Assembly: GCA_037310415.1 (NCBI GenBank)
Contig: CP147780.1
Span: 1,856,001 to 1,920,000 of the forward strand
Source: Candidatus Atabeyarchaeum deiterrae
Lineage (GTDB): Archaea; Asgardarchaeota; Atabeyarchaeia; Atabeyarchaeales; Atabeyarchaeaceae
Reading direction: 5' to 3'
Length of the DNA stretch: 64,000 nucleotides
Below the pieces are notes generated by a model. It was not told the origin of the DNA. It ran no database searches and worked only from the letters and a program-made list of their open reading frames with translations. Shown piece by piece: positions 1 to 64,000 of the stretch (its first letter is position 1; the number at the start of each line of letters is the position of its first letter). A program made the position numbers and the translations under genes.

Positions 1-256
1 CAAGTCTGTCCTGAACTGTTCCCTCCGCTTCACACTCATAAGACAGAAGTTCTATCTTCATCCTCTCTGCGACCCAAATAAACATCATGTGCACACACAT
101 GTTCAGCGAAGCCACGAAACCGTCCTCGGGAGTCATCACCCCATGTTTGCCATGAAGGCTTGGAGGAGCGCTAAAACCCATTCGGGTGCCATTCCCACAC
201 TCAAGGCTACCAGTATTCCCGCCCAACCAAGTCACCTTAGTTCTGTAAACTGGCAA
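1..256 (-). CDS. OsmC/Ohr-family protein (partial, runs off window edge)
   Basis: Not in ORF track. TTG at 256 after a GGTG-type SD, open to base 1: LPVYRTKVTWLGG...FSAPPSLHG...TPEDGFVASLNMC...YECEAEG, matching the OsmC pattern TPEdlf.AS..C. Confidence 0.75.
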   Translation of the reverse strand, partial: MPVYRTKVTWLGGNTGSLECGNGTRMGFSAPPSLHGKHGVMTPEDGFVASLNMCVHMMFIWVAERMKIELLSYECEAEGTVQDRL

Positions 257-333
257 GAGCCACCACACCACCCCTACATATTTGGCTTTAGAGTAAACAC
301 GATGATCCCAGCGACGATGTCATATTGACATGT

Positions 334-789
334 CTACTTACCCTGCTTGGATTGAACCTCACTGACCTTTTTCTTCATTAACTCAAAATAGGAGCTGTCA
401 GAAAGCAAGTGCTTGAACTCTTTCTCTGTGTTACTCGCTTCAACTGTGACTATCCAGCCTTCGCCATACGGGTCGCTGTTCAAGAGCCCAGGCTCATCAA
501 GAATCCTATCATTTCTTTCGACAACTTTGCCGGTGACGGGCATAGGAACTGAGATGATAATCTTAACAGTTTCAAACTGCGCCACCTCACCGCCTCTCTG
601 AAAAGTTCTGCCCAAATCTGGCAATTGTGCAATTACCACGTCGCCACTCGTTTTCTGAAGGAAATCAGTTATCCCAATCCTCCACCTTCTCTCGCCCGCA
701 CCGGCAAGCCAGACATCATCTTGAGAGTACTTGATGCCTTCAGCAACTTTGAAGATGAACTTGTCGATAGTAAATTCAAGAAACTCCAT
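334..789 (-). CDS. glycine cleavage H-protein family (lipoyl carrier)
   Basis: RIGITDF.Q..SGDVV, FETVK (lipoyl Lys), PVTGKVVERN, LLNSDPYGEGW; ATG 789 follows GAGGGGTGG. Confidence 0.85.
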   Translation of the reverse strand: MEFLEFTIDKFIFKVAEGIKYSQDDVWLAGAGERRWRIGITDFLQKTSGDVVIAQLPDLGRTFQRGGEVAQFETVKIIISVPMPVTGKVVERNDRILDEPGLLNSDPYGEGWIVTVEASNTEKEFKHLLSDSSYFELMKKKVSEVQSKQGK

Positions 790-1246
790 GTTCCCACCCC
801 TCCCTTCTCTCATTCACTTTGCGTTGAGCCTTCACGTAATCCTCGATGATGGCAGCGACCTTGGAAGCAATGGTGTTTGCTAACTCTGCACCCTTTGGCT
901 CAAGTTCCCTTCGCGAATCTGTCTTGAGCTTGACGTGTTCTCTCTTCATGGAGTCAGTAACCACAACCGACGCTATGGGTCGACCCCCAACCTTCTCAAC
1001 ACTCCTTTTGGCGCAGAGCTTATCACAACCATCAATTGTGATCGTGGGCGACTTGGTTACAAAGCTTATCTCCTCCTCTCCTCCCGCCAAATAGAGTGGA
1101 ATACATATCGTCATAGTATCGTTGGGTTTGAGCTCTTCCAGGACTTTTCTCGCAGCCACTCTGGAGACCATTCCCTCGGGGATCTCTTCTCCGCTGCACG
1201 TGACTACGCCAACCTTTCTGCGCATCCAATCTCCATGCTCACTCAA
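776..1246 (-). CDS. DGC-domain putative zinc-binding protein
   Basis: CSG...C.P...ITIDGCDKLCAK signature. Confidence 0.85.
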   Translation of the reverse strand: MSEHGDWMRRKVGVVTCSGEEIPEGMVSRVAARKVLEELKPNDTMTICIPLYLAGGEEEISFVTKSPTITIDGCDKLCAKRSVEKVGGRPIASVVVTDSMKREHVKLKTDSRRELEPKGAELANTIASKVAAIIEDYVKAQRKVNERREGWEHGVS

Positions 1247-1265
1247 TCATGCGACCTCCTCAGAA

Positions 1266-1682
1266 CTAAATATCCTTGTTTGATAGCTTGTCGACCTCTA
1301 TACTCAACTGTTCAGCAATCTTTCGTGCAAGCGCCCTTCCGCCCGACCCAGGCTCCAACACCGAGACAGTTGAAGGCTTCAGGTCTTTGAACATCCGCAT
1401 GAACTCCGCCACAGTGAAGGCCTTGACTGTGGACGCACCAGCATTCTCAACAGAAACCTTCGCACACTTATTAGGGCAGCCGTCAATGGTTATGCATGGA
1501 TGCTTCCTAACGAGCGCGACAGCTTCTTTGTCCTTGAGCGCAACCATTGGCAAACAAGTCGTCGCTGTGCCTTCTCTCCTCATTTCATCTATTACGTGGT
1601 AGAGGGCCAGGCGGGTGATCGACCCTAGAACCTTACCGATGCCGCTACATGCTAAGACAACAACTTTGCCTTCCTCGCTCAA
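1266..1682 (-). CDS. DGC-domain putative zinc-binding protein
   Basis: LACSGIG...TCLP...ITIDGCPNKCAK signature. Confidence 0.85.
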   Translation of the reverse strand: MSEEGKVVVLACSGIGKVLGSITRLALYHVIDEMRREGTATTCLPMVALKDKEAVALVRKHPCITIDGCPNKCAKVSVENAGASTVKAFTVAEFMRMFKDLKPSTVSVLEPGSGGRALARKIAEQLSIEVDKLSNKDI

Positions 1683-1756
1683 ACTAGCTCAATCCCTCTT
1701 TTCACTTGCTCCGATGCATGCAAAGCACTCGGTTTACATTGGTTTTTCGTGTGTAA

Positions 1757-1825
1757 AAACATATTTATACATTTGAATATGTATCTTATGCGCGAAACAT
1801 ATTTATAAACTTGAATATGTATCTT
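1757..1825. promoter_or_regulatory. two tandem 31-bp palindromic boxes (probable repressor operator overlapping divergent promoters)
   Basis: 1757-1787 and 1795-1825 match at 29/31; each contains ACATATT...AATATGT and a TTTATA box. Confidence 0.7.
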
Positions 1826-1877
1826 CTGACTCATGGAACCGTAGACAACAACGGATGGATTTGGAGGGTTGCAGACC

Positions 1878-2147
1878 ATGAATAAGAAAGTCAAGGTCGA
1901 AGTGTTTGTTCCTACTGGTGCCTGCGCGTGTTCGTGGCAGAGCTTCATGGATAAAGTCTGGAGTGTTGTCCTGAAATTCAAGGACCAGGTTGACTTCCAA
2001 GTTAAACAAGCTTTCTCCGACGAAGCCTTGAAATATGGTCTGACATCAACCAAGGCCGTAGTCGTCAACGCGGACATCAAGATGACCGAGTACACGTTCG
2101 ACACACAAAAGCTCGAAGATGCCATCCGCAATGAAGTAGGAAAATAG
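1878..2147 (+). CDS. small thioredoxin-fold-like protein with CxC motif
   Basis: KVEVFVPTGACAC...A.KYGL...AVVVN; GGAGG SD upstream. Confidence 0.6.
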   Translation: MNKKVKVEVFVPTGACACSWQSFMDKVWSVVLKFKDQVDFQVKQAFSDEALKYGLTSTKAVVVNADIKMTEYTFDTQKLEDAIRNEVGK

Positions 2148-2353
2148 AGCCCATGAGCTCACCGAAAAAAGAGGATGCCAGAGAACTAGACTCAAATGCC
2201 GTCGAGTCTTTGGGTCTTTCGGTATCAAATACTCTAATGCATTTGGGTTGAGTGCTAAGACTCCTCTAGAATATAGACCGCGAGCAAGTTCAAGGAATTC
2301 CTTAGCAAACCTTATCCTTCCATTTGCAAAGATTACTGTGGGTGGTATGCGAA

Positions 2354-2809
2354 GTGAAGGTGAATCGAGAGTTATTCGCTCCTTGTGGCTTGTATTGCGG
2401 TGCATGCGGTATCCGCTACGCAAATAAGCACAGCGATGAGAAGCTGAGAGGCAAGCTTGCCGAATTCTACGGCATGAAAGTTGACTCGCTCAAATGCGAC
2501 GGCTGCCTTTCGAACAACAGAATGGCGTTCTGTCAGTCCTGCAAAATAAGGGACTGCGTCAATGCAAGAAAGATATCAGGTTGCCATGTATGCTCCGAGT
2601 TTCCATGTGACAACATTAAGAACTTTCCCTTCAAGGTGGCCATACCGTACATGATGAGGGCCACTTCCTACAGAAAGGGGAAGACTGATGAACAATGGGT
2701 CAAATGGGAACAAGAGAACTGGAAATGCAAAGCATGCGGGACACCCATATTCAGAGGCGCAAGAAGATGTCCCAAATGCAAGAGTGAAATAACACCTGTG
2801 ACCGAATGA
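2354..2809 (+). CDS. DUF3795-family Cys-rich protein with C-terminal zinc ribbon
   Basis: APCGLYCGAC...CDGC...CKIRDC...CHVCSEFPC; terminal CKACG..CPKC. Confidence 0.85.
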   Translation: MKVNRELFAPCGLYCGACGIRYANKHSDEKLRGKLAEFYGMKVDSLKCDGCLSNNRMAFCQSCKIRDCVNARKISGCHVCSEFPCDNIKNFPFKVAIPYMMRATSYRKGKTDEQWVKWEQENWKCKACGTPIFRGARRCPKCKSEITPVTE

Positions 2810-2972
2810 AGCGAGAACCTCTTTTGCATCACCACTTGGTTTTTGCAGAACCTGGTGCTGAATTTGCAGAAAATCTGTACTCAGACTCATTTTGCTCTCC
2901 ACCCATATCAAATCTCGTGCAATAGGGAGAGCCTCTGTTCAAGCCGAATCGGCAAGCCCGGCAGGAAGCGTG

Positions 2973-3368
2973 CTACCAAGACACAAGATTTAGCATCCTC
3001 CCAATCTCTTGGAAATGTCTATCGTTAGATACCAGAAGCTCATCGTTGTACGCACAAATCCCTGCTATCAAGATGTCAAGCTCCCCGATGATCCTTCCCT
3101 TACTCGCGAGCTCACCATATATTGTTGCAGATGCCTCTGATGACTTTAGGCTTACTGGAAGTATCGGTATGCTCGAAAGTAGATCTTCAACTAGTTTGAG
3201 ATTCTCATTGCGCCTTGATGAAATAATCGCTCCCTTCAATAATTCATAGGCGGAAATGGCTGAAGTCGCAAGGTGCTCGCCCTCACCCTCAAGCTTCTCT
3301 ATCGATGAAACAGCTCTGGGCTCCCCTCTAAGCAGAGCAACCAGCAGATCGGTGTCAAGGCATACCAA
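2973..3368 (-). CDS. vapC: VapC PIN-domain toxin
   Basis: LDTD, SAYEL, D.LIAG, LVSNDRHF PIN motifs; abuts antitoxin. Confidence 0.9.
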   Translation of the reverse strand: MVCLDTDLLVALLRGEPRAVSSIEKLEGEGEHLATSAISAYELLKGAIISSRRNENLKLVEDLLSSIPILPVSLKSSEASATIYGELASKGRIIGELDILIAGICAYNDELLVSNDRHFQEIGRMLNLVSW

Positions 3369-3593
3369 TCACAGCCTCACTTCCCTTGAAACGCTTTTCT
3401 CTCTCGTCTCCCCAATGAGCCTGAAAACCTTGTCCAAGTCATCTCCAGTCCACTTGCCAGCAAATGCTAGCAGGGGTTTCCTTTCCCCCTCTCTAGTTAG
3501 CCTTGCTATGACATCTGAGAAGGATTCTCCGTTCCGTTTCAGCTTCTTAAGGGCTTCATAAGCCTTCTGTGACAGCGAGATTATCTTAGTCAT
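3369..3593 (-). CDS. vapB: archaeal VapB-type antitoxin
   Basis: TKIISLS..AYE.LKKLK..GESFSDVI.RL...L..FAG.W; directly upstream of PIN gene. Confidence 0.85.
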   Translation of the reverse strand: MTKIISLSQKAYEALKKLKRNGESFSDVIARLTREGERKPLLAFAGKWTGDDLDKVFRLIGETREKSVSREVRL

Positions 3594-3594
3594 G

Positions 3595-3625
3595 ATATGT
3601 GCATATATATGTGCATATATTTAAG
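3595..3625 (-). promoter_or_regulatory. vapBC promoter with tandem ATATGTGCATAT operator boxes
   Basis: Perfect 12-bp tandem repeat (3595-3606, 3607-3618), each near-palindromic, between a minus-strand CTTAAATATA box and the ATG. Confidence 0.6.
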
Positions 3626-3665
3626 TATTTGCTGTAAGGGGTTTAAAGTGACGGGCGGCGGACTC

Positions 3666-3845
3666 ATGACAACAAATAGACATTACGATGAGAAGCTGAA
3701 AGGGAAACTGTCTAAATCCCACCTGATGAAAATTGGCTCGTTGAAATGCGACGTTGCTTATCAAACAATAGGATCGCATTTTGCCAGTCATGCAGACCAA
3801 AGGACCGAGTCGCTGCAACAAATCTCGATTCGTTTCCTTGTTACT
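3666..3845 (+). pseudogene. degenerate, frameshifted partial copy of the DUF3795 gene at 2354
   Basis: NRHYDEKLKGKL...MKIGSLKCD / CLSNNRIAFCQSC aligns with NKHSDEKLRGKL...MKVDSLKCDGCLSNNRMAFCQSC; 1-bp shift near 3753. Confidence 0.8.
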
Positions 3846-4467
3846 TTTCAATATTCGAAACCTCATTGTGCCGAAAACAATCGACTATGTGGTCGTTCAC
3901 CATGCCCACCGCCTGCATAAAGGAATAGCAAATCGTGGAGCCCACGAATCTAAAACCTCGCTTTTGCAGGTCCTTGCTCATGGCATCAGATTCCTTGGTT
4001 TTCGTCGGTATTTCTGAACCTGATTTGAACTTGTTCTTGACTGGTTTCCCGCCAACGAATTGCCAGATATATTTGTCGAAAGAGCCGAATTCCTTCTTGA
4101 TTTCCAAGAGCTTCTGGGCGTTCGCGACTGCGGAATTCACCTTCAACCGATTCCGAACTATTCCTGGATCAGCGAGCAGGCGTTTCACATCTTCTTCGTT
4201 AAATTGAGCTACTTTCGCTGGGTCGAAGTTGATGAAGGCTTTGCGGTAGTTCTCCCTTTTCATCAGGATTGTATTCCAGTTCAATCCGGCTTGCGCGCCC
4301 TCCAGAACAAGTAGCTCGAAGAGCTTTCTGTCATCATGCACCAGCACGCCCCACTCTCTGTCATGATATTCTCTCTCCAATAGATTGCTGGTTGCCCAGC
4401 CACAACGCTTCCGAGCCTTTTCTCTCATGAAATCGCGACTCTCCGTTGCTGCAATTGGTATCACCAC
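3841..4467 (-). CDS. tag: DNA-3-methyladenine glycosylase I
   Basis: RCGW, YHDREWG, LEGAQAGL.W, IVRNRLK, FVGSTICYSFMQAVG.VNDH..C. Confidence 0.95.
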   Translation of the reverse strand: MVIPIAATESRDFMREKARKRCGWATSNLLEREYHDREWGVLVHDDRKLFELLVLEGAQAGLNWNTILMKRENYRKAFINFDPAKVAQFNEEDVKRLLADPGIVRNRLKVNSAVANAQKLLEIKKEFGSFDKYIWQFVGGKPVKNKFKSGSEIPTKTKESDAMSKDLQKRGFRFVGSTICYSFMQAVGMVNDHIVDCFRHNEVSNIEK

Positions 4468-4509
4468 TTTGCCAAGAAGATGAATCCGTTCTGAAGAAGC
4501 CCTGCTTGG

Positions 4510-5370
4510 CTAGATTATCGATCGCGGCTGACCAGATCTTCGGCGCATCTTGGTATTCCTTTTCAGGCTCCTAGCTGCCGTCGAGCACCTCTCCTTCAAA
4601 GTATTGAAGGAGTTTCCCACGATCTCGATATTCGCGATGTTGCCTTCGCCGAGTCCCCTTTTAACGAATTCTTAGATTAGTCTCATCTTCTCGGGCCTCA
4701 ATCCAACAAGTGTGGCACCTACGGTTTCTACAGCAACTGCATCCCTTCCAGCGATAAGTGTGTTCATTCGTTGTCGCGCAGTGCCAGCCTGCTGCCAAAG
4801 GTACGTGCCATCAAGTATCGCCAAATCTATGCCGCCAATCCCCTCAAAAACGTCTGCGAGCAGCGGGTACAGTATCTCGTCCTTGTGATACTTCACTCTC
4901 TTTGTGTCCGGAATGCAGCCGAATAGGTTTTTCAGAATGCTCCCTTTTTCGAAACTGCGAAGTATGTGTGTGCTCACAAACACGTTCGGCTTAAATAGGA
5001 GATGAGATAAGTTGAAATCCTGGCCAATGGCTCGTGTTTTTCTCGTTTCTTTGTCCTCAGACAAGTTGAAAGGGACCACGTGGGCGCTGAAGAGTTGCTT
5101 CCATATTGTCAGCCTTTCCGACCCAGTTCCCTTGTAGTTATCAGACTCCACCAAGTGAATCGTAGGCGCATTGGTGAAGTTTCTAATTATTCCATCAACG
5201 ACATCGACTGATGCGTGGTTTTCCGCTTTGTGAGAGAACACGCCAACTTTAATCGTGATATTTCTCTCCGTGGTATTGAGAACATCAATCCCGCCGATGA
5301 GTTGAAGCGCTTCCTTGATTGATTCGTAGCCACCTTTGATTAGATCGACTATGGCGACTTTGGAAGTCAT
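4510..5370 (-). pseudogene. DUF362-family protein with in-frame TAA at 4672-4674
   Basis: LKNLFGC, LAILDG, IAGRDAVAVE motifs; past the TAA the frame continues EFVKRGLGEGNIANIEIVG (a typical DUF362 C-terminus) to TAG at 4510. Confidence 0.7.
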
Positions 5371-5627
5371 ACAAGCATCGCTCCAGATGGTACGTCGATT
5401 GATGTGATTCCGTCCATATGTAGATAGCATTTCCTTTAAAAGTACCTTCGCTGTGGGGACAATTGAAGACTTACGGCTTCGAGTTGCGATCAAGTGCCCA
5501 AAAAACACAGCACAAGAGAAGGAACTCGCTGAGCAAGATTTATATGTCGATCCCGCCTAAGACACGATTCGGCAGGAACTTATTAGCTACTGCTGCGTTT
5601 AAACGCACTAGGAGGAACAAAAGGAAA

Positions 5628-5960
5628 ATGGCAGAGAAAAAACCACTTTTCGGAATGTTGCTGAGCTTCATCGGTGGACTAATAATCATCATCGCGAGTA
5701 TTCTAGCAGCCATAAACATTACGATCGTCTTTGGTAGCTTGAATCTAATTCCCATGACAGGCATATACGCTTTCGTTTGGGGAATCTTGATCATAATCTT
5801 CTCGTTCTTGTTGTTCATGAAACCAAAGAGTAAGATGTACTGGGGACTATTGATCATCATCTTCGCAATCGTGAACATATTGCTCGGTTATGACATCATC
5901 TTCATCGGTTCGATACTTGCATTAATAGGCGGATTGGTCGGCTGGTTGATGGGCAAATAG
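5628..5960 (+). CDS. small 4-TM membrane protein
   Basis: Four hydrophobic segments with LS.IGG / LA.IGG pattern; SD upstream; T-tract downstream at ~5993-6003. Confidence 0.75.
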   Translation: MAEKKPLFGMLLSFIGGLIIIIASILAAINITIVFGSLNLIPMTGIYAFVWGILIIIFSFLLFMKPKSKMYWGLLIIIFAIVNILLGYDIIFIGSILALIGGLVGWLMGK

Positions 5961-6594
5961 ACCCACTTACTGACCCCGATTCAACCCGAAACTTTTCTTT
6001 TTTCGAAGAAGGAAAATCGTTTTCTATTGTGCTTCTGCGCTCTTTAGCTGAAGAATGGTTTTCTTAATATCGCTAGTTCCTTTAGGACGCAATGACAACA
6101 CAACCTAAAGTAACTCTTGAAGGGCGCGCAGCAGATTTAGTTGCGACAAGTGGTTTCACAAACCCTTTTTCGTGACCAGATAATGCAGAAGAGCGTGTTC
6201 CGAGCAGATAAACTGACGTCCTTGGAATACTCATCTGGAAACGATAGGATATATGCATTTATGCGGGTTTTGGCTCATACATTGTCCACTTCTTAGGGTC
6301 AATACGGCAAGGGGTCCAAGGGTCGCCTTAAAAGAAAGCGTGTTTGACTGCTTTGAGGCTAGAGGAGCTACCTTGTTCAGAGTGGTTTACCCCGCAGACC
6401 TAGAAATCGTGAGAGATATCATTGAGCCACGACTCAGGAGCAGACAAGAAAGAGACGAGATTTTGAGACAAATTCAGCGATTCAAGACGGGAGAGCATAG
6501 AGTCTTTTCGTTTGTTTGACGCTTTGCTAGAACGGGAGCTAGGTGTCCTCCTCACTCCAGTAATCCCTTTTTCTCATCAAAAAATCCTACATTT

Positions 6595-6816
6595 GTGGCA
6601 GCGTTCGCATCGATTGTGCCGTCCCTAGGTTTGGTTATTGGCCTGTCTTGGTGGGCGTCGGCTTGGGCACCAGGCGTGGATGTAGGCGCCGCAATCTTTT
6701 CCCTTCTCCTCAGAGGCACGTTGTTAGTAGCACTAGTCTTGTTCTTGGGGATTCTCTTATTTGCTTTACTTACCGCCAACATGGGTGTGCTGGCGAGAGA
6801 GTCAGCTTACCTGTAG
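6595..6816 (+). CDS. possible small membrane protein or fragment
   Basis: Two hydrophobic segments; no clear SD or family motif. Confidence 0.25.
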   Translation: MAAFASIVPSLGLVIGLSWWASAWAPGVDVGAAIFSLLLRGTLLVALVLFLGILLFALLTANMGVLARESAYL

Positions 6817-7058
6817 ACAGAAACTGGAATAAATGCTTTCAACGGAGTCGGTAAGTATGCCCAGGTGGCAAGGTTCACGCTTGGATTCACGTCTTGCATT
6901 CCTCTGTTTCTCTACGCGCAGGACCTCGGCAAACTGGGAAGAAATAGGTAGGCAGACCCTGCGGCAACCGCCGAATCGGACACAATTCATCCAATCTAGC
7001 ACGCCCGAGAAGGAAACGAGGTCAAGTAACGCGGCCAATGTGAGGGTTTGTTCGCTTT

Positions 7059-7634
7059 CTACTTATTAACTGTGGATGCTTCGGGGAAGAATGCTATCAT
7101 GAGTTTTTTGAGCCTATCGAAGGCGGTTCGGTCTCTAATGTTGAGGTTAATTTCACTTCCTGACTGTGGTATGATCTTGATGTATCCATGGTGTAGTGCT
7201 ATGATCCCTGGTTTCTTCATGTCTATCCTTTCTATGTCTTCTCTAAGTAGCTCAAATTCCTTCGGACTGCCGTCTAGTGCCTGGATTATTTGAGTGTTTT
7301 TCTCCTTTGATTTCTCCGGTTTGAAACTACGTACGTAGGTTTGAGACACATGACTAGTGATGCTGAGAGCATCAGCGACTCCGCCAAGGGCATTGGCAAT
7401 CCCCCACCCGGCCCGTCTCAGACCTCCAGATGCAGAGACTGCGAGCAGCCTCCTGTCAGTGGCGTGGACAGCGAATTTCCAATCCCATATCTTGTCCTTG
7501 CCTATGCTTGGGCTATATACTCCGCCCAGATAATTCTCTTCTCCAACTTTTGTGACTCCCTTCAGATTAGCGCCACACTTTTTGCAGTAGAAATCGGAAA
7601 CATTATTATCTGATCCACACGCAGGGCATCTCAT
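7059..7634 (-). CDS. zinc-ribbon domain protein with possible PH-like C-terminal domain
   Basis: N-terminal CPACG...YCKKCG; T.RRL motif and beta-rich C-terminus ending in a helix; GGAGG SD. Confidence 0.75.
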   Translation of the reverse strand: MRCPACGSDNNVSDFYCKKCGANLKGVTKVGEENYLGGVYSPSIGKDKIWDWKFAVHATDRRLLAVSASGGLRRAGWGIANALGGVADALSITSHVSQTYVRSFKPEKSKEKNTQIIQALDGSPKEFELLREDIERIDMKKPGIIALHHGYIKIIPQSGSEINLNIRDRTAFDRLKKLMIAFFPEASTVNK

Positions 7635-8037
7635 CTTCTCTCATTCCCTCCAGTTAAACAGATCTCATTCCAGGAATATGCTGTGAGGAGCAAAGTCATG
7701 GCGTTGCATTTCAATGTTTCGTTACTACACGGAACCAGAAGTATGGATCAAATAGCTTTGTCACATGCTGCTTTCTTACTCCTACATCTTGGCATGCCGC
7801 GGAGGGTGACACACATGGCAACAGACATGAAAGCATTGTCCGTCATGCTTCAAGATCTGGGCGGCACGGATCTATTATCGTACGCAACAATACCTAAACG
7901 CTGAGGCTCCTAACCATACGTATATGTTGTCGTAAATAGGACATTTTGTTAGGATGAACTAATGTTTATCGAAACGCTAATTGGAATATTCGTTCTAGTT
8001 TCGGAGTGTGCTCTATTCCATCTAGAGGAGGAGGCGC

Positions 8038-8115
8038 TTGGAAATGAAGGTTCCGCTTAAACGTCTTCTGACTAATGACCGGAGCATGATACTTGCTTAT
8101 GACCACGGTCTGGAT
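8038..8115 (+). pseudogene. N-terminal relic of class I (DhnA-type) aldolase
   Basis: Strong SD, then MKVPLKRLLTNDRSMILAYDHGL (ILAYDHG motif), after which similarity ends. Confidence 0.55.
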
Positions 8116-8372
8116 TCTCTCTCCTTGATGTTCGAGAAGAGCTACAATAACCTCACTTTCGACATCCCTTCCACTGGCACAACAGGACGGAGTCGTGGTG
8201 CAAACCTCCATTCCCAGAAATGTACTCCCACAAATAAGCAGCCTGATCTCAATAAATGCGATTGCCCAAAGTGAGAAGAGCAAACTACTCAAACTTGACC
8301 ATCCCTGACCAACTAAGAAAAAAGGAGGAGTTCCGAAGGGGAGACTTTGATAGGCGCGGGTTCTTGGACACT

Positions 8373-8849
8373 TCAAGGACCTTTCAAGAGCATCACGATT
8401 CCAAAAGTGAACAGCAAGGCGCCAGCGACCAAATCGAGGTAGAGCCCGATTCCTATGGCGGCCAGAGATGATAATTCTACCGCAATCGCTTGAGCCATAG
8501 GCAAGTATATGAGCAAACTTCCTGCAAACACCGCTAGGCCCATAGTTGATACCAAGACTGACAAGATCTTGGTCCTGCCAGCCATTGATCGAACCTGTGC
8601 AAGCGCTGAGAATATCACAGCAAATATGGCACCGGCTAAAACAAGATATACAAGAGGAAAAGGTACGTTGACAAGCGAACCGTCATAAAAGTCTGCAAAC
8701 TGAAACACTGCCAAACCGCCCCACACAAAGAATCGGGACACATCGTTCACCACAGCGTATGGTAGGAACATCACCCCGATGAGGCTCAAGATCCCCATGA
8801 TGAGATTCAGACTTGCCCAGTAATGTGCGCCGCTCGACTTTTTACTCAT
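8373..8849 (-). CDS. membrane protein (about 4 TM)
   Basis: Hydrophobic segments; G.G.YL..AG motif near the C-terminus; SD present. Confidence 0.7.
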   Translation of the reverse strand: MSKKSSGAHYWASLNLIMGILSLIGVMFLPYAVVNDVSRFFVWGGLAVFQFADFYDGSLVNVPFPLVYLVLAGAIFAVIFSALAQVRSMAGRTKILSVLVSTMGLAVFAGSLLIYLPMAQAIAVELSSLAAIGIGLYLDLVAGALLFTFGIVMLLKGP

Positions 8850-9576
8850 TTGTTATTACCCTCTCCAATTGCTGGTTAATCATCGCGTTGCCTAAAGGAT
8901 GTTGCACCACTAATAAGCATTTCTACCTGTTGAGCTGCTATACTAGCCATACAGAATGCAAAAAATGAAAACATGCACAGAAATCGAGGTGTGGTGCTCA
9001 AGAGTTTGGGCAAGTAATTACTTGTCCATGATGCCAAACGAAGTATGAACCAGTAGCCACGTTCGAAGACATTATCTCGTTATGTGGTGCTCAGTTTGAG
9101 ACACAATTTGCGTACCGAACTATGAAAGGCAAAGCATTACCGCCTGACTGTTGAGAGTACCGCGCACTACGGAGCGTACGTTGCGGAATAGTTAGAACGC
9201 GCGTCATAGCTACGCCAGCGCACGATCTGGGAAACCTTCCGTCGAAATTTCCTGAGACCCTAGTAACAAGTTAATTATGTTGCTGAATTGTCCTTACGGT
9301 TCGATTCTGGATTACAGTTTCGCGGGGGACATTACTTCGGTTGACAACTCATGCGAACTTTTGAGAAGTCGGTTCTCGACCAAACGAAAACGCTACGCAA
9401 CCACTTTGTCGTTCAAAGCGGATCTAAGAATTTGAATTAAGTCTCGAAACCAATATAAATCTGTTATTCTAATCCCATTCCTCATTCATGATAACCCAAC
9501 TTTCGAATGGAACTCCGTGCTTATCACAATCTTCCGGATATTCACGTGTAACAATCATAAGTGAGGGAAGAAAAAG

Positions 9577-10962
9577 GTGACCTCGAAATACGATGTCGTT
9601 GTGGTTGGTGCAGGACCCGGAGGTTCTCTTGCAGCTAAGACGGCAGGCGAAATGGGTCTGAAAACAGTCTTCATTGAACGGGGAAGAAAGCCAGGCGACA
9701 AAGCTTCCTCTGGGTGTGGGTTGCCGCCAAGAATGTGGCGGGAATTTGATTTCATGAAAGAAGTGGACATGCCAAGTGTGAAGATAATGTACCAGACGTT
9801 GCATATGCTCGACGAATCGTTGAACGAGAGATTCACCATGCGTTGGTCACCGAGCGATCTAGGGGAATACGCCGAGGCACGAGAATTCTTCCAAGTTAAC
9901 GTGTATCGTCGATACTTCGATCAATTCCTAGCAAGACTCGCGACAGAAGCCGGCGCCGAACTTAGAACTTCCACGCTTGTAACAAACGTCATTAAGGACT
10001 CCGAAGGTCGAGTTGCTGGAGTCATTACTGACAGAGGCGAGAAGATAGAGGCAGACGTCACAGTTGCAGCTGACGGGGCTATTTCACAGATCGCCTATCA
10101 GGCTGGTTTGCGGGAGAAATGGAAACAAGACGAGATCACCCTAGTTGTGGACTGCGATTTCAAGGCGTCCAGACGAAAGATGGATGAAGTATTAGGTTCA
10201 GACGAGTACGGCAACCATGTTTATGTCTCACCGCTCTATCCAGCAGCGTATGTTGCGACAATGCCCGAAGGATTCCATGTAGGATTCGGTCAATGGCTGG
10301 GGCGATTCACCAGAAGATCAAGCAGGAAACCCTACGAATATCTTCAAAATGCCGTCAACTCAAGACCATTAAAGAGATTTATGGAGAAAGTGCAGGCCAA
10401 ACCGAGAGAATTTCACGCACATCTGCTCCCATGGATGCCGAGGCTACCAACAAAGACGTTCGGCAACGGAATAATGCTTGTTGGTGACGCAGCTGGTTTC
10501 CCGTGTCCGCTTGAGGCTGAGGGGGTTGACTATGCCATGGTTTCTGGCAGAATTGCGGCTCAGGTTGCTGCAGAAGCAATCACTAATGAAGATGTGTCAG
10601 TGACCGGTCTGCAACTCTACGAGAGAAGGTGGAAGAACTCAACAATAGGTGAAGAATTCTCAGCCGCAAGAGAGTGGGCTCAGCTTTGGGCTGGAATCTT
10701 CTTCGATCCTCCCCAATGGAAAAAGATCACGCCATTAGCCAACAACCTGATGTTCTGGGCAAGCTGGTCAAGCCCACATATAAGGAACCTCAAAAGAGAA
10801 CTGTCAGATTATTCGAAGAACATTCCGTTCCTTTTTGAATTCATAAAAAGCTACGTGTTACCGTTAGCGCAGAGGTCTCGGATCCCTATGTTCAGGACTT
10901 TCATGAAACTAGGAATTCAGTGGCTTAGAACAAGAAGAAAAGAAGGTGTATTGAGCCAGTAG
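9577..10962 (+). CDS. FAD-dependent oxidoreductase, FixC/geranylgeranyl-reductase family
   Basis: DVVVVGAGPGG, R.YFD..LA..A..AGA, VAADG, LVGDAAG..PL..EG. Confidence 0.85.
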   Translation: MTSKYDVVVVGAGPGGSLAAKTAGEMGLKTVFIERGRKPGDKASSGCGLPPRMWREFDFMKEVDMPSVKIMYQTLHMLDESLNERFTMRWSPSDLGEYAEAREFFQVNVYRRYFDQFLARLATEAGAELRTSTLVTNVIKDSEGRVAGVITDRGEKIEADVTVAADGAISQIAYQAGLREKWKQDEITLVVDCDFKASRRKMDEVLGSDEYGNHVYVSPLYPAAYVATMPEGFHVGFGQWLGRFTRRSSRKPYEYLQNAVNSRPLKRFMEKVQAKPREFHAHLLPWMPRLPTKTFGNGIMLVGDAAGFPCPLEAEGVDYAMVSGRIAAQVAAEAITNEDVSVTGLQLYERRWKNSTIGEEFSAAREWAQLWAGIFFDPPQWKKITPLANNLMFWASWSSPHIRNLKRELSDYSKNIPFLFEFIKSYVLPLAQRSRIPMFRTFMKLGIQWLRTRRKEGVLSQ

Positions 10963-10965
10963 TGA

Positions 10966-11253
10966 GTGGTGGAAATGAAAGAAAAAGAGCTCGAGCTAAG
11001 GACACTAGTGAGGCGGACCGGTGAAACGGGTGAATTCATACGTCAAGACAAGTCAAAGTGCACAGGTTGCGGGAAATGCGCCAAGATCTGTCCAATGGAG
11101 CTTTGGAGCATGAAGAAAGGCAAAGCTCTCATCGTAAAAGACTATGCTAAAAAGTGCGTTGAATGCGGAAGCTGCTGGCTTGTCTGCAACTTCAACGCCA
11201 TAGACTTCAGCTACCCCAAAGGAGGGACTGGAGTGACTTGGGAGTATGGCTGA
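10966..11253 (+). CDS. FixX-like ferredoxin
   Basis: CTGCGKCAKICP and CVECGSC..VC; C-terminal YPKGG.GV..EYG typical of FixX. Confidence 0.85.
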   Translation: MVEMKEKELELRTLVRRTGETGEFIRQDKSKCTGCGKCAKICPMELWSMKKGKALIVKDYAKKCVECGSCWLVCNFNAIDFSYPKGGTGVTWEYG

Positions 11254-11306
11254 TACAAGACGACAATGACCGAAGTGACACGAACTCGAGATAAACATCA
11301 TACTGC

Positions 11307-11651
11307 CTAGATCTGGCTCCCTTGTCTCAGATCTTTACCACGCATGAGTGTCGCAACAATAATCTTCGAAGCTAACTTACTGTCGAGCACTATTTTGAAG
11401 TCTCTTACTGATACTTCTAGAGATCCGTTGGAATGAGAAGAATTCGTCAGGGTGACCTCGGTTCCGATAGGCACCCCCAGTTGTGTGATCCTTTGTACTG
11501 CTCCCCACCTGGAAGCGCAGTCGGTGGTGCAACTCACGCCCCTGCGTGCTCTTCTTTTGCCCCTTTCAGGGCAGTTCTCTGTCTCGACATCCACTACGAT
11601 CCCAGTCTCTCCTTCGGCCAACTCAGTTAGGTATCTCTCCGTTCTTTGCAT
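11307..11651 (-). CDS. FeoA-family protein
   Basis: LTEL.EGE.G.V, R...LG...G.EV, V.VR...I.L...LA.KI.V. Confidence 0.75.
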   Translation of the reverse strand: MQRTERYLTELAEGETGIVVDVETENCPERGKRRARRGVSCTTDCASRWGAVQRITQLGVPIGTEVTLTNSSHSNGSLEVSVRDFKIVLDSKLASKIIVATLMRGKDLRQGSQI

Positions 11652-11657
11652 AGTAGA

Positions 11658-14240
11658 TCAACTATCCGAGGCTTTTTGTTGTTTCTTGCTGACAAGCTTC
11701 ATCGTTTTTATCTCATGCTTGGATACCGGCAGTTTGACAGTTCCCTCTTCTGTAGCGAGGTTCGGGCCCTGTTTCTCCAAAAGGTCGGTTTCGGTAGCTT
11801 CACTCAGAGCATCGGCGGTTTGTAAAGTGGCTTCTGTGTCTTTTCCAGATGTCTCATAGAATCTGAGAATGGTGCTATCCGAGTCTTCTGCTCTCTTTAT
11901 CACTGTGACGATTATGTTGTCTGGGTGAACCGAAACGAAGGAGTACGACTTTGGGAGAACCCCCTTGTGATTGGGTTCAACGTGCGAAATCAGTGGGTAG
12001 TTGAATTCATATGCTTTTTTGGTTGTGAGAGCTCCTTTGAAGTCAGATCGGTGGGGGTATAACGCATAAGCGACGTAGTGTGGACCTTGGTCGCTTATCT
12101 CAGACGCATCCTTACTGTCCACGGGCAGACCGAAGATCCTGCCCAGTTCAGCTGGGCTTTTGGCGCTTCTTAGAAGAGTCATCCTCAACGTATCGTTGGC
12201 AACGTCGAAGCCATATTTGCAGTCGTTCAAGAGACTCACGCCGAAGCTTCCATCCTCACTACTGTGATCGATCCACTTCTGTGCAGGAACCTCGTATTTC
12301 GCTTTCTCCTCTGGCGTAGCTTCAGGAGAACTGGGATCCCGCCGAGTGATATGACCATAGGGTGCTTCGTACGTCGTGAAGTGACTGTGAATGGCGACAG
12401 GAAAAGCAACTTTTGCAAGCCTGTGTGCGGCATGCCAATCCACATTTAGCTTAAACTGAACCGATGGTATCCCTTTGTGGAGCATTATGTCTTGAGTGAA
12501 TACTGAGTCCGGACGTCCCTCTTGAGCGTATTTGTATTTCACGGTGACTCTTGCTCTAACTGGTCCCTCCTCGACGAGTTTCACCTCAAGTGGCTCCTTC
12601 AATTCTATGCAATGAATCCCGCCTTTCTGCTGGTAGATGTAGATTTCCCACGCGTCGAATATTTGAGCGTCAATTGGAGAATTGACTGCGGTTCTTCCGC
12701 GTACTGGTTCATCCTCGAATACATGGATTTTGTTTCCCTGTTCTCGAAGAGTCTCCTTTCCGTTTTTCTTGTTGAGAATGCTGTTTACGAGTCCGGTCCG
12801 CTTGTCCACTTTTATTATCAGAAACTCGTTCTCGAGTTTGATTTCCTTGTCGTATTCTTCTGCAGATAGGCTAGTTGACAGTTTCTGTCTTACATGTCCA
12901 GTTCTCCTGGCTTTGTATTCTTTGTATCCGACAGATGGTACATCTTCCGCGATGAATAGAACCGTATCATGTTCATCCAGAATCTGCGACGGAACGATCC
13001 GTTCCTTGTCATCATATATTTCGAACACATTTCCTAACTGAGTTGCAGGAACTTCAACAACATCAGTTCTTGGCCACGACAAGGAATTGAAGACCAGAAT
13101 AGACCTGCCCTGCTCTGCTGTATCAACCTTAGCTGCGATTGCCTTCATGGATTCCTGCACTATTGAGTCTGACTTGCTGAAGATTGACTCGAAGAGCTGT
13201 TCAGAGTCTCTGTATACTTCAGGTATCGCCGACCCTGGAAGAACGTCATGGAATTGGTTCAGAAGCAGTGTCTCCCAAACCTCTTTAAGCGCTTTTTCTG
13301 GATACTCGTAGCCATATTTGCTTGCCAATGTCGCGAGCTTCTCAGCTGTCTCGAGGAGGCATTCCGCCTTCCTGTTGTTCCTCTTGACCTTGGACTGATT
13401 AGTGTATGTGCCTCTATGAAATTGCAGATATAACTCATCCTTAACTTCAGGAGGCTTCTTGATCTTCTTGGCTATCATTCTTAGGTACGTGTCGGCTGTA
13501 GAGAATATCGCTTTGAAATGCTTTTTTCCTTCCACGAATGTTAGTGCCCTTTTGATCATGTCTTCTGTGACTCCGCCGCCGTGGTCTCCGGTTCCGAAGA
13601 GAACAAGCAAATCATCGAGTTTCTGTCGGGATTTGAGGAGTTCAATTTGCTTCAGGATTTCCGATTGCCCTACGTCCTCACTATATGTTCCGACTGTCTG
13701 ATGAGCTAATACTGAGGATCCGTCTGGAGCGATCCATCTGAAGAAATAGTAAGGAAAGACAGTCGTATCGTTCCAACTAAGTTTCTGCGTGAGGAAGAGT
13801 TCAATACCTGCCCCCTTCATTATTTGTGGCAGGGTGCACGCGTATCCGAAGGAGTCAGCCATAAAGCCGATTTTCACTTCAACGCCAAACTTTTCATTGA
13901 AGTATTTCTTACCGTAAAGGAGTTGTCTCACGAATGATTCTCCAGAGGGAAGATTTCCGTCTGGCTCAATCCACATGCCCCCGACAATCTCCCAGCGCCC
14001 TTCCTTCACTCTTCTCCTAACCTTTTCGAAGGTTTCGGGATGCTGCTCCTCCAGCCACTTGTAATACTGGGCGCTACTTTGACAGAAGTAGAAATCAGGG
14101 TACTTCTGCATAAGCCTGAGGATTGATTCGCAAGTATCATAAAATACCCGCATTGATTCGCTGAAGGGCCACAACCATGCGGCATCCAAGTGACTGTGCC
14201 CCAGAAAATAACAGGTTCCACTAACTTTTCGCGAAGTCAT
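11658..14240 (-). CDS. alpha-mannosidase, glycoside hydrolase family 38
   Basis: GHSHLDAAWLW, DSFG, GDHGGG, HRGTYT, NQFHDVLPGS. Confidence 0.95.
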   Translation of the reverse strand: MTSRKVSGTCYFLGHSHLDAAWLWPFSESMRVFYDTCESILRLMQKYPDFYFCQSSAQYYKWLEEQHPETFEKVRRRVKEGRWEIVGGMWIEPDGNLPSGESFVRQLLYGKKYFNEKFGVEVKIGFMADSFGYACTLPQIMKGAGIELFLTQKLSWNDTTVFPYYFFRWIAPDGSSVLAHQTVGTYSEDVGQSEILKQIELLKSRQKLDDLLVLFGTGDHGGGVTEDMIKRALTFVEGKKHFKAIFSTADTYLRMIAKKIKKPPEVKDELYLQFHRGTYTNQSKVKRNNRKAECLLETAEKLATLASKYGYEYPEKALKEVWETLLLNQFHDVLPGSAIPEVYRDSEQLFESIFSKSDSIVQESMKAIAAKVDTAEQGRSILVFNSLSWPRTDVVEVPATQLGNVFEIYDDKERIVPSQILDEHDTVLFIAEDVPSVGYKEYKARRTGHVRQKLSTSLSAEEYDKEIKLENEFLIIKVDKRTGLVNSILNKKNGKETLREQGNKIHVFEDEPVRGRTAVNSPIDAQIFDAWEIYIYQQKGGIHCIELKEPLEVKLVEEGPVRARVTVKYKYAQEGRPDSVFTQDIMLHKGIPSVQFKLNVDWHAAHRLAKVAFPVAIHSHFTTYEAPYGHITRRDPSSPEATPEEKAKYEVPAQKWIDHSSEDGSFGVSLLNDCKYGFDVANDTLRMTLLRSAKSPAELGRIFGLPVDSKDASEISDQGPHYVAYALYPHRSDFKGALTTKKAYEFNYPLISHVEPNHKGVLPKSYSFVSVHPDNIIVTVIKRAEDSDSTILRFYETSGKDTEATLQTADALSEATETDLLEKQGPNLATEEGTVKLPVSKHEIKTMKLVSKKQQKASDS

Positions 14241-14538
14241 TTTCTATCACTACCTGATCCATATTGATGGGCAGATCCACAATCACGCTCTTTTGAGTAA
14301 GGTTGAGGAGGGTTAATTCTTATGAAGAGTTTGACAGGGTTTAATTAAACAATAGTCGAGAATGGTGCCAGAAGTGTGGGTCTTACGGAGATGATAGACG
14401 CTTATCTGTTCTCCATTTGGCTCGCATCGAAAAAGAAAAGGAGGATTATTCAACAAAGGGTCAGTGCTTTCTAACCGATTCTTATTCAGTTTCTTTGAGT
14501 GTTGGCATTTCTGCGATCTGTTTCATGAGATCTCACAG

Positions 14539-14865
14539 TCACTTCTGTGGCTCCTTTGCCTGCCTCTTGGCAACGAGGAGCATGCCATAAACACAAACAA
14601 TCGTTACCATGACGGCACCGAACGCGAATAACAACCACTGGAGTCCCTGCCCTGGGGCTAAGCTGTTCGATGTCAATATTCCCATCGCGTTAAACGCCTG
14701 CACGACGACCTGAGTCCACACAAAACCGATGGTAATACCGAATGCCGTTCCTATGGAAGTGATCATTTGCTTCCGGACCTCTGACCAAGGTACCTTCTGT
14801 AGGACATCTGTCGGCACATATTTCTTCAGTCTGTCTCTCGTTGATTTTTCTTCTGAGTCGGACAC
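14539..14865 (-). CDS. small 2-TM protein (DUF5654-like)
   Basis: TAFG..I...W...V pattern; GAGGTGA SD before GTG. Confidence 0.6.
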   Translation of the reverse strand: MSDSEEKSTRDRLKKYVPTDVLQKVPWSEVRKQMITSIGTAFGITIGFVWTQVVVQAFNAMGILTSNSLAPGQGLQWLLFAFGAVMVTIVCVYGMLLVAKRQAKEPQK

Positions 14866-15096
14866 GGCTCTATCACCTCAAAGTTATTCTGAGTTGTTAC
14901 CTAATAGCTCACCTTAAATAAACCTTTTCTCAACTCGTGGCGGGCTTTTCGTCTTGCCAGAAGATCTCGAGTGTTGGAAGTAGACGGCAGCGATACGAAC
15001 AGCTGTCCTTGTGACTAGCCGAGCGCGCACTGATGATCAAGGATACTGCTATTCTGCCCCAACTGGACGTGAAATCTTCTTGTGTCTTCTGTGTGT

Positions 15097-15504
15097 TCAT
15101 GGCGCCAATGTGATGTTAATGTATTGAATGAACCCAAGGATCAGTGCAATGAACCAAAATGTAGCAGTTATCCGCATCCAGCGCCGGACGTTCTTTGGTT
15201 TCTTGTTGAAGACGAAAGCTATACCGAAAATCAATCCCAGCGCTCCAAAGATTCCATGAGCCATAGCCAGTAGCAGAGTAGTGAGCGCTAGCGTCCCTGG
15301 CGAGCTCAGAAACACTATTTCACTCGGGATCATGACCAGAAACAGTCCAACTAGGTTCAATACGATTGCTACGGCAATCCAGTTTCTGTGTTTGTTAGTG
15401 CCTTCCTTGGTTCCCTGCTTGGCGTATCTTATGGCAACGATGAGGATTATGAAGACGGCTATCTGCAGTATCAGATTGAGTGTTGATGTGATTAATATTG
15501 GCAT
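15097..15504 (-). CDS. DUF420-like membrane protein
   Basis: 4 TM; H....I and HG.FG motifs; TATA upstream. Confidence 0.65.
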   Translation of the reverse strand: MPILITSTLNLILQIAVFIILIVAIRYAKQGTKEGTNKHRNWIAVAIVLNLVGLFLVMIPSEIVFLSSPGTLALTTLLLAMAHGIFGALGLIFGIAFVFNKKPKNVRRWMRITATFWFIALILGFIQYINITLAP

Positions 15505-15582
15505 GATTCTGACCTATTTATGACCATTCATATAAGAGTTTACTTGACAGAGGGTGCGAGGACTAGTTAAAAGTCGGCGGGC

Positions 15583-17088
15583 TCAGTTCTTCATTTTCGG
15601 GGAAGCTTCCAAACTAGATCGTTTTCCTCGTACCTTCCCTCTTGCGAGCGAGGCAAATATGCCAATGAAGCATAGCACAGCAAATGTGGCGAATAGTAGC
15701 TTCATGCTTTCAGTAAGCAGTGCTGGGTACCCAGAGTCAAAGGGCAACACCCCTCCTATGACTAAGCTGAAGAACATTGTTGCAATGCCAAGGCTAAGGG
15801 ATTGCCCCACGAGCCGCATCGTTCCAAGTGTCGCCGAGGCAACTCCGTAATAATTCCTATCTATTGAGCTCATGACAGCGTTCGTATTGGGCGACGAGAA
15901 AAAGGCAAATCCCAGACCCAAGAACATCAAGCTCGCAATAATGTAAGACAAAGCCGTGTCTGCACCTGTGAGGCTCAGGAAATAAAGTCCGCCGGCAGTC
16001 ACTGCCATCCCTAGTGAAGAGACTATTCGCGGTTCAACTCTGTCTGAAACCCAACCTGCAAGAGGCGAGAAAACTGCCATCATAATAGGTTGCGACACGA
16101 GAATCAGGCCGGCGTATTGGGAATCGAACCCTCTCACGTTCTGCAGGTATAGGCTCATAAGGAAGCTAACTGCGAAGGTTGCGCTATAGTTTATTAATGC
16201 GGCAAGATTAGAGAAAGCGAATGTGGCGTTATGTCTGAAGAATTTCATATCTAGCACAGGATATCTTGTCCTCGATTCCCGGATAATGAAAGCTAGGAGA
16301 CCAGCAACACCCGCCCCGATTGACCACAAAGCCAGTACGGACGGTAGTAAAGTGAAACCGAGGATTACGGTCAGAATTGTTAACCCGTAAAGGGTGGACC
16401 CGATAGAGTCGAACTTTTCTCCTTCTGCCCCAACCCACTCTCCCTTCAGCAATGAGAAGAGGGCGACGATTATTACTAGATCGAGGATCAATATGAATAT
16501 GAATGCACTTCTCCAGCCTAAGTTCTGTGTTAGAATGCCGCCAAGGAATGGTCCTATTGAGAGTCCGATGTAGGTCGAGGCCGTGCTTATCCCAAGAGCT
16601 TTGCCTCTTTGTTTGGGAGGATATACTGCAATGAGAATCGCTATGCTTGTGCCGAATATCATTGCATCTCCAAATCCTTGCAGGAACCGGAACGAGATAA
16701 GCCAAGGTGCAGAGATCGACATGGCGCAGAAGACAGTTGCAGCTGTGTCAATCAGTATTCCATATCTGTAGATTCGTTTTCTTCCGTGAATATCAGCGAC
16801 CTTTCCAAAAGGAACCAGAAACATTGCAGCAGCAAGTAGGTAGGCTGTTGCGACCCAGCTTACAGTGGCTGTGTCAATGTTGAACTCGCCTTGAATGGAG
16901 GGCGCAGCAACATTAATCGAAGACCCCATGAAGGGTGTAAGGAAAGAACTCATTGAAGCGATTATGAGGGCAGCCCTTCTGATCTTGGCAGGATACTCCA
17001 TTTGCATCCTTCCGTCTTTGGTTTTTCTATTCAGGAAGATTGAATCCAGCGACAGGATTGCCGAAACAACTGTTTGATAGTCGACCAT
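15583..17088 (-). CDS. MFS transporter (14-TM drug:H+ antiporter type)
   Basis: FL.PFMGSSINVA.P, GKVAD.HGRK, RFLQG.G, GP.LGG, FSSPNTNA. Confidence 0.92.
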   Translation of the reverse strand: MVDYQTVVSAILSLDSIFLNRKTKDGRMQMEYPAKIRRAALIIASMSSFLTPFMGSSINVAAPSIQGEFNIDTATVSWVATAYLLAAAMFLVPFGKVADIHGRKRIYRYGILIDTAATVFCAMSISAPWLISFRFLQGFGDAMIFGTSIAILIAVYPPKQRGKALGISTASTYIGLSIGPFLGGILTQNLGWRSAFIFILILDLVIIVALFSLLKGEWVGAEGEKFDSIGSTLYGLTILTVILGFTLLPSVLALWSIGAGVAGLLAFIIRESRTRYPVLDMKFFRHNATFAFSNLAALINYSATFAVSFLMSLYLQNVRGFDSQYAGLILVSQPIMMAVFSPLAGWVSDRVEPRIVSSLGMAVTAGGLYFLSLTGADTALSYIIASLMFLGLGFAFFSSPNTNAVMSSIDRNYYGVASATLGTMRLVGQSLSLGIATMFFSLVIGGVLPFDSGYPALLTESMKLLFATFAVLCFIGIFASLARGKVRGKRSSLEASPKMKN

Positions 17089-17319
17089 TTAAGAACGAGA
17101 AGAGACTGATTTTGCCCTCTGGAAAGAGAGAGCGCGCATATAAGAATATGGGTGTTCGCCCCAGTCTCGTTGAATCCAAGAAATGGTGAGAACATGTACG
17201 GCAAACTGGCAAGCTCTCTGTGCTCGCGGGTTGAACTGGGTACTGATTGAGAACATAGTTCAAAGAGAAAAAAAGGAGGGATTTGTGGCAGTTCGCGCGT
17301 TTCTGACTTTGTCGTTTTC

Positions 17320-19575
17320 CTACTTCTTTGACATACTCTTGCGTCTGCGCATCATCATCAGCGCCGCCGCTATCACGGCGACGACAATTATAGCGGCAGC
17401 AATGATAATGACAAGTGTCAAGTCAGCAGCACCTGATGGTGGCGTAACTAGGCTGGGCATCATGTATGCGATCTCGTTCTCCCATAGTTCCAGCCTGTCT
17501 TGGTAAGTCGAGTTGTCGAGGTCACCAGCAAACTGATCGATAAGGTAACCATTGTATAAGGTATGACCATCATTGCGGAGGACTATGACAGCTTTGTCTG
17601 CCGTGGCTGAGGATGTGGTGCCTGCGAGAGCAGTGGCGTTGGCGAAGACTGTGAGCTGATCACCTTCGTCACCGTAGTCGATTATCGGTGTGAAGTTACC
17701 CGCAGCATAAGCATTCGGAGTCGTGAATATAGCATGACTTGGATTCCAAATGTATAGAGGAGCTGAACCAGGCATGTCTGACGCATAGGCGAAGCCAAGC
17801 TTAGCCCACAGTGGATGACTAGGAGAAAGGCTCACATAATAATAAGAGAAGATTAGGCGACCACCGGTATCTACGTAGTCAGAGATGTCGCTAAGGTACG
17901 CCCCAAAATCATACCACGGACAGTCGATGATTACCAAAGTCCAACTGTAGAGGTGCATCGATAGATTCAAGTATGAACGAGTGAAAGTCAAGGCAAATGG
18001 TATACCCAAGTCATTCAGCGCTTGGCACACAGGAGTTCTGTAGTAGTTGGAACTATAGGGTTCATCTACGTAGAGCAGAACATTTGCCTTTGAAGCGGTG
18101 AGCCAGTTGACAACGTTGATCGCATACTGATGGTGGCTAACGAGATTGATCCGGTTGTTGCGGAACATGCTAGTGTCTGGGATTAGGATGACGCGACCCC
18201 TTCCGTACTGTTGAGCCGCGATGATGATGTTCTGCGCATTAGTACCCCAGATTGGAAATGCAGGGCTGGTATAGTTGACGAATCCTGTTGCTAAGCAGCT
18301 AAGCTGAGTACAGCTCTCTACAGTTGGGTGCTCGACCTTATAGCTGAATGCGCCAGTATAGGCGGAGCTTGTGAGGTTGACGCGGAGATTGAAGTTCGTC
18401 AGGAGGTAGTTAACGTTTTCGTCGTAGTAGGTAATTGGGAGTCCAGGGCGTTCGCCAAAGATGATAGCGGAGCCACCGTTGCTGATCCAAGTTGTGACAG
18501 CCGATACCTCAGAGGATGTGAAGTTCAAATGCGGCAAAACGATGATAATCAGATCGTAGGGCGCTAAGTTGCTGGCAGTCAAGTTTTCAGAGGCGGACGG
18601 ATAGAGTTTATCGAAGGTATATGATCGATTCACGAGAGCGTTTCGCCATTCAGAGTGCTCTTGCGGCGTGACGGCAAGGCTATCCCAGGCATCCACTCCA
18701 TAGTCAGGCTGGTGAGAAAGGTCGTAGGCGATGCGAGCCTTTGGGTGTGGGCATAGCCAGTTTGCTGCGTCGACGATCATCTGATGAAGGCTGGGTAGGG
18801 CTTCATAGGCGTAGTCGTAGGCGAAGGTAACGACTTTGCCTCCACGATTCGTAGGGTCAAAAGCCAGAACGCTAGCGGTGTTGACATTGTCCTGAGAACG
18901 AGCAACCCGTATAAGGGCACTGTGAATCGATGAACCTTGTAGCGCTGTCCAGTTCCACCGCGCATAACCACTGCCAGTGCTGATGATGTTATTCACGTTG
19001 TAATGCTGCGAGACTGGATGCCTCGTGGTGACATTGATGTCGTTCGCAGAATACTTCCAATAAACGTTCAGACCGTTTACGCCCAGAGATTCAGGCGGTA
19101 ATATCCCAGAGTAGCAGAGGTATTCCACTCCGCTGTCGAAGATGAGCAGCCCACCTCCTCCAAGCCAGAACTCAGCTACCATGTTCGTGATGTTTTCTCG
19201 CGGGTCGTTGTCGACGATCGCCAAGACATCGTAGTCCGCTGTCTTCAGCTTATGACTTGATATGTCCTTGATGCTGAGAAGTGTTGTGCTTACTCCATGT
19301 GATTGGAGCATTGCTGCCAGCTGAGAAGCATTATTGTGAAACAAAGCAGGTCCAGAGACGTAACTTGGTTTCGTCGTGTTCGCCATATCGTAATCGTAGA
19401 TGGCGACCCGCACGGTGTGAGTCACCGATGGTACTAGGTCTGCTGTTCTTGAGTTTGTCACTGATGCAGACGTCAGATTTAGAGGTGAAGTGCAAGCAAG
19501 CATCGTTGCGGTTAACAGAAACGCGAGCGTAACAAAAGCTAGAGTTTTATGTCTGCGTTTTTCACTCTCAAACAA
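17320..19575 (-). CDS. secreted, C-terminally anchored surface glycoprotein with repeated GATase-like (DUF4350/GIFT-like) domains
   Basis: Signal peptide; three alpha/beta units each with a W/Y..GG motif; many N-x-S/T sequons; terminal TM followed by RRRK. Confidence 0.7.
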   Translation of the reverse strand: MFESEKRRHKTLAFVTLAFLLTATMLACTSPLNLTSASVTNSRTADLVPSVTHTVRVAIYDYDMANTTKPSYVSGPALFHNNASQLAAMLQSHGVSTTLLSIKDISSHKLKTADYDVLAIVDNDPRENITNMVAEFWLGGGGLLIFDSGVEYLCYSGILPPESLGVNGLNVYWKYSANDINVTTRHPVSQHYNVNNIISTGSGYARWNWTALQGSSIHSALIRVARSQDNVNTASVLAFDPTNRGGKVVTFAYDYAYEALPSLHQMIVDAANWLCPHPKARIAYDLSHQPDYGVDAWDSLAVTPQEHSEWRNALVNRSYTFDKLYPSASENLTASNLAPYDLIIIVLPHLNFTSSEVSAVTTWISNGGSAIIFGERPGLPITYYDENVNYLLTNFNLRVNLTSSAYTGAFSYKVEHPTVESCTQLSCLATGFVNYTSPAFPIWGTNAQNIIIAAQQYGRGRVILIPDTSMFRNNRINLVSHHQYAINVVNWLTASKANVLLYVDEPYSSNYYRTPVCQALNDLGIPFALTFTRSYLNLSMHLYSWTLVIIDCPWYDFGAYLSDISDYVDTGGRLIFSYYYVSLSPSHPLWAKLGFAYASDMPGSAPLYIWNPSHAIFTTPNAYAAGNFTPIIDYGDEGDQLTVFANATALAGTTSSATADKAVIVLRNDGHTLYNGYLIDQFAGDLDNSTYQDRLELWENEIAYMMPSLVTPPSGAADLTLVIIIAAAIIVVAVIAAALMMMRRRKSMSKK

Positions 19576-19693
19576 GTTTTCCTTTCCTCCCCAATAAAGG
19601 AGATGTACCTTCTAGAGAACGGATCTCCATATATCAGTTGCTGAGGGCGGTTAGTAGAGACCCAGCAGGTACGCTTCTCATATGCTTCCAGTC

Positions 19694-20404
19694 CTATTCA
19701 ATCCGCTTTCTTGGTCTCTTGCTTTCCCATCTTCTTGTTGCCCTTTGTGCTAGCAGCTGTGAGTGTTTTTCCCACTGCCCCTCGTCGCCTTTCTTTCTCC
19801 TCCAGATTCTAAACCGACATGTCTCTGCTCCGGCTGGAATTGTCCATTTGAACTCAAAGTCAAAGTTGGGGTCTATCTTCTCTCGAAGATATTTCAGAAT
19901 CCCTTCAACAAGATAACGCTGAACTCGGCAGTCGAAGGGCTTGTATGTGTCTTGATGAGGGCACCAGAGTATGTCGAATATTGCCTCTTCGGAGTTGAGG
20001 ATCTGGGGTCTTTCAATTGAACTCCAGGTAACAGTGTTCACCCATGTTGTCGCAAAACTCACCTTCTCTATGTCTGTCGTGCCTGCTGGAAACTTGGTGC
20101 CTTGAAACATCTGTTCTGCCACGTCGTGGCCCACCTTCGTCATCGCTTCGCTTGCAACTTTCTGCCCTTCAGACCCAAAGTTCTCTTCCACATCTTCCAT
20201 GATTTGTAGAACGGTCTTAGCCATGTAAGTTCCCCAGACAAGGAGTGTGGCAGGGTCAAAGTCTGGTCTTCCAGCTACCTCTCTTCTGAACGTCTCAATT
20301 GCTTTCGCGTAAGGCATATTGAACTTCGTTCCTTTCCAATTCCTCTCCTTTCGTTGACCCTTTGATAGAATTCCATCGGTTATCAAACTTGGCACCCGAC
20401 CCAT
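19694..20404 (-). CDS. hypothetical protein, ATC-hydrolase/V4R-like fold
   Basis: WCPH...DC.....VEG...TIPAGAETCRF pattern; true start may be near 20318. Confidence 0.55.
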   Translation of the reverse strand: MGRVPSLITDGILSKGQRKERNWKGTKFNMPYAKAIETFRREVAGRPDFDPATLLVWGTYMAKTVLQIMEDVEENFGSEGQKVASEAMTKVGHDVAEQMFQGTKFPAGTTDIEKVSFATTWVNTVTWSSIERPQILNSEEAIFDILWCPHQDTYKPFDCRVQRYLVEGILKYLREKIDPNFDFEFKWTIPAGAETCRFRIWRRKKGDEGQWEKHSQLLAQRATRRWESKRPRKRIE

Positions 20405-20460
20405 GATGTAACCTGAGAACCTATATATAGATCAGCCGACAAAGAATCAAAGGGCTAGCG

Positions 20461-20979
20461 ATGAGGGCGAGGACGTTTAAGGTCATCGTTGTCGGGGAAG
20501 GTGGTGTGGGGAAGACTAGCCTCGTCAGAAGATACGTGGACAGGGTTTTTACTGAAGGCACGATGTCTACTATCGGAGTGGACTTGTCTTCCAAGACTAT
20601 ATTGAACGATGGGGTGGAAGAGATCCTTCAGATTTGGGATCTGGGGGGTCAACCTAGATTCAGGAATATTGCAGACCTTTTCTTCAAGGGGGCTAGTGGC
20701 GCCATAGCAGTGTTCGATGTCACAAGGAAAGAAACCCTATGCGAGTTGAGCGATTGGATTAAACATCTGCGCTTTGTGACTGGGAGCATACCCCTAGTTT
20801 TCGTTGGAAACAAGGTGGATCTGAGAACCTCAAGAGACCATGTCTCGTCAGGCGTCTCTAGGGAAGAAGCAATCAGATTTGCACAAGATTATAGTTCACC
20901 CTATGTTGAAGCCTCAGCTAGAAAAGGCTCTGGCGTGGAAGAGGCGTTCAAGGCTCTCGTAGTAAGACTGGGAGCTTAG
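20461..20979 (+). CDS. Rab-like small GTPase
   Basis: GEGGVGKTS, TIGVD, WDLGGQ, NKVD, ASAR. Confidence 0.95.
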   Translation: MRARTFKVIVVGEGGVGKTSLVRRYVDRVFTEGTMSTIGVDLSSKTILNDGVEEILQIWDLGGQPRFRNIADLFFKGASGAIAVFDVTRKETLCELSDWIKHLRFVTGSIPLVFVGNKVDLRTSRDHVSSGVSREEAIRFAQDYSSPYVEASARKGSGVEEAFKALVVRLGA

Positions 20980-21043
20980 GTTCTGCAGTTGACTTTCTTC
21001 ACTTGCCCTGTCGTACGAAATATGAGTTTGAGAGCTGGGAAGG

Positions 21044-21544
21044 GTGGTGGATGACTTGAACGAAACTATCAGGCAGTACAGGATCTCTGACCGTGCGAGT
21101 ATGATCAAATGCATGGAAGGGTTGCAGGATTATCTTATCTCGATCGATGAAATGAGGAGAGAGAGGCGGATGCCAGGTTATGGGGAGAGCTATACGGAGA
21201 GACTGCTTATGCGAATTCGAAGAGAGGATGGCATTGCATATGTCGCTGAGGATCAGGGCAGGATCATCGGTCTCATTGCAGGTGTGATACTTCGGCAATC
21301 AAAAGAGGACTTGCTTGAGTGTGTTCCATCAAAGGATGGTAGAATACTCGAGTTATTCGTTGATCCGCAGCATCGGGGACGAGAGGTCGGCAGGATGTTG
21401 ATGGAAAAGATCGAGAGATATTTCGTTGAGAAAAAATGCGACGCTGTACACGTCGAAGTCTTCGCACCAAACCTCGACGCCCGCGCTTTCTACCGAAGAG
21501 TCGGGTACGGGGATCGGGTTGTCGACATGATGAAGAAACCGTGA
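21044..21544 (+). CDS. GNAT-family N-acetyltransferase
   Basis: LFVDPQHRGREVG, N..A..FY.R.GY. Confidence 0.9.
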   Translation: MVDDLNETIRQYRISDRASMIKCMEGLQDYLISIDEMRRERRMPGYGESYTERLLMRIRREDGIAYVAEDQGRIIGLIAGVILRQSKEDLLECVPSKDGRILELFVDPQHRGREVGRMLMEKIERYFVEKKCDAVHVEVFAPNLDARAFYRRVGYGDRVVDMMKKP

Positions 21545-21785
21545 TAGGTCTCGGTGCGTGCGACAAAATTCGAATCTTCCATTTTCGAGACCAGCTGGAA
21601 AGCTCCACTCCTTCGGTGATGCGACATCCGCAACAATACTGAGAACCAGATGTGAAAGTAGACAAACTCTTTATTATGCCATACTATATAGGAGAGTTGT
21701 AGAACATACTAAGGAGGTCACATGCCTAGGTCCACAGTAGTCCTAGATAAAGTGTGAATAGGCAACTCGGGGGTCAGAGGCGTTC

Positions 21786-22037
21786 TTGCCTGAAAGAAAA
21801 CTTCACGACTTCCCTTGTCCAGTGTGCAAGAGTATTATCAGCGGGGTAGTGGTCAAGGAAGAAGACATACTGGGCGCGAAGCGCTCTCCGGCGCTTGTGC
21901 CAGCAAAGTGTCCCGGCAAACACGATGTGGCGTTGTATGTAGATAAGCAATTCAGAATAAGAGACGCGGAACCCCTGATTGATCCTAAGACTGCTGGAGG
22001 ATTGGACAAGGCTAGGAAGTGGATCTCTGAATTATGA
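21786..22037 (+). CDS. small putative zinc-binding protein
   Basis: CPVC...CPGKH; LYVDKQF.IR; GAGG SD before TTG. Confidence 0.7.
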   Translation: MPERKLHDFPCPVCKSIISGVVVKEEDILGAKRSPALVPAKCPGKHDVALYVDKQFRIRDAEPLIDPKTAGGLDKARKWISEL

Positions 22038-22093
22038 GAAGCCTGGGGCCTGACCGATAGACATATCGATGAGCTGTGGGTGGGAAACAGTTC

Positions 22094-22483
22094 ATGATAC
22101 ATAATCTCTATGTATTTGATGAGAATGGACTGCCTCTTCTAACGATAAAACTTGGCAGTATAGAGGCCGATGGTGCTCTATTGACAGGCTTCCTATCAGC
22201 AATGCAGTCTTTTTCGAAGAAGATCTCACAGGGAGATGTTGAAGAGATCAACTTCAAGGACTTTAACTTTCATATCAGATCGCTTGGATCATTGTATGTT
22301 GCTCTGGTGGCTGATAAGACCGATCACGACATTGCCTTCAGGCTGGCTGAGGTCTCGAGCATTGTTGAGAAGCACAAAGACAGCCTTTCCGATAATGCAG
22401 TGCAGACAGATATTAAGAATGCCATAACAAAGAAGGTTGGCATCAGAGACAGGGCGAAAGATTGGGCGAACATAGGTCTCTAG
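22094..22483 (+). CDS. longin-like domain protein
   Basis: MIHNLYVFDENG.PL...D..LL.GFL.A..SFS...EEI, then beta hairpin and helix: the longin topology seen in Asgard proteins. Confidence 0.75.
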   Translation: MIHNLYVFDENGLPLLTIKLGSIEADGALLTGFLSAMQSFSKKISQGDVEEINFKDFNFHIRSLGSLYVALVADKTDHDIAFRLAEVSSIVEKHKDSLSDNAVQTDIKNAITKKVGIRDRAKDWANIGL

Positions 22484-22510
22484 TAGTCAAAGAGGAGATG
22501 ACCCGTAGAA

Positions 22511-24016
22511 ATGGAAGCATTACAAGCAGCTTCATTTGTGGTGGCAATAGCCTTTCTGCTTGCTTTTATCTCTACCCTAAGGTTCTATAGAGGCAGAGTG
22601 ACAAAGACACGAGCCGAACAGAGATCTGCACTGAGGCCTACCCTCATCATTTCAGTTTCCTTTTTGATGGGAGCGATTGCCCTCTTCGTCAATTTCTACT
22701 CACTACTGATCTACCCCGCCTTCCCAACGACATTTCCTCCACCGCTCGTCGTGGGCGTCTATCCTTGGGAGTTTGCCACTGAGTTGCTGACCCCACTGTT
22801 TGGATTCCTTGTCATGGTCGCCGTCGTCACAGCTTTGAGACGACCTCGGCTGTATGCGCTACCTGTAGCCCTACTTGCGGTGTGTTACATTCTGTCGCTG
22901 CTCTCTCCTAAGCATCCGATGGATGATCCTTTCCTTACGTTCTGGCTTACTTCAAGCTCTCTCATGATTTTTCTGCCCATGCTTCTCTTCCTTTATCTCT
23001 GGGCAAGCACTAAGAGGCCGACTGCTTTTGGGATGTTCACTGGTCTTCTGCTCTACCAGGTCTTCTACACACTTTTCTCCACAACTGAATCTGAGTACGT
23101 TGGAGTACTGGGCTTCTATGCTCCAGCGGAGTATGAGACTCACATTCTGAGATATGGCGTCTTCTATCCTTTCATATTTGTTGGCATATTGCTTGCAGTT
23201 GCTGGTCTGTCCTTTGTCATTTGGAGTTTCTTCTACTCTGAGAAGAAGCTTGGCGGGGAACTCATTGGATACTCTCTGTCGACTGCGGTCATCGGAACAG
23301 AACTCTCAATAATTCTTCTATCACTGGGGACCTTCGCGATTGGGTACTCTATTACGCTCCTCATAACAGCGTTTGGAGCAGGTATCTTCATTCTTACAGG
23401 TTCATACTTATACGGTCGGTATAGAGAGAGTCGTCATACCCAGACATTGATGCTTTCGATTTTCTCGTATTTCGCAGGTTTGAGTTTCTTAATGTTCAAC
23501 ATTGGTCAGCACATCTACCTACTATATGGGCGTCTTGCCTGGTTTGACATAGTGACGCTAACGCTTGGATTGCTCACTGGTGGTTTCCTGTTCCTTGCAG
23601 CGATAACTGCCATGGAGCGAAGATCCCTAGTTTTACTCCCGCCTGCGGTGATAATCCCTCTATTCATTATGTCACTGCTATTCATGCCTTTACCTCCATG
23701 GCTTCTTGCTGTTATGGCTGGAGCAGCGCTGCTGATGACTGTTCTTCCGGGCGTGATGTTCTTTGTTCTTTGGAGAAGAATGAGTAAGGGAAAGGAGAAA
23801 GGGAGAGGTCGAGTCTTAGGAATATTTCTTGGATTCCTCTTTTTGATATTGTCTTCCCCGATCTTGATCCTGAGCTCCACGGTTCCTGATCCAATAGCGT
23901 TCGTAGCCTCAATTGTGGGAATAGCCGGTTCGATTCTAGCATTCGTTGGATCATTCCTCTTCTATCTAGGTGTCTCAGGTAGATTGGACAGGTGGTTCCA
24001 CGAACGGAGGCACTAG
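22511..24016 (+). CDS. about 15-TM membrane protein made of two homologous 7TM units
   Basis: Internal repeat: AVVTALRRPRLYALP/AAITAMERRSLVLLP, LMIFLPMLLFLYLW/LMTVLPGVMFFVLW, FGMFTG/LGIFLG. Confidence 0.75.
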   Translation: MEALQAASFVVAIAFLLAFISTLRFYRGRVTKTRAEQRSALRPTLIISVSFLMGAIALFVNFYSLLIYPAFPTTFPPPLVVGVYPWEFATELLTPLFGFLVMVAVVTALRRPRLYALPVALLAVCYILSLLSPKHPMDDPFLTFWLTSSSLMIFLPMLLFLYLWASTKRPTAFGMFTGLLLYQVFYTLFSTTESEYVGVLGFYAPAEYETHILRYGVFYPFIFVGILLAVAGLSFVIWSFFYSEKKLGGELIGYSLSTAVIGTELSIILLSLGTFAIGYSITLLITAFGAGIFILTGSYLYGRYRESRHTQTLMLSIFSYFAGLSFLMFNIGQHIYLLYGRLAWFDIVTLTLGLLTGGFLFLAAITAMERRSLVLLPPAVIIPLFIMSLLFMPLPPWLLAVMAGAALLMTVLPGVMFFVLWRRMSKGKEKGRGRVLGIFLGFLFLILSSPILILSSTVPDPIAFVASIVGIAGSILAFVGSFLFYLGVSGRLDRWFHERRH

Positions 24017-24022
24017 GACGTA

Positions 24023-24565
24023 ATGATCAAGAAGAACGTGTTTAAGATCATCATAGTTGGGGAAGGCGGCGTAGGCAAGACCAGCCTTGTCAAAAGACAC
24101 GTAGATGAATCTTTCAAAGAAGACATGAAGATGACCATAGGAGTAGACTTGAGCGTCAAGAGGATGAGAGTGAATGATGAGGAAAGAATGCTTCAGATCT
24201 GGGATCTGGGAGGGCAACCCCACTTCAAGAGCGTTGCTGACCTATACTTCAAAGGAGCACACGGCATGATGTCTGTCTTCGATGTCACCAGAAGGGCATC
24301 CATGGATAGACTAGTCGACTGGATTGACCGCGTCTATGCTACTGTCGGACAAATACCTATGGTAGTAGTCGGAAACAAGGTGGATTTGAGGAACCCTGGT
24401 GAAGGTATAGCAGGAGTGAGCAAAGAAGAAGGAAGAGAGTTTGCAACCAGATACCAGTCACCATATCTTGAGACCTCTGCCAAAGATGGCTCAGGAGTAG
24501 ATGCGGCATTCCAAGATCTCGTCAGCACGTTGTGCCGTGAGAGTCAGTCAATCAAGCCTCCTTAA
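24023..24565 (+). CDS. Rab-like small GTPase
   Basis: GEGGVGKTS, TIGVD, WDLGGQ, NKVD, TSAK; 6 bp after the membrane-protein gene. Confidence 0.95.
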   Translation: MIKKNVFKIIIVGEGGVGKTSLVKRHVDESFKEDMKMTIGVDLSVKRMRVNDEERMLQIWDLGGQPHFKSVADLYFKGAHGMMSVFDVTRRASMDRLVDWIDRVYATVGQIPMVVVGNKVDLRNPGEGIAGVSKEEGREFATRYQSPYLETSAKDGSGVDAAFQDLVSTLCRESQSIKPP

Positions 24566-24781
24566 TCTTGGTTCCCTTTCCGAAAACCCTCTGTGGTCGA
24601 CAACCGTGCCCCTAGATATCTTTTGCTGGAATCCTACACAGTTAGTGCAGATCAGGCATATGATCCAACAAGACCGAAATCGATCTTCTGGTTACATCCA
24701 CCACCTTTAAGAGCAGGTCACCGAGTAAATAAGAACACCTTAAGCACGGGTCGACGAGAATCGCTGTGACCGGGATGTCAG

Positions 24782-26056
24782 ATGAATCCAACCAAGATAG
24801 ATGCGGGTCAACGACTCAAGAGCGTCTATCTTCTAGCATTTGCTAACGCGTTTTGGGCGGCTGGTTACGGGATGTATGGTTATATATTCCCGAATTTCCT
24901 CAAATCAGTAGGTGCGACTTCTGCCGATGTTGGTTTCGTGGCTACCATTCTGATCTTGCTTCAAGCTGTCACCTATATTCCTGGAGGCATCCTCAGTGAT
25001 GCAGGACACAGAAGAGCACTTATCATAGCATCATGGCTGCTGCCTGCTTTCGCACCCCTTTTCTTCATCGAAGCCGAGGCGACTCATTCATGGTTGAATA
25101 CGATTCCAGGGATCTTACTATTCGCCAGCGGTTGGATAGGTGCCCCAGCAGTTCAATCATATGTCAGCGAAGCGTCATCATTTGGAAAGAGAGGGCTTGC
25201 TTTTGGAATAATGGTGTCTTCTGGTCCTTTGGGACTTGTCCCATCTCCGCTAATCGGTGGTCTAATTTATGATCAATATGGGATTACGACTCTTTTCCAG
25301 GTAGCATTTGCTCTATACGTTATTTCCACTGCAATGGTCCTGGCGGTCCCGAGATTGAAGGGAGACTATGTCCACAGAGAGGCTCATCTAGTTGAGAAAC
25401 CCGCGAAACCGCTAGAACAAAAAAGCCGAAGCAATGCCTACGAAACAGGAGTTAAGAGTATCAAGGCCAAAAAAAGCCGTACAGGAAGCAACACGGGCAT
25501 TCTACTAAGGCGACTCGTCCCCATGGTCATTCTGAGTTGTCTCTTTCTTGGTTTGGTATACATCGGATCTTCCTTCGTCTCCCTATATCTGATGGAAGAA
25601 TATGGTTATCCTTACAGTCTGATACAGATCATGTTCGCTATTCAGAATCTGTCATCAGCCGTCGTAGTCACCCTACTCGGCAAACTAAGCGACAGATATC
25701 CACCAGCCAACAAATTAGCGCTGGTCGCGATACCTGCAATTGCACTGATCATGGGATACTCTATCCTGCTCCTAACATCAAACCCAGTAGTTCTATCCTT
25801 GGCTTTCGTGTTCATTGGTTCGGTTTCTGCCCTCTTCCCGATAGTCTTCAGCGTAGTGGGTGAGCTTAGCAAGGGGGGGCATGCTGCCCGAAGCTTTAGC
25901 ATAATCATGACTATCCTCTATGTAGCTGAGGCGTCGACGCCTTTCCTTGGGGGCGTCCTATACGGCATCTCGGCGCAGTTGCCTTTCGTCTTAATGCTAA
26001 GTTTAAGTCCTCTCGTGTTTGCATTAACGGTATACGCGCGCAGGAAAACACACTGA
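24782..26056 (+). CDS. MFS transporter (12 TM)
   Basis: GG.LSD...RR and GKLSDR loops; 6+6 TM with central hydrophilic loop. Confidence 0.88.
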   Translation: MNPTKIDAGQRLKSVYLLAFANAFWAAGYGMYGYIFPNFLKSVGATSADVGFVATILILLQAVTYIPGGILSDAGHRRALIIASWLLPAFAPLFFIEAEATHSWLNTIPGILLFASGWIGAPAVQSYVSEASSFGKRGLAFGIMVSSGPLGLVPSPLIGGLIYDQYGITTLFQVAFALYVISTAMVLAVPRLKGDYVHREAHLVEKPAKPLEQKSRSNAYETGVKSIKAKKSRTGSNTGILLRRLVPMVILSCLFLGLVYIGSSFVSLYLMEEYGYPYSLIQIMFAIQNLSSAVVVTLLGKLSDRYPPANKLALVAIPAIALIMGYSILLLTSNPVVLSLAFVFIGSVSALFPIVFSVVGELSKGGHAARSFSIIMTILYVAEASTPFLGGVLYGISAQLPFVLMLSLSPLVFALTVYARRKTH

Positions 26057-26166
26057 TGTTCAAAGTCAAGGTTGATTCTCATTTGCATATGAGCGCAATC
26101 GATCAGCCTGTCCTGCATTGCAGCTCAGGCTTTCCCTCAACTGTCGTGCGTAGGAGGAAGTCAATC

Positions 26167-26706
26167 GTGGGAAAAAGCGATGAATTGTCCATTAAGGGTT
26201 CCGTGATTCGCTTAGTAACTGGGGATATTACCGAACTCGATGTTGATGCAATAGTAAACGCGGCCAACTCGTACCTTAAGATGGGTGGGGGAGTTGCCGG
26301 TGCGATTCTTCGAAAGGGCGGAAGAAGGATCCAAGACGAATGCGACCGGATTGGTTACTGTCCTGTAGGGAGTGCGGTTATTACTACTGGGGGCGATCTC
26401 AGAGCCAAATACGTCATACATGCTGTTGGACCAAGAAATGGAGAAGGAGAGGAGGAAGACAAGCTAAGAAACGCTACATTGAGTAGTCTGAAATTAGCAG
26501 ACAAATATGATCTGAAGAGTACAGCATTCCCAGCGATCTCGACGGGAATATTCGGCTTCCCCGGAGACAGATGTGCAAGAGTAATGGTCCCGACGGTAAA
26601 GTCATACCTGCTGAACGAGAGAACAAGTCTGAAGCTAGTGGTCTTCTGTTTGTACGACAAGGACACTTCCCGAATCTTCAAAACTGAGCTGGAGAGATCA
26701 GTCTGA
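26167..26706 (+). CDS. macrodomain protein (ADP-ribose binding/hydrolase)
   Basis: GDIT, VNAAN..L..GGGVAGAI, VIHAVGP, AFPAISTGIFGFP; GGAGG SD before GTG 26167. Confidence 0.92.
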   Translation: MGKSDELSIKGSVIRLVTGDITELDVDAIVNAANSYLKMGGGVAGAILRKGGRRIQDECDRIGYCPVGSAVITTGGDLRAKYVIHAVGPRNGEGEEEDKLRNATLSSLKLADKYDLKSTAFPAISTGIFGFPGDRCARVMVPTVKSYLLNERTSLKLVVFCLYDKDTSRIFKTELERSV

Positions 26707-26969
26707 CTGATATTCTTGAAGACGGTCCACTTCGATTAAAGAGTTAAGGCAAATCTGAACACCTTGCTCTTGCGACAACCAAGCTACTTGTTCTTGTATT
26801 TCTTCATATGTGATTTTGTGGAAAAATGTGGGTATGTGCTGTGATGTCCTTGTGAGAATATCAGGGTAATACCACTTCTCGATAGTTTTTTATACAAATT
26901 CATCCTTCTTCTTAGAAAATAGGAAGGAAAACTGCGAATTTACCAAAACTCGTATCGGGGAGTAGTATC

Positions 26970-27158
26970 ATGGTAAGCAATCTCAGGAACTGTCAATGCG
27001 AGTTCTATAACCGGCGGTCGCGCGTGTGTACTCTTGATGGGTCCTCGTGGTGTGCCTTTCCCAAGAGCAATTACTGTGACCTTGCAGCAAGCGAACACGC
27101 GAAGAAGAAGAACATTCCTTCGGTCATACTAGAAATCCAAGAAGACGTAACTGGGTGA
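26970..27158 (+). CDS. small Cys-rich hypothetical protein
   Basis: 5 Cys in the first 36 aa; GGGGAG SD; TTTTATA box near 26887. Confidence 0.5.
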   Translation: MVSNLRNCQCEFYNRRSRVCTLDGSSWCAFPKSNYCDLAASEHAKKKNIPSVILEIQEDVTG

Positions 27159-27310
27159 CTCAGTCGCGAACGAACTCGCACGGAACGAATCTGGAAAATC
27201 AGAATCACCTATTGCGTTCCCACTCAAGAAGTCGAAGAACTGAGCAACTTCTGATAGCCTGCTCATTCACCTACTTTGGACCTGGTTCCATCGGTGAGAC
27301 TCTTCCTTCT

Positions 27311-29104
27311 CTATTCTGTGGCCATTAGTCCTTTCTCTAGGATCTCAACATCCTTCTTGATCTGGTCGTCGCTGATCTTCTCGACGAGAGGTTTGGGCTC
27401 AACGATCTTGGTGCCAGGATTTACTCTGAATTTTCCCAGCGCTTCCCATGTAGGTCTCACCCCAAAACCTGGCTGACCTTCAACAGAAACCATCTGGCCC
27501 AATATCTGCTCCGACAAACTTGGTGTAATCGGTTGCAGATATATCGCTCCATCATGAATGAAGTTGATGCTAAGGTAGAGCGTTGTCTTGGCCGAAGACT
27601 CACCTTGCTCTCCGTTCTTCAACTTCTTCCACGGTTCTTTCGCATTGAAATATCTATTGGCTTCTCCGAAGGAGTCCACTATCTTCAGAAGAAGTTGCGT
27701 TAGGTTCACTGATTCATAAAGATCTTCGATCTCCTTCGGAAGCTTCGAAATGAACTCCTTGAACTTGATGTCTATGTCATTGCCAAGGTAGGTCTCCGGC
27801 TCAGGTACTTTGCCGCTGAAATTGCTGTTTATGAATTTCAGTGTTCTGTTCACGAAGTTGCCAATCATATCGGCAAGCCCGGTGTTCACCCTCGTCTGGA
27901 ACTCCTGCCAACTGAAATCGCTATCCCCGATGTTATTAGCTGCCTTTGATGCTAAGTAGAATCTTATATAATCGGTGGGATATCTGTCAACTATGTAGCG
28001 AAGTGGAATGAACCACTTCCTGCTTTTAGACATCTTCTTGCCGTCAAGATTCAGATACCCGTTGACAACATATTTTCGGGGCAACGGATAACCAGCAACA
28101 ATGAGCATAGCTGGCCAGAAGAGCAGATGATGATATATGATGTCCTTTCCCACAAAGTGAACTACCTTGGCAGCAGGGTTCTTCCAGTAGTGCTCCCAAT
28201 TCCGTCCAATTCTATTGCACAAGTTGACTGTTGAAGCGATATATCCGATGGGGGCATCCCACCAGACGTACGCATACTGGTCTGGCGCTGCATCTTTGAA
28301 GGGCAGTTTAAAACCCCAATAATCTTCCCTAGTGATGTCCCAGTCTTCGAGACCCCCTGTGATCCAGTTCAGTACGTAGTTTATTACCCCTCTCGGAAAG
28401 TCTCTTTCAGAAGACCTCAGGAGCCAACTTGATAGTTGGTCTGAGAGAGCCCTGAGCCTAAAAAAGAAGTGTCTTGCCTTCCTCTTAGTTGGCGTGGTTC
28501 TGCAGAGGATGCATTGCGGATTGATTATCTTTCCGGCTTCAATAACGCGTCCACAGGACTCACATACATCGCTGTACTGATCCGCGGCTCCACAATAGGG
28601 GCAGTTTCCTTTGACAAATCTGTCGGGGAGGAACCTCTTGTCTTTCTCACAGTACCATTGTTCAACTTCTTTCGCTTCGATGTAGCCTTTATCATAAGCT
28701 GCTTTCAGGAAATCTTGGGTCAAGATCCTGTTCTCTTCACTGGCAGTATGGTAGAAGTTGTCAAAGGAAATGTTCAATTTCTTGAAATCATCTATGTGTC
28801 TCAACCTGTAGTACTCTGCATAATCGGCAGGTTTCTTTCCTGTTGCTAAGGCAGCCACTTCAATCGGTGTCCCATGAACGTCGCTGCCGCAAACGAAGAG
28901 AATATCGTCTCCTTTAAGTCGTCTGAACCTGGAATACACATCAGCGGGTATGTAGGTGCTGGTAACATGACCGATGTGCAAAACATTGTTGGAATAAGGA
29001 AGAGCTGCCGTAACCAGGACAATGTCCTTCTCCTCGCCCTTTTTGCTGCTATCCCTGCCATGACTAGCAGTATTCGTGTTTTGCTGCTTGCTTGGGAGCG
29101 CCAA
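27311..29104 (-). CDS. metG: methionine--tRNA ligase
   Basis: TAALPY.N..LHIGH, GSD.HG, Zn knuckles, YVWWDA.IGY, GKDI..HH..FWP, KMSKS; no C-terminal tRNA-binding OB domain. Confidence 0.97.
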   Translation of the reverse strand: MALPSKQQNTNTASHGRDSSKKGEEKDIVLVTAALPYSNNVLHIGHVTSTYIPADVYSRFRRLKGDDILFVCGSDVHGTPIEVAALATGKKPADYAEYYRLRHIDDFKKLNISFDNFYHTASEENRILTQDFLKAAYDKGYIEAKEVEQWYCEKDKRFLPDRFVKGNCPYCGAADQYSDVCESCGRVIEAGKIINPQCILCRTTPTKRKARHFFFRLRALSDQLSSWLLRSSERDFPRGVINYVLNWITGGLEDWDITREDYWGFKLPFKDAAPDQYAYVWWDAPIGYIASTVNLCNRIGRNWEHYWKNPAAKVVHFVGKDIIYHHLLFWPAMLIVAGYPLPRKYVVNGYLNLDGKKMSKSRKWFIPLRYIVDRYPTDYIRFYLASKAANNIGDSDFSWQEFQTRVNTGLADMIGNFVNRTLKFINSNFSGKVPEPETYLGNDIDIKFKEFISKLPKEIEDLYESVNLTQLLLKIVDSFGEANRYFNAKEPWKKLKNGEQGESSAKTTLYLSINFIHDGAIYLQPITPSLSEQILGQMVSVEGQPGFGVRPTWEALGKFRVNPGTKIVEPKPLVEKISDDQIKKDVEILEKGLMATE

Positions 29105-29322
29105 ACGCCTCCTAAAAACAAGGTGTTATGATAAGCTTTAACTTATTAGGATGCTTGGAGTTTTTAAGGTTTATTAATATCACCATATTAAGTCTGTTAT
29201 GAGGTCTCAACTTTCCAGTCGCGATGCCAGCGTTGAATCTAGATTAATGAAGTGCTACTCCATTCTGGAGATAGATGAAAAAGATTGAAGTCGCACGATC
29301 CGCATCTTGGAGGTTATGAATA

Positions 29323-29718
29323 ATGAAGAAGAAAGAGACTTTGGATTTCTGTAACAGATGGTTGCCAACTTGGGGAGGCGACAGACCGAATGAATTGATT
29401 GACTTCTACTCTGATGATGCGCTTTATTTTGATCCAGCTAACAAAGCAGGTTTAAGGGGGCGCGAGGAGATCCTGCCTTACTTCAAGAAGTTGCTTTCCG
29501 CCAACCCGAAATGGAAGTGGGAACCCGTGGAAGTTTATTCAACGGACCTTGGCTTTGTTGCAAAGTGGAGAGCGACAATTCCTGTCGGAACAGAAACAGT
29601 CGTTGAAGATGGAATGGACATCGTCGAAGTCAAGCATGGCAAAATAACGAGAAATGAGGTCTACTTCGATCGCTCGGCTCTGTTGGATGCTTTGAGAAAG
29701 TTGAAGTCTGGCAAATGA
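29323..29718 (+). CDS. SnoaL/NTF2-like protein
   Basis: FYSDDA.Y.DP, GR..I..Y, G.D...V..GKI....YFD. Confidence 0.88.
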   Translation: MKKKETLDFCNRWLPTWGGDRPNELIDFYSDDALYFDPANKAGLRGREEILPYFKKLLSANPKWKWEPVEVYSTDLGFVAKWRATIPVGTETVVEDGMDIVEVKHGKITRNEVYFDRSALLDALRKLKSGK

Positions 29719-29757
29719 GGATCATCCTTATAGCTCATGTCGAGAGACGATACTGGT

Positions 29758-30978
29758 TCATATGATCGGTTTGGGGTCTTCAACAAAAACTCTAGCTTTG
29801 TTCGAAGCAAGTTTCTCTATTTCATTGATCCTGCTGTTTATGATGTCCTTATCTTTCCCGTCTATGCATCTGCCAGCGGCTTCTTTATAAAGCCTCAGTG
29901 CCCCGGCGGTGCCATCCGCCATATTCGCATATAGTGTAAGGCAGTCTAGAAACTCCTTGAAACCATTCTGTGACACGCCCATATACTCAAGCCATTGTTT
30001 TACGAGTTTCGCGTCGTCTTCAAAGTATTTCTTAACCGTATCCACGAGTTGAGAGAGCTCCTCTGATACGTTCAACTGCCAATACTGAGCCTCGCCTCTG
30101 AATCCATATACGAGACCCTCTAAGTGCCTTTGATCCATGTATTTGTGTATCTTCATCTGTCTGCGTCCCTGAGTGGTCTTGACTCTAATGAATGCTGCCT
30201 TGAGGCAAGACACTGCGCTGAGGTACTCATTGCGGATCGATATTCCATTTCTATATAGTGGCATCAGGCTCTCGTGCGCCCCTCGAAACTCGAGGAAGTC
30301 AGATCCAAACCTAGGACCAGCCACACTCTTGTCTTCCGCGAACTCAGCCTTCTTGGACCTACTGGCCACCATCTCCATTGAAGGCGCAGCCATAGGTAAC
30401 TGCAATTGAGGCTTACCTACCGTGACAGATATGCTTGCATCATACCCAAGTGCCCAACCCCTTGCTGATGGTGTGGCCGTCATTGCCAGTTGCGTGCGAA
30501 CTGCTGCAGCAAATTTGAGCAGGAGTGCCACGGTGTACTCCTCGCTCGTAACATCTATTTTCTCTCCTGTTTCGGTGTCTTCAACAGAGATTTCCTTTAT
30601 TCCAGCTTCACTGAAGGATATGCCTTCCACGATGTCCTCTAGTATCCTGGCTATATCCAAGAAGACACTGGCAGCGTCTGGCGTGTAGGTTTTGGAATTG
30701 ATGATTTTCTCCGCTTTCTCCAACAGGTTTCTGAGGCCTGCGAGGGACCGAATCTTGCCGATGATATCCTTTGGAAGTGAACTCTCGTACTTCGTTATGA
30801 AACTCTCAACGTCGTTTGCCTCTACAGCATTGACAAGCTCGTTGACCAGAGCGCTTTCTTCAACTTTTCCCTTCAGTTTCTTGTAAAGGATCTGGGCAAC
30901 CATCTTGGCGCGGCCCATAATTAGAGGTTTGACCAGGCTAAAGAGTATACTTCCGACTGAAGCAAGCGTTATTGCCAT
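29758..30978 (-). CDS. hypothetical, largely alpha-helical protein
   Basis: 406-aa ORF with GAGGT SD and CTTAAG box; no recognised motif. Confidence 0.75.
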   Translation of the reverse strand: MAITLASVGSILFSLVKPLIMGRAKMVAQILYKKLKGKVEESALVNELVNAVEANDVESFITKYESSLPKDIIGKIRSLAGLRNLLEKAEKIINSKTYTPDAASVFLDIARILEDIVEGISFSEAGIKEISVEDTETGEKIDVTSEEYTVALLLKFAAAVRTQLAMTATPSARGWALGYDASISVTVGKPQLQLPMAAPSMEMVASRSKKAEFAEDKSVAGPRFGSDFLEFRGAHESLMPLYRNGISIRNEYLSAVSCLKAAFIRVKTTQGRRQMKIHKYMDQRHLEGLVYGFRGEAQYWQLNVSEELSQLVDTVKKYFEDDAKLVKQWLEYMGVSQNGFKEFLDCLTLYANMADGTAGALRLYKEAAGRCIDGKDKDIINSRINEIEKLASNKARVFVEDPKPII

Positions 30979-31194
30979 AAAACCACTACCTCTGTAGTGA
31001 AGCAGATTGTGGATTACTTAAGCATTTCTTAATGGGCCACTTAGGGCACTGATTTCGGGTCCTGTTCCAAGTTGCATGCAAAAAAGGAATTGTACGTTGC
31101 CTGGAGACTTGGATTGCTTGAATTGGGCTCCATTTCGCATTTTTCTCCCAGAGAACTGACTATTTACCCACTTCTTATTGGGTTTTTATGGGTT

Positions 31195-31303
31195 AATATG
31201 ATAAAATATGATAAACCTTTATATCTCTGTGCAGACATGGGTTTACTCTATAACATACAACATTATACTCGAAAATACTTGATAGGAGGAGGCGGTTCCT
31301 CCT
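31195..31303 (+). promoter_or_regulatory. promoter/leader of the NurA-HerA operon
   Basis: Tandem AATATGATAA x2 (31195-31214), CTTTATAT box, and AGGAGGA-N6-TCCTCCT hairpin over the SD. Confidence 0.55.
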
Positions 31304-32322
31304 TGCAACTTGGGTTATACGTACCCAGCCGGCAAAGAGAGTTTAGTTCGCTAATTCCATCTGGGGTGCTCGCCAAGTGGCGGAACAAGGAGAACATCCT
31401 TTCTTTTACCCGCCCGAGACCGAGGAAGGGGTTTCGGGAGCCATTTGTGGAAATGCGCTTCCCCTCAGCGACTACAGCAATGTTCTACCTTGAGAAGTAC
31501 GGAGCTAAGAAAAAGCAGGACCTCGAGGAACTCGTACATGAATTTGAGAACGGCAAACCCGCCTTTGAAGAGGGCTTTGCGGGCTACGCTTTCCGGATCA
31601 TGGCTCTTCCACTGAGAGGAATTCTTGCCATCTCATCATTGGGAGGACCGTTGAACATGAGTGTCGGAGAAGAGGCGGTATCATCGGTGCTCGACATGAC
31701 CTTACCATCACCCAATGGATTTGAGAGATACGTTCCTGCGAGTGGAGACCTGAAGTCGCTATGCGAGCATTACTTGCAGGTCGTTCATGGAAGCGAAGTA
31801 TACAGAGTGCGCGCGACTGTTGAAAATGTGGAGGTTGAACTGAAAGGATACGACGTCATGAAGTCAGATATCTATGAAAGGATCGACAACGTAACGCAGA
31901 TAGGTTCCTCGCCGATTGAAGGAGCTGGGTACAGGTGGGAGAGTGACAGAGTTGGCAGACCCGTTACAATGCGAGTGTCTGCACCTGAAGGACGCGGAGT
32001 CATTGGGGTATCAGCAGGTCGGCTGACTGCAGAGGAATCGGTTTTGCTTACAGACGAAGTCGTCGGAAGAATCGAGGAAGCATTAGGGCGCCGTATAGCT
32101 GAGACAACTCAGGGAAAAGTATCTAGCTCCCTGATGAACATGACGATAGATGAATACTCAGGTGAGCTACCTAAGGTTGTCCAAGTGAGCGAGATTGAAG
32201 AGAAATATGCTAAGAACTCAAGTATGGTCGCAGCCGAGATTCAGCGCCTGATAAAACTGGGCTACCAAGTGACGTTTGATCAGCTAAGGGGGAGACTGTT
32301 AGTCGCCCGAGGAAGAGCATAG
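31303..32322 (+). CDS. hypothetical protein, first gene of the NurA-HerA operon; C-terminal winged-helix-like segment
   Basis: Long ORF; TTG 31303 after GGAGG; C-terminal VSEIEEKY...V..EI.RLI..G...FD...G.L. Confidence 0.7.
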   Translation: MQLGLYVPSRQREFSSLIPSGVLAKWRNKENILSFTRPRPRKGFREPFVEMRFPSATTAMFYLEKYGAKKKQDLEELVHEFENGKPAFEEGFAGYAFRIMALPLRGILAISSLGGPLNMSVGEEAVSSVLDMTLPSPNGFERYVPASGDLKSLCEHYLQVVHGSEVYRVRATVENVEVELKGYDVMKSDIYERIDNVTQIGSSPIEGAGYRWESDRVGRPVTMRVSAPEGRGVIGVSAGRLTAEESVLLTDEVVGRIEEALGRRIAETTQGKVSSSLMNMTIDEYSGELPKVVQVSEIEEKYAKNSSMVAAEIQRLIKLGYQVTFDQLRGRLLVARGRA

Positions 32323-32353
32323 CTGGCTGAAATACGCGAGAACTCGGTCTTTT

Positions 32354-33577
32354 TTGGTGTGGAGGATTCGATCGCTGATGTCATTGCCGTTTCGAGCCAT
32401 TAGGGAGAAACTCGAGAGGATACCGAGCTTGCTGCCTGCATCTTCGCTGGCTGAGCTAAGCGACTTGCGTTTCAATCAACAATATGCACCTGGGGAGCTT
32501 GAGCCCATCGAATCCCTCGATCCTCTTAGAGGCATTCCAGTCACTTTGGATCACAAAGTGATGCGCGGAAGAAGCGCAGTGAGCATCGATGGTGGGAGCA
32601 ATTTCTGGACGCTCCCTCTCGGGACACTTCTTCTCGGTCGCTCCGGTGCAGCAAAGCGTTCCTTCCTCGGAGCCAGTAGTCCGCCCGTGCAATACCTCGA
32701 GGGTTGTGAGCGATATCCGCCTTTCTTCCTTTATTACTCTAAGCTCCTGTTCAATAATGTTGAAGGGTTTGTTAGTGGGGACGTTGAAGAACTAAAATCC
32801 TTGGTAAGGGACAGCGTTGACCCGTTCGACATTGGGAGTTTCATCAATCTTCTAAGAACATATGCTGAGAATGAGACTACGTTGGAAGCTTTAAATCATC
32901 TCGGGAGGGAAGGAGTACTCGTTAGAGATGGCAACCTATACGGGCCCAGGACAAGGTGGGATGCGGATCCGACACACTGCATGTCTTCATCATACCAGCA
33001 GATCTCAGAGATCGAGGACAAGTACTATGACGTTTTCTTGAACGAAGACGCCGTTTTGCTGGGCATCGTCAAGAGGCCGTCAGTCAATCTCGTTGTCGAG
33101 CTTCTTCGAAGGAACCTCGACGAGAAGTTTGAGTTGGGATACCCCACCGACTGTTCCCTCTATGCATACAAGTTGAAGGCTGGAGAGCGAAGTATAGCTT
33201 TTTATCATCGCCCCTCCAGAGTATTTGGCGCGACTTCATATTCAAGTCCAATTTCATACGTCTTCTTCTACTACAAGCCAACCAAATGGGCTGCTCCTTT
33301 CAGAGTCGAGACTCCCGCGTACTGTTGGGAACGCTGGGGAATGCGCGAAGACTTCATTCCCAGAGCGGTCCATATGATGAGTCTCGCCTCGGCTGCGGAA
33401 GGAGTTCCCCAGCCATTGATGTGTATTCATAGGATGGTTCGCGTTGAGCGATCCACATTGCTTATACACTTGAGGCGTCTAGTATCGGAGTGGATCAAGA
33501 ACAGAGGAGTCGAGGATGCTCGGCTCAGCCTGGGCTACTTGACGTCTCAGTACTTTGTTGGGAGTGAAATAAGCTGA
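32354..33577 (+). CDS. NurA-domain nuclease
   Basis: SIDGGS, R.YAE, RDGNL, LGIVKR, PFRVE.P, G.P.PL...H..V motifs. Confidence 0.85.
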   Translation: MVWRIRSLMSLPFRAIREKLERIPSLLPASSLAELSDLRFNQQYAPGELEPIESLDPLRGIPVTLDHKVMRGRSAVSIDGGSNFWTLPLGTLLLGRSGAAKRSFLGASSPPVQYLEGCERYPPFFLYYSKLLFNNVEGFVSGDVEELKSLVRDSVDPFDIGSFINLLRTYAENETTLEALNHLGREGVLVRDGNLYGPRTRWDADPTHCMSSSYQQISEIEDKYYDVFLNEDAVLLGIVKRPSVNLVVELLRRNLDEKFELGYPTDCSLYAYKLKAGERSIAFYHRPSRVFGATSYSSPISYVFFYYKPTKWAAPFRVETPAYCWERWGMREDFIPRAVHMMSLASAAEGVPQPLMCIHRMVRVERSTLLIHLRRLVSEWIKNRGVEDARLSLGYLTSQYFVGSEIS

Positions 33578-35406
33578 TGAAGAAGACTGACGCCAATGAG
33601 CGTAGAAGAGACCACTCTGACAATTCTTTGAACCCTCGTGTAGCGCCAACTCCTCACTCTGCTTCTTCAATGCAACTGAAGAGTGAGAAAGTGAAAACCG
33701 AAAATGATACGGCTGCGCTGTCGGAGCGGGCTAACGTTAATGAAGGAAGGGAATTTGTTGGAGTTGTTGCCGGCGGGTTTGAGGATCCAATAGAAACTGA
33801 AATGTTCAAGGTTATCGTTCCTTCCATGTCAAAGAGAAGAATAGTCGGAGACCTCAAGATTGACACAATAGTAAGGGTAGATGCAATGGACGACACGAGG
33901 ACACCTGTGCTCGGAAAAATCAAACGAATTGTAATCCAGCCCGGTTTGTCTTACAAGAGCGCAAAGGACATGGCCATGGTTCCATACTATGGCGAAGGAA
34001 GCGAACATGATGTCACTTGGAGGGAAGATTCCGAGATATTGGAAGTTGAGTCTCTGGGGCAGCTCGTAGGTAGACGCGTCGTGGGACCGCTTAGGCCGCC
34101 GGAACGAGAAAGTCCAGTCTACCTTGCGAATGCTGATGACATTAAGACTGCGCTTATCGTCGAGCAGCCGCATGAAAGAGTCTCAATTCCTCTCGGTCTT
34201 TATGCCAACCCTGAGTCCGTGTATAGACCTTATGTTGTCATAGATTTGCCGCTCGACGCGATATGGTACCACGGCATCATAGTCGGAGCAACAGGAGGCG
34301 GAAAATCAAACACTATCGCCGCCCTCGACAAGGTTCTAAGCGACAATGGCTTGGCAGTAGTTCAGTTCAATGTCAAAGGAAGCGAATTTCTATACCTAGA
34401 TCAACCCTGCCCATCAGATGTCACGGATGCCAACTTCCAGAGAACACCGTCTGGCGGAGCCGTATGGAACGCACTGGGCATCAGTCCGGAAGGGGTACTA
34501 GATTTCAAACTCTATGTGCTGAAAGGGAGAGAGTGCAATCGTAAGGATGGCATGACGAATAGCTTCGACTTGGAACTTGAGGTTCTCGGCGACAGTTACC
34601 TTGAACAAATACTCAAAGACAGAGTGTCAGGCATGGGAATAGACTCTTTCATCCACGCCAAGGACATAATAAAGTACAACCTCGAAAGAGAGGGAAGAAG
34701 CTATAACCTTAGAGAAATAACTCGGTTCCTCTCAATTCTCATAAGAACAGCGGAGCAATCCAAGGATCAGGAGATAAAAATACCTGGACCGACAAGTTCG
34801 GCCGGAATTCACATTCAGACAGCAAAGAGCATTCTAAGAGGTCTGGAGCAACTTCTTCTCATGGACCTCTTCGATGATCCGAGTGTCCCGACCATACCGA
34901 TTGATGAGCTCGTCAAACCCGGACGAGTGTCCGTGATAGATGTCGCTCCGCTCTCAAGGGATGCACAGGAGGTAACTGTTTCCTATGTCTTGTGGGCTCT
35001 GTACGATCACATACATAAACTTCATTCTTTTGGAAGGAACTATCCGCCAACCGTTGTGATAATAGATGAAGCGTGGAAGATACTCAAGGATGAGGCAACA
35101 ATTCAAGGAGTCGAGCGGATCGCTCGCCAGGGCAGATCCCTCAGATTCGGCTTGTTCTTCGCTTCTCAAAATCTGCCTGGTCTTGAAGCAAAGCATGTGT
35201 TAGGGCAATGCCACTCAATGATAATCCACAGAATGGGAGAAGACTTTGACAAACTCAGAGAACTCGTTCCTCACTTCGACCAAAGAGATGTAGCGCGCTT
35301 GTCGAACCTGCCAACGGGTCTGGCGTACGTTTGGAACAAGCAATACTACAGGTTTCCTATATCAGCGCAAATACCACTGGCGCCTTGCAGACATGCTACT
35401 GACTGA
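33577..35406 (+). CDS. HerA/FtsK-family ATPase
   Basis: N-terminal HAS-barrel-like region, H..IVGATGGGKS, VIIDEAW, ARQGR, ASQ; TGATG overlap with NurA. Confidence 0.9.
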   Translation: MKKTDANERRRDHSDNSLNPRVAPTPHSASSMQLKSEKVKTENDTAALSERANVNEGREFVGVVAGGFEDPIETEMFKVIVPSMSKRRIVGDLKIDTIVRVDAMDDTRTPVLGKIKRIVIQPGLSYKSAKDMAMVPYYGEGSEHDVTWREDSEILEVESLGQLVGRRVVGPLRPPERESPVYLANADDIKTALIVEQPHERVSIPLGLYANPESVYRPYVVIDLPLDAIWYHGIIVGATGGGKSNTIAALDKVLSDNGLAVVQFNVKGSEFLYLDQPCPSDVTDANFQRTPSGGAVWNALGISPEGVLDFKLYVLKGRECNRKDGMTNSFDLELEVLGDSYLEQILKDRVSGMGIDSFIHAKDIIKYNLEREGRSYNLREITRFLSILIRTAEQSKDQEIKIPGPTSSAGIHIQTAKSILRGLEQLLLMDLFDDPSVPTIPIDELVKPGRVSVIDVAPLSRDAQEVTVSYVLWALYDHIHKLHSFGRNYPPTVVIIDEAWKILKDEATIQGVERIARQGRSLRFGLFFASQNLPGLEAKHVLGQCHSMIIHRMGEDFDKLRELVPHFDQRDVARLSNLPTGLAYVWNKQYYRFPISAQIPLAPCRHATD

Positions 35407-35527
35407 GTTCATCTCGATGCGCATTCTTGGGGAAAAGCTATAAAGAGAAAAGGTTACCGCCTAGCGTTGGAGAACGGTTCTTTCCTCACATTATGTCAAG
35501 ATTCTATCGAAGAGGTCGCCTCAAGAA

Positions 35528-36214
35528 ATGAAAAGTGATTTCACGGTTAAGTGGTTGCGTCGCACAGCGATAGCAAGCTACTCCGTGGGTGTTTACACAT
35601 TCATCAGTGCTGCAGCAGTGTACGTCATGGCATCGTCAATCGCGAGTGCAATTGTCTATGGTGGTATGACCTTTCAGCAGGCAGTTGAACCAATGATTCC
35701 CCAGCTGACTATTGTCGACGCAGTTGGGACGGCGACCTGGCTGATCTTTGCTTTGGGACTAATGAAGATCGGTCAGTCCCATGGGTCTTCCCTTGTCCAG
35801 CTGACAGGTTTTCTCTTGATGATCTCACCTATTCTCACGGTGGCATTGGCACCACTGTCGCTTTCGTCGACGACCCTGTCAATTGTTGGAGGAACAATTG
35901 TTCAAACCGTAGATCCGTTTGCCGCCGCGGTCAATTCACTAAAGGATCTTGTCACTCTTGTCGCCTACATCATGTTGGTTGTTAGTGCCTTCATCATGAA
36001 TGGGAAGAGCGGCATTGGTGCGTATAATGTTGCAGGTTTCGTAGTGATTATCGGGCTATTCGTCGGATTTGTCGTGCCGATTGGGATTATCATCCTAGGC
36101 ATAGCTCTTAGTTTAGATGCGTCGAAGAGAAAAGCCGAACTCACACCTCACTTGAATGAAGCGGACGAAGACAGGAAGAACCAGCTCCTAAGTCGTGGTA
36201 TGATGAAGCCATGA
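35528..36214 (+). CDS. multi-pass membrane protein (DUF996/DUF973-like)
   Basis: About 6 TM; paralogous to the next gene. Confidence 0.65.
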   Translation: MKSDFTVKWLRRTAIASYSVGVYTFISAAAVYVMASSIASAIVYGGMTFQQAVEPMIPQLTIVDAVGTATWLIFALGLMKIGQSHGSSLVQLTGFLLMISPILTVALAPLSLSSTTLSIVGGTIVQTVDPFAAAVNSLKDLVTLVAYIMLVVSAFIMNGKSGIGAYNVAGFVVIIGLFVGFVVPIGIIILGIALSLDASKRKAELTPHLNEADEDRKNQLLSRGMMKP

Positions 36215-36398
36215 CTATTGCCCGCACTATGAAGGCAGATTCTGCCCAGGGAAAGAACTTATTCGTGATATGAAGCAAGCCCCGGCAAACAATAAGAACG
36301 GTCACCAATCCTTCTCGATCAGGCACTCAGGAAAGGTTATTCATTCAACCGCCCTCCATCTCTTGTAAAGGAGAAAAAAGGGCGAAAATCGAGATTCG

Positions 36399-37280
36399 AT
36401 GTCAGAAAGAGATATATCAATAGCAACTTTACGGGATATGACTGTAACAACCCTAATAGTACATTCCACACCTACCTCATCGGGTGCTAGAAGCGTAAGG
36501 AACCAGCGAACGGAGCTGAGTATACTGCCTCAGAAAACAAAACAGACAAGTGCCGACAACTTCCTGAAGATCGCAGCTGCATTTATAATTCTCTTTAGTG
36601 CGTACATGATAATTGAATTTGTCACTTCTTCTGTCTTAACCCTCTCACTGTCATCATCACTTGTCTACTCGGGAATGACAATGGCTCAAGCATTGCAGTC
36701 TGGTCTGCTTGTTGTTGTCCTGCTCGCTAGCATCGAGGCTGTGTTCTTCATATTGTTCGGTTATGTTTGTTTCAAGCTCGGTGACCGATACGACATTGGG
36801 TCGTTCAAGTTCATGGCGATAATCTGGATCGGCCTATCTGTAGGAACACTCATTCTGTTGCCTTTTTTCGCTCCGATTTCAATAGTTAATAGTTCGTTAC
36901 TTACGGCTGGTACCTCTTTCTCATTTCAATATCGCGTGTATTTCTTGCCTATATTGTATGCCTTGCTGGGCGCATTTGCTTGGTTCATGTGTGTGATGGG
37001 AGTTTCAGCTATGAAGAAAACTCGGACTGCTAAAGCCCTCCGGTATGCTGTGATCATATTGACGCTCGTGGGGATCATATTCTCATTGGTGGTTCCTGTT
37101 GCCCTGATGATATTCGCTGTTGCCCTATTGAAGTTAGCACAAGCTGAGGAAGAGAGAACTTCAGGCAGAGTAGGGAGACAGACATCTGGAATCTTGACAA
37201 GTCGCTTTCCTAACCCGGTCGACGCCGAACAGGCTTCGGACAGGAAACATAAGCAACGAGACGAGCATACAGAAGAATGA
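36399..37280 (+). CDS. multi-pass membrane protein (DUF996/DUF973-like)
   Basis: About 6 TM; YSGMTMAQA vs YGGMTFQQA in the neighbour; start uncertain. Confidence 0.65.
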   Translation: MSERDISIATLRDMTVTTLIVHSTPTSSGARSVRNQRTELSILPQKTKQTSADNFLKIAAAFIILFSAYMIIEFVTSSVLTLSLSSSLVYSGMTMAQALQSGLLVVVLLASIEAVFFILFGYVCFKLGDRYDIGSFKFMAIIWIGLSVGTLILLPFFAPISIVNSSLLTAGTSFSFQYRVYFLPILYALLGAFAWFMCVMGVSAMKKTRTAKALRYAVIILTLVGIIFSLVVPVALMIFAVALLKLAQAEEERTSGRVGRQTSGILTSRFPNPVDAEQASDRKHKQRDEHTEE

Positions 37281-37502
37281 GGAAATTCGGCGAAAAAATC
37301 CATCTGCATTATTCCCCTTGATGAAAGTCCTTTTCGTTGGAGCTACCTACTGTGAGATCGGAGCGGCGAACGCTGATCGTCCAAAAAGGGAATTCAGAAG
37401 CGGATGCGAACGTCGGTAATGGATATACCGTCTGTGAAACGAAGAAATGGATGTACATTTATGAAATTGAAAACGCTTAAATGGAAGTAGCCAACACTAA
37501 CT

Positions 37503-37647
37503 ATAATCTGACAATTCTTGTCACTCGGCAGTGACTCTCTGGAAAACCAGACTGAAAACGTTTTGTCGCGATCATTCAGTATCTCGTGTGGTTGCTACCC
37601 ACACCCTTTGAATTGCGGGAACCGTGGGCACGGGAGGCGTCTTAGCT
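37503..37647 (+). promoter_or_regulatory. candidate structured 5' leader of deoxyhypusine synthase
   Basis: Several perfect 5-6 bp stems within about 130 nt, downstream of a GAAAACGCTTAAAT BRE/TATA. Confidence 0.4.
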
Positions 37648-38700
37648 GTGTCGGATGACTTTAGTCGGAAACAACGGCTTGTTAAGGATATTGAGGTAAG
37701 CGGGGACCTCAGCGTGTCAGATTTGGTGGAGCGGCTAGGCGAAACATCATATAATGCGAGAAAACTTTTCGAGGCTGCGGATATCTGGCTTGACGCTGTG
37801 AAAGCCAAGACTCGCATCTACTTTACCTTGGCTGGAGCCATGACACCAGCAGGGATGCGTAGGGTTATAGCTCAAGCTATTGAGAACAAGTTCATTCATG
37901 TCCTCGCAACAACCGGTGCAAACATGGTTCACGATGCAATTAAGGGCAGATTTCAGGCCCACATGATTGGAACAGAGAACGCTGATGACGCGAAACTCTT
38001 TAAGGAGAGACTCTTCAGGATATATGACATCTTCCTCTCGAATGATAGGTGGGCCGAATTTGGAGATTGGCTTGACAGCACATTCTTCCCTAGCTTCTTG
38101 AAAGAGAAAGGTGGAGCCAGGGGAAAACCTGCCAAAGGCGCTAAGCCCAATCCGGGAAATAAGGAATATGAGGAAGTTAGAATCACTCCGACGCAGTTCT
38201 TTGAGAAGCTTGGAAAAGAACTGTTGGATGGAAATGACAACGGAGTCTTGGCAGCCGCATGCAAACACAAGGTTCCAGTCTACTGCCCGGCGTTCGTGGA
38301 CTGCGACTATGGTATCCGTCTTCATTTCGCGAATCTGGAGGTTCTCCAGCCAAAGTACAATTCCAGATTGATGGTAGATATGGTAGCTGAGTACGACAAG
38401 CTCTTTGAAGATATGCAGACTCACAAAAACAGGGCGATCATTATAGTCGGAGGAGGAACGCCTAAGAATTTTGTGCTGCAGACCTCAATGGCGTTACCTG
38501 ACATAGATTATTGTGGATTCAAGTTTGCTGCACAGGTAACGACTGATGCCCCACAATGGGGAGGACTATCTGGAGCAACGCTTAGAGAAGCTATGAGCTG
38601 GGGTAAAATAAAAGAAGAGGCTAGGACAGCAATCTGTTATAGTGACGCCACAGTTGCGTTGCCTTTGATGGTAGCCTACATGATGGCAAAAATGAAATGA
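37648..38700 (+). CDS. dys: deoxyhypusine synthase
   Basis: GAM.PAG.R, TGAN..HD, GGG.PKNF, D.P.WGGLSGAT..EA.SWGK (catalytic Lys), DAT.ALP. Confidence 0.93.
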   Translation: MSDDFSRKQRLVKDIEVSGDLSVSDLVERLGETSYNARKLFEAADIWLDAVKAKTRIYFTLAGAMTPAGMRRVIAQAIENKFIHVLATTGANMVHDAIKGRFQAHMIGTENADDAKLFKERLFRIYDIFLSNDRWAEFGDWLDSTFFPSFLKEKGGARGKPAKGAKPNPGNKEYEEVRITPTQFFEKLGKELLDGNDNGVLAAACKHKVPVYCPAFVDCDYGIRLHFANLEVLQPKYNSRLMVDMVAEYDKLFEDMQTHKNRAIIIVGGGTPKNFVLQTSMALPDIDYCGFKFAAQVTTDAPQWGGLSGATLREAMSWGKIKEEARTAICYSDATVALPLMVAYMMAKMK

Positions 38701-38718
38701 GGATTCAGAGCAGTTTAT

Positions 38719-39306
38719 TCACGTCTTTGCAGAAGCCAATTTCTTTTTTTTGGCTTCTTCTATCTCTTCCTCTTCTATCCTGAATGTCTCTGGTTCTTCG
38801 ATCTTTAGGATGTTTTTCAGTGCATTCTGATCCAAGTCGACTATGAGCCTCCGTATCTCCTTCTTCGCAGAGATTCTGTGCTTTCTCAGGACATCGTTCT
38901 CGTTGCGCGTCTTGTACATTTTGCTTGCGAGTGAGCAAATGGTTTCGAGCTTAAGATAGTATTCGAGCCTTTTTGTTTTCGGATTGATGTCGAAAGTGAT
39001 GGGACCAGCAACACAGGTCTCAGGTTTAACTTGATGTATTCTGCAAAGCTTTGTGTTCTTGTCGTAGAAGGTGCAGAAACCGTCGAAGGTTTCCCTAGGA
39101 TGAGTATAGCCGTGTTCGTCGTTAAAGTACGGCGGATCGACTTCCTTTAATCGATGGCTTTTCAGGTAGTCCTCTATGGTTTTTCTTCGGGTGGATGAGA
39201 CGGGTGGCCTTGCATCTTTGCAGCAACTGGCCTTGCATTGACCGCAGACGTCGAAGAAATTGTCTTGCCGTTGACTTTCCTTCGAATCGCTCATATGATC
39301 TTCCAC
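38719..39306 (-). CDS. YkgJ-family (CxxCxxCC) putative Zn/Fe-S cluster protein
   Basis: C.QC.ASCC, C.FY, C.IH.VKP..C..GP. Confidence 0.85.
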   Translation of the reverse strand: MEDHMSDSKESQRQDNFFDVCGQCKASCCKDARPPVSSTRRKTIEDYLKSHRLKEVDPPYFNDEHGYTHPRETFDGFCTFYDKNTKLCRIHQVKPETCVAGPITFDINPKTKRLEYYLKLETICSLASKMYKTRNENDVLRKHRISAKKEIRRLIVDLDQNALKNILKIEEPETFRIEEEEIEEAKKKKLASAKT

Positions 39307-39319
39307 CTTTGGTTGCCCC

Positions 39320-40522
39320 TCAAAAATAGGGTGTGTTCTTTTGCAGGGCCTTGCTCAGATCGAGATACGTGCTTATTATAGCCTCATGTGTCTCAGCTTT
39401 TTGGGATTTCTGTTGTACTTTTCTGACTATCACTTCAGAGAGATTGCCTTCTTCTATCCTCCTCTTGACGAGCGGAAGGTACTCGTTGTCTTCGTCTGAG
39501 GCGTGCTTAGAGGCCAATCCGTATAGATAATTACAAACATCTCTGGCAGTTGGACCCTTAGGGTGTGCGACAATCGCTTTTCGTCCTTCTCTTATCACTG
39601 AGTTGAAGTCCTTCACAAGTGATTCGTGAGGCAGGAGTTTGGCATCTTGCTCATAGTTGTCGATTAAGCCTTTTGCTGCGCCTCTGATGAAGCAACTGAG
39701 AGCTACGTCAGATCTTATGCATTCCTGTTCATCGATGATTCTTATCTCGACTGCTCTACGATCGAATCTCAGCGTGATGCCCCTAGCATTGATCCAGTCT
39801 TTGTAAAGTACTGATTTGCTCGCTTTTGCTTTCGCAAGATCCGCAGAGTACTTACCGACAATCTTCTTGCGATATTCTTCGATAGACTGAATGTACTCTG
39901 GAATAACATCTCCCGCTATTGACGGAACCTCTTTCTGAATGAGTTTATAGAAATACATCCTATTGTCAACAAAGTCTCCAAATCTGCCCTCGCAAATGGG
40001 TGAGGATGCGCTGATTGCAGGTAAATATGGAATCATGTTTGCCAGAACATTGTGCACGGTCGCGGCTCTTTTTCGTCCTCCATAAGGGAGGTTGAGCTGG
40101 AAGGCTTGAATATTCAGCCAACCATGTTGCCTCATGTTGAAGATGGACTGGAAAACTCTGTAGATGCTTGTATGCCGATGGGGCCAGATCGCAGTCTCTG
40201 ACAAGTCAAGGAGCGGATGCATGCCTGAGCCGAGAAGAGAGGCACCATACTTGGATTTCAAGTATTCTGATGTGAATGCAACGGCTTCACTCAAGTTCTC
40301 CTCGAACAATCTGGGTGAGCGGAATGGTTTTTTTGATTTAAGTTCGAGAACATGCATTTGCAGCTCTTTGCCTATCGCGAATCTGGGGTATTCAATCGTA
40401 TTGACTACCCGACCGTGCAAACCCTTCATTATCTTGTCTGTAATCGGGAGAGCGTGTAGATGTTCGTCGATGATTGAGAACTCATGTTCGGGTCCGAGAA
40501 CTTCGAAGGGTTTGTACGTGAT
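39320..40522 (-). CDS. glutamate--cysteine ligase family 2 (carboxylate-amine ligase)
   Basis: GPEHEFSI.D (upstream of the track ATG), ELQ.H.LE.K, GMHP, SASSP, NARG, EIR..D.Q; apparent non-ATG start at 40522. Confidence 0.85.
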   Translation of the reverse strand: MTYKPFEVLGPEHEFSIIDEHLHALPITDKIMKGLHGRVVNTIEYPRFAIGKELQMHVLELKSKKPFRSPRLFEENLSEAVAFTSEYLKSKYGASLLGSGMHPLLDLSETAIWPHRHTSIYRVFQSIFNMRQHGWLNIQAFQLNLPYGGRKRAATVHNVLANMIPYLPAISASSPICEGRFGDFVDNRMYFYKLIQKEVPSIAGDVIPEYIQSIEEYRKKIVGKYSADLAKAKASKSVLYKDWINARGITLRFDRRAVEIRIIDEQECIRSDVALSCFIRGAAKGLIDNYEQDAKLLPHESLVKDFNSVIREGRKAIVAHPKGPTARDVCNYLYGLASKHASDEDNEYLPLVKRRIEEGNLSEVIVRKVQQKSQKAETHEAIISTYLDLSKALQKNTPYF

Positions 40523-40585
40523 AGATCACCCTCACTGCTTTCATGGCAAGTAGAACATCAAAATTAAGTTGACGGGTTGGCGCAG

Positions 40586-41479
40586 CTAGCTAGCTAAGTA
40601 GTCAATTATCTTGGCGTAGACGTCTCTGTCGTAATAGTCTTCGTATCCGGCGTTGATGCTTGGGTTGTCATTAACCTCGACCACAATATAGTCTCCGTTG
40701 ATCTCTTTTATGTCTACCCCGAACAATCCTTTCCCGATAGATGCACATGCATTAAGCGCGACTTCCTTGAGTTTCTCAGGCGCATTCTCCTTTTTAACTG
40801 CGAAAGCGTCTCCCCAAATGTAACTCTTCTTTCCTTTACGCTTAGATCCGTGCTTCCATTTACCTTTGATCATGTTGTACTTGCAGACGTATAAGACCTG
40901 ATTATCCAGCACTCCTACTCTCCAGTCGAAAGTTGTTGGCATGAATTTCTGAACTACTATTGCATCCGATCTTCTGAAGAACCTCTTTGCTACCATCCTG
41001 AATCCCGTCTGGCTTGCAACTTTTTCGACATACTTTGAGAAGCTTGTGTACGGCGCTTTCAAAACCAGTGGAGAGCCGAACAACTCGAACAGGTACTTGA
41101 TGTTTCTGCTGTGCAGATCCTGCTTGGTAAAGATCACAGTCGGTATGTAAGGAACACCACCTCTTTCGAGGTGACCGTACATGTCTATCTTGTTGGCACA
41201 TACCTCGATTGACTTCGGTGCATCCACGACTTTTAGTCCGTTTTCAGAAGCTAGCCTTGACACCATGTAAGCAGTGTACGTTGGATCAGTTGTTGCTCTG
41301 ATGAATAGCGCATCGTACCCAGTTATCTTGGAGATATCCTTCTTGAATATGAAATTGAATTTGTGGCCCCGTCTCTCTGCAGTCATTTTGAATTTATTGA
41401 GAGCATCGGCTTCATCTTTGCGAAGGAAGTTGTAGGTCTCAACGAAACAGGCGATCTTCTTGGACCCGTTATTGGACAT
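40586..41479 (-). CDS. RimK-family ATP-grasp ligase
   Basis: DALFIR, NK, P.VLK.P, VQKF.P..FDWRVGVL, GVDIK, EVNDNP. Confidence 0.92.
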   Translation of the reverse strand: MSNNGSKKIACFVETYNFLRKDEADALNKFKMTAERRGHKFNFIFKKDISKITGYDALFIRATTDPTYTAYMVSRLASENGLKVVDAPKSIEVCANKIDMYGHLERGGVPYIPTVIFTKQDLHSRNIKYLFELFGSPLVLKAPYTSFSKYVEKVASQTGFRMVAKRFFRRSDAIVVQKFMPTTFDWRVGVLDNQVLYVCKYNMIKGKWKHGSKRKGKKSYIWGDAFAVKKENAPEKLKEVALNACASIGKGLFGVDIKEINGDYIVVEVNDNPSINAGYEDYYDRDVYAKIIDYLAS

Positions 41480-42395
41480 GTCTATTAACCTCCTCCAGTA
41501 CACCCTCTCTAATCAAACTAGAAACAACTGGGCTGAGCTTTCTGCTGTTCTCAAGAGGATCTAATCCACAGAGACATGTGCGATCGCCTTCTCTCTGCAC
41601 ATAGAATTTGAATAATGGGACTCCAAACTCATCGTATATCTTCGATGAGATCTCAGCCACAGTCCGATCACAGATATTGTTGGTTTCGGGGTCAACGGGT
41701 ACTCCGAAAATAGATTTATACGCGAGTGGCTGCCCGAATAATGGCTGCACACAAACGGTGTAACGTCTATTCATAGTCAGCCTTCTCATGATGCCTCTGA
41801 GAGCAAGCTCAGAATTCACTATCCTGTAACCATAGCTTGGAAACGGTGTAACCGGGAAGATCAAGATAGGAAGATCAAACTGTGAGATCACGTCTTCAAC
41901 AGAGTCGGTGACCAGGTACGGCGAGACAGGTATTCCAGCCTTCAATGATCTCAGCAACAAGATAGGGGCCCTGTAGACGTCAAGGGCATCTGAACACTTC
42001 GGAATGACAGGGTTACCTAAGAGGTCAGCATGTAGGGACACATAGTAGCCCATCTTCATGTAGCGATAGTCCCGACTGACATTGACAACGAAAGAACCTC
42101 TTGGCGATGATCCCAGGAACTGCCTTGCGCCTATCGTTCTGACTCCTTCAAGTGACGGAATCGGAATGTCAGAGACGACTAACAAACTTGCAGTCTTGAC
42201 GACGGCTTCATCTCTGATGGAGTTTCTCAACTCATCATGGCATGAATCAGCACACTGATCAACAAAAGCCGACGAGCCAATCCTTATGCCATTGCCGCCA
42301 GGGTCGAGGTCGGAATCCGGGTCAGAACCCGTATCCGAATCTGAATCCGAATCGGAGTCCTCATCATCACCTGATGAGGAATCACCTTCACCCAC
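41469..42395 (-). CDS. RimK-like ATP-grasp N-terminal (RLAN) domain protein with acidic N-terminal tail
   Basis: VN.S.DY.Y...GYYVSL.A...G..V.P motif; Asp/Ser-rich N-terminus. Confidence 0.8.
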   Translation of the reverse strand: MGEGDSSSGDDEDSDSDSDSDTGSDPDSDLDPGGNGIRIGSSAFVDQCADSCHDELRNSIRDEAVVKTASLLVVSDIPIPSLEGVRTIGARQFLGSSPRGSFVVNVSRDYRYMKMGYYVSLHADLLGNPVIPKCSDALDVYRAPILLLRSLKAGIPVSPYLVTDSVEDVISQFDLPILIFPVTPFPSYGYRIVNSELALRGIMRRLTMNRRYTVCVQPLFGQPLAYKSIFGVPVDPETNNICDRTVAEISSKIYDEFGVPLFKFYVQREGDRTCLCGLDPLENSRKLSPVVSSLIREGVLEEVNRHVQ

Positions 42396-42925
42396 TACCT
42401 TTTACACTCCTTGCTTCAGATAGGACATCCAAACGTTCCAGTTGTCTATAGTATATCGACTATATTTAAGCTTTATCTCAAAAATATATGAGTAGGTCGA
42501 TTAATCCTCATGTTCTGCCGCAAATCGACACAAGTTGAGGATCTTGAGTTTAATCTCTTGATTGCAGGCCCCTCAATATTCCGATCAATACAGTATCGTG
42601 AAGTCCTTAGATGATAAACATGTTCCTGTGAAAAGCAAAGAATTCTGGTCCAGCGATGAAGATAGCTCTATAGGAGAGTCGTACGGATAGCGAATCTTAT
42701 TCATGGGATGTCTGGAAATGAGGAACACTAACATCAGCAAGACAAGAGATAGACAAGGTCACGAAATTGGATTATCCACGACAAGTCTCCTGAGACTGTT
42801 CAACAATGCAATGATCCGAGAAAGAGAAAGCTTTTCTATTCGGAGATTACTAAGGATTTGAAAACGACTTACCTTTCTTGCACCGCAATCATCGACCCGT
42901 ACCTTGCGAGCAGGCGAGTAAAGAC

Positions 42926-43918
42926 ATGACTAGTCACATTATTGAGACACGCGACCTGACAAAGAAGTTTGGAACTCTCATTGCGGTTGACCGCCTCAAC
43001 ATCAAAGTTGAGCATGGTGAAGTATTCGGGCTCCTGGGCCCAAACGGTGCCGGGAAGACAACAACTATCTCGATGCTCTGCACGATTCTCAAACCCACCT
43101 CTGGAACTGCTATCGTGAACGGGTTTGACATCATCAAGCAGCCCGCTCAAGTTAGAAAGTCACTTGGGATCGTATTCCAAGAACCAAGCGTGGACGACAG
43201 GCTGACAGGGCGCGAGAACATGGTGATGCACGCCAACCTCTATGGCGTTCCGAGCAAAGTTGCGAAGAAGCGGATCAAGACGCTGCTTAAACTGGTTGAG
43301 CTAGACCAGAGAGCAGACAATCTGCTTCGAACTTATTCTGGCGGGATGCGACGTAGACTAGAAATAGCGCGAGGACTCATACACTACCCAAGAGTACTGT
43401 TTCTCGACGAGCCCACGATCGGTCTCGACCCGCAGACGCGCGAGCATATATGGAATTACATAAAGAAACTCGCGAAAGAAGAGGACATAACGATAATTCT
43501 AACGACGCACTACATGGATGAAGCAGACCAGCTATGTGATCGAATAGCCATAGTAGATTATGGAAAGATAGTTGCACTAGACACACCAGATAACCTGAAG
43601 GCGAGCCTAGGAGAAGAGACCATTACGATAAAGACATCAGAGCCTCAGAAGTTGTCTCAACTGTTGAAAGAGGCCGGGCTTGTTAGAAAGACGACCCTTT
43701 CTAGGAACGAACTGACAGTATACGTCAAGAACGGGCACGAGATCATGCCAAGGATCGTTGAAGCTGGGGCAAACGCAGGAACACGCATCGACTCAATATC
43801 GCTTCACGAGCCAAACCTCGGAGATGTTTTCCTCCACTATACTGGAAGGGCGATAAGAGAAGAGGAAGGGAAAGAGTACCATGGCATTACTGCTGCCAGA
43901 AGGAGAGGAGTGAGATGA
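42926..43918 (+). CDS. ABC exporter ATP-binding subunit (DrrA-like)
   Basis: GPNGAGKT, YSGGM, LDEPT.GLD, TTHY. Confidence 0.95.
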   Translation: MTSHIIETRDLTKKFGTLIAVDRLNIKVEHGEVFGLLGPNGAGKTTTISMLCTILKPTSGTAIVNGFDIIKQPAQVRKSLGIVFQEPSVDDRLTGRENMVMHANLYGVPSKVAKKRIKTLLKLVELDQRADNLLRTYSGGMRRRLEIARGLIHYPRVLFLDEPTIGLDPQTREHIWNYIKKLAKEEDITIILTTHYMDEADQLCDRIAIVDYGKIVALDTPDNLKASLGEETITIKTSEPQKLSQLLKEAGLVRKTTLSRNELTVYVKNGHEIMPRIVEAGANAGTRIDSISLHEPNLGDVFLHYTGRAIREEEGKEYHGITAARRRGVR

Positions 43919-44673
43919 CCGAAGCGCGCGCAATCTACACTCTCTGGCTTAGAGAAGTCAAGAGATACTTTCGAGAACGAGTAAGAGTAGTTAGTTCCTT
44001 CGTTCAGCCAGCACTCTGGTTGCTTATCTTCGGATCAGCTTTGCGCGGCACTCCGATTCCACAGTCTGGGTTCACATATCAAGAGTTCATTTTTCCGGGG
44101 ATCGTAGCGCAGACTATGCTTTTCACTTCCATGTTCATGGGTATCTCGGTCATCTGGGATAGGGAGTTCGGTTTTCTAAAGGAGGTACTTGTGGCTCCGA
44201 TATCGAGAAGCTCGATATTCATTGGAAAAATGCTTGGAAACAGCACCGATGCTCTGATTCAAGGGGTTATTACCTTCATGCTTGGCTTCATTATCCAAGT
44301 TCCCTTGAACCTTCTGGTCTTTCTTGCCGCTCTTCCACTGATGATAATGTTGACCTTTGGGCTTGTCTGCATAGGGCTAACTGTTGCGAGCTCGATGAGT
44401 AGCCTTGAGAGCTTCGGCGTTGTTCAGAGCTTCGTAACTTTGCCGATATTCTTCCTTAGCGGCGCTTTGTTTCCAACGACAACCGCTCCGGCTTGGCTTC
44501 AAACAGTCGCCTACTTTAACCCCATGACTTATGGAGTTGACGCCCTAAGAACAGTTGTGCTCGGAGGTGGAATCCCACCACTGTTCCCACTATATATAGA
44601 TATTCTAGTTGTGGTTGCATTCGATGTGGCCATGATTCTCGTCGGGACATGGGCTTTCAGCAGAAGAAAGTAG
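43915..44673 (+). CDS. ABC-2 type permease (DrrB-like)
   Basis: DREFG.LKE.LVAP, FLSGALFP, NP.TY.VD..R; ATGA overlap. Confidence 0.95.
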   Translation: MTEARAIYTLWLREVKRYFRERVRVVSSFVQPALWLLIFGSALRGTPIPQSGFTYQEFIFPGIVAQTMLFTSMFMGISVIWDREFGFLKEVLVAPISRSSIFIGKMLGNSTDALIQGVITFMLGFIIQVPLNLLVFLAALPLMIMLTFGLVCIGLTVASSMSSLESFGVVQSFVTLPIFFLSGALFPTTTAPAWLQTVAYFNPMTYGVDALRTVVLGGGIPPLFPLYIDILVVVAFDVAMILVGTWAFSRRK

Positions 44674-45018
44674 ACCCAGCTGAATTTAGCCTCTATGTGT
44701 GTATTTTGAAGTACCCTACACCACGACGTCTCCGTTAGCGTTCCGGATATCAGTTGCTCGCCTGAACGACTGATGATGAAGTCAGTTGCCCCAGCTTCTG
44801 AATATCCTTCTTTATCCTCTTAGGACCAATCAGATGAAAGCTGAACCTGTTCTCCTCTTTGAGGTCCCTCTCAAGACACTTCCTGCAACATTTTGAGGAT
44901 CGTGGGCCTGTCAAGTCTATAAAAAGGCGCAAATGCCAGTTTGGTGCGTATCGTCCGACTGCAAACAGGGATGCAAGTGGTCATAGCGGATAATAATGGT
45001 ATTAAGCTGGCCGCCGCC

Positions 45019-45053
45019 AGTTCCTCCCCACCTCCAAAGGGCGTGGGCTTCCC
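45019..45053 (-). mobile_element. possible IS200/IS605-family right-end hairpin relic
   Basis: Minus strand GGAAGCCCACGCCCTTTGGAGGTGGGGAGGAA resembles archaeal tnpB-element ends; no transposase nearby. Confidence 0.4.
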
Positions 45054-45147
45054 GCAACAGAATCGTGATTATCGTCCGAAAGAATAGGTGCGGTTTTATA
45101 GGGAGGTTAATCATGAATAGAGTTTGCGACAGAAGAAGAGGTGACGT

Positions 45148-46980
45148 TTGTTGCTGAAAGGATGGAATGGAAAGATTCTCCGTGTCAATCTCACAACTGG
45201 AAAATCAACAATCCAAGTATATGACTCAACTTTTGCATCAAAGTTCCTTGGTGGACGTGGCTTCGCTGCCAAGATACTATGGGATGATCTGAAGGCGGGA
45301 GTCGATCCTTTTTCTCCTGACAACGAGCTTGTAGTCGCAATTGGTCCCCTTACTGGTCTATCGATGCCAAGCCCCGGGAAAGTTATCGTTGCGGCGAAGA
45401 GCCCACTCACGGGAGGGTATGGCGATGGAAACATAGGATCCTGGACCTCAGTCTACCTAAGAAAAGCAGGGTACGATGGCATTGTAGTCAATGGTGCGAG
45501 CAACAAGCCATGTTACATCTACATAGAGAACGACAAAACCGAGATTAACAGTGCAGACGATCTATGGGGGAGAGGAACCTTCGAAACTGAGAAGAGGCTC
45601 CACGAAAAACACGGCAAACAGACAGGTGTCCTTGTCATAGGTCCCGGAGGAGAGAGACTCATCAAATATGCCAACATCATATCCCAGGAAGGTAGGGCAG
45701 GTGGGCGACCGGGCATAGGAGCTGTCATGGGATCTAAGAAACTCAAAGCGATCGTTGTCAGCGGCAACAAGGAAATCCAATTCGCAAACCCAGCCGAAAC
45801 AAAGAAACTCGGAGCAGACGGTTACAAAGACGTCCTCGGTAAACCTAACTACAAGTTCTGGAAGCGACAGGGAACAATGTCGACGATAGAGTGGAGCCAA
45901 GAACACGGAGTACTGCCAACGTTGAACTATAAGGAAGGCTGGTTCGTCAGCGGCGGCGCGATCGGCGGAGATGCAATGGAGAAGATAAAAATAGACAACC
46001 GTGGATGCCCGAACTGCAACATGACCTGCGGAAACGTTGTAAAAGATTCTGAAGGGCAGCCCTCAGAGATAGATTATGAGAATGTTGCGATGCTTGGTTC
46101 AAACATAGGAATAGGAGATCTGAAACAAGTATCAACTCTTAACCGACTCTCAGACATCTATGGTGTTGACACGATCTCACTTGGAAGCGCTATAGGGTTC
46201 GCCATGGAAGCCTCCGAGAAGAGAATCATACAGGAATCAATAAAATGGGGAGACTTCAAAGCGGCAAAAAACCTTTTGGAAGACATAGTAGGTCTTCGTA
46301 CGCCTCTTGGTAAGACTCTGGCAAATGGCGTAAAGGCGGCGGCTCACGAATTCAAGAACGGGTCAGAAAAGTGGGCCATGCACGTCAAAGGACTAGAAAT
46401 ATCTGCGTATGATTGCCACGGAATGCCGGCAATGGCATTGTCATACGGCACTTGCTCGATAGGCGCGCATCACAAGGATGCATGGGTGATTGCTTGGGAA
46501 GCCACAACTGGGGGACCGGGCTATGGAGAAAACAAGGTGGACAAGGTAATAGACCTCCAGAGGCTAAGGGGCGGAGTTTTCGAATGTCTCACAGTGTGCA
46601 GACTTCCATGGGTTGAATTAGGATTTGACCTCGGGTTCTACCCCAAGATTCTCAAGAGCGTGACAGGAATAGACTTCACAATGGAGGACCTCTACGGGGT
46701 CGCCGACCGGGTGTGCACACTCATAAGATCATTCTGGGTCAGAGAATATGGCAAGACTTGGAGCAGAGCAATGGATATGCCACCAGCGAGATGGTTCGAA
46801 GAACCGGCTACCAAAGGACCGCAGAAGGGACAGAAACTCGACAAAAAGCAATACGACTCAATGCTCAGTCTCTACTACAAGAAAAGAGGATGGGACAACA
46901 ACGGGATACCAACGGAGCCAACTCTAAAGAAGCTGGGGCTTGAAGGTGCCGTACTGCAGCTTAAGAAAGCCATGGCTTAG
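45148..46980 (+). CDS. aor: tungsten-containing aldehyde:ferredoxin oxidoreductase
   Basis: ILRVNL, KSPLTG, IGPGGE, GAVMGSK.LKA, C..C...C, EYE-like DYEN, D.YG.DTIS, VKGLE, YY..RGWD..G.P. Confidence 0.93.
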   Translation: MLLKGWNGKILRVNLTTGKSTIQVYDSTFASKFLGGRGFAAKILWDDLKAGVDPFSPDNELVVAIGPLTGLSMPSPGKVIVAAKSPLTGGYGDGNIGSWTSVYLRKAGYDGIVVNGASNKPCYIYIENDKTEINSADDLWGRGTFETEKRLHEKHGKQTGVLVIGPGGERLIKYANIISQEGRAGGRPGIGAVMGSKKLKAIVVSGNKEIQFANPAETKKLGADGYKDVLGKPNYKFWKRQGTMSTIEWSQEHGVLPTLNYKEGWFVSGGAIGGDAMEKIKIDNRGCPNCNMTCGNVVKDSEGQPSEIDYENVAMLGSNIGIGDLKQVSTLNRLSDIYGVDTISLGSAIGFAMEASEKRIIQESIKWGDFKAAKNLLEDIVGLRTPLGKTLANGVKAAAHEFKNGSEKWAMHVKGLEISAYDCHGMPAMALSYGTCSIGAHHKDAWVIAWEATTGGPGYGENKVDKVIDLQRLRGGVFECLTVCRLPWVELGFDLGFYPKILKSVTGIDFTMEDLYGVADRVCTLIRSFWVREYGKTWSRAMDMPPARWFEEPATKGPQKGQKLDKKQYDSMLSLYYKKRGWDNNGIPTEPTLKKLGLEGAVLQLKKAMA

Positions 46981-47047
46981 TACATGCTTGGCTGCAATTT
47001 GAGTATCGCTGATCGTTGAAATTAACCCAGCGAAATACTTCCCTATT

Positions 47048-48220
47048 TCACTCTATGTACGGCCTAAACTGCCAGTCATCTATTTCCGAACGGATTCTTT
47101 TTAGTATTTTGAGAGCTTTGTTTTCATCTATTTTCAGCATCAGCTTTCCGAGATGTTTGCAGAATTCCTTTTTCGGGATAACTCTATCCCAGTCGGCGCA
47201 GTCGTGAAGGATGATTCTGTTCGGGATGTCGATCAGAATGTGGTATTCCCGGACGGATGCTTTCAAAACTGAATCAGAAAGCTCTTCGACTGCAACCTCG
47301 TCGTCGTTGATTTCCTTCGCCCTCCTCAACCTATCTTTCCCAGTGAATCCTTCAAGAACCCGTTCGATATCCTCCGTTGTCCACTCGTCGAGGGTTCCTG
47401 GTTCTATTCTCGACTTCTGACCGACTGAAGAGAAGTAATTCTGAATGTGAGTCTTTGCTTCAGCCTGTTCAGGCGTAAGAACCCCCAACATGTCGAGCAC
47501 TTGAAGACAATTCTCAACAGCGTAACCGTGATAGTGGTTGTTGAAGTAACCGTACACCTTGTCGACTTTGTTTTCAACTTCCTTGACTTTCGGCACCCAT
47601 GGTTTCAACTCCTCTTCTTTGTATCTGTAGTCGAACCATGGTCTTCTTCCTCTTCCATGCCACCTGAAGTACGCTATGTTTGAAGTGACGTGGAGTTCTG
47701 GCGGTAGCAAAGGTTCATCAACAATCGTGTAAGCGACCCGATACTTCGAAAGGATCTTCCACGTATCACTCGTGACCCAAGACAAGTCGCGAAACTCGAC
47801 CGCGAACGGGAACTCTTGTGGAAGAATTTCAAAGAAATTCTCGAGTCTCCCAACCTGATCGAAGTTGAACTTAGGAGGAAGTTGGATGAGTAGGCAGCCA
47901 AGCTTCCCACCCTCGAGAAGACGCCGCATCAATTCACAGAACTTGTTGAGATCGTCTTCTACCCCTTGGCTGGGATCAAGTAACTTCTCATGGGTAATCA
48001 GCTGCGGAAGTTTGGCGGTGAAGACGAAACTAGGATCGGTATATCTTAACCAACCATATACAGTTCCTTCGGTTGGATAACGATAAAACGTGGAGTCTAT
48101 TTCCGCTGTCTGGAAGACTCTATTATATGCACGAAGCTTGCTAACTTTCTTGAACTTATAGAAGGGTTCTACCCATTCCTCATAACTCCAACCGGACGTC
48201 CCAAGCGCAATGTATCCCAA
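47048..48220 (-). CDS. DUF72-family protein with C-terminal SWIM-like zinc motif
   Basis: GTSGWSY, EIDSTFY, QLPP, EFR, Y.R.HG, YFNNH; tail HDC.DW...FCKH. Confidence 0.88.
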   Translation of the reverse strand: MGYIALGTSGWSYEEWVEPFYKFKKVSKLRAYNRVFQTAEIDSTFYRYPTEGTVYGWLRYTDPSFVFTAKLPQLITHEKLLDPSQGVEDDLNKFCELMRRLLEGGKLGCLLIQLPPKFNFDQVGRLENFFEILPQEFPFAVEFRDLSWVTSDTWKILSKYRVAYTIVDEPLLPPELHVTSNIAYFRWHGRGRRPWFDYRYKEEELKPWVPKVKEVENKVDKVYGYFNNHYHGYAVENCLQVLDMLGVLTPEQAEAKTHIQNYFSSVGQKSRIEPGTLDEWTTEDIERVLEGFTGKDRLRRAKEINDDEVAVEELSDSVLKASVREYHILIDIPNRIILHDCADWDRVIPKKEFCKHLGKLMLKIDENKALKILKRIRSEIDDWQFRPYIE

Positions 48221-48501
48221 TAGAAGCGCCACCGAAACAAAGTAGAAAGCAGTTCTCACGATATTTAAGTAGTAGCCTAGACGGCAAACCAGGGTTCTCT
48301 GATTCTCTGAGAAGATTGAAATAAGATGGACATGTGGAAGATTAATCAGAGAAATAAGATGCTCGTGGAACTAAGCGACGGGGAATCCTTGTGGGTAGCG
48401 AATATTGGTTTGAGACTTCGAGCAGAGCCAATAGTCTACAAAAAATGCTTAAATACCTACTCGCTGACAGTGGGTAACGTCAGCAGTCTGCTTGAGGGGG
48501 C

Positions 48502-49344
48502 ATGGGTGAAACGAGTCAGAAAGAGAGAATTCTCTCCAGACTCAGCGAAGGGCGTTTGCTTCAACTGGCAAGACTCGTCTCACAGACGCCAATTCACGCT
48601 GCCACAAGCAAAGAAGAGCTAATCAATATGATTAAGGGGTCTCTCAGCATCGAAGAAATCAAAGATCAGATAAACTGGATTGAAAATGCTCCCCAATCTC
48701 TCGTTGCCCCAAAGGGATTTGGAAATGAGCTTATAATCGGTGGCATAGGACAAGTATTCCTCATAGTTTCCACCTTAGTTTTCAATCTGGGATATTACGC
48801 CTCATCTTACCAATCGGGGTCCTTGACCCCAACTCAGGGGATTGAATTACTGGGTTTCTGGGGTATTGTGGGCTCAGTCTTTCTCATCACTTTCGCCATA
48901 TTGTTCTTGGCATCGATGTTAGTCGGGCGCTGGATATTTTCTGGCAACCGTGTAGGATTAGCCAGCGGTGTAGTGGCCTTCGTTGCCTCCATGATCAACA
49001 TGTCATTCTATGTTCTCACATTCTTTGGGATGACTTACCTTCCTTCGTACTACATCCCAGGTTCATACAGCTTGCTCGGTCTAGTCATGGTGTTCCTTGT
49101 CAGCATCTTTCGAGGACTTGCATTCGTCGCTGTCGGCGCGTTCTTCCTAGTAAACTATAAACGTTTTCCAAATGGCGGACTTTGGATGGGTACAGGTATC
49201 CTGTACATGATTGCAGCAAGCAATGAACTCAGTTTCCAAGCAATAATATACTCGTATTATCCGATCGGTTTCATCTCGTTCATGCCCATGGCCATTGGAG
49301 CATTGGGTGCAAGTTGTCTCTTTACGTCTAAGTCTGGAAGATAG
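48502..49344 (+). CDS. membrane protein (about 6 TM) with small N-terminal helical domain
   Basis: N-terminal LS.LS...L.QLAR...SKEELI..I, then hydrophobic segments; TTAAATA box and SD. Confidence 0.7.
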   Translation: MGETSQKERILSRLSEGRLLQLARLVSQTPIHAATSKEELINMIKGSLSIEEIKDQINWIENAPQSLVAPKGFGNELIIGGIGQVFLIVSTLVFNLGYYASSYQSGSLTPTQGIELLGFWGIVGSVFLITFAILFLASMLVGRWIFSGNRVGLASGVVAFVASMINMSFYVLTFFGMTYLPSYYIPGSYSLLGLVMVFLVSIFRGLAFVAVGAFFLVNYKRFPNGGLWMGTGILYMIAASNELSFQAIIYSYYPIGFISFMPMAIGALGASCLFTSKSGR

Positions 49345-49491
49345 AATGCAAAGCGCGGTACGGACAGCGGCAATAGCCGTCTGAACATGGGAGGATACGG
49401 TGCACACCTTTTCTAGCCTACTTTCTGTGACAACATCTGTTCAAGGATAGATGGTCATGTTTTAAGGGATACGTCGCATCTACGTATTCTG

Positions 49492-50427
49492 ATGAGGCTG
49501 ATGGCGGAATACAGGATCGGGGCGGGTGGCTGGTCATATTTTCTGGTACCAGGCATGGATCCGCTCTCCACCTATTCAAAAGCGTTCAATTTCGTCGAAG
49601 TGAACTCCACCTTCTACGAGACGCCCCCACTCGACCAAGTCTCTCAGTGGCGCAGGAAGGTCTCTAAGGACTTTGAGTTCTCCGTCAGAAGTCACAAAGA
49701 TCTGACCCACAAGTACAAGCTCGAGCCAGTGAAGCAGGCCCATGAAACGCTCTCGAAATCGATCCAGATATGCAACGTCCTTCAGGCGCAGATTCTTCAT
49801 GTGGAAACGCCACCAAGCCTCGTGATAACCAAACGAAAAGCGGCAGCCGCAAAAGATCTCTTAAGCTCATCTAACCTGAAAAGAACAAGGGTCGCTTGGG
49901 AAATAAGGGGAATGAAAGAGGAAAAGCAGCTTCCAGATTACCTGGTCAAAACAATGCAGGACCTGAATACTATTCACTGCGTTGACATTTCAAGGAGGGA
50001 CCCTGCGTTTGACACAGACATCATCTACACGAGACTCTTCGGCAAAGGCACACATAACATCTACCAATTTGACGACAAAGAACTCAAACAGATCCATGAG
50101 AAAACCAAGAAGACAAATGAGAAGAAGGTTGTGTTAGCCTTCCACGGCTTGAAAATGTACCTTGATGCCGCGAGATTCAAAACATACAACGAAACTCTCA
50201 GCTTCCCGCCCGTAACGAAATCTGTAGGACTCTCTTCCCTCGAGCAAGTCCTGAAAGAGGACGCGCGTTTTCCTGCGACAAGGGAAGAACTCATTAAACA
50301 TCAAGGATGGAAAGTATTTGACTTCACTCCATCAGAGAGAATCCACGCTTCAGAGGTCCTTCAAAAACTGCCCAGCCGAGTATATGAAAACATAGATGAA
50401 GTCGTGAAGACACTCGACCAGATGTAA
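49492..50427 (+). CDS. DUF72-family protein with C-terminal DUF2795-like domain
   Basis: IG.GGW.Y, EVNSTFY, Y.RL.G; tail FPATREELI...L..LP...Y.N..EV. Confidence 0.85.
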   Translation: MRLMAEYRIGAGGWSYFLVPGMDPLSTYSKAFNFVEVNSTFYETPPLDQVSQWRRKVSKDFEFSVRSHKDLTHKYKLEPVKQAHETLSKSIQICNVLQAQILHVETPPSLVITKRKAAAAKDLLSSSNLKRTRVAWEIRGMKEEKQLPDYLVKTMQDLNTIHCVDISRRDPAFDTDIIYTRLFGKGTHNIYQFDDKELKQIHEKTKKTNEKKVVLAFHGLKMYLDAARFKTYNETLSFPPVTKSVGLSSLEQVLKEDARFPATREELIKHQGWKVFDFTPSERIHASEVLQKLPSRVYENIDEVVKTLDQM

Positions 50428-50428
50428 T

Positions 50429-50764
50429 TCACGATTTCTCCTTTCTCTCCACTACTATCCTGTAATGCGCCGCCATTGCAGCGATAACTCCGAGAGCAGC
50501 CATCCAAGGAAGCAGAAAAGCTCCGATCACACCGATAGTCACAGGTATCTCTAACACATTCTGCCCTTTGTCATTCTTGACGATAATCCTCCGTACGTTT
50601 CCCTCGTTTATCAGCTTCTTGACGGTAGAGGCCAAGTTGTCCGAGGAGACCGAGATCTCCTCCTGCGAGCGACTCTGTAAGTGCGCTCCACAATTCGGGC
50701 AGTAAATCATGTAAGTTTCCACATTCTTCCCACAATCTGGACATTTCGACATGACAATTGACAT
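50429..50764 (-). CDS. zinc-ribbon + DUF4342 protein
   Basis: CPDCG..YCPNCG; VK.LI.EGNVRRI.VK...LEIPV..G. Confidence 0.85.
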   Translation of the reverse strand: MSIVMSKCPDCGKNVETYMIYCPNCGAHLQSRSQEEISVSSDNLASTVKKLINEGNVRRIIVKNDKGQNVLEIPVTIGVIGAFLLPWMAALGVIAAMAAHYRIVVERKEKS

Positions 50765-50847
50765 CTCACTGGTTGCTTTTTCCTAATGCACGAGATAGTG
50801 CAAACTCATGAGACGATAGTTGGATGTTATTTCGAGTAGTCTACCTA

Positions 50848-51243
50848 TCATCCTCTTGACCCAGTACCGCCGAGTCTTTCTCTGAGGGATCGAAGCGCCC
50901 TTCGCAATGAGAAACCTTCTTCCTTTTCCTCCTCTCTTTTGATTCTCCTTTTCTTCGTGGCTTTGACTTCTGCCTCCTCGAGTCCCCGCATGAGAGCCTT
51001 TCTTCTAGCCTCTGGGTCACGGGTGTCAACCTTGCCGTAGCTTGGGTCCCAACCCTTCACTTTATCCAACCGATTCACGTTCAGCTCCTCAATGGTCTTG
51101 GTTAAGTCAAAGATAATCTGCCTGTCAGTTTCATCTCTGGAAGCGGCGTTCCTCAAGACATACCTTAGGTCATCTATGACCCTCTCAATATCGTCGTCCG
51201 TCAATGGCAACTCGGTTTTGACCGCCTTCTTCCTTGCCGTCAA
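50848..51243 (-). CDS. hypothetical charged protein
   Basis: Protein-like composition; GGGGTG SD before TTG. Confidence 0.55.
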   Translation of the reverse strand: MTARKKAVKTELPLTDDDIERVIDDLRYVLRNAASRDETDRQIIFDLTKTIEELNVNRLDKVKGWDPSYGKVDTRDPEARRKALMRGLEEAEVKATKKRRIKREEEKEEGFSLRRALRSLRERLGGTGSRG

Positions 51244-51757
51244 TGGTGAAAAGCACCCCTATTTCGATATCATGTCCATCTTGGCTAGTCGTGACTTGGA
51301 TGCTGGTCCTCTTCCTCACATTGGCCTGGCAAGCAGACATAAACCCGCACAGGCGCTGGGCAGATGGGCGTTCATTCGGATTGGGCAGATAGATTTTGAC
51401 TTACCCCACGTGATCATGAATCTGGGTAGTCGGAGCCGTGCTTCATGAACTGCATGGCAATATGGCTCCAAGATTAGGTTATCAGTTATTCTGATAAATC
51501 TATCTGTGAAGTCAACAGCTCAGATGAGATGATGACGTGACAAAGAACTTGTCTTGGCCGTCTCAACCTGCAAAAGAAAACAAACATCCTCTTCAAATAA
51601 CGGTCCCCTTTATGAGCGCTCCAGTTTCTGCACACTCACCTAGTTGTGCCGTGGGAAATGCTTAAGTAGACGCTCCATTCCACCCAGTGAGCCAGCTAAA
51701 CATTTATACGATATTTTGAGCGTTATTATCGAAGAGCGGAATAAAGGAGGTTGCGGC

Positions 51758-52030
51758 ATGTTCGGGTATAAGAAACCCTGCCGTTACTGTGATGCACTTA
51801 TACCACCTGAATCGAACGTATGCCCTGCATGTGGCAAGGTAAATCCAATCGGGCCACTAAGATGCCCCAAATGTCGAAACCCAATCGAGAAGGGGTGGAA
51901 GGCATGCAGCAAGTGTGGCTTGTCGCTAGAAGCGAAATGCCCAAAATGCCACAAGACAACGTTCTTCGGGGACTACTGCGAGCATTGCGGAGCTCCCCTA
52001 GCAGGTGTTCTTGAGAAGTCAAAGAAGTAG
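51758..52030 (+). CDS. multi zinc-ribbon protein
   Basis: Six CxxC knuckles; GGAGG SD before ATG 51758. Confidence 0.85.
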   Translation: MFGYKKPCRYCDALIPPESNVCPACGKVNPIGPLRCPKCRNPIEKGWKACSKCGLSLEAKCPKCHKTTFFGDYCEHCGAPLAGVLEKSKK

Positions 52031-52098
52031 CAGTTACCGAGTGAGAGATGCCAAACTCTATCCGAACAATCAAATAGGGAGGAGGGGAGAAGACAAGA

Positions 52099-52764
52099 AT
52101 GACGCTAAAACCATTCACGAAAAACTTCGCGGATAATAGCACCGAAGCGGGATTTCAGTTCACCTTCTTCTGCGACCTTTGTGGCGATGGATTCAAAACA
52201 TCCTTCCAGGCATCAAAGACCTACAAGAAAGGAGGACTACTAAGAGGACTAGGAAAAGCAGTCTCAGTGGGCGCATCCCTCGCTGGCAAGAGCCAAGCTG
52301 GATGGGCAGCGCAAAGTGGAACCGACATAATAGGCGAGAGATTCTCAGGAATGTCTCCCCAGTGGCACAAGGAACATGAAGCGGCATTTACATCAGCTCA
52401 AAGCGAAGCCCAAGGACATTTCCACAGATGCGCAAAATGCAAGAAATATGTATGCGACAACGACTGGAATGAAGAAGAAGGACTTTGCGTCAACGATGCC
52501 CCCCGCGAGGCCGTTGAGGTCTCAGCTGCCAGAGCAGCCAAGAGAGTTGAAGACATACAAGAGAAGGCAAAGACCACAACTGTCTTCAAGGGAGAAATCA
52601 CTGGCAGGCAGACGACTTGCCCCAAATGCGGCAAACCAGCAGGAACTGGCAAATTCTGCAACAATTGCGGCGCACCATTAGGTCTAGTAGTATGTCCAAA
52701 ATGCGGAGCGCAGAACCAAGCAGGAACGAGATTCTGCGGCGAATGCGGCACGAAACTTGCCTAG
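52099..52764 (+). CDS. zinc-ribbon domain protein (double zinc ribbon C-terminus)
   Basis: GFQF.F.CD.CG, C.KC.KYVC..DWN, four terminal CxxCG. Confidence 0.85.
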   Translation: MTLKPFTKNFADNSTEAGFQFTFFCDLCGDGFKTSFQASKTYKKGGLLRGLGKAVSVGASLAGKSQAGWAAQSGTDIIGERFSGMSPQWHKEHEAAFTSAQSEAQGHFHRCAKCKKYVCDNDWNEEEGLCVNDAPREAVEVSAARAAKRVEDIQEKAKTTTVFKGEITGRQTTCPKCGKPAGTGKFCNNCGAPLGLVVCPKCGAQNQAGTRFCGECGTKLA

Positions 52765-52815
52765 AAAACCTCGTCGACTCAATAGTTATGTCGACGTCTC
52801 CTTTTTCCTCTTTTT

Positions 52816-52986
52816 TCACCTCAAAATGATTCCGGCAATTAGAAGAACAATGAACAAGGTGAATTCGACGATAACTCTCGGATGAGTGACTGATATATTC
52901 AACTTCCGCAGGTTCGACAAAGTGTAAACGAGAAACGCAAGTGGCAAGAGAGCGATTAGAAGGAGAATGTTGCCGAGCGCAAACAT
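52816..52986 (-). CDS. small 2-TM protein
   Basis: Two hydrophobic helices around HPR..VE. Confidence 0.55.
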   Translation of the reverse strand: MFALGNILLLIALLPLAFLVYTLSNLRKLNISVTHPRVIVEFTLFIVLLIAGIILR

Positions 52987-53276
52987 ACCATCCAAGTTAT
53001 CCTCTCTCCTTGCCTTCTTCGCTGTCGCGCACACGTTTAATCAACTTCTCAGTTCCGCTGATATTTGAGCTTTGGCATCGCGCGATGTGATTAGACAGGT
53101 CTTGTTTTCTCCCCCTTACCAGCGACCCTGCAACATTCGCCACTTCATCCATCAGCCTGATTCTCATGGAGTTCTGCTACCAAGCGTACCTACCTGTCAA
53201 CAATACTTGGTAAGCCGATGCCATCGATCATGGTTCAACCATTTTGACTGTCAGTCCCCCGCCCTATTCGTTTCAA

Positions 53277-53347
53277 TCTGCTAGTGACCAAAGTTACCGA
53301 CTTCACAAGGAAAATCTTAAATACACCCTGTTCTAACCTTATAACGG
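53277..53347 (+). repeat. 71-bp promoter-containing direct repeat, copy 1
   Basis: 65/71 identical to 57401-57471; contains AGGAAAAT-CTTAAATA (BRE/TATA). Confidence 0.9.
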
Positions 53348-53354
53348 TGATATT

Positions 53355-54584
53355 ATGGTAGCTGTAAAGAGTAGCGTAAATTGGGGCTCCATGGAAGGGG
53401 CTCCTAAGTGGTATGGAAAAGGAACCCCCTACACAAAGCTTAATTTTCCATTTTCAGAGGAAGAGGAACTAGAGCTAGACAGATACTGCGAAAAGATCAA
53501 GGAGAACATCTCAAAAGACAAAATGACTCCTTGGGAAAGATGGAACGCCACAATAAAAGGCGAAGAAGTTGACACGATTAACGTACACTTACATCCCGAG
53601 ACAACATATTCAATCAAAGTGCTTGACGGCTACGCTAACGCCATTAAGCCAATAGACTCTTTCCGAAACCCGAAACTGTTTCTGAAGGCGCATCTAGCAA
53701 CCGCTGCAAGATTTGCTCCCCACAACCTACAGGTCTATTCATATAGTTATGGCGAAGCGGAATGGGGTGGCAAGGCTAAGCTACTGGACCTCGCTCATCC
53801 AGTAATGGTCGAACCCAGCGTAAAAACCATGGACGACGTCGACAGGCTAGTAGTCCCAGATCCGAAGAAAGATGGGACATATCCAGGTATGCTATGGGCT
53901 ATAAAAAAGATGAAGGAACTATTCAAGAAGAATGGACTCGCTGGCATCGTACCGATTTTGCCATCTTGTTGCACACCGGCCGAATGGATCATTCCAGAAT
54001 GCGTAAGAGGACTCAAGTTGGGCTTCCTTGACGCGATAAAGAACCCTGATATGTGGCACGCAATGATGAAGAAGACAACTGAGTTTGAAATCAGATTTGC
54101 TCAGGCACTATGGGAAGCCGGTGGGGACTACGTCTGGTGTTGCCAACACCATTCAGCATGGCCTCCAGATATTTTCAAGGAACGCATTGCGCCCTACTGC
54201 GCTGAGCTAGCTAAACGTGGTCCACTCGACTCTTGGTATTACGCTGCCAATCAGGAAACCCATGTGCAAATCATGGCTGACGCGGGCGGTTATGACCCCT
54301 GCAAATATCTCTTCTTCACAACGGACACGCCAGTAGAATTTGCAAGACAATTCACAAAGAGTATTGACAAGGCATATGTATGCTGCGAACCTGACAAAGC
54401 GCTTCTAACGGACTTACCGACGCTGGAAGCAACCGTCAAGGAGCACATCAAAATTGGAACTTCAATTCCAGGGGTGGGATTCGCAATGGCAGCCGGTGCA
54501 ATAGACTACTGGACGCCCCCCCAGAACGTCGATGCATTCGTCAAATACGTAAAGGAGTACGGGAAGTCTCCCACAAAGCCGTGA
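53355..54584 (+). CDS. uroporphyrinogen-decarboxylase-fold (MtaA/CmuA-like) corrinoid methyltransferase
   Basis: MT..ER....I.G...D, EAE.G, PDP.KDG..P, TP.QNVDAFV..VKEYG; adjacent corrinoid protein. Confidence 0.8.
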   Translation: MVAVKSSVNWGSMEGAPKWYGKGTPYTKLNFPFSEEEELELDRYCEKIKENISKDKMTPWERWNATIKGEEVDTINVHLHPETTYSIKVLDGYANAIKPIDSFRNPKLFLKAHLATAARFAPHNLQVYSYSYGEAEWGGKAKLLDLAHPVMVEPSVKTMDDVDRLVVPDPKKDGTYPGMLWAIKKMKELFKKNGLAGIVPILPSCCTPAEWIIPECVRGLKLGFLDAIKNPDMWHAMMKKTTEFEIRFAQALWEAGGDYVWCCQHHSAWPPDIFKERIAPYCAELAKRGPLDSWYYAANQETHVQIMADAGGYDPCKYLFFTTDTPVEFARQFTKSIDKAYVCCEPDKALLTDLPTLEATVKEHIKIGTSIPGVGFAMAAGAIDYWTPPQNVDAFVKYVKEYGKSPTKP

Positions 54585-54620
54585 AACCACGCGCATGTAT
54601 TGTATTGAGGTGTGTATAAA

Positions 54621-55280
54621 ATGGCACAAGCACTTCTCGAACAGATCAAACAAGGAATCCTCGATGAAAACGAAGAACTAGTGAAAGAGTCGGTAAAGAA
54701 AGCCTTGGCTGCGAAGGTTTCGGCCTACGACATACTCATGAAAGGATTACAACCCGCCTTGATCGCATCAGGTGCAAAGTACGAGAAAAACCAATTCTTC
54801 CTCACTGACCTAATGATGGTAGGCGACATAACAACAGCTGTGATGGAAGTTCTAACGCCTCTCCTAAAAGCGCAGAAAGCCAAGAGCGCTGGGAAGGTGG
54901 TAATCGGCACAGTCGAGGGAGACGTTCATAACATCGGCAAAAGCATCGTGAGTTCGGTGCTTACTGGCGCTGGATATGAGGTTTATGACATCGGTGAGGA
55001 TCAACCGGCCAAGAACTTCGTCAGCAAGACTCAAGAGCTGAAAGCGGACATTGTGGGCGCTTCAGCGATCCTCGGCGGCGCGAAATTCCACGTTGGAGAA
55101 ATCAATGAGGAGCTCAAAAAGGCTGGAATCAGAGACAAAGTAGGGCTAATCTGCGGAGGCTGGGGATTCACAGAGAATGTAGCGAAAGGTTTCGGGGCTG
55201 ATCACTGTGGCGACGACGCTTGGGACGCTCTAAGAAAAACCGATGAGCTTATGAAAAAGCTGGGAAAGAAGGCCAAATAA
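54621..55280 (+). CDS. cobalamin-binding corrinoid protein (MtaC/MtbC-like)
   Basis: Cap domain plus GTVEGDVHNIGK (DxHxxG), SA, CGG. Confidence 0.93.
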   Translation: MAQALLEQIKQGILDENEELVKESVKKALAAKVSAYDILMKGLQPALIASGAKYEKNQFFLTDLMMVGDITTAVMEVLTPLLKAQKAKSAGKVVIGTVEGDVHNIGKSIVSSVLTGAGYEVYDIGEDQPAKNFVSKTQELKADIVGASAILGGAKFHVGEINEELKKAGIRDKVGLICGGWGFTENVAKGFGADHCGDDAWDALRKTDELMKKLGKKAK

Positions 55281-55489
55281 CCCTAGCTTCCAACTTTTGT
55301 TTTTGCCATAATAATCGACTACTAGGCCACTTTAGGAAGTCATTCGCTGCGCACAGTTACCCAGGTGCGTAATGGTATCACAGATAAACATCACTCTGGA
55401 AGAACTCATCTACTAAGACAAACAGCCTCTAACCGGAGGATCATGCCTCAACTGAGAAGTCAAAGCATCTGCAAAATGAGGGAAATCAA

Positions 55490-55795
55490 ATGGATGTCTA
55501 TAGGTGTGTGAAGTGTGGAAACACTTATCCTACTAGGGAACAGGCACATCTTTGCGAAAACAGTCCCATCTCTCCATTCAAGTATGAAATCGGTGACACA
55601 GTCATAAGTGGATTTCAATCCCACATAACGAATAAGAAAATCACGTTGAATGGCAAAGTAGAGGAGAGATGGATACAAGGTCTCTCGAAGAAGGGAGAGT
55701 CCCCACACAGAAACATGTACAAACTACGAGTTGTCAGCAGTGAAAAAGGGCTTATTGCCATACGCTACGAGGAGCAAATAATCGGAAAGGCCTGA
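55490..55795 (+). CDS. hypothetical: N-terminal zinc finger + SH3-like barrel
   Basis: Y.C.KCG..Y.T...A..CE, then KY.IGD.V; GAGGG SD. Confidence 0.6.
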   Translation: MDVYRCVKCGNTYPTREQAHLCENSPISPFKYEIGDTVISGFQSHITNKKITLNGKVEERWIQGLSKKGESPHRNMYKLRVVSSEKGLIAIRYEEQIIGKA

Positions 55796-55906
55796 AATAG
55801 TCCAATGGATGAGGTCTTAGGTCTTCAGCTCTTCGATGCAATCAAGATGAGAATGGCTCTTAGAAAACATGGTCAGAAGAAATCAACCTTAACTGAGGCG
55901 AAAGAT

Positions 55907-56314
55907 TTGGTCAGAGTAAACGACTATGAAGTTCGCGAAGGATTATATTACTCCGAAGATTACCTGTGGCTGCGCATCGAGGACGCATCAGTAAGAATAG
56001 GAATAATCGACTACGCGCAGAAACAACTGCATGAAATCGTTTACGTTGAGCTTCTCAGCGCAGGTGACACAATCAAACAAAATACGCCGTTAGGAACCGT
56101 GGAATCAGCAAAATCTGTCACTGATTTGGTTGCCCCCGTAAGCGGCACTATCGAGCAGATCAACGAAGAGGTGGTTGACAGGCCAGAGCTTATCAATGAT
56201 GATCCATATGGCAAGGGATGGCTTGTGATTGTTTCTCCAACCAACCTTGATGAGGAATTGAAGCGACTCATGCCTGACAAAAGGGCCGTGGAGTGGCATA
56301 AGAAGCTCACCTAA
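55907..56314 (+). CDS. gcvH: glycine cleavage system H protein
   Basis: RIGI.DYAQ.QL.EIVYVEL, VESAK (lipoyl Lys), APVSG, IN.DPYG.GW; track start is 55805. Confidence 0.88.
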   Translation: MVRVNDYEVREGLYYSEDYLWLRIEDASVRIGIIDYAQKQLHEIVYVELLSAGDTIKQNTPLGTVESAKSVTDLVAPVSGTIEQINEEVVDRPELINDDPYGKGWLVIVSPTNLDEELKRLMPDKRAVEWHKKLT

Positions 56315-56375
56315 CGGGGGCCAATCACTTACCCAATCAACCGTTCTGGACAGAATTACTGGAGGTTGACACTAA

Positions 56376-57299
56376 TTGTTCAGATTTGAGAAAGAACAGC
56401 AAGTACTCGACATTGCGGGGGTCAAGGTAGGCGGTCAGCCAGGTGAATATCCAACGGTTCTCGTCGGAAGCATATTCTATGACAGACACAAAATAGTCAG
56501 CAATGAAGCGAAAGGTGAGTTTGACAAGAAACAGGCTGAACTGCTAATCAACAAAGTCAAAGAGATGTCTGAAAAAACCAAGAACCCGTTCTTCCTTGAC
56601 GTCGTCGCTAACACACCTGAAGCGCTAATTAAATATGTTGATTATATTTCTAGCGCAACAGACTGTCCATTCTTCATCGATGGCCCATCACCGAAAGTCA
56701 GGATACCAGCGACAAAACATGCCATGGAAATTGGGCTACGAGAAAGAGCGATTTACAACTCGATCGACTACCTCGTTACAGATGAGGAAGCAAAGGCTCT
56801 ACGGAATCTCAACGTAAAAAACGCCGTCGTAATGGCGTTTACCCCCAAGAAACCTCTAACCGAGGGGAGAGTAGATATTCTAAGGGGATACCCTGGGCAG
56901 AAAGGATTGCTGAGGTTCGCTGAGGAAGCAGGAGTCAAAAACACGCTTGTCGATACAGCTGTCACCGATGTTCCAGGCATAGGCATAGCCGCCAAAGCAA
57001 TTCATCTCGTCAAGAAAGAGTTTGGGTTGCCAACTGGATGTGGACCAGCGAATGCCGTGACCCAATGGAAAAGATTGAAAAAAGGTGAGTTCGGACAACA
57101 AGGATACAACGTCTGTTCTGGTGGCTCAGGAATAGTCACCCAAATGATGGGCGCCAACTTCGTTCTATTCGGTCCAATTGAGCTTTCTGAATCAGCGTTC
57201 ATAGCATGTGCCATGACAGATGCCATTACAGCTTACACGGCGAAAAGGATGGGAACGACCATAAAGGCAACGGATCACCCACTCTACAATATCTTCTAG
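56376..57299 (+). CDS. mtrH: MtrH-like methyl-corrinoid:pterin methyltransferase
   Basis: FRFEKEQ...GGQPGEYPTVL.GSIFY..H, IYNSI, LVD.AV, GLP.GCG..N, GANF.L.GPIE, HPL. Confidence 0.88.
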   Translation: MFRFEKEQQVLDIAGVKVGGQPGEYPTVLVGSIFYDRHKIVSNEAKGEFDKKQAELLINKVKEMSEKTKNPFFLDVVANTPEALIKYVDYISSATDCPFFIDGPSPKVRIPATKHAMEIGLRERAIYNSIDYLVTDEEAKALRNLNVKNAVVMAFTPKKPLTEGRVDILRGYPGQKGLLRFAEEAGVKNTLVDTAVTDVPGIGIAAKAIHLVKKEFGLPTGCGPANAVTQWKRLKKGEFGQQGYNVCSGGSGIVTQMMGANFVLFGPIELSESAFIACAMTDAITAYTAKRMGTTIKATDHPLYNIF

Positions 57300-57400
57300 G
57301 CGCCCCCGCAGATTATCTTCGTTGATAAGGTATCGTATCGTTCCGATTACAGATGAACTCTTTTGGTCATCAAAGCTTCCCAGCTGCATATGCGTGCCAG

Positions 57401-57471
57401 TCTGCTGGTGACCAAGGTTAGCGACGACACAAGGAAAATCTTAAATATACCCTGTTCTAACCTTATAACGG
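57401..57471 (+). repeat. 71-bp promoter-containing direct repeat, copy 2
   Basis: 65/71 identical to 53277-53347. Confidence 0.9.
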
Positions 57472-57509
57472 CTACATATTGATGAATTCAATAAAAGTGG
57501 ATTAGAGGG

Positions 57510-57869
57510 ATGTGTATGTCTCAAAAGAAAGAAAAAGTGGCAGATGAAGTCATGAAGACCGTTCAGCAAAGGCTCAACGAAAGCAAGGACGCGACGAAAG
57601 GCTGGGGTAAGATGGTTCAACAGATTTTCAGTGATATCGGCATCGGATATCGCCTGAAATTCGCCAAGGATGGAACAGTGACAATGGAAAAAGTGAAGGC
57701 GTCAGAAATAAGGACAAAAGACGCAGCAGCAACGGTCACCGTCGATGTGGACACGATGAAGGACTTGATTGACGGGAAGCTACCACCAATGGAAGCAATG
57801 GGAACCGGAAAAATCAAGGTCGACGGGGATATGACTGCGCTATTGAAACTGTTACCAGCGTTTGGATGA
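57510..57869 (+). CDS. SCP2 (sterol carrier protein 2) domain protein
   Basis: A.ATV......L..GKL.P.EA..TGKIKV.GD...L.KL. Confidence 0.88.
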   Translation: MCMSQKKEKVADEVMKTVQQRLNESKDATKGWGKMVQQIFSDIGIGYRLKFAKDGTVTMEKVKASEIRTKDAAATVTVDVDTMKDLIDGKLPPMEAMGTGKIKVDGDMTALLKLLPAFG

Positions 57870-58256
57870 AGAGTATCTTGAAAGATACGTTGACACTCAA
57901 ATGACTTCGAGCTCGCGGTCGACCGAAATTCTCCCTTTCTTCAATTCGCCTCCTCTCCTTTTTCATTGACAGGCTTAGAAACAAGGGGTAATTGGCAACG
58001 ATTCTCCTATCTATCGATGCCAACCCTGTAACTGATATAGCATCAATGAGTTAGGTGTAGATTCTGAACACTGCCATGACTGCTCCTGCGAGTGGGTTTG
58101 GTGTTGACTTTCGTAGCACCGCTCTGTGTTCTATTGCGACCGCGCCCATTAATATTTAACTTTGTGTCTGATAATAGACATAGAGTTGAGGGCGATGGGC
58201 AACACACTTCAATGTCCCCTAATAGGACCCTAACCCATAATCAAACTCCAGAATAG

Positions 58257-59027
58257 GTGTCGGAAATGCCACGCACGAAGCCTACAATGCCGTTGACAGG
58301 TAAGATCCCAGAACACCTGCCCGCAAGCGACATAGTTGTTCTAGCACAAGTTGCCGCTGGAAAGGAGGGTATCTCTGGAAAAGACATTGACAAAGCTCTA
58401 GATTCTCGAGGCGCAAGAAACTGGGCAGACGTCGGTTCATCATCAGTATACAACTGCTTAAGCAGACTTGAGATGTACACGTATGTCAAAGGTGAGCAGA
58501 GCAAGAGAGAGGGTCACGAAGTCAAACTCTATTACATGACTCAGATGGGCGCGGAAGTCCTCAAGAAGGAGCTGATATATCGACTTAGTACCCCCAAGAT
58601 AATTCATGACGAGCTAGACATATCCATAGCGCATCTGCCTCTGCTGAAGAAACAAGATGTGCTGAATGCTTTGGAGTCTTACATGGAACTGGTAGACGAG
58701 GGATTGCAGTATGCGGAATCCTTCATTTCCCCTATGAAACAGTTTGGTCTCCTGCTGCAGAACAGTCCCAGTCAGCGAATCGCAGACAGGACGATTGCAG
58801 ACATCGATCCTCGGGACGTGGAGTTGATTCTCGCTCTCCTAGAGCGCCCTTACCGAGAGCTGCGATCTAAGAAGCAGTGGCTCAGGGAGTTCATCGAGAA
58901 GGTCAAAGATGGCTACGTGTGGTGCGCAGATCAACAGCCAAAGGTGCAGGCAATCGCTCAGGACAAGACGCAGCGAGATCTCGAGCAGAAGAGGAAGGAG
59001 AGGGGCAAGAAAGGTATCCTGATATAA
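58257..59027 (+). CDS. PadR-like winged-helix transcriptional regulator
   Basis: G.DI......R..R.WA.V..SSVY..L.RLE...V, Y..T..G...L. Confidence 0.75.
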   Translation: MSEMPRTKPTMPLTGKIPEHLPASDIVVLAQVAAGKEGISGKDIDKALDSRGARNWADVGSSSVYNCLSRLEMYTYVKGEQSKREGHEVKLYYMTQMGAEVLKKELIYRLSTPKIIHDELDISIAHLPLLKKQDVLNALESYMELVDEGLQYAESFISPMKQFGLLLQNSPSQRIADRTIADIDPRDVELILALLERPYRELRSKKQWLREFIEKVKDGYVWCADQQPKVQAIAQDKTQRDLEQKRKERGKKGILI

Positions 59028-59043
59028 AGGAGACGGAGACCAA

Positions 59044-60312
59044 ATGTCGACCTCGAAATCGGATAAGAGAACTATCCAGAGCGAGAGAAAAGAGAAAGGC
59101 AAACTCCCAGAGGCTGATTACGGCAATATAGGAGTCACCGGTGAAGTATTCAGGTTAGAGAACTTCAAACACATTGCAGGGCACAACTGTCAGTTCTCCA
59201 GTCTACGGAAAACCTTTGCTTACCTCGGCTGGGATTATTCTGAGGATATGTTGTTGGGCTTGGCGTCGGCGCTGGGGATGCTTTACTGGGAAATGAAACT
59301 GATGCCAGTACCATTCATAGGCGCACTAAACGCAAAGGAACTGGAGATATTTGAGCGGACCGTCACACGACTAGGCGGAAAGGTGATACCTCACATAACC
59401 AGCTCACCGTTGAAAGCCCATCAAGAACTCAAAGACATGCTGAGGAGAGGAATGCCTGCTATCACGTTTGTTGATATGGCATTCTTGCCATATTTCTTCA
59501 GAGATGACGCGAAAATCCCATTTGAAGAAGCTCATTTTGGCGGCCATACTGTCGTCGTGTATGGAATAGATGAAAAAGGAGGAACTGTGTGTATTTCGGA
59601 CCGTCTCGCACACCCAGTCCAGGTGCCTCTGACGTATTTCCAGATGGCACGTGCAAGTGGATACCAGCCCTTCCCACCAAAGCACAAGCTTGTAGAGCTG
59701 AGACTTCCAGAAAAACCAAGATCACTCGAAGAGGTGCTTCCGGGAGCCATAAAAGCAAACCTCGAATGGATGACAAACCCACCGATATCCAACTTTGGTC
59801 TCAAAGGCTTACTGAGATTCAAGGAAGCATTTCCCAAATGGCATAAGACGTATGACGCTGACAAGCTGCTGCTGGCACTGTCAAGCACGTTTATCTACAT
59901 GGAAACTGGAGGCAGCGGAGGAGCATGGTGCAGAGTGATGTACTCACGATTCTTGAAGGAAGCTTCCGAAGCGCTACACCAGCCTAAGCTCGCCGAAGTA
60001 GCCAGAATTTTCGAAGATGAGGTTCAGGCAATCAGAGAACTAGAGTCAACAATCCTCCCAGACGAATTAGCGAACATGGCTCGGATAAGAGAAATATTCA
60101 TTGAGAGCAACAGAATTCAAGAGCAAATGCCAAACGACTATAGGCACAGGCTCAGAGAACTCGACGACAAAATGAGAGCCGCAGTCAACGCAGCGAAAGA
60201 AGACGACTACCAAAAGTACGCGCCTCAAATTTCAAAAGTGCAAGCAGCAATTCAGAAAGTTCACGACCTAGAATCAAAGGCATGGAACGAAATGAAAGTC
60301 ATACCACTCTAA
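59044..60312 (+). CDS. BtrH-N / DUF4872-type papain-like peptidase
   Basis: H..G.NC, SE.ML.GL, VDM..LPY, HFGGH.VVV.G, ISD, GSGG...R..Y..FL.EA. Confidence 0.8.
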   Translation: MSTSKSDKRTIQSERKEKGKLPEADYGNIGVTGEVFRLENFKHIAGHNCQFSSLRKTFAYLGWDYSEDMLLGLASALGMLYWEMKLMPVPFIGALNAKELEIFERTVTRLGGKVIPHITSSPLKAHQELKDMLRRGMPAITFVDMAFLPYFFRDDAKIPFEEAHFGGHTVVVYGIDEKGGTVCISDRLAHPVQVPLTYFQMARASGYQPFPPKHKLVELRLPEKPRSLEEVLPGAIKANLEWMTNPPISNFGLKGLLRFKEAFPKWHKTYDADKLLLALSSTFIYMETGGSGGAWCRVMYSRFLKEASEALHQPKLAEVARIFEDEVQAIRELESTILPDELANMARIREIFIESNRIQEQMPNDYRHRLRELDDKMRAAVNAAKEDDYQKYAPQISKVQAAIQKVHDLESKAWNEMKVIPL

Positions 60313-60388
60313 GAGCTACTGCTGTGCTCTCTTGCTTCGGGATAAGCGAACTATTCAGTGGAGAATAAGAATGTAGCAGGGAATAGAA

Positions 60389-61096
60389 ATGGACCGTGAT
60401 CAGGTTCTAGAGAAGATAAAATCACTCGGCAATCCTGAAGCGGTAGCCGGTATGGCACGCTATGGAATCAATCCCAAAAACACTTACGGGGTCTCAATGC
60501 CAAACCTAAGGTCAATGGGAAAAGCAATAGGAACCAACCACAAGTTGGCGGAGGAACTCTGGTCATCAGGAATTCATGAGGCTCGAATTCTTGCGGGCAT
60601 TGTCGATGATCCGAAAGCCACCACGGAGGAACAGATGGAACGTTGGGCGAGAGACTTCGACTCTTGGGATGTCTGCGACCAATGCTGCAAGAACCTCTTT
60701 GCCAGAACCCGATTTGTCGAGAAGAAAGTGGAAGAGTGGACGCGAAGAACGGAGGAATTCGTTAAAAGAGCAGGGTTCGTTCTGATGGCTGAAATGGCGG
60801 TTCACCACAAGGATACACAGGATCCAGTGTTCATGAATTTCCTGCGTATCATACGACGTGAGGCAACCGATGAAAGAAACTACGTTAAGAAAGCCATCGA
60901 TTGGGCGCTAAGACAGATCGGCAAAAGAAACCTTCACTTGAATGAGAAGGCCATCATCATGGCCAGAACAATTGGGAAAATCGATTCGAAATCTGCTCGA
61001 TGGACGGCTTCAAACGCACTTAAAGAGTTACAAAGTGAGAAAATCATGAGGAAACTCCAACACAAGGTCAGCAACTATCATAAGCATAGTTGCTAG
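60389..61096 (+). CDS. DNA alkylation repair protein (AlkD-like)
   Basis: GV..P.LR, LW...HEAR, DSWD.CD, EFVKRAG, YVKKA.DWALR.IGK. Confidence 0.9.
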   Translation: MDRDQVLEKIKSLGNPEAVAGMARYGINPKNTYGVSMPNLRSMGKAIGTNHKLAEELWSSGIHEARILAGIVDDPKATTEEQMERWARDFDSWDVCDQCCKNLFARTRFVEKKVEEWTRRTEEFVKRAGFVLMAEMAVHHKDTQDPVFMNFLRIIRREATDERNYVKKAIDWALRQIGKRNLHLNEKAIIMARTIGKIDSKSARWTASNALKELQSEKIMRKLQHKVSNYHKHSC

Positions 61097-61105
61097 CCTC
61101 AATGC

Positions 61106-61870
61106 TTAGTGAACTTCAATTGGAAACGTCTTTCTGAAGACGTATATTGCCCAACCTAAGGTATCCCTCTCCCAGCGAAGGTATATCTCCTTTTCCCTCT
61201 CCATGCGTTCAAGTATCTCGGGAATATCGGGATCCTCAGGGTGAGCGAGCAGATAGTCATTGACAGACCACCACTTTAGGCTCTCATAATGATCCCAGTC
61301 ATCGTGGTCGCTTACAGCAGTGTATACACAATTGAGTCCTTCCTCTTCCCCCGCTGTGACATTCTCGTTGTGAGTCCCAAATTCATCTCTTTTTGTTTCG
61401 ACCATCTCCAAATACTCTGGATCGGGTTCTCTTTTCCAGAATGCCTCTCCTACAAGCACTAGCCCCCCTGGCTTTGTCATCTTCTTCAAAGTACGGGTGG
61501 TCTCACTGAAGGCGCCATACACGGAAGTAGCTCCAACACACATAGTAAGGTCGTAGCTCTCCAAGGATTCAGGTTCAAACTTCGCGGCGTCCATCTCAAG
61601 GAACTCGATTTTCGCTGTTGGCACTCGGGCGTAGTACCTTTCCCTGCAATCTTTGACACAGTAAGGCGACATGTCCACTCCAATTCCTTGAATCCTATAA
61701 AGTTCTGCCAAGCGAACAAGGAATTCGCCTTTGCCGCAAGCAATGTCGAGGGCGCGAGCTCCCTTTCTCAAGGAAAGTTGCTTGCACAATTCCTCAAACT
61801 TAACGTCGCCCACGGGATTGCAGAACCGGTGCCGCTTGTGCCGTATATCATGGTACTTCCATATATCCAA
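61106..61870 (-). CDS. class I SAM-dependent methyltransferase
   Basis: LDIACGKGE, GVD, C.GA, KPGG..LVGE..W, LGW. Confidence 0.9.
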   Translation of the reverse strand: MDIWKYHDIRHKRHRFCNPVGDVKFEELCKQLSLRKGARALDIACGKGEFLVRLAELYRIQGIGVDMSPYCVKDCRERYYARVPTAKIEFLEMDAAKFEPESLESYDLTMCVGATSVYGAFSETTRTLKKMTKPGGLVLVGEAFWKREPDPEYLEMVETKRDEFGTHNENVTAGEEEGLNCVYTAVSDHDDWDHYESLKWWSVNDYLLAHPEDPDIPEILERMEREKEIYLRWERDTLGWAIYVFRKTFPIEVH

Positions 61871-62136
61871 CCGAACGCCACCTTGTTAATGCATGTACTC
61901 TTCATAATATTTAACAACAATTGATCTCACCGATTGGAATCATCTGGTCTTCAGGATGACTCGGTCTCCATTGGTCCGCGATGGGCTGGCTCACTTTGCT
62001 GCTCGCAAAGCCAGAAAGCCGATCCCCCTTGAAATCTGGATATTAGAGAGATGCTGCAACCTATAAGAAAGCTACTGCCCTAAGATCCGATCAAGGAAGG
62101 AGCTACCTAACCGCCGAAGAAAAGGATAGTGTGGTG

Positions 62137-62304
62137 ATGTCTGTGAATAAGGTGTTTTGGATTTGGGCAATAGCTTATTTACCGCTTATGTTACTGATTG
62201 CGTATTTGTCGAGCCCATCTGGGACCGGTGGGCAACTCATCGCAGTTGTGGTAGCAGGGGTTTTTCTATGGCATCTTTGGGGATGTTTTGAATGGGTTGT
62301 TTGA
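62137..62304 (+). CDS. possible 55-aa 2-TM protein (below ORF-track cutoff)
   Basis: MSVNKVFWIWAIAYLPLMLLIAYL...LIAVVVAGVFLW; GTGGTG just upstream. Confidence 0.35.
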   Translation: MSVNKVFWIWAIAYLPLMLLIAYLSSPSGTGGQLIAVVVAGVFLWHLWGCFEWVV

Positions 62305-62554
62305 AGATAGAAAACAAGGTGCGCAAGCGTAAGAGACTTGCATATCACTTCTGAGTATTGTCCATACTGCGGGGCCAGGATGCAAAGACGGCATTGAGCT
62401 GGCGGCTTCGAGTTTCGCGATTCTTTCCCGCGGCAGTGACGTTAGAACCCAATTGACGTGAAGCCTTTCCTCCTTGAGCACTCTAATTACCTATGCCTCC
62501 CCGTCATTCTAAGAGGCTTAATCTACAACCACATCACCCCATTGGTTTCACCAG

Positions 62555-63298
62555 TTGCAAACGATAACCTTAAATAGAAGACCTACGGGATGTTTATTGT
62601 TCATAAAAGGGGGAACATCCAGGAAGTTGAGGAGCAAAGTAATCTGTGCTTCTTTGCTAGTCATGATAGCGATCATTCCAGCCATCACAATTTCCGCTTC
62701 GGCTACAACTACAATAGCCAATACGAGTGTTACACTTTCTCAAAGCGCCTACTATCCATGGTCTTATTATTGCTCAAGAAATGATATCATTAGGGTAAGC
62801 TTCGACGTGACGAGTGGTGGCTATACTACCTTCCTCATAATGAGTCAATACGACTACGTTCTATTTGTCAGCAGCGTTCCGACTTATGGCTATGAGGTGT
62901 TGTACAGATACTCGTATGGAGAAATCTTTGTCTGGGTAGCTCCCACGGCCGACACCTACTATTTTGTACTCTATAATTCGGATTCGAATACAACTAGCAC
63001 GATATCGATCACAATTACTGACGATCCAGGCTCAACCTCCCCCGGGAGTGACCAGGTCGTGCTTGCCGCTATCTGTGCTGTGATCGCCTTCACAGCCGTT
63101 GCAACGATCATCGGAGGGATCGTCAAGTTGGCCATCGGATCCAGACAGGTTTCTCGCAGGGTAGAGCCCTCTGCAATAGAGGAGCAAGCTGTGCCTGCGT
63201 CACCTGAAAGGAGAACTAGCATCTTCTGTTCCAACTGTGGAGCAGCAATACCTGCTGCGGCTCAATACTGCCCGTACTGTGGAAGCAGAACACGGTAA
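62555..63298 (+). CDS. single-pass membrane protein: signal peptide, extracellular beta-sandwich, TM, cytoplasmic zinc ribbon
   Basis: P...TYYFVL.N beta-sandwich pattern; FCSNCG..YCPYCG; true start probably TTG near 62627. Confidence 0.75.
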   Translation: MQTITLNRRPTGCLLFIKGGTSRKLRSKVICASLLVMIAIIPAITISASATTTIANTSVTLSQSAYYPWSYYCSRNDIIRVSFDVTSGGYTTFLIMSQYDYVLFVSSVPTYGYEVLYRYSYGEIFVWVAPTADTYYFVLYNSDSNTTSTISITITDDPGSTSPGSDQVVLAAICAVIAFTAVATIIGGIVKLAIGSRQVSRRVEPSAIEEQAVPASPERRTSIFCSNCGAAIPAAAQYCPYCGSRTR

Positions 63299-63418
63299 CC
63301 AGCAGACCCCAAATCCGCTTCCGCCTTTCGGGTTAGAGACGCCTCTAACTGCTCGATACTGTACATTTTGAGGGTTGAGGCTGACTGCTAGCCAAACAGC
63401 GGACTTAAACTAAGGGCT

Positions 63419-64000
63419 CTATTGGATCTTGAAGGACCTCATAGAAACCGAGCCATGCTGAAATCCATCGTGAGTGAATTCTACAGACTCGTTCCGTTCC
63501 TGTAGCCCGATGGTATATATCATCGGCAAGTAGTGGTCAAGTGTCGGTGCTGCCAACAATACATTCTTGCTTAGGAGCCGGTAATTGATCAGGTCCTCGT
63601 GATGTCGGCTCAGCAGACCTGACTTGATCTTTTCATCAAACTCGACGGCCCAGTCATATGGCTTAGCATTGATGTCGTCAAAGTCTATCACTTCCAAGTT
63701 GTGCACAATGTTGCCGCTACCAATGATCAATACTCCTTTTTCCCTCATCGGCTGAAGTTCTTTCGCCAGGTCATAATGGTACTGCACTGTCTTGCGATGC
63801 CACTCGCCGGGTGAATAGTCAAGGCTCATCTCAAATACTGGGATGTCTGCTTTTGGATACATATAGTGTAGAACAGACCAAGCTGCATGATCCAAACCCC
63901 ATCCGGGGTCGCAGGATACTTGGACTTTTCTAACCCATCTCTCAACCATTCTTGCATACTCAGGCGCACCAGGGCTGGGATACTTCATCTTGTAGAGCTC
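63419..64000 (-). CDS. extradiol dioxygenase, YgiD/DODA (LigB) family, N-terminus outside window
   Basis: WGLDH..WS.L...YP.ADIPV, GSGNIVHNL, WA.EFD, PT.DHYLP. Confidence 0.9.
   Translation of the reverse strand, partial: ELYKMKYPSPGAPEYARMVERWVRKVQVSCDPGWGLDHAAWSVLHYMYPKADIPVFEMSLDYSPGEWHRKTVQYHYDLAKELQPMREKGVLIIGSGNIVHNLEVIDFDDINAKPYDWAVEFDEKIKSGLLSRHHEDLINYRLLSKNVLLAAPTLDHYLPMIYTIGLQERNESVEFTHDGFQHGSVSMRSFKIQ

Follow-up and report, generated by a model that had tools for sequence, protein, structure and literature searches.

A tandem 7TM protein linked to a Rab-like GTPase in a conserved four-gene cassette of Asgard archaea: a candidate receptor or anchor platform

We analyzed a window of 64,000 nucleotides from the genome of Candidatus Atabeyarchaeum deiterrae (contig CP147780.1, positions 1,856,001 to 1,920,000 of a single-contig genome of 2,756,679 bp), which codes for a 501-residue protein with a 7+1+7 arrangement of TM helices, hereinafter the 2x7TM protein. 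On balance, we favor the view that this protein consists of two homologous seven-helix bundles, which the linker helix TM8 joins into a covalent pseudo-dimer, that it lacks an output domain of its own, and that it serves as a receptor or anchor platform, i.e., as the membrane part of a small-GTPase module with four genes. Its gene is the third of four co-oriented genes separated by gaps of 56, 27 and 6 nt, in the order zinc-ribbon, longin-like, 2x7TM and Rab-like GTPase. The designation as a receptor is one that we infer from the fold, the topology and the gene linkage. Full-text literature searches gave no description of the 7+1+7 family or of the zinc-ribbon–longin–2x7TM–GTPase cassette.

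Architecture and topology of the 2x7TM protein

The 2x7TM gene (22511..24016, + strand) is the sole long ORF at its coordinates. An earlier note, made from the sequence alone, had counted about 15 hydrophobic segments in its product; our hydropathy analysis likewise gave approximately 15, and an AF2 model computed from 18 homologs (mean pLDDT 85.4, pTM 0.79) displays 15 TM helices and a short C-terminal helix, in the order seven, one, seven. The first 7TM bundle (22511..23248, +; residues 1-246), whose N-terminus is predicted to lie outside, is formed by the modeled helices 3-32, 35-67, 85-109, 112-131, 141-167, 170-199 and 205-241. It is followed by the linker helix TM8 (23258..23320, +; residues 250-270 in the model as well) and by the second 7TM bundle (23339..23977, +; residues 277-489), with helices at 277-306, 310-339, 343-368, 376-390, 396-427, 432-454 and 461-489. 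The chain terminates 12 residues past TM15, after a short cytoplasmic helix in the AF2 model (23981..24010, +; residues 491-500), which may be placed like helix 8 of the GPCRs.

The two bundles are repeats of one another. A self-alignment of residues 18-242 against approximately 292-485 scored 108-112, compared to 44 ± 7 (maximum 74) for composition-preserving shuffles (z ~9.6), and this single alignment contains every motif pair that had been quoted in support of a likeness between segments 3-6 and 11-14. Further, profiles of the N-terminal and C-terminal halves across the family (30 sequences each) matched each other in hhalign with a probability of 97.85% (E 6.6e-13, 150 columns). By these sequence comparisons, the two halves are homologous. 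Both are present even in members with only about 20% identity, and the duplication therefore took place before the lineages carrying the gene diverged.

The distribution of basic residues is strongly asymmetric: 30 Lys and Arg residues are predicted inside, 3 outside and none in the TM segments, with family means (30 members) of 23.7 inside and 1.3 outside. The intervening TM8 gives TM1 and TM9 the same direction, and, together with the charge bias (positive-inside rule), this predicts that both units are N-out/C-in, which is the orientation of the GPCRs. The proposal that one linker helix keeps the two units co-oriented is thus borne out, and the basic loops that had been pointed out after TM1/TM9 and TM5/TM13 are indeed present. 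Apart from a few Asp and Glu, the TM cores contain no charged residues.

These features also bear on other repeat architectures that had been raised as alternatives. With seven TM helices per repeat, running in parallel, the protein is neither a 6+6 nor an inverted-repeat protein. A 6+6 MFS transporter was rejected on the TM count of the repeat and on the lack of any match to MFS or transporter families in Pfam, and the 7+7 inverted repeats of the UraA/SLC26/SLC4 type were rejected on the parallel orientation that results from the intervening TM8.

The motifs that persist across the family map to the cytoplasmic loops and the foot of TM8. At the latter site, E250 and Y254 are invariant in the family as part of an E-L-x-G-Y signature. 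The cytoplasmic motifs are best kept in the second bundle: Y-x-Y-G-R-[YWF]-[RK]-E after TM9, R-M-x-K..G-R-x-R between TM13 and TM14, and T/S-G-R-L-D-R after TM15. The tail that ends the last of these (G-R-L-D-R-W) was considered as an echo of the Trp-bearing tails of the two small cassette proteins; the likeness is restricted to Atabeyarchaeia and was dropped as a family feature because the Thorarchaeia members lack the Trp. Within the membrane, the prolines P377, P383 and P413 are invariant across the family, suggesting a constrained helix geometry. On the outer face, the loop between TM4 and TM5 (residues 133-141, S-P-K-H-P-L-D-D-P) is nearly invariant in the Atabeyarchaeia-type members and is not kept in Thorarchaeia, making it a candidate lineage-specific external site.

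Fold and relationship to known families

Pfam has no family for the 2x7TM protein, its halves, 30 of its relatives, or the single-unit relatives described below; the only matches, to DUF6541, DUF6442 and DUF3522, are at noise level, the N-half scoring 17.9 bits (E 0.001) against DUF6541, under its cut-off of 29. Accordingly, the claim that the protein has no fused kinase or output domain agrees with the Pfam search, which recovered no domain in it. Known 7TM sensor families, namely 7TMR-DISM, 7TMR-HD and HisKA_7TM, were rejected, with no Pfam match in the protein or the 30 relatives and no fused sensor or output domain. Microbial rhodopsins were likewise rejected: there is no match to the Bac_rhodopsin profile, and, since no TM segment contains a Lys, neither TM7 holds one that could form the Schiff base, just as the earlier note had read it.

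That note had also proposed a comparison of the AlphaFold model by Foldseek. In this search, LYCHOS/GPR155 and GPCRs took the top ranks, all weakly: no PDB entry was matched at E ≤ 0.001 by the whole model or by its N-half, all matches being at E 0.016 or weaker. The GPCR-type fold is visible by VIA-align and not by Foldseek. In VIA-align, the model matches 7TM receptor domains best, not transporters, the nearest by fold being the 7TM domains of the adhesion/class B2 GPCRs (ADGRL3, ADGRV1 and CD97). The match of the C-half to the GPCR fold is clear. That of the N-half lies at the tool's caution line for helical bundles, with other 7TM folds close behind (ACER3 10.8, KR2 rhodopsin 9.2, Myomaker 9.1), and its fold assignment draws on the C-half, because the halves are homologous. 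We accordingly predict from the model that each bundle adopts a GPCR-type 7TM fold.

The likeness to GPCRs thus consists of seven TM helices per unit, a predicted N-terminus outside and C-terminus inside, and GPCR-type helix packing in the predicted model. The differences are several. First, structurally aligned residues are 8-13% identical, with no detectable sequence similarity: none of 30 family members matched a GPCR family in Pfam (7tm_1/2/3, Frizzled and others) at E ≤ 0.1, the DRY and NPxxY motifs are absent from the family alignment, and profiles of the halves run against all solved chains matched no GPCR or otherwise relevant chain at E ≤ 10, the sole match being a Mrp antiporter subunit at E 5.3. 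Second, the 2x7TM protein has two bundles in one chain, joined by an extra helix. Third, the GTPase encoded next to it is Rab-like and monomeric, unlike a heterotrimeric G-alpha. Since its sequence ties it to no known family, the 2x7TM protein resembles GPCRs in predicted fold and topology only.

A GPCR-like shape might also be just the common packing of seven helices in a passive anchor, which would recruit the GTPase module and neither sense nor signal through conformational change. We regard this as unlikely, since fifteen helices and a conserved duplication would be an expensive anchor, and the near-invariant TM4-TM5 outer loop of Atabeyarchaeia, along with the invariant TM prolines, argues against a role limited to tethering.

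Genomic context and phyletic distribution

Matches to the 2x7TM protein were found in 59 of 400 Asgard genomes. They include all three genomes of the Atabeyarchaeia family to which the window belongs, 3/19 genomes of a second family and 44/89 of a thorarchaeal family; two genomes of the second family also have the cassette, which hence spans three Asgard families. A HMMER search of 1.84 billion representative proteins gave 31 matches, nearly all of 430-500 aa, with the named ones coming from Thorarchaeota; the closest named relative of the 501-aa protein is from the Asgard archaeon 'Atabeyarchaeia-1'. In-frame TAG codons in some Thorarchaeia matches were considered and set aside, as in the three loci inspected each is the ordinary stop codon, close to where the alignment ends.

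All four gene families occur together in 33 of 34 flanked loci, with the zinc-ribbon gene lying beside the 2x7TM gene in the same proportion (33/34). Two gene orders are seen among the loci, zinc-ribbon–longin–2x7TM–GTPase or GTPase–zinc-ribbon–longin–2x7TM, and pairwise identity among the 2x7TM proteins compared is only about 20-60%. The idea that any output would have to come from the neighboring proteins fits this deeply conserved operon with genes for a Rab-like GTPase, a longin-like protein and a zinc ribbon. By itself, the conserved gene order indicates a shared function and is silent on which component acts on which.

The linkage would mean nothing if the 2x7TM protein had an unrelated role, such as that of a GT-C-like enzyme or an exporter, and were merely co-transcribed with a GTPase regulatory set. 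In its favor, one may cite the weak DUF6541 match of the N-half and the automatic names on two family fragments ('O-antigen/teichoic acid export membrane protein' and 'Na+/proline symporter'). These names rest on fragments and find no support in the fold searches, whereas the linkage has been kept through two gene orders, three Asgard families and divergence to about 20% identity, and the GTPase clade is bound to the cassette save for one paralog 0.8 kb upstream of it (see below). We therefore consider a meaningless linkage very improbable.

The surroundings of the cassette show further features. After a gap of 216 nt it is followed in the window by genes for an MFS transporter (24782-26056) and a Macro-domain protein (26056-26706). 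This pair also follows the cassette in two other Atabeyarchaeia loci (L002 and L003) and is absent at the Thorarchaeia loci; it is therefore a lineage-specific neighborhood outside the core cassette. On the upstream side, a gene for a GNAT acetyltransferase (21044-21544, +) lies between a Rab-like paralog and the cassette, and an ATC_hydrolase/V4R-like gene (19694-20404, - strand) is divergent from that paralog. GNAT genes are also found near the cassette at the Thorarchaeia loci L004 and L005, at other positions. In a metagenomic Atabeyarchaeia contig (L003:8001-11094), the longin and GTPase genes flank two tandem 2x7TM genes (504 and 497 aa). Finally, an AT-rich stretch picked out by eye at 21668-21697 (tttattatg..actatatagg), which precedes the TTG start codon of the zinc-ribbon gene by about 90-115 nt, is a possible archaeal TATA element of the four-gene operon.

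The Rab-like GTPase

The fourth gene of the cassette (24023..24565, +) starts 6 nt past the 2x7TM gene and codes for a 180-aa Rab-like small GTPase (Pfam Ras, 3.5e-46). Its G motifs are intact (GEGGVGKT, T38, WDLGGQ, NKVD and SAK), and it has no C-terminal lipidation motif. Its best solved relatives are a Thorarchaeota Rab (7ezb, 9e-35), Rab18 and Rab1. A paralogous Rab-like GTPase (20461..20979, +), located 0.8 kb upstream of the cassette beyond the GNAT gene, is 54% identical to it and belongs to the same clade.

Within each of three genomes that have 16-24 Ras-like genes, the cassette GTPase is the top match by 57-144 bits over the next paralog. We also computed a tree of 67 rows, comprising all 18 Ras-like proteins of the window genome, the cassette GTPases, and the Ras-like proteins of three other genomes as represented by their 30 best-scoring loci, with their weaker paralogs left out. 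Here, the cassette GTPases form one clade (support 100/98), set off from 45 paralogs, and the sole member of this clade from outside a cassette is the upstream paralog at 20461-20979. Given the conservation of the cassette and this single GTPase clade, the cassette GTPase has been co-travelling with the 2x7TM protein since before the lineages split.

The zinc-ribbon and longin-like proteins

The first gene of the cassette (21786..22037, +, with a TTG start) codes for an 83-aa zinc-ribbon-like protein. In an alignment of 22 sequences, a C2CH site (C11, C14, C42 and H46) is invariant, and it is accompanied by an acidic linker and a C-terminal tail (..DKARKWISEL) with invariant K75 and W79. Its database matches are weak and of the zinc-ribbon type (Zn_ribbon_Brz and Trm112p-like).

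The second gene (22094..22483, +) codes for a longin/roadblock-like protein of 129 aa; the start at ATG 22094 agrees with the lengths of the homologs, the ORF itself opening at GTG 22076. From the alignment, read by eye, its secondary structure order would be beta-beta-alpha-beta-beta-beta-alpha. All its family matches are sub-threshold: 7/23 members match Fuz_longin_1 (Fuz/Mon1/HPS1 longin 1) with a best E of 0.0016, 3/23 match Robl_LC7 at E ≥ 0.051, and MAPKK1_Int (MP1) is also among them. Among solved chains, TRAPP Bet5 gives the best profile match (E 0.085). The best of these weak matches thus lie with the longin Rab GEFs, namely TRAPP Bet5/Trs23 and the tri-longin proteins Mon1-Ccz1, Fuzzy and HPS1, with which the protein also shares its association with a Rab-like GTPase. 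Unlike them, it is a single 129-aa domain with a Trp-bearing tail (..RDRAKDWANIGL, in which W124 is invariant).

Both small proteins have, throughout their families, an invariant Trp 5-6 residues from the C-terminal end, the zinc-protein family ending in ..[DE]K[AT]x.W[MF][DE]x[FL] and the longin family in ..A..W[AG].K[MV][LF].

Single-unit 7TM relatives

Weaker matches in four further Asgard families are single-unit relatives of 208-266 aa, with seven hydrophobic segments each (L036:3253-4041, L037:3604-4404, L038:2083-2868, L039:3716-4486 and L040:806-1432). They have cytoplasmic motifs in common with one unit of the 2x7TM protein: a basic Y..R after TM1, [YW]xR..G[RK]xLG between TM5 and TM6, and G..D[RK] after TM7. 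Judged by these motifs, they are plausibly the unduplicated form of the 2x7TM repeat. A word-indexed search for further such relatives with the C-half profile returned only fragments of the 2x7TM family.

Four of the single-unit loci have no GTPase, longin-like or zinc-ribbon gene within 6.5-8 kb around them. At L040, the 7TM gene adjoins a weak tandem longin-like gene (1550-2263, -) and a gene for a Ras-family GTPase (2685-3257).

Functional considerations

For a receptor or anchor platform, we envisage the following. The cytoplasmic face of the 2x7TM protein, which is basic and strongly conserved, would hold the longin-like and zinc-ribbon proteins at the membrane, possibly by docking of their Trp-bearing C-terminal tails. 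The resulting platform would set the nucleotide state or the location of the GTPase, which lacks an anchor of its own, with the longin-like protein acting on the GTPase. The 7TM bundles would either give a signal input, as in a receptor, or just provide a membrane address, as in an anchor. Physical contacts within the module, a GEF or GAP activity, and any ligand are all conjectural components of this scheme. In a predicted complex of the 2x7TM, zinc-ribbon, longin-like and GTPase proteins, run without controls, the 2x7TM chain scored 0.24 and 0.20, the mark being 0.32, which speaks neither for binding nor against it. Several observations weigh against the platform: the weakness of the Foldseek matches, the absence of sequence similarity to GPCRs or solved chains, the sub-threshold longin assignment, and the four single-unit loci with no such genes around them.

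The direction of control could also be the reverse, with the 2x7TM protein being an effector (a transporter, a channel, or a lipid-handling or membrane-shaping protein) controlled by the GTPase, and the longin-like and zinc-ribbon proteins acting as its GEF or GAP. This alternative retains a real, if minor, share of our estimate: gene linkage and co-descent fit it as well as they fit a receptor, and parallel repeats joined by one linker helix do occur in transporters, such as the eukaryotic SWEETs with their 3+1+3 layout. Further, the weak top match of the whole model in Foldseek, LYCHOS/GPR155, is a fusion of a transporter with a GPCR-like domain, and an MFS transporter gene follows the cassette in Atabeyarchaeia. 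However, the best structural matches are to 7TM receptor domains, and the LYCHOS alignment spanning both halves is poor (rmsd 12.3). The largely uncharged TM cores and the absence of a transporter match in Pfam also speak against an effector of this kind, as do the Thorarchaeia loci, which lack the MFS neighbor. A receptor or anchor platform thus remains our preferred reading.

A bolder extension, which we view as a long shot, is that the single 7TM unit is a true evolutionary relative of the 7TM domain of eukaryotic GPCRs and that the cassette is a surviving prokaryotic instance of receptor-driven nucleotide exchange. The bundles, alone or via the docked Trp tails of the longin-like and zinc-ribbon proteins, would then act on the Rab-like GTPase as a GPCR acts on G-alpha.

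Comparison with known GTPase operons

The closest parallel in organization is the actinobacterial conservon (AGPS, CvnA-D), which codes for a sensor kinase at the membrane, proteins of the roadblock and DUF742 types, and a Ras-like GTPase, and is confined to Actinomycetota (PMC13343842, PMC13621833). Like the cassette, it is a four-gene prokaryotic operon combining a membrane protein, a roadblock/longin-superfamily protein (a putative one in the cassette), a small protein and a Ras-superfamily GTPase. The components themselves differ: CvnA is histidine-kinase-like, whereas the 2x7TM protein has no kinase or ATPase domain; CvnC is a DUF742 protein, whereas gene 1 codes for a C2CH zinc ribbon, with 0/22 members matching DUF742; and CvnD is not Rab-like, in contrast to the gene 4 product. 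CvnB is a roadblock of the MglB type, a comparison for which the Robl_LC7 matches of gene 2 are sub-threshold, and none of the three non-GTPase genes of the cassette matched a Cvn family in Pfam. With no kinase, no DUF742, a Rab-like GTPase and an Asgard host, the cassette is not a member of the conservons, and the resemblance is an analogy of logic.

Among Asgard archaea, Rab-like GTPases and longin/roadblock proteins are known signature proteins, and an operon of roadblock, Rab-like GTPase and DENN genes has been published (bioRxiv 10.1101/2020.10.19.343400; PMC10933270). That operon has no membrane protein, while the cassette described here has one; the cassette GTPase resembles known Asgard GTPases in being closest to the crystallized Thorarchaeota Rab. 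In the cultured Asgard archaeon MK-D1, GTPase genes do not as a rule share operons with those for roadblock or longin proteins, making them hard to pair (PMC10933270); in comparison, the cassette pairs a GTPase and its candidate regulators explicitly and adds a membrane partner. '7TM proteins' have been catalogued as an Asgard signature family, with GPCR-like structural clusters listed, and the portion of that source available to us describes neither a tandem 7+1+7 fusion nor an operon (bioRxiv 10.64898/2026.10.28.762692).

Significance

The significance of the cassette lies first in its completeness. It names a full candidate set, in which a membrane protein comes with two small partners and a GTPase dedicated to the module; this set is conserved in three Asgard families and is small enough for expression and reconstitution. 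In Asgard genomes, Ras-superfamily GTPases number in the dozens, and proteins of the longin and roadblock types are also numerous; to our knowledge, it is largely unknown which regulators pair with which GTPases and by what route those GTPases that lack a lipid anchor reach the membrane. In these archaea, which are closely related to the eukaryotes, the 2x7TM protein offers a candidate membrane partner of a small-GTPase switch that can be put to the test.

The predicted GPCR-type fold raises the question of whether the wiring of 7TM proteins to GTPases existed before eukaryotes. Were the 7TM unit a true relative of the GPCRs, the coupling of receptors to G proteins would have roots predating eukaryotes. 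If the likeness in fold is only convergent packing, the cassette would still be a new prokaryotic small-GTPase system paralleling the actinobacterial conservon.
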